From positions 1-4,032 of the IMG/VR virus record IMGVR_UViG_2778261065_000004: a stretch of DNA of 4,032 bases. The stretch is one strand, 5' to 3'. The DNA is from a virus. Taxonomy: Duplodnaviria > Heunggongvirae > Uroviricota > Caudoviricetes. The notes under the pieces were generated by a model, which worked only from the letters and a program-made list of their open reading frames with translations, did not search any database and was not told the DNA's origin. The position numbers were made by a program, and so were the translations under genes. This document shows positions 1-4,032 of this stretch, one piece after another (positions within the stretch are counted from its first letter, which is position 1; each line of letters opens with the position of its first letter).

Positions 1-383
1 ATCCGGTACACTGCAATGAGTCTTCCTGTTCCATCTCCCAAACCAAGGTTTTCGAGAGCCGTTTTCACCGTGCCATCCGATTTGATATCACCAAACGGAT
101 TCTTGCGGCTCAGGTATTCAACAGCAAACCCCGATCCCAGCAATTCAACAAAACCGGGCAGATCACCATTATCAAGCACATCCCGTTGCGTTTTATCACT
201 TACAAACTGGGCCAGAGCTGCAGCAATAAAGCTGGCCTGCCGAATAACCTTATTGACTTGCGCACTGGAGGCTTTCCCTGCTGTAAATCCGGATAAAAGC
301 GCAGGCAACGCTTCCCATTCCTTCTGCGACATAACATTGGCATTTTTACCCGTTGCGAATGCTTTAAAGTCATTTTTTGCCAT
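1..383 (-). CDS. Phage tail fiber protein, N-terminal part (partial; gene continues beyond position 1)
   Basis: My own translation of the minus strand from the ATG at 383..381 gives [127 protein letters not shown], open to the window edge. It is absent from the ORF track because no stop lies in the window. The start overlaps the upstream stop (TGATG). It sits directly after the gpI/gp48-like gene, where P2/Mu-type modules place the fiber gene, and resembles from memory the conserved N-terminal region of enterobacterial prophage side tail fibers. Confidence 0.8.
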
Positions 384-1063
384 CAGAGTAATACTCCCCA
401 TGCCCCTACATCAAAACCACTGATAAATTCGTTATCCATATCAAAACCAAAAAATTTTGAACCTTCCGATGGGGTTTCCACCGAAGGTGTTTCAATACCA
501 CCCGCCCACACCCCGGCGGCTTTTACTGTGAGATATCCCTGTTTAATTGCAGCAATTAACTCACGCGATACATCTGAAATATCAGTATCAGGAAAGACCC
601 AGACCGATATCGTCATGTCCTGGTTATCGACAATCTGCATTCGCAGCCCGGATCCTGCTGTCGCCGTGTCATGAATTGCTGGAAGCGAATCATTCCGTCC
701 GTCCCAGTTATTAATCGCAATCTTCGCTTTAAGGATGACACGATAAGTTTCATCGCTGAGATACATGTATCCGGAATCAGGATCATATGGCCCCTGCCAT
801 ACCCCCTGATCATATCCAAGCCCGTCGGTATCCCAGCTGAAATAGACACCTGAGATAGGCTGGCTGACAACACGGCTACGTCCGATCCACAATCCCAGAA
901 TGTCAAGTTGCACACCAACCGCAGAGTCAATATCAAATGCAGTAATCAGCCCTCTGGTGGCCGCCGCAACATCAATAAGCGGCCGGGTCATCAGATCAAC
1001 ATGCGCAAGAAATTTAGGTTTGGTGGCGTGGTAGTTCGTGATTAGTTCGGTGTATTTGCTCAT
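383..1063 (-). CDS. Phage baseplate protein, Mu gp48 / P2 gpI-type (YmfQ-like)
   Basis: 226-aa ORF ([29 protein letters not shown]...) lying between the J-like gene and the tail fiber gene. Its start overlaps the J-like stop by 4 nt (ATGA) and its stop overlaps the fiber start. The call rests on size, synteny and recalled similarity to YmfQ-like prophage proteins. Confidence 0.8.
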
Positions 1064-2259
1064 GACTCCACCGTTATAACGATATTTTCCGGGGTACAGG
1101 ACGCAGATTCGTTGTATCTGATATCAATGTTTGATGACGACAAAGCCCCCGGGGATTTCCCAATCGTCAGTTCCTGAATATCGTAATAGCGTGCATTCCC
1201 GCCACTCACCACGCCAAGATTCGCCGGTGAGTAAATGCGACTTAAAAGGACCGAATCACCAATCATCAGACTATTGATATAGTCGGAAATAGCCTGCTGG
1301 ATCTGCTGCCCTATCTGTGAGGTATAACCCGTAAAAACTTTTAATTTAATCCGGGCATAAACAGGCACATCACTGGAACGCGAGAATTTGATTACATGGG
1401 GATTGCCGTATTTATCCGGAACCGTAACGGATGTTGTACCGTGAGTGGCTGTCCCCTGGCCTTTATTCCCTCTGATAGCCTGAGCAATATCCGTTACATC
1501 ACCGCCATCCACAATTACAGCAACAGAGTGTGGCGGTAACCCGTTACCGTCCTCCGAACCAGTATCGTTTTCATAGAGTTTGTGGCGGGTTACACCGGTA
1601 ACATTAGAAACAGCACCATCCAGTGCTTCAAATGGGGTTATTGATGGCAACGCAACACTTTGCGACTGGCGGATACGTAACTCCGCGTCAGTTTCTGCCG
1701 GAGTGCCCACGGTAGCCGCAGCAGGATTAGTTACCGAAACCCAGCCACGGGTTGGCGTATTTATTTCAGTGATAGTTCCAGCCAGCGCCGCCACTGCACC
1801 ACTGACGGAACATGTTGCAGTCACCATCACTGTACCATCCACGCCGACCACCACTGAAGCAGGCAAACGCCATATCACATTATTACTGTCTTTCACGCTG
1901 CCATTAATGATGGTTGTTCCGGCAGTTCCTGTAAGAAGCAAATCAACCGTAGAATTCGTCGCGCCTTTACGTGAAATACCATTTATTTTCACGTTACTGG
2001 TCAGTGCAGCCCCATAGCCGGTTGCCGGTGAAAAACAGTTGTAGACAGTTATCGCCGTATTATTGGCATCATGAATCGCCAACGCCATCAGAGCCACCAT
2101 CTGGCCGTCTTTGCTGTCCGGTTCGAGGTAGGCATCACTGCCATAAATCTGCTGAAAATAGCTAATCAGGGTGCTGAGTATCGTCTGATAATCAGGCGCA
2201 CTGATCCCCTCCGCGGTTACCTTTGCAGATAAACCGAGAGAATCAAGGTTCAGAGCCAT
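1060..2259 (-). CDS. Baseplate J-like protein (Mu gp47 / P2 gpJ / T4 gp6 family)
   Basis: 399-aa ORF (MALNLDSLGLSAKVTAEGISAPDYQTILSTLISYFQQIYG...) of the size and position expected for a baseplate J protein. GGAGG lies 4 nt upstream of the ATG at 2259; the start overlaps the preceding stop (TAATG). Confidence 0.88.
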   Translation of the reverse strand: MALNLDSLGLSAKVTAEGISAPDYQTILSTLISYFQQIYGSDAYLEPDSKDGQMVALMALAIHDANNTAITVYNCFSPATGYGAALTSNVKINGISRKGATNSTVDLLLTGTAGTTIINGSVKDSNNVIWRLPASVVVGVDGTVMVTATCSVSGAVAALAGTITEINTPTRGWVSVTNPAAATVGTPAETDAELRIRQSQSVALPSITPFEALDGAVSNVTGVTRHKLYENDTGSEDGNGLPPHSVAVIVDGGDVTDIAQAIRGNKGQGTATHGTTSVTVPDKYGNPHVIKFSRSSDVPVYARIKLKVFTGYTSQIGQQIQQAISDYINSLMIGDSVLLSRIYSPANLGVVSGGNARYYDIQELTIGKSPGALSSSNIDIRYNESASCTPENIVITVES

Positions 2260-2612
2260 TACGCCTCCGATGTAACAGTCGTTATTCCATAAAGAGTGTC
2301 GATTTCAGCGGAAAACATGACACGTCGGGTCGTGGTATCCACCGTCGTATTGAAAGAGAGGATTGATTTAACGCCCCGCGTTTCGAGGATGCGCTTACGG
2401 ATCGCCAGGTTGTAGGTTTCCGGCTTCTGCTTACCGAGCACGGACTGGATCCACGGTGTTCCCTCTGTGGTATCAAGAAACCATTGCCCATACCACAATT
2501 CGAATCGCGTTTTCACAGCCTGCGCCACGGCCTCAGGCGAGTTAATCAGCCAGGTGTCATCACCGCTGCCAAAGGCGTAATCGCCATCGGCGTCTTCACG
2601 TCTGTATCGCAT
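2259..2612 (-). CDS. Small baseplate protein in the P2 gpW / Mu gp46 / T4 gp25 position
   Basis: 117-aa ORF (MRYRREDADGDYAFGSGDDTWLINSPEAVAQAVKTRFELWYGQWF...) located between the spike and J-like genes and coupled to both by 1-nt overlaps (TGATG upstream, TAATG downstream). Family is assigned mainly by synteny and size; the sequence match was not verified. Confidence 0.7.
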   Translation of the reverse strand: MRYRREDADGDYAFGSGDDTWLINSPEAVAQAVKTRFELWYGQWFLDTTEGTPWIQSVLGKQKPETYNLAIRKRILETRGVKSILSFNTTVDTTTRRVMFSAEIDTLYGITTVTSEA

Positions 2613-3364
2613 CAGTTTACCCCGTCGGTACTGCTTCCACCGCGCTGAACACCACCATGAGTGTGTGTATCATCGATTGGCTTGCCATTAGCCTTCACGC
2701 TCCCCAAAAACTCAACAGCACCAGTGATTTTTGAAGCCACACCAGAAACAACAGACCCCACCATGCCCCCCATCCAGGTTAACAGGCCATGAATGGTTAC
2801 TTTCTCAGAAAAATCAGCCAGAGGGGCAACCACATCAAGACCACCCGGAGCGACAATTTTAATTTTCCTGGTATCAGGATTAAGCTCAAAATAGGTGCTG
2901 CCGTCGTCACTACGCAACTGTGTGGCACTGGTATTAATACCGCTAATCTTCCTTGCCTGCGACTGGGGACCGACAATACAAAACGCATCCGATAAATCAT
3001 GCATTCTGTCATCGACAGGCTCCTGTATCCCGCCACTCTGCCACCAGAAATCAATACAACGATCGGCAAAAATCACCAAACATTCATCACCGGCTTTAAC
3101 CGGGAACGTTAGCGTACAGCCTCCGCCGCGCGGGAATACCACTGGTACATCCACCAGCAGGGGTAATATCGTCGACTGGTTGATTCCATTTGAGTCCGGC
3201 TCATAGCCTTTAATCGCAGGTTGAACAGCCACTGTTACCGTGTCCGGATCAAATGACTGGACGATGCCGGGCATAGAAACACGCAGCGCCGACATGACAG
3301 AGCCAGCAAGTCTTACATCGGCCTGTTCTTTGCTACCAAGTTGAGCGCTTAAAGAAACGGGCAT
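2612..3364 (-). CDS. Baseplate spike / assembly protein V (P2 gpV / Mu gp45-like)
   Basis: 250-aa ORF and first gene of the module. The C-terminus ...PIDDTHTHGGVQRGGSSTDGVN carries an HxH motif (His codons at 2663..2665 and 2657..2659) followed by a Gly/Ser/Thr-rich tip, like the metal-binding apex of P2 gpV and Mu gp45 spikes. GGAGA lies 7 nt upstream of the ATG at 3364. Confidence 0.85.
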   Translation of the reverse strand: MPVSLSAQLGSKEQADVRLAGSVMSALRVSMPGIVQSFDPDTVTVAVQPAIKGYEPDSNGINQSTILPLLVDVPVVFPRGGGCTLTFPVKAGDECLVIFADRCIDFWWQSGGIQEPVDDRMHDLSDAFCIVGPQSQARKISGINTSATQLRSDDGSTYFELNPDTRKIKIVAPGGLDVVAPLADFSEKVTIHGLLTWMGGMVGSVVSGVASKITGAVEFLGSVKANGKPIDDTHTHGGVQRGGSSTDGVN

Positions 3365-3383
3365 TCATATGTCTCCAGCAAGT

Positions 3384-3410
3384 AAAAAACCCGCCGGGTG
3401 GCGGGTTTTA
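3384..3410 (-). terminator. Rho-independent terminator hairpin (potentially bidirectional)
   Basis: Stem cccgcc (3390-3395), loop gggt (3396-3399), stem ggcggg (3400-3405): a perfect 6-bp GC-rich stem. On the minus-strand transcript it is followed by U6 (plus-strand A6 at 3384-3389); on the plus strand by T4 (3406-3409). It lies 63 bp downstream of the stop of the 113-aa gene. Confidence 0.7.
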
Positions 3411-3423
3411 TGTAGCTAGTTTT

Positions 3424-3458
3424 CTTTCCATGGCGATAGAAGCAATTACCGTGGAAAG
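3424..3458. repeat. Imperfect inverted repeat, 10-bp arms with 15-nt spacer
   Basis: ctttccatgg (3424-3433) pairs with ccgtggaaag (3449-3458); 9 of 10 positions are Watson-Crick and one is a T/G pair. It lies between the stop of the 113-aa gene and the terminator. Confidence 0.45.
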
Positions 3459-3472
3459 TTAATTTAGCGAAC

Positions 3473-3814
3473 TCATTGCTTATTTTCAGATAGCACCAAT
3501 CTACATTCTTCTTTTTTTAGAGTCGTAAGAGATTGGCCGCTATCGGAAAAAGAATAACCGCACTCGGAAGCGAGTTGACGCAGAGCTATTTCACCATAAC
3601 TATCACCATGTTCTTTCATTAACTCATCACCAAAATCCGCCTCACGACCATTAGATACAGCGTCCATAGCCGCATTAGAAACAGCCCTATTTGTGATCTC
3701 TCTCTTGATGATGTAGTTATCAGCCAGTGAGGTGTGCAGCCCAAAAAAATCATTCAGCGTTCCACCTACACAAATTGTTGGAGTCAACACTGCGAGAAGG
3801 AATATTTTCTTCAT
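3473..3814 (-). CDS. Hypothetical small secreted protein, unrecognised family (moron-like cargo gene)
   Basis: 113-aa ORF MKKIFLLAVLTPTICVGGTLNDFFGL... with a typical Sec signal peptide (two Lys, then a hydrophobic core, then VGG), no canonical lipobox, and two Cys in the mature part. AGGAGA (3823-3828) lies 8 nt upstream of the ATG. Hand counts on sample stretches give about 37-47% GC, against about 53% for a sampled baseplate stretch. It is followed by its own terminator. Confidence 0.7.
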   Translation of the reverse strand: MKKIFLLAVLTPTICVGGTLNDFFGLHTSLADNYIIKREITNRAVSNAAMDAVSNGREADFGDELMKEHGDSYGEIALRQLASECGYSFSDSGQSLTTLKKEECRLVLSENKQ

Positions 3815-3822
3815 TACAAATG

Positions 3823-3828
3823 TCTCCT
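3823..3828 (-). promoter_or_regulatory. Shine-Dalgarno sequence (AGGAGA) of the 113-aa gene
   Basis: Plus-strand tctcct is AGGAGA on the minus strand, 8 nt 5' of the ATG at 3814..3812. Confidence 0.6.
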
Positions 3829-3859
3829 ATAGCTGATTTCTTAAAAAAATTAATTACAG

Positions 3860-3881
3860 TACGTTGTGCCAGTATTGGTCG
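3860..3881. repeat. Copy 1 of a 22-bp imperfect direct repeat (tacgttgtgccagtattggtcg)
   Basis: Matches 3929-3950 (tacgtagtgcctgtattggttg) at 19 of 22 positions, 69 bp apart, in the AT-rich region upstream of the 113-aa gene. Confidence 0.5.
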
Positions 3882-3928
3882 TCTGGCATTCACGATGTAC
3901 TGCATTCCCATTAATCGTTCCTGTGGTA

Positions 3929-3950
3929 TACGTAGTGCCTGTATTGGTTG
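3929..3950. repeat. Copy 2 of the 22-bp imperfect direct repeat (tacgtagtgcctgtattggttg)
   Basis: See copy 1; the shared core is gtgccNgtattggt. Confidence 0.5.
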
Positions 3951-4032
3951 TATAAGATTCTGTTCTAACTTGGATTTGCCCCTATATTTCCAGACATCTG
4001 TTATCACTTAACCCATTACAAGCCCGCTGCCG

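Follow-up and report, generated by a model that had tools for sequence, protein, structure and literature searches.

How are the baseplate genes of a prophage transcribed when a hairpin of the kind that ends transcripts lies only a few nucleotides before the start codon of the central spike gene? The question is raised by a 4,032-nucleotide stretch of DNA from a tailed virus of the class Caudoviricetes (IMG/VR record IMGVR_UViG_2778261065_000004), which is hereafter called the window. The original prediction read the hairpin as an intrinsic terminator that leaves no space for an operon promoter, and proposed that the genes beyond it are expressed by read-through from further upstream or, alternatively, that they are a transcriptionally orphaned remnant. 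By comparing the window with related loci, and with a prophage of E. coli BCE049 that shares its sequence, we propose that the hairpin is probably an insulating intrinsic terminator, which closes an accessory-gene hotspot and would be read through by Q-modified polymerase in lytic growth.

Genes of the window

The features of the window are as follows, in order of coordinates.

29-383, minus strand: N-terminal fragment of a tail-fibre gene, C-terminus missing (RefSeq, in the identical BCE049 stretch: 'phage tail protein, incomplete, missing C-terminus')
383-1063, minus strand: DUF2612 baseplate gene at the gpI position, 226 aa (PF11041, 5e-46)
1060-2259, minus strand: baseplate J/gp47-family gene, 399 aa (PF04865, 6e-16)
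2259-2612, minus strand: gpW/gp25-like baseplate wedge or sheath-initiator gene, 117 aa (from annotations of relatives)
2612-3364, minus strand: central baseplate spike gene, 250 aa (Pfam PF18352, 6e-44, and GpV Apex motif PF18946)
3365-3383, minus strand: spacer between the U-tract and the spike ATG, 19 nt, with a GGAG Shine-Dalgarno sequence at 3376-3373
3384-3409, minus strand: intrinsic-terminator-like hairpin, stem AAAACCCGCC/GGCGGGTTTT, GC core CCCGCC/GGCGGG, loop ACCC, U6
3411-3447, minus strand: scar of an earlier cargo, non-coding here, with homology break points at 3447
3473-3814, minus strand: cargo ORF, 113 aa, signal-peptide-like N-terminus, own AGGAGA ribosome-binding site, too little space upstream for a promoter
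3850-3970, minus strand: 3' remnant of an unannotated 80-aa ORF with a signal peptide, Thr/Gly/Cys-rich repeats and an internal direct repeat
3971-4032, no strand assigned: terminal 62 nt of an IS2-family (IS3-like) element; the BCE049 match stops at 3970, and the rest matches thousands of IS2 copies

The spike protein also matches TIGR01644 phage_P2_V below threshold, and is annotated in RefSeq as a membrane-puncturing spike protein. A Pfam search with the 117-aa wedge protein gave no match; the annotations of relatives call it either a 'contractile injection system sheath initiator' or a 'baseplate wedge subunit'. The ORFs for the spike, W, J and DUF2612 proteins are all intact.

The gene upstream of the hairpin had been taken for cargo, and it is AT-rich accessory DNA, with a GC content of 37-44% across the cargo versus 47-56% in the spike and hub flanks. 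The 113-aa product matches phrog_13007 (unknown function, 2e-38) and belongs to a cargo family with six members in our survey (F6), while searches of Pfam, NCBIfam, PADLOC and PDB gave no match. Its ORF starts 35 nt after the 80-aa ORF, which is cut by the IS in the window and whose start overlaps the hub stop codon in an uninterrupted relative (ATGCTTAA). On the other side of the cargo, the scar at 3411-3447 is homologous to the 3' end and stop codon of a 126-aa phrog_5176 gene found in the relatives L004 and L005. The transposase gene of the IS2 element is co-oriented with the phage late genes and the 3' (right) end of the element adjoins the cargo, an orientation taken from an annotated copy (L172). 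The junction between phage and IS2 was absent from 5,426 complete E. coli genomes and from IMG/VR. Relatives that are rich in IS elements adjoin ipaH, and on that basis we guess that the window probably comes from a strain resembling Shigella or enteroinvasive E. coli.

Such damage bears on the suggestion of an orphaned remnant, that is, a defective prophage in which nothing downstream is productively expressed and the hairpin persists by inheritance alone. An insertion of the IS2 family at 3971 interrupts the small upstream ORF, the truncated tail-fibre gene is followed by partial recombinase and assembly genes, and close relatives in Shigella-like E. coli strains have further IS elements inserted into J and the tape-measure gene. 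As an account of the window copy the suggestion is thus partly borne out, but the hairpin itself is conserved across intact isolated phages, being unmutated relative to the inducible or isolated phages vB_EcoM-606R2, SEN34 and Mulock, and the four baseplate ORFs named above remain whole. Since a relic would account for the state of one copy and not for the family-wide existence of the hairpin, we consider this explanation improbable.

Structure and stability of the hairpin

The original prediction placed a hairpin plus U6 at 3384-3410; these coordinates are exact, and the anatomy and stability of the element were confirmed. Read in the sense of the minus strand, the window sequence runs AAAACCCGCC-ACCC-GGCGGGTTTT-TT. 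An inverted-repeat search returned two arms of 10 nt each (3386-3395 and 3400-3409), 100% complementary and separated by a loop of 4 nt, and the U6 tract (3389-3384) lies directly 3' of the GC core. Stems of about 5-11 bp are expected of intrinsic terminators, and the hairpin has a stem of 10 bp with a GC core of 6 bp and a 4-nt loop, as well as the expected U-run, with six T right after the core. The fold has a free energy of -16.5 kcal/mol versus a mean of -6.0 for shuffled sequences (z = -5.2; none of 200 shuffles equalled it). The hairpin occupies an intergenic gap 3' of a co-oriented stop codon, that of the cargo, at a distance of 62 nt, and its U-tract ends 19 nt before the spike ATG at 3364. 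From these sequence features we infer that the element is an intrinsic (Rho-independent) terminator.

A consensus terminator scan of the window did not list the spike-flank hairpin, because the rule used counts the A-U extension as stem and leaves too few T after it; the homologous hairpins of relatives L003 and L004 were listed by the same scan. In our own scan of the identical BCE049 prophage, this is the sole strong terminator-like hairpin in late sense within the stretch of about 23 kb that begins with the lysis genes and ends with the tail fibre.

It had also been suggested that the hairpin could terminate transcripts of the plus strand. The T4 that follows the stem on that strand is indeed present, but an A-run of at least 4 nt 5' of the stem is found in just 12 of 101 unique relatives. 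A bidirectional terminator as a selected function was rejected, given this unconserved A-run and the lack of any plus-strand gene converging on the hairpin. An attenuator or leader was also rejected: no upstream segment is able to pair with the 5' arm of the terminator, and a second hairpin is specific to the cargo. The latter corresponds to an inverted repeat in the 62-nt upstream region (3424-3433 / 3449-3458), just the 3' half of which is common to L004. Leader-like matches in Rfam were all below threshold (Phe_leader, 26 bits versus 55; Trp_leader, 21 versus 41; P9, 19 versus 43).

Promoters and the late operon

Two further points of the original prediction, that no convincing promoter lies between the cargo stop codon and the terminator and that there is no room for one between the hairpin and the spike ATG, both hold. 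A promoter scan detected no sigma-70-like site on the minus strand across the whole window and no promoter-like site in positions 23300-24200 of locus L001, and the 19-nt gap at 3365-3383 contains no -10-like hexamer. A promoter inside this gap or over the hairpin was rejected on that ground, and also because the block kept in relatives consists of the T-run and GGAG. A promoter-like site occurs in the relative L004, in the gap that precedes its own, different cargo, and a weak or internal cargo promoter in the window may lie below the thresholds of the scan.

The order spike-W-J-I-fibre equals V-W-J-I-H of phage P2, and together with the sub-threshold TIGR01644 match it could point to a P2-like arrangement, with the baseplate genes served by an activator-dependent promoter of their own placed over or just past the hairpin. 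We regard such a promoter as extremely unlikely: the space available also holds the ribosome-binding site and offers no -10-like hexamer, the conserved block does not resemble a promoter, and the annotation of the prophage includes no activator like Ogr of P2. With neither room for a promoter nor a promoter match before the spike gene, the genes downstream therefore need transcription that comes from upstream and ignores the terminator, in agreement with the read-through originally proposed.

The prophage of E. coli BCE049 is identical to positions 1-3970 of the window and supplies the upstream context. Its genes are, in order, integrase, recET, repressor, replication genes and a Q-like gene, then holin/endolysin/Rz, terminase, head, sheath/tube, tape measure, baseplate/plug/hub, cargo and spike-W-J-I-fibre. 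All genes from the holin to the tail fibre lie on one strand, barring one small opposite-strand ORF between the Rz genes and the terminase. The spike gene had been described as the first baseplate gene and the start of an operon; this description fails, as genes for a baseplate protein, a plug and a hub-like protein stand directly upstream in the same orientation.

A search further upstream for a late promoter and an antiterminator gene, which the original prediction had recommended, located in the BCE049 prophage a Q-like gene with a pR'-like promoter and a tR'-like hairpin, about 20.6 kb upstream of the spike-flank hairpin; the lambdoid or hybrid context that had been guessed is one of lambdoid control combined with a myovirus tail. 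The Q-like protein (L002 2775-3329) matches DUF1133 (6e-108) and phrog_753 'anti-termination protein Q-like' (2e-81), and its match to PF06530 Phage_antitermQ, at 27.5 bits, is barely above the cut-off of 26. At the Q stop codon is TTGACT-18-TATATT (L002 2778-2749; 10 of 12 consensus matches), followed about 60 nt past this promoter-like site by a terminator-like hairpin with T5 (L002 2687-2671), both of them consensus matches, and by two further terminator-like hairpins before the holin gene. The isolated phage SEN34 has the same spike-flank hairpin and an annotated Q-like gene. We know of no binding motif for DUF1133-type Q proteins. Proteins of DUF1133 were called Q antiterminators, on the basis of HHpred, in a study of Stx phages (PMC8136144). 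Given this gene arrangement, Q-dependent read-through of the spike-flank hairpin would fit the known pattern, in which Q enables polymerase to pass terminators of this kind.

Conservation of the hairpin and variability of the adjoining slot

Of 160 related loci, 131 have an equivalent hairpin no more than 60 nt before the spike ATG; the density of hairpins there is 13.6 per kb versus 0.08 per kb elsewhere on the sense strand, a 170-fold enrichment. Stem cells are paired in 92% of cases (34-59% in slid controls) and five of the eight pairs have changed on both sides, with a covariation of 0.201 versus 0.144 in shuffles (0 of 500 reach the observed score). The loops vary freely, with 40 different sequences, and such a combination of stem covariation and free loops is the conservation of structure over sequence expected of a terminator. 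Of 89 unique relatives, 87 have a T-run of 5-9 nt, and the T-tract/GGAG block is conserved, whereas conservation is lost, at about 0 bits, where the stem begins on its 5' side. A second cluster of hairpins, seen in 28 loci some 3 kb past the start of the spike gene, was discarded: these hairpins are weak, lie within the part of the tail-fibre gene that encodes its conserved N-terminus, and are false positives of the relaxed scan. None of the phage records inspected carries an annotation of the hairpin, and a literature search returned no earlier description of either the hairpin or the hotspot and no transcript data for this phage group.

Upstream of this conserved boundary, the distance between the hub gene (or a 111-aa gene) and the spike gene ranges from an overlap up to 2.8 kb. 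In 108 unique slots, about 58 families of ORFs were called, every one upstream of the hairpin, and among the cargos are a YafO toxin, T5orf172/MUG113, a HEPN-like protein and lipoproteins. Morons are defined as extra DNA of deviant GC content with a promoter and terminator of its own, expressed from the repressed prophage (PMC3594210). The slot shares with them the variable extra DNA between conserved phage genes and the deviant base composition. The window cargo is also followed by a terminator-like hairpin, though one common to all other cargos at the site, and no promoter was detected upstream of the 113-aa or the 80-aa ORF at the thresholds of the tool.

The original prediction envisaged the terminator as inserted into the late transcript path along with the cargo. 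This has to be abandoned: the hairpin is fixed in the 5' flank of the spike gene, where it accompanies dozens of unrelated cargos and is also found without any. The order hub, hairpin, spike occurs in L063-L065, L068, L075, L080 and L081, and the order 111-aa gene, hairpin, spike, again with no cargo, in L022, L029 and L099; in these cargo-less loci (about 10, from several genera) both stem and loop have diverged. The hairpin is absent in 14 loci in which the hub stop overlaps the spike start, and also in ZF40 and pOW20-A.

The cargo-less loci argue for upkeep of the hairpin without morons, and it could be a leaky internal terminator intrinsic to the phage, or a stabiliser of mRNA 3' ends, which makes the upstream part of the late transcript (head, sheath, tube, tape measure, hub) more abundant than the part encoding spike, wedge and fibres. 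In distant relatives the same boundary is a separate transcription unit or a gap (the virulent phage KpV52 has 286 nt before the spike gene), and no other strong hairpin lies inside the structural genes. However, the loci that lack the hairpin indicate that it is not required by the tail type. The baseplates of contractile tails need hub and spike in equal numbers, as trimers, and a break point between the two matches no obvious stoichiometric step. A Q-modified polymerase, moreover, would be expected to ignore the hairpin fully, giving no attenuation in lytic growth. Taken together, a leaky terminator of this kind seems unlikely.

The abrupt loss of homology among relatives with different cargos, which occurs at the 5' edge of the stem, could also mean that the hairpin is a short conserved linker, through which cargos are swapped by short-homology recombination and in which termination is incidental. 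Near-alike hairpins of the form CCCGC-loop-GCGGG-T end other accessory genes of the same prophage (L001 43028 and 45867), and the scar at 3411-3447 preserves the 3' end of a previous cargo. Yet CCCGC...GCGGG with a T-run is a common form of strong enterobacterial terminator, and the likeness can be convergent; the compensatory changes in the stem and the 40 loops indicate selection on structure and not on sequence identity; and matching conserved sequence is known here for the 3' side of the slot alone. A linker with incidental termination has, in our judgement, a small chance of being the right explanation.

Discussion

The hairpin is best understood as an intrinsic terminator within a lambdoid prophage whose tail is contractile and whose late genes would form one long operon. 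There it would be the fixed 3' limit of a 'moron' slot of highly variable content, located between the genes for the baseplate hub and the spike. In the repressed prophage it would halt transcription that arises in the slot or enters it, candidate sources being the cargo promoters of relatives, spurious promoters in AT-rich cargo and, in the window copy, read-out from IS2; the spike, wedge and fibre genes would consequently stay silent. In lytic growth, polymerase would start at the late promoter that directly follows the Q-like gene, be modified by Q and ignore the hairpin, as it would the three terminator-like hairpins nearer the promoter, and spike-W-J-I-fibre, which have no promoter of their own, would be expressed by that read-through. 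We infer termination, Q read-through and the insulating role from the arrangement and conservation of the sequence.

Some observations limit how far this account extends to the window itself. No cargo promoter was identified in the lineage of the window, and hence there would be none to insulate against; the window cargo may simply be expressed late. Since the hairpin is present in cargo-less loci, its role may not depend on morons. The window copy, in a degraded prophage with IS2 upstream and a truncated fibre gene, may no longer be doing anything.

Taken as a single element, the hairpin is ordinary: a terminator that ends accessory genes inside an antiterminated late operon. The closest parallels are the morons of lambdoid phages (HK97 gene 15, lambda bor and lom; Juhala/Hendrix; PMC3594210), which are likewise AT-richer extra DNA between conserved late genes of the tail region, have a factor-independent terminator after the cargo in the path of the Q-antiterminated late transcript, and in the case of HK97 gene 15 lie inside the tail operon. 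Unlike these, the window cargo has no detected promoter and begins with an ORF that overlaps the hub stop codon, and the hairpin is a constant part of the 5' flank of the spike gene, common to about 58 families of cargo ORFs and to some loci without cargo. Compared with the Q cassette of lambda (Q, pR', tR'), there is the same succession of a Q-like gene, a consensus-like promoter and, close by, a hairpin resembling a terminator, with the lysis, head and tail genes following on a single strand. The Q-like protein, by contrast, belongs to DUF1133 and just reaches the PF06530 cut-off, and the tail is contractile with a P2-like spike-W-J-I module, not the siphovirus tail of lambda. The logic of an insulator combined with antitermination also resembles that of Tn916, as an analogy only: there, a terminator keeps outside or upstream transcription from switching on the genes of the element too early, and antitermination by the element itself lifts the block when needed (PMC11658703). 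Tn916 is, however, a conjugative transposon of Gram-positive bacteria and uses another mechanism of antitermination.

P2 offers a different comparison. Its late operon V-W-J-I-H-G has its own late promoter, and P2-like phages have a variable orf30 region between S and V. The order of the baseplate genes and the variable accessory site directly upstream of the spike gene (V) are features that the window phage has in common with P2. The window phage differs in having no promoter between terminator and spike gene, and its expression is proposed to depend on read-through from a lambdoid late promoter and not on an Ogr-type activator.

A tentative extension, to which we give a lower probability than to the insulating terminator itself, is that the terminator came first and the cargo second: a hairpin permanently placed where the hub and spike genes meet shields the spike, wedge and fibre genes from all transcription arriving from upstream and makes the junction a 'safe harbour'. 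If so, foreign genes bearing promoters could land there without harm to the lysogen, which would explain why about 58 unrelated ORF families, toxin-antitoxin and defence-like genes among them, are gathered exactly at this place, and why the hairpin persists in relatives with an empty slot. The near-constant CCCGC...GCGGG-T6 might additionally serve as a short-homology anchor for cargo exchange. Were the hairpin ancestral to the cargo, the clustering of morons at a small number of fixed sites would be easier to understand.

For the family as a whole, the hairpin with its T-run 11-20 nt before the spike ATG is a precise and readily spotted landmark: it shows where an accessory-gene hotspot ends on its 3' side in a widespread group of prophages of Enterobacterales that combine lambdoid control with a contractile tail. 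Its family-wide practical value is modest; genes for toxin-antitoxin systems, defence and surface modification can be sought in the hotspot, and the landmark offers a test bed for whether embedded terminators insulate structural genes in lysogens and whether DUF1133-type Q proteins confer processive antitermination.

Anatomy of the hairpin upstream of the spike gene

Every substantial open reading frame (ORF) of the window is encoded on the minus strand:

29-383, minus strand, tail-fibre gene (N-terminal fragment)
383-1063, minus strand, DUF2612 gene
1060-2259, minus strand, baseplate J gene
2259-2612, minus strand, gpW-like gene (W)
2612-3364, minus strand, spike gene
3473-3814, minus strand, 113-aa ORF (cargo)

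Between the spike gene and the 113-aa ORF is an inverted repeat whose arms (3386-3395 and 3400-3409) pair perfectly around a loop of 4 nt. In the minus sense it reads AAAACCCGCC-ACCC-GGCGGGTTTT and then TT, with a GC core of 6 bp followed by a run of six T at 3389-3384; a spacer of 19 nt, containing GGAG at 3376-3373, separates the T-run from the spike ATG (3364). The folding energy is -16.5 kcal/mol versus a shuffle mean of -6.0 (z = -5.2; none of 200 shuffles was equally stable). The hairpin has the anatomy of a strong intrinsic terminator, at which transcription is predicted to end. A simple consensus terminator scan of the window did not list it, because the scan rule extends the stem with A-U pairs and leaves too few T; the homologous hairpins of two relatives were listed by the same scan. 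The hairpin is unannotated in the phage records inspected, and a literature search found no paper on it or on the hotspot formed by the cargo slot between the hub and spike genes.

The coordinates and description in the original prediction proved exact. Its claim that no promoter lies between hairpin and spike also held: nothing in the 19-nt spacer scores. Nor did the minus strand of the window, or the matching 900 nt of the identical locus in the prophage of E. coli BCE049, yield a sigma-70-like site.

Conservation among relatives

The survey covered 160 loci encoding a relative of the spike (47-99% protein identity) from one genome per bacterial species and from IMG/VR, to which annotated phages and prophages were added; at each locus the hub gene, a 111-aa gene (phrog_3443), the spike gene and W were located. 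A terminator-like hairpin (threshold -9 kcal/mol) occurs at most 60 nt upstream of the spike ATG in 131 of the 160, and hairpin density is 13.6 per kb in these 60 nt versus 0.08 per kb over the rest of the sense strand. The conserved 111-aa gene usually follows the hub directly. In architecture (a), the hub stop overlaps the spike start and there is no hairpin (14 loci, hosts mostly Photorhabdus, Arsenophonus, Sodalis and Izhakiella; also phages ZF40 and pOW20-A). In architecture (b), the hub or 111-aa gene is followed by the hairpin and spike without cargo (about 10 loci: L022, L029, L063-L065, L068, L075, L080, L081 and L099). In architecture (c), variable genes spanning 0.1-2.8 kb separate the hub, usually with the 111-aa gene behind it, from hairpin and spike; 120 of its 123 loci have the hairpin.

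The stems of 89 unique hairpins are mostly CCCGC/GCGGG; the loops are free (40 different sequences of 3-9 nt), and the T-runs span 4-9 nt, most often 6. Stem variants are paired (CCTGC/GCAGG, GCCGC/GCGGC, CCCACC/GGTGGG and GGTCGCC/GGCGGCC, with GCCCAC/GTGGGT in phage Mulock). In an alignment of 54 distinct hairpins, 92% of stem cells are paired, five of the eight stem pairs show changes on both sides, and the covariation score exceeds all 500 shuffles; a control with slid partners paired just 34-59%. Conservation is about 0 bits directly 5' of the stem and high across stem, T-run and GGAG, and variable DNA always stops at the 5' edge of the hairpin. Since conservation starts at the stem, the hairpin is part of the 5' flank of the spike gene. 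The slots hold about 58 ORF families (a crude ORF call over 108 unique slots), and the hairpin is conserved across them and kept where the slot is empty; the idea that the terminator was inserted with the cargo is therefore abandoned.

The hairpins of empty slots may be leftovers of lost cargo, or they may be phage-intrinsic elements, either leaky internal terminators or stabilisers of RNA ends. That the hairpin came first, the junction then becoming a safe landing place for foreign genes, is possible but rather doubtful. The hairpin could also act as a short-homology anchor for cargo exchange, a role with which the break points are compatible but which they do not require, because strong enterobacterial terminators generically take the form CCCGC...GCGGG with a T-run.

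SEN34, an isolated Salmonella phage of lambdoid layout with a Q-like gene in its annotation, shares the hairpin. Between its spike gene and W (L009 7409-7648), another terminator-like hairpin (AAAGCCCCGGG...CTTCGGGGCTTTTT) stands right after the spike, and a 45-aa ORF between that hairpin and W adds a further small accessory slot, one gene downstream of the first. In KpV52, a virulent Klebsiella phage and distant relative, 286 non-coding nt separate the gene in hub position from the spike (L173 1448-1735). This gap starts with a hairpin that has no U-tract, and the sequence immediately before the spike is TTGAC-rich; the hub/spike junction may represent an old transcription-unit boundary in this tail family.

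Late control in the BCE049 prophage

The BCE049 prophage, 100% identical to window 1-3970, is annotated with a lambdoid layout and a contractile tail. Its early part (integrase, excisionase, recET, kil, repressor, cro-like and replication genes) is followed by a DUF1133 protein and three small genes; holin, endolysin and Rz; terminase and head genes; sheath (DUF3383), tube (DUF3277) and tape measure; a 'baseplate protein', a 'baseplate plug', a 346-aa protein and the 113-aa ORF; and finally spike, W, J, DUF2612 and tail fibre. One strand holds all the late genes. The 346-aa protein is the baseplate hub (phrog_196 at 2e-79; PF22759). Hub, plug and baseplate protein all precede the spike, which is thus the fourth baseplate gene, not the first as had been supposed, and no operon starts there.

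An upstream late promoter and antiterminator had been proposed as a check, and candidates for both were found. The DUF1133 protein matches PF06530 Phage_antitermQ (27.5 bits; cut-off 26) and phrog_753, 'anti-termination protein Q-like' (2e-81); in a survey of Stx phages, HHpred placed DUF1133 proteins in Q (PMC8136144). At the stop codon of this Q-like gene is a promoter-like TTGACT-18-TATATT (10/12 matches), with a hairpin and T5 about 60 nt downstream (L002 2671-2687, in a stretch of the prophage), an order like that of the classical Q / pR' / tR' arrangement. Two more terminator-like hairpins lie upstream of the holin gene. From the lysis genes to the tail fibre (about 23 kb), our own scan found the spike-upstream hairpin to be the sole strong terminator-like one in the late sense, about 20.6 kb from the promoter-like site.

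Near-identical hairpins end two other accessory genes of this prophage. Hairpins of the form CCCGC-loop-GCGGG-T end several accessory genes between Q and holin (L002 615-636, 1775-1800, 2671-2687), and one of the same type ends a gene near hokD (L001 45867-45884).

Slot contents and state of the window copy

The most frequent cargo (L004 6404-7575; about 26 surveyed loci) joins a gene for about 257-266 aa to one for 123-142 aa, a candidate toxin-antitoxin or defence pair whose second protein has a weak PADLOC HEPN_IX match (2e-6); in L004 a promoter-like TAGACA-16-TAAACT with an upstream TG lies in the gap before it. Among the other cargos (slots of L159, L023/L028/L086 and L048) are a YafO-family toxin preceded by a partner gene, a coiled-coil protein of 409 aa that carries a T5orf172/MUG113 domain, and a membrane protein of the DUF2335 type; the slot families also comprise a lipoprotein.

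In BCE049, the position of the 111-aa gene conserved in most relatives is taken by an unannotated 80-aa ORF (L001 23850-24092) whose ATG overlaps the hub stop codon (ATGCTTAA). Its product (MLKWILLLVYFVTLSSMAAV...) has a signal peptide, Thr/Gly/Cys-rich repeats with TTNTGTTY-like motifs, and four Cys past the signal peptide. The 113-aa ORF starts 35 nt after it, behind an AGGAGA site; its product belongs to phrog_13007 (function not assigned) and had no match in Pfam, NCBIfam, PADLOC or PDB. The GC content of this cargo region, 37-44%, is lower than the 47-56% of its flanks. For these two ORFs BCE049 leaves no room for a promoter, and none scores; the window's own cargo looks translationally coupled to the hub gene and may simply be a late gene.

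Window 3850-3970 is the 3' remnant of the 80-aa ORF, which an IS2-family end (3971-4032) cuts at 3970/3971; the IS2-family transposase gene runs in the direction of the phage late genes. Neither 5,426 complete E. coli genomes nor IMG/VR contained the phage/IS junction, which makes a Shigella or enteroinvasive-like strain the probable source of the window. The tail-fibre gene (29-383) lacks its C-terminus. Given the IS2 cut and the truncated fibre, the window copy is degraded, and the prophage is probably defective. Downstream of the tail fibre, BCE049 has about 700 unannotated nt, a tail-fibre assembly gene and a partial invertase gene. IS-ridden relatives adjoining ipaH in Shigella-like E. 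coli are likewise degraded: in E. coli VL40 (L007 731-2494, 8032-9494), a close relative adjoining the ipaH effector gene carries insertions of IS2, IS150 and other elements in the genes for baseplate J and the tape measure, decay of the Shigella type.

In L004 and L005 a different cargo gene (126 aa, phrog_5176, weakly HEPN-like) has a 3' end and stop codon to which the non-coding window positions 3411-3447 are homologous, and we read these positions as the scar of a cargo replacement. A second inverted repeat (3424-3458; CTTTCCATGG / CCGTGGAAAG, 15-nt loop) occupies part of the interval from the cargo stop codon to the terminator; only half of this repeat is conserved in relatives, and it probably drives sub-threshold Rfam 'leader' matches.

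Discussion

The spike, W, J, DUF2612 and fibre genes are indispensable for a contractile tail and no promoter separates them from the hairpin, so polymerase must arrive from upstream without terminating. On sequence grounds, we consider it likely that the hairpin is an embedded insulating terminator read through by Q-modified polymerase. The Q-like protein, with the promoter and promoter-proximal terminator right after its gene, would provide the means of read-through. In the lysogen, unmodified polymerase that started at a cargo promoter, or at a spurious one within AT-rich cargo, would be halted by the hairpin and the tail genes left silent; in the window copy, transcription starting in the IS2 element would likewise be stopped. 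The core of the original interpretation, an embedded terminator read by antiterminated late transcription, would thus stand, stripped of the two details corrected here.

The hairpin would work like a moron terminator in a lambda-type, Q-dependent late operon, the terminator arrangement being as described for morons (PMC3594210); the 113-aa cargo differs from a formal moron in having no promoter of its own at the available sensitivity. For Tn916, a terminator-insulator with antitermination is reported (PMC11658703), and hairpin insulation overridden by antitermination would be an analogous logic. Downstream of the hairpin the genes follow the order of the P2 V-W-J-I-H operon. What defines that operon, a dedicated late promoter before V, is absent here.

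The window itself is a minor case; the hairpin as a landmark of the whole family, and its presence where there is no cargo, add some value.

Follow-up and report, generated by a model that had tools for sequence, protein, structure and literature searches.

The data support the view that orf113, a small gene in the tail operon of a temperate phage, is accessory cargo and not a core tail gene, and its product is predicted to be exported to the periplasm. In the window, by which we mean the whole 4,032-nt stretch of DNA that was analysed, the gene occupies a hypervariable site; this site separates the hub gene from the spike gene in a prophage of a temperate, E217/ST64B-type myovirus. Our result mainly re-annotates this locus: a small gene had gone unannotated, the operon is disrupted by IS2 and a terminator belongs to the phage backbone. 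The orf113 protein is now also assigned to a rare, defined family whose genomic setting shows a clear pattern. As to what the protein might do, envelope-level superinfection exclusion is our best guess. The features on which the analysis rests are collected in Table 1.

Table 1. Features of the orf113 locus (positions are those of the window).
Feature	Position	Strand	Description	Basis
Tail spike gene	2612..3364	-	downstream border of the slot	PF18352 (N-terminal domain of a phage protein), E = 6.4e-44; GpV Apex motif, E = 1.5e-4
Terminator-like hairpin	3384..3409	-	A-run, CCCGCC, ACCC loop, GGCGGG, U6	folding; conserved in relatives
Imperfect hairpin	3424..3458	-	no U-run; directly 3' of the orf113 stop	fold
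orf113	3473..3814	-	113-aa precursor	ORF list and full-length phrog_13007 match
Predicted type I signal peptide	3761..3814	-	codons 1-18 of orf113 (MKKIFLLAVLTPTICVGG)	n-h-c anatomy
Shine-Dalgarno sequence AGGAGA	3823..3828	-	8 nt before the orf113 ATG	direct sequence reading
3' remnant of a Thr/Gly-rich secreted-protein gene	3850..3970	-	39 codons and stop of an 80-aa gene	alignment to intact loci
Right inverted-repeat end of IS2	3971..4032		TGGATTTGCCCC...	thousands of IS2-annotated matches

The first-pass annotation had described a small minus-strand gene with its own Shine-Dalgarno sequence, and both were confirmed. It had also described this gene as richer in AT than the baseplate genes, and the base composition agrees. 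The GC content of orf113 is 41.5% (35% at third codon positions, GC3), against 47.7-52.8% (GC3 of 44-60%) for the four baseplate genes. More generally, the GC content of the family gene was below that of its own flanks in each lineage examined, which included four other than that of orf113, as in E. coli (41.5 vs 49.3%), Pantoea (40.6 vs 53.4%), Serratia (32.8 vs 54.1%) and Dickeya (42.5 vs 55.0%). The low GC content of orf113 points to recent horizontal acquisition. The gene is subject to purifying selection, with a dN/dS of 0.19-0.24 between the E. coli and Salmonella copies.

In profile searches, the orf113 protein matched phrog_13007 with an E-value of 1.9e-38, residues 1-113 aligning with profile positions 1-116 of 116. 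The Serratia and Dickeya members also gave full-length matches (E = 2.7e-43 and 2.4e-17, respectively). According to these matches, orf113 is a member of PHROG 13007, a rare and already catalogued family of about 19 clusters at 50% identity in a set of 1.84 billion representative proteins. The PHROG entry carries no annotation, and the present analysis adds to it export, an invariant pair of cysteines and linkage to tail-tip genes. The first-pass annotation had recognised no family for the protein, which the PHROG match shows to be wrong. There was no match in Pfam, NCBIfam or PDB, and the fold search gave nothing informative. The family and structure searches found no similarity to any known virulence factor, and the anti-phage defence HMMs of PADLOC-DB 2.0 yielded zero matches up to E = 10. 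A suspected resemblance of the N-terminal part of protein P0028 to DUF1311/LprI received no support from Pfam. Using tblastn with the window protein and the Serratia member as queries, we detected no member of PHROG 13007 in 50,697 phage records, and the evidence on the family therefore comes entirely from prophages and uncultivated viral contigs. In a genome collection of 185,579 species representatives, a scan with the close alignment matched only Pantoea stewartii.

The N-terminus of the orf113 precursor comprises MKK, the hydrophobic stretch IFLLAVLTPTIC and then VGG|T, with predicted cleavage after Gly18, before TLND. We judged Sec signal peptides by rule, on the basis of a charged n-region, a hydrophobic h-region and small residues at positions -3 and -1. 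By this rule, the Sec-type signal peptide claimed at first pass was present in orf113, and the n-h-c layout with small -3/-1 residues was found in most of 18 aligned family members. The sequence of the signal peptide varied among these members while its anatomy was kept. The claim of two cysteines in the mature part proved equally sound: Cys85 and Cys104, together with G70, were invariant in the 18-member alignment. In the AF2 model, pLDDT exceeded 90 over most of the mature part, and helices spanned residues 34-54, 61-90 and 101-112. From these features we infer that the product is Sec-exported and cut after Gly18, and that the mature 95-residue helical domain folds in the periplasm, where Cys85 and Cys104 probably form a disulfide. 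We considered and rejected a lipoprotein: the precursor has no lipobox ([LVI][ASTVI][GAS]C), Cys15 is preceded by P-T-I, and this residue is not conserved, being missing in homologues P0004, P0005 and P0007. Among the mature family proteins, pI values span 4.4-8.9, with both acidic and basic members, a spread that we counted against the exclusion explanation.

The first-pass annotation had called the gene moron-like cargo and had named related prophages as the place to check this. We compared complete E. coli genomes that contained at least 80% of the window; the matches listed had identities of about 97% or more. The gene was present in 7 of these 38 genomes and absent from the other 31. It was also missing from the induced viable relative vB_EcoM-689R2. 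Loci with other cargo in the hub-to-spike slot included L003-L006, L017 and L018, and the other occupants comprised a DUF4282 membrane protein, a Phd/Doc toxin-antitoxin pair and other hypothetical genes. Together with the low GC content, this distribution bears out the description as cargo. It also bears on whether the orf113 protein is a structural or assembly part of the baseplate, its hydrophobic N-terminus being an uncleaved membrane-insertion segment. The gene is kept beside the hub and spike genes, within the operon, in several genera, as expected under that explanation. However, it is absent from most of the E. coli genomes and from a phage that was induced and viable, its GC content departs from that of the operon, and the family also occurs in lambda-like tails with unrelated tips. 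Moreover, the canonical n-h-c signal peptide and two conserved cysteines are typical of periplasmic proteins, and an export signal fits poorly with a virion part built in the cytoplasm. We consider a role in the baseplate highly improbable.

The DNA upstream of orf113 had been read as about 220 bp of AT-rich non-coding sequence. It in fact consists of a 35-nt spacer (3815-3849), the remnant of the Thr/Gly-rich gene and the end of IS2. The Thr/Gly-rich gene is complete at locus L001 (12485-12727) and intact in E. coli BCE049 and Salmonella, and homologues of 54-55% identity occur elsewhere. Its product has a signal peptide, and the homologues contain four invariant cysteines. The intact gene begins at an ATG that shares bases with the stop codon of the hub gene of the baseplate. 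Homology between BCE049 and the window stops at 3970/3971, the IS2 junction; as aligned, the Thr/Gly-rich gene is truncated by IS2. The IS2 transposase gene and orf113 read the same way, the orientation being taken from an annotated copy. Because IS2 cut the operon just upstream of orf113, the prophage in the window is probably defective. Despite this insertion, orf113 itself is intact.

The intact loci raise the question of whether the orf113 protein is an immunity or partner protein of the 80-aa Thr/Gly-rich peptide, in a toxin/immunity or ligand/binder cassette. In each of the nine loci of E. coli or Salmonella type that we examined, three of which are uncultivated viral contigs, the genes are neighbours separated by 35 nt, and both products are predicted to be exported and contain cysteines. 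However, the Yokenella slot has the Thr-rich gene alone, and an orf113 homologue unaccompanied by it occurs in the Pantoea, Dickeya and Serratia loci and in L019. Since each gene occurs without the other, toxin/immunity pairing is rejected as a general explanation, and we regard a cassette of either kind as quite improbable.

The gene had further been portrayed as an independent unit with its own intrinsic terminator, in the textbook layout of a moron. The hairpin concerned, at 3384-3409 (dG = -22.9 kcal/mol, z = -5.8), is not specific to orf113. In all relatives, irrespective of the cargo, the element AACCCGCC-N4-6-GGCGGG-T6 precedes the spike start by about 20 nt; it varies by loop differences and one G-U change in the stem. 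Homology to relatives with other cargo extends to window position 3407 or 3447, and thus the hairpin is included in the shared backbone. In Salmonella, the backbone hairpin comes after the Doc gene and not after orf113; the Serratia family members have a different hairpin directly 3' of the gene. As judged from these comparisons, the hairpin at 3384-3409 is a phage backbone element that closes the cargo slot. It was detected by folding and not picked up by a consensus terminator scan, an omission that pairing between the U-run and the adjoining A-run probably explains. Over the same hairpin, Rfam returned only sub-threshold matches, to terminator-like leader models. The 3' half of the imperfect hairpin at 3424-3458 is common to E. 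coli A41, which has different cargo.

According to a consensus scan, there was no sigma-70-like promoter upstream of orf113 in either the window or the intact locus, which is weak evidence, a non-canonical promoter being possible. In Pantoea and locus L019, the start of the homologue overlaps the stop of the preceding gene. This layout suggests that orf113 is transcribed with, or from within, the tail operon, without a promoter of its own, and that the hairpin at 3384-3409 ends or attenuates transcripts ahead of the spike gene. Of the moron layout, the extra DNA and the deviating GC content stand, while the promoter was not found and the hairpin appears to belong to the backbone. The data give no support to an independent unit: in addition to these two points, the gene upstream is coupled to the hub gene, and starts overlap in Pantoea and L019.

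These data are also relevant to whether the orf113 protein is a late periplasmic helper of the phage's own lytic cycle, and not a protector of the lysogen. Such a helper might time lysis, restrain the phage's own tail cell-wall hydrolase while particles are assembled and released, or save progeny from cell debris. Consistent with this possibility, the gene lies inside a late tail operon, no promoter of its own was found, and in Pantoea and L019 the start codon overlaps the stop of a late gene upstream. In addition, the tails bear domains that hydrolyse the cell wall, namely SLT in the tape-measure protein (myovirus type) and NlpC/P60 in gpK (lambda type). We nevertheless think a lytic function unlikely. 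Most near-identical prophages do without the gene, as do viable relatives that were induced, and its low GC content points to recent horizontal acquisition and not to an integrated lytic function.

Across the contexts examined, members of PHROG 13007 were nearly always found beside tail-tip genes. Distant relatives of orf113, with 26-35% identity, occupy the hub-to-spike slot of Pantoea and Dickeya, and locus L019 has a homologue in the same slot. Others of these distant relatives belong to Serratia-type lambda-like loci, where the family gene lies between gpK and gpI/gpJ (15/15), and a 210-aa family member is placed directly after the spike gene. In Cronobacter phage ENT39118, of the lambda-like lineage, no cargo separates K from I, and the two genes overlap. 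The other occupants of the two slots include further envelope proteins, namely the STY1065 family, the Thr-rich ORF and the hydrophobic DUF4282 protein, as well as the lipoproteins phiKO2 gp19 and mEp390 gp17.

Either a lysogenic-conversion or an exclusion role is plausible for orf113. Our preferred reading, which we hold tentatively and at somewhat less than an even chance, is that orf113 is optional exported cargo of the slot that protects the cell at the envelope. The soluble periplasmic protein would hamper incoming phages at the periplasmic stage, as the tail tip penetrates or the DNA enters, and so shield the lysogen or infected cell. The outcome would be superinfection exclusion or protection from lysis from without, and the protein would be functionally analogous, but unrelated, to T4 Spackle. 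A bolder extension is that PHROG 13007 represents a new class of soluble periplasmic exclusion factors, a counterpart of Spackle with an unrelated fold, that act against both contractile E217-type and lambda-type tail penetration and owe their linkage to co-evolution with the tail-tip machinery. We find this extension doubtful. Counting against our preferred reading itself, the family accompanies two unrelated tail-tip machineries with different hydrolase domains, which argues against one shared phage target. Furthermore, tail-tip junctions may be permissive for cargo insertion, so that linkage need not reflect function.

The orf113 protein could instead be a lysogenic-conversion or fitness factor that has no part in defence and alters the host envelope, stress tolerance or the interaction with an animal or plant host. 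Among prophage-borne genes, lambda Bor and Lom are conversion cargo of this sort. The protein is predicted to be exported, its gene is optional and foreign in composition, and the hosts (E. coli/Shigella, Salmonella, Pantoea stewartii, Dickeya and Serratia) are animal and plant pathogens. Virulence-type cargo also lies at the ends of the same prophages: ipaHb in L002, PagK in L008 and Mig-14 in L038. By contrast, the consensus scan detected no promoter that could drive the gene while the prophage is repressed, translation of some homologues is coupled to that of late tail genes, and the protein has no similarity to known virulence factors. A fitness factor would also leave the persistent tail-tip placement unexplained. 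Overall, we judge this explanation to be rather unlikely.

Protection at the envelope has precedents among phage proteins. HK97 gene 15 serves as the prototype of the phage morons (Juhala et al. 2000; Cumby et al. 2012; reviewed in PMC3594210, whose definition of a moron we used). [quoted passage not shown] Like HK97 gene 15, orf113 is a small extra gene of the tail operon, of deviating GC content and patchy among relatives, with an envelope-targeted product. Unlike morons, it has no detected promoter of its own, and the downstream hairpin appears to be part of the backbone. The proteins also differ: HK97 gp15 resides in the inner membrane and belongs to the YebO family, whereas the orf113 product is predicted to be soluble and periplasmic, and the two sequences are unrelated.

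Spackle of T4, 75 aa long, forms a disulfide-containing helical bundle in the periplasm and inhibits the tail lysozyme (PMC7677548). Both Spackle (gp61.3; PDB 6X6O) and orf113 are small phage precursors with a cleaved periplasmic signal, predicted in the case of orf113, and a compact helical, two-cysteine mature domain. Neither sequence nor fold similarity was detected between orf113 and 6X6O, and the likeness concerns a possible mode of action, not family membership. In T4, which is lytic, Spackle is an early gene and does not lie beside gene 5, whereas orf113 is in the tail operon of a temperate phage. The target of Spackle is the tail-spike lysozyme of incoming phages, which is of the gp5 type, whereas the tails of orf113-bearing phages carry SLT or NlpC/P60 domains.

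The Cor genes of phi80, N15, HK022 and mEp167 and the Llp gene adjoin tail or receptor-binding genes. Llp of T5 is an envelope lipoprotein that confers exclusion by blocking the receptor (PMC9586334). Cor and Llp provide a precedent for an exclusion factor that is genetically linked to the tail tip. They are receptor-blocking outer-membrane lipoproteins, whereas orf113 has no lipobox and no homology to either. If the exclusion reading is correct, the few known exclusion proteins that act at the envelope would be joined by a soluble periplasmic type. The gathering of exported proteins at the hub-to-spike junction of E217/ST64B-type myoviruses and at the K-to-I junction of lambdoid siphoviruses would then also be accounted for, and both slots would be good places to seek new envelope-acting factors of phage-phage interference.

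The usual first gene of the slot belongs to the STY1065/STY2022 family (phrog_3443), whose members, like orf113, are of similar size (110-114 aa) and have a signal peptide and two cysteines. A search of the literature on STY1065 found nothing relevant. We rejected homology between the two families: the hhalign probability was 0.4%, and orf113 had no match to phrog_3443. Moreover, both families coexist in Pantoea, Dickeya and L019, indicating that orf113 is not a divergent copy of the STY1065 gene.

Bases 1–3970 of the window are 100% identical to prophages of E. coli BCE049 and MFDS1022581, and all of its genes lie on the minus strand. In BCE049, the context is an E217/ST64B-type myovirus tail module encoding a DUF3383 sheath, a DUF3277 tube, Dit-like, plug and hub proteins, and a tape-measure protein annotated as a lytic transglycosylase. 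The small gene called by the first-pass annotation, orf113, is a genuine ORF encoding 113 aa, and the proposed Shine-Dalgarno sequence, AGGAGA, occurs 8 nt 5′ of its ATG. We compared 38 complete E. coli genomes containing 80% or more of the window. Just seven carried orf113; one of these had an IS1 inside the query-matched region and two had the region only in part. In genomes without orf113, the slot between the hub and spike genes contained a 110–114-aa gene of the STY1065/STY2022 family (phrog_3443), then further cargo: a DUF4282 membrane protein, a two-gene set of hypothetical proteins or a Phd/Doc toxin-antitoxin pair. Sequenced phage relatives had the same slot pattern. These data indicate that orf113 is optional. 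Describing it as moron-like cargo was right in spirit: the gene is a genuine accessory, but the anatomy attributed to it was partly wrong, with respect to the upstream DNA, the terminator and a promoter of its own.

Features of the window and of compared loci (L-numbers)
Feature	Locus	Position	Strand	Remarks
DUF2612 wedge protein gene	window	383-1063	-	
Baseplate_J gene	window	1060-2259	-	
Sheath-initiator or wedge protein gene	window	2259-2612	-	117 aa
Homologue of the preceding	L006	3148-3501		WP_001270636.1
Spike gene	window	2612-3364	-	PF18352 N-terminal domain of phage protein, E = 6.4e-44; GpV Apex motif
Backbone hairpin	window	3384-3409		-22.9 kcal/mol, z = -5.8; then six U
Equivalent hairpin	L002-L008, L015			
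Imperfect hairpin	window	3424-3458		10-bp stem, no U-run; directly 3′ of orf113 stop codon
orf113	window	3473-3814	-	
Spacer	window	3815-3849		35 nt
3′ remnant of 80-aa ORF	window	3850-3970	-	last 39 codons and stop
Right inverted repeat of IS2	window	3971-4032		matches thousands of annotated IS2 copies
Intact 80-aa Thr/Gly-rich gene	L001	12485-12727	-	BCE049
Intact 80-aa Thr/Gly-rich gene	L008	7723-7965	+	Salmonella
Intact 80-aa Thr/Gly-rich gene	L038	6001-6243	+	Yokenella
STY1065/STY2022 family	L003	2692-3027		
STY1065/STY2022 family	L005	3226-3561		
STY1065/STY2022 family	L006	5607-5948		
STY1065/STY2022 family	L007	7672-8004		
STY1065/STY2022 family	L015	7112-7981		
Longer orf113-family member	L023	7001-7678		225 aa
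Longer orf113-family member	L024	4522-5154		210 aa
phiKO2 gp19	L039	958-1293		"putative moron gene product", putative terminator; lipobox LSGC
mEp390 gp17	L040	2198-2644		annotated lipoprotein; MAGC
Third K-I slot locus compared	L041			
IpaHb (T3SS effector)	L002	3342-5168		FDAARGOS_944
PagK	L008	14538-14756		Salmonella
Mig-14	L038	10794-11714		Yokenella

The hub-spike junction is a cargo hotspot (L003–L006, L008, L017 and L018), its occupants including a Phd/Doc(Fic) pair and lone genes encoding 170 or 266 aa. First in the slot is usually a gene of the STY1065/STY2022 family, which runs into the hub gene's end or starts directly after it and encodes a secreted protein of ~111 aa with two conserved Cys. 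The Dickeya version is a C-terminal domain within a 289-aa protein. A signal-peptide protein is here conserved within a tail operon. STY1065 proteins share with orf113 a signal peptide and two Cys; homology of the two was rejected (hhalign probability 0.4%).

The orf113 N-terminus (MKKIFLLAVLTPTICVGG/TLND) has the predicted anatomy of a type I signal peptide, as originally noted. Across an alignment of 18 family members with identities down to 24%, most keep this layout: one to three Lys/Arg precede a hydrophobic core, and positions −3 and −1 have small residues. The signal-peptide sequence itself varies. Export of the protein is predicted accordingly from its sequence. The two Cys reported in the mature part, Cys85 and Cys104, are invariant in the alignment, as is Gly70; this invariance and the predicted periplasmic location suggest that the Cys form a disulfide. 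Lipoprotein status was rejected, there being no lipobox and Cys15 not being conserved. The protein had been placed in no recognised family; it matches PHROG 13007 (phrog_13007; unknown function) over its full length with E = 1.9e-38, a family that is already catalogued and uncharacterised. AlphaFold2, using a six-sequence alignment, yielded a confident all-helical model, with pLDDT values of 93–97 in blocks spanning residues 21–80 and helices at residues 20–31, 34–54, 61–90 and 101–112. Foldseek searches of the model against PDB and BFVD returned no match with E < 1, and the family profile matched no PDB sequence.

Between E. coli and Salmonella copies of orf113, dN/dS was 0.19–0.24 at a dS of ~0.22. 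The protein is therefore kept by selection where it is present. Relative to the Pantoea copy, synonymous sites were saturated and dN was 0.28. Decay is seen in some copies: one of 145 aa is extended at its N-terminus, a 97-aa variant diverges over two stretches, and the S. boydii copy is a 64-aa fragment. The GC content of orf113 is 41.5% (GC3 35%) versus 47.7–52.8% (GC3 44–60%) in the four baseplate genes; the reported AT-richness is therefore a real contrast, albeit smaller than the original hand count. In every lineage, the family gene has a GC content well below that of its flanks, the gap being widest in Serratia (32.8% versus 54.1%). Overall, we consider orf113 to be very probably an accessory exported cargo gene; that it encodes a structural tail protein is very unlikely.

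The family is rare. Among 5.8 billion proteins, a word-indexed search picked out only eight close clusters, whose sources were E. coli, Salmonella, Shigella boydii and Pantoea stewartii. Profile searching of 1.84 billion representatives gave 21 matches, about 19 of them credible: secreted proteins of 108–124 aa and a few domain-containing proteins of 207–269 aa. Matches of 803 aa, a repeat protein, and 1099 aa are probably spurious. The close subfamily occurred in one of 185,579 species-representative genomes (P. stewartii) and in three uncultivated viral contigs; 50,697 phage records yielded no PHROG 13007 member.

The genomic contexts of the family are strikingly uniform, and its genes are linked to tail-tip genes. 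In loci of the E. coli/Salmonella type, the order is hub, Thr-rich ORF, orf113, (Phd/Doc in Salmonella) and spike. In Pantoea, Dickeya and L019 (26–65% identity), it is hub, STY1065-like gene, homologue and spike; in Pantoea and L019, the start codon of the homologue overlaps the stop of the upstream gene. All 15 Serratia-type loci (~26% identity) have a lambda-like siphovirus tail module ordered gpL, gpK (JAB + NlpC/P60), homologue, gpI and gpJ. This junction of the lambdoid tail genes K and I is a known cargo site; in Cronobacter phage ENT39118, the slot is empty, K overlapping I. Of the remaining members, one of 210 aa lies 3′ of the spike gene and starts at its stop codon, one of 225 aa lies in a toxin-antitoxin-rich island within a tail module, and one (L025) lies in a series of small ORFs whose nature is unclear. 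The longer members (P0014, P0020, P0023, P0024 and P0028; 207–269 aa) combine an orf113-like domain with added N- or C-terminal regions to which no Pfam family matched. P0020 and P0023 have a common C-terminal extension, and P0028 is encoded within a tail module, in an island rich in HigB/RelB.

The DNA upstream of orf113, originally described as about 220 bp of non-coding sequence, is actually a 35-nt spacer, the end of a disrupted gene and an IS2 end. In alignments, homology of the window with intact loci ends at 3970/3971, and BCE049 lacks the IS2 insertion. Its intact 80-aa ORF (MLKWILLLVYFVTLSSMA/AVTCTTSNTGTTYC...TNTGTTYCN) starts with an ATG overlapping the stop of the 346-aa hub gene (ATGCTTAA). 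Unannotated by RefSeq in BCE049 and FDAARGOS_944, the ORF is a real gene. Its frame stays open in both E. coli and Salmonella, and 80-aa homologues at 54–55% identity share four invariant Cys and conserved TGTTYC motifs. The Thr/Gly-rich product, with a predicted signal peptide and repeated TNTGTTY/TGTTYC motifs, had no PHROG match. In Yokenella regensburgei, the homologue is the sole gene between hub and spike. The possibility that orf113 is the partner of this neighbouring Thr-rich peptide is weakened because each gene occurs independently of the other.

The IS2 insertion should sever the spike and baseplate genes from late transcription. The window prophage is probably defective, since IS2 comes between the upstream part of the operon and the segment with orf113 and the baseplate genes. 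The IS2 transposase gene, as read from one annotated copy, is co-directional with orf113, and read-through from IS2 could still express orf113. In other carriers, IS1, IS2 or IS600 lies within or close to this locus.

The hairpin taken to be orf113's own intrinsic terminator, AACCCGCC-N4-6-GGCGGG-U6, is instead a backbone feature common to all relatives examined, whatever gene precedes it, and lies ~20 nt before the spike start. Its copies differ in their loops, and at one position in the stem the pairing becomes G-U. In relatives with other cargo, alignment to the window extends as far as 3407 or 3447, so the common region includes the hairpin. In Salmonella, it lies 3′ of Doc, and no terminator follows orf113. 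A consensus terminator scanner did not detect the window hairpin, probably because an upstream A-run pairs with the U-run. The 3′ half of the second, imperfect hairpin is common to E. coli A41, which has different cargo, so this hairpin contains one recombination breakpoint.

Nor did we find a promoter of its own: no sigma-70-like site occurs upstream of orf113 in the window or the intact locus. As the upstream DNA is coding and coupled to the hub gene, the layout favours transcription of orf113 within the tail operon. The hairpin before the spike gene lies within a presumed single late operon and requires explanation, since the spike has to be made. It may reflect antitermination of late transcription, attenuation between the hub and spike blocks or a role in RNA stability. 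Were transcription in a lysogen to enter the slot, the hairpin would bar read-through into the tail genes, in keeping with classic moron logic.

Most interesting is the recurrent placement of a rare exported family, along with other exported proteins, at tail-tip gene junctions in two different tail architectures. Tentatively, the likeliest role of orf113 is envelope-level interference with incoming phages, which would amount to superinfection exclusion or protection from lysis from without. Such a role is favoured by the other occupants of the hub-spike slot and the K-I slot occupants examined, most of which are exported or membrane-bound (STY1065, the Thr-rich protein, DUF4282 and lipoproteins), and by two precedents. 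HK97 gp15, the prototype moron, is encoded in a tail operon and blocks DNA entry in a manner set by the tail of the incoming phage (PMC3594210). T4 Spackle exemplifies neutralisation of a tail-spike lysozyme by a small helical periplasmic protein with a disulfide (PMC7677548). The likeness of orf113 to Spackle is an analogy in possible mode of action, not family membership: neither sequence nor fold searches linked orf113 to Spackle, Cor, Llp or any PADLOC family. Moreover, the family's association with two unrelated tail tips bearing different cell-wall hydrolase domains argues against one common phage target. Rival roles for orf113 are a host-fitness or virulence factor and a periplasmic factor acting late to aid the phage through its own cycle.

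The 117-aa sheath-initiator or wedge protein is named by RefSeq either "thioredoxin domain-containing protein" or "contractile injection system sheath initiator", depending on the genome; the former looks like a mis-annotation. Finally, the tail-fibre end of such prophages holds virulence-type cargo, namely IpaHb, PagK and Mig-14.
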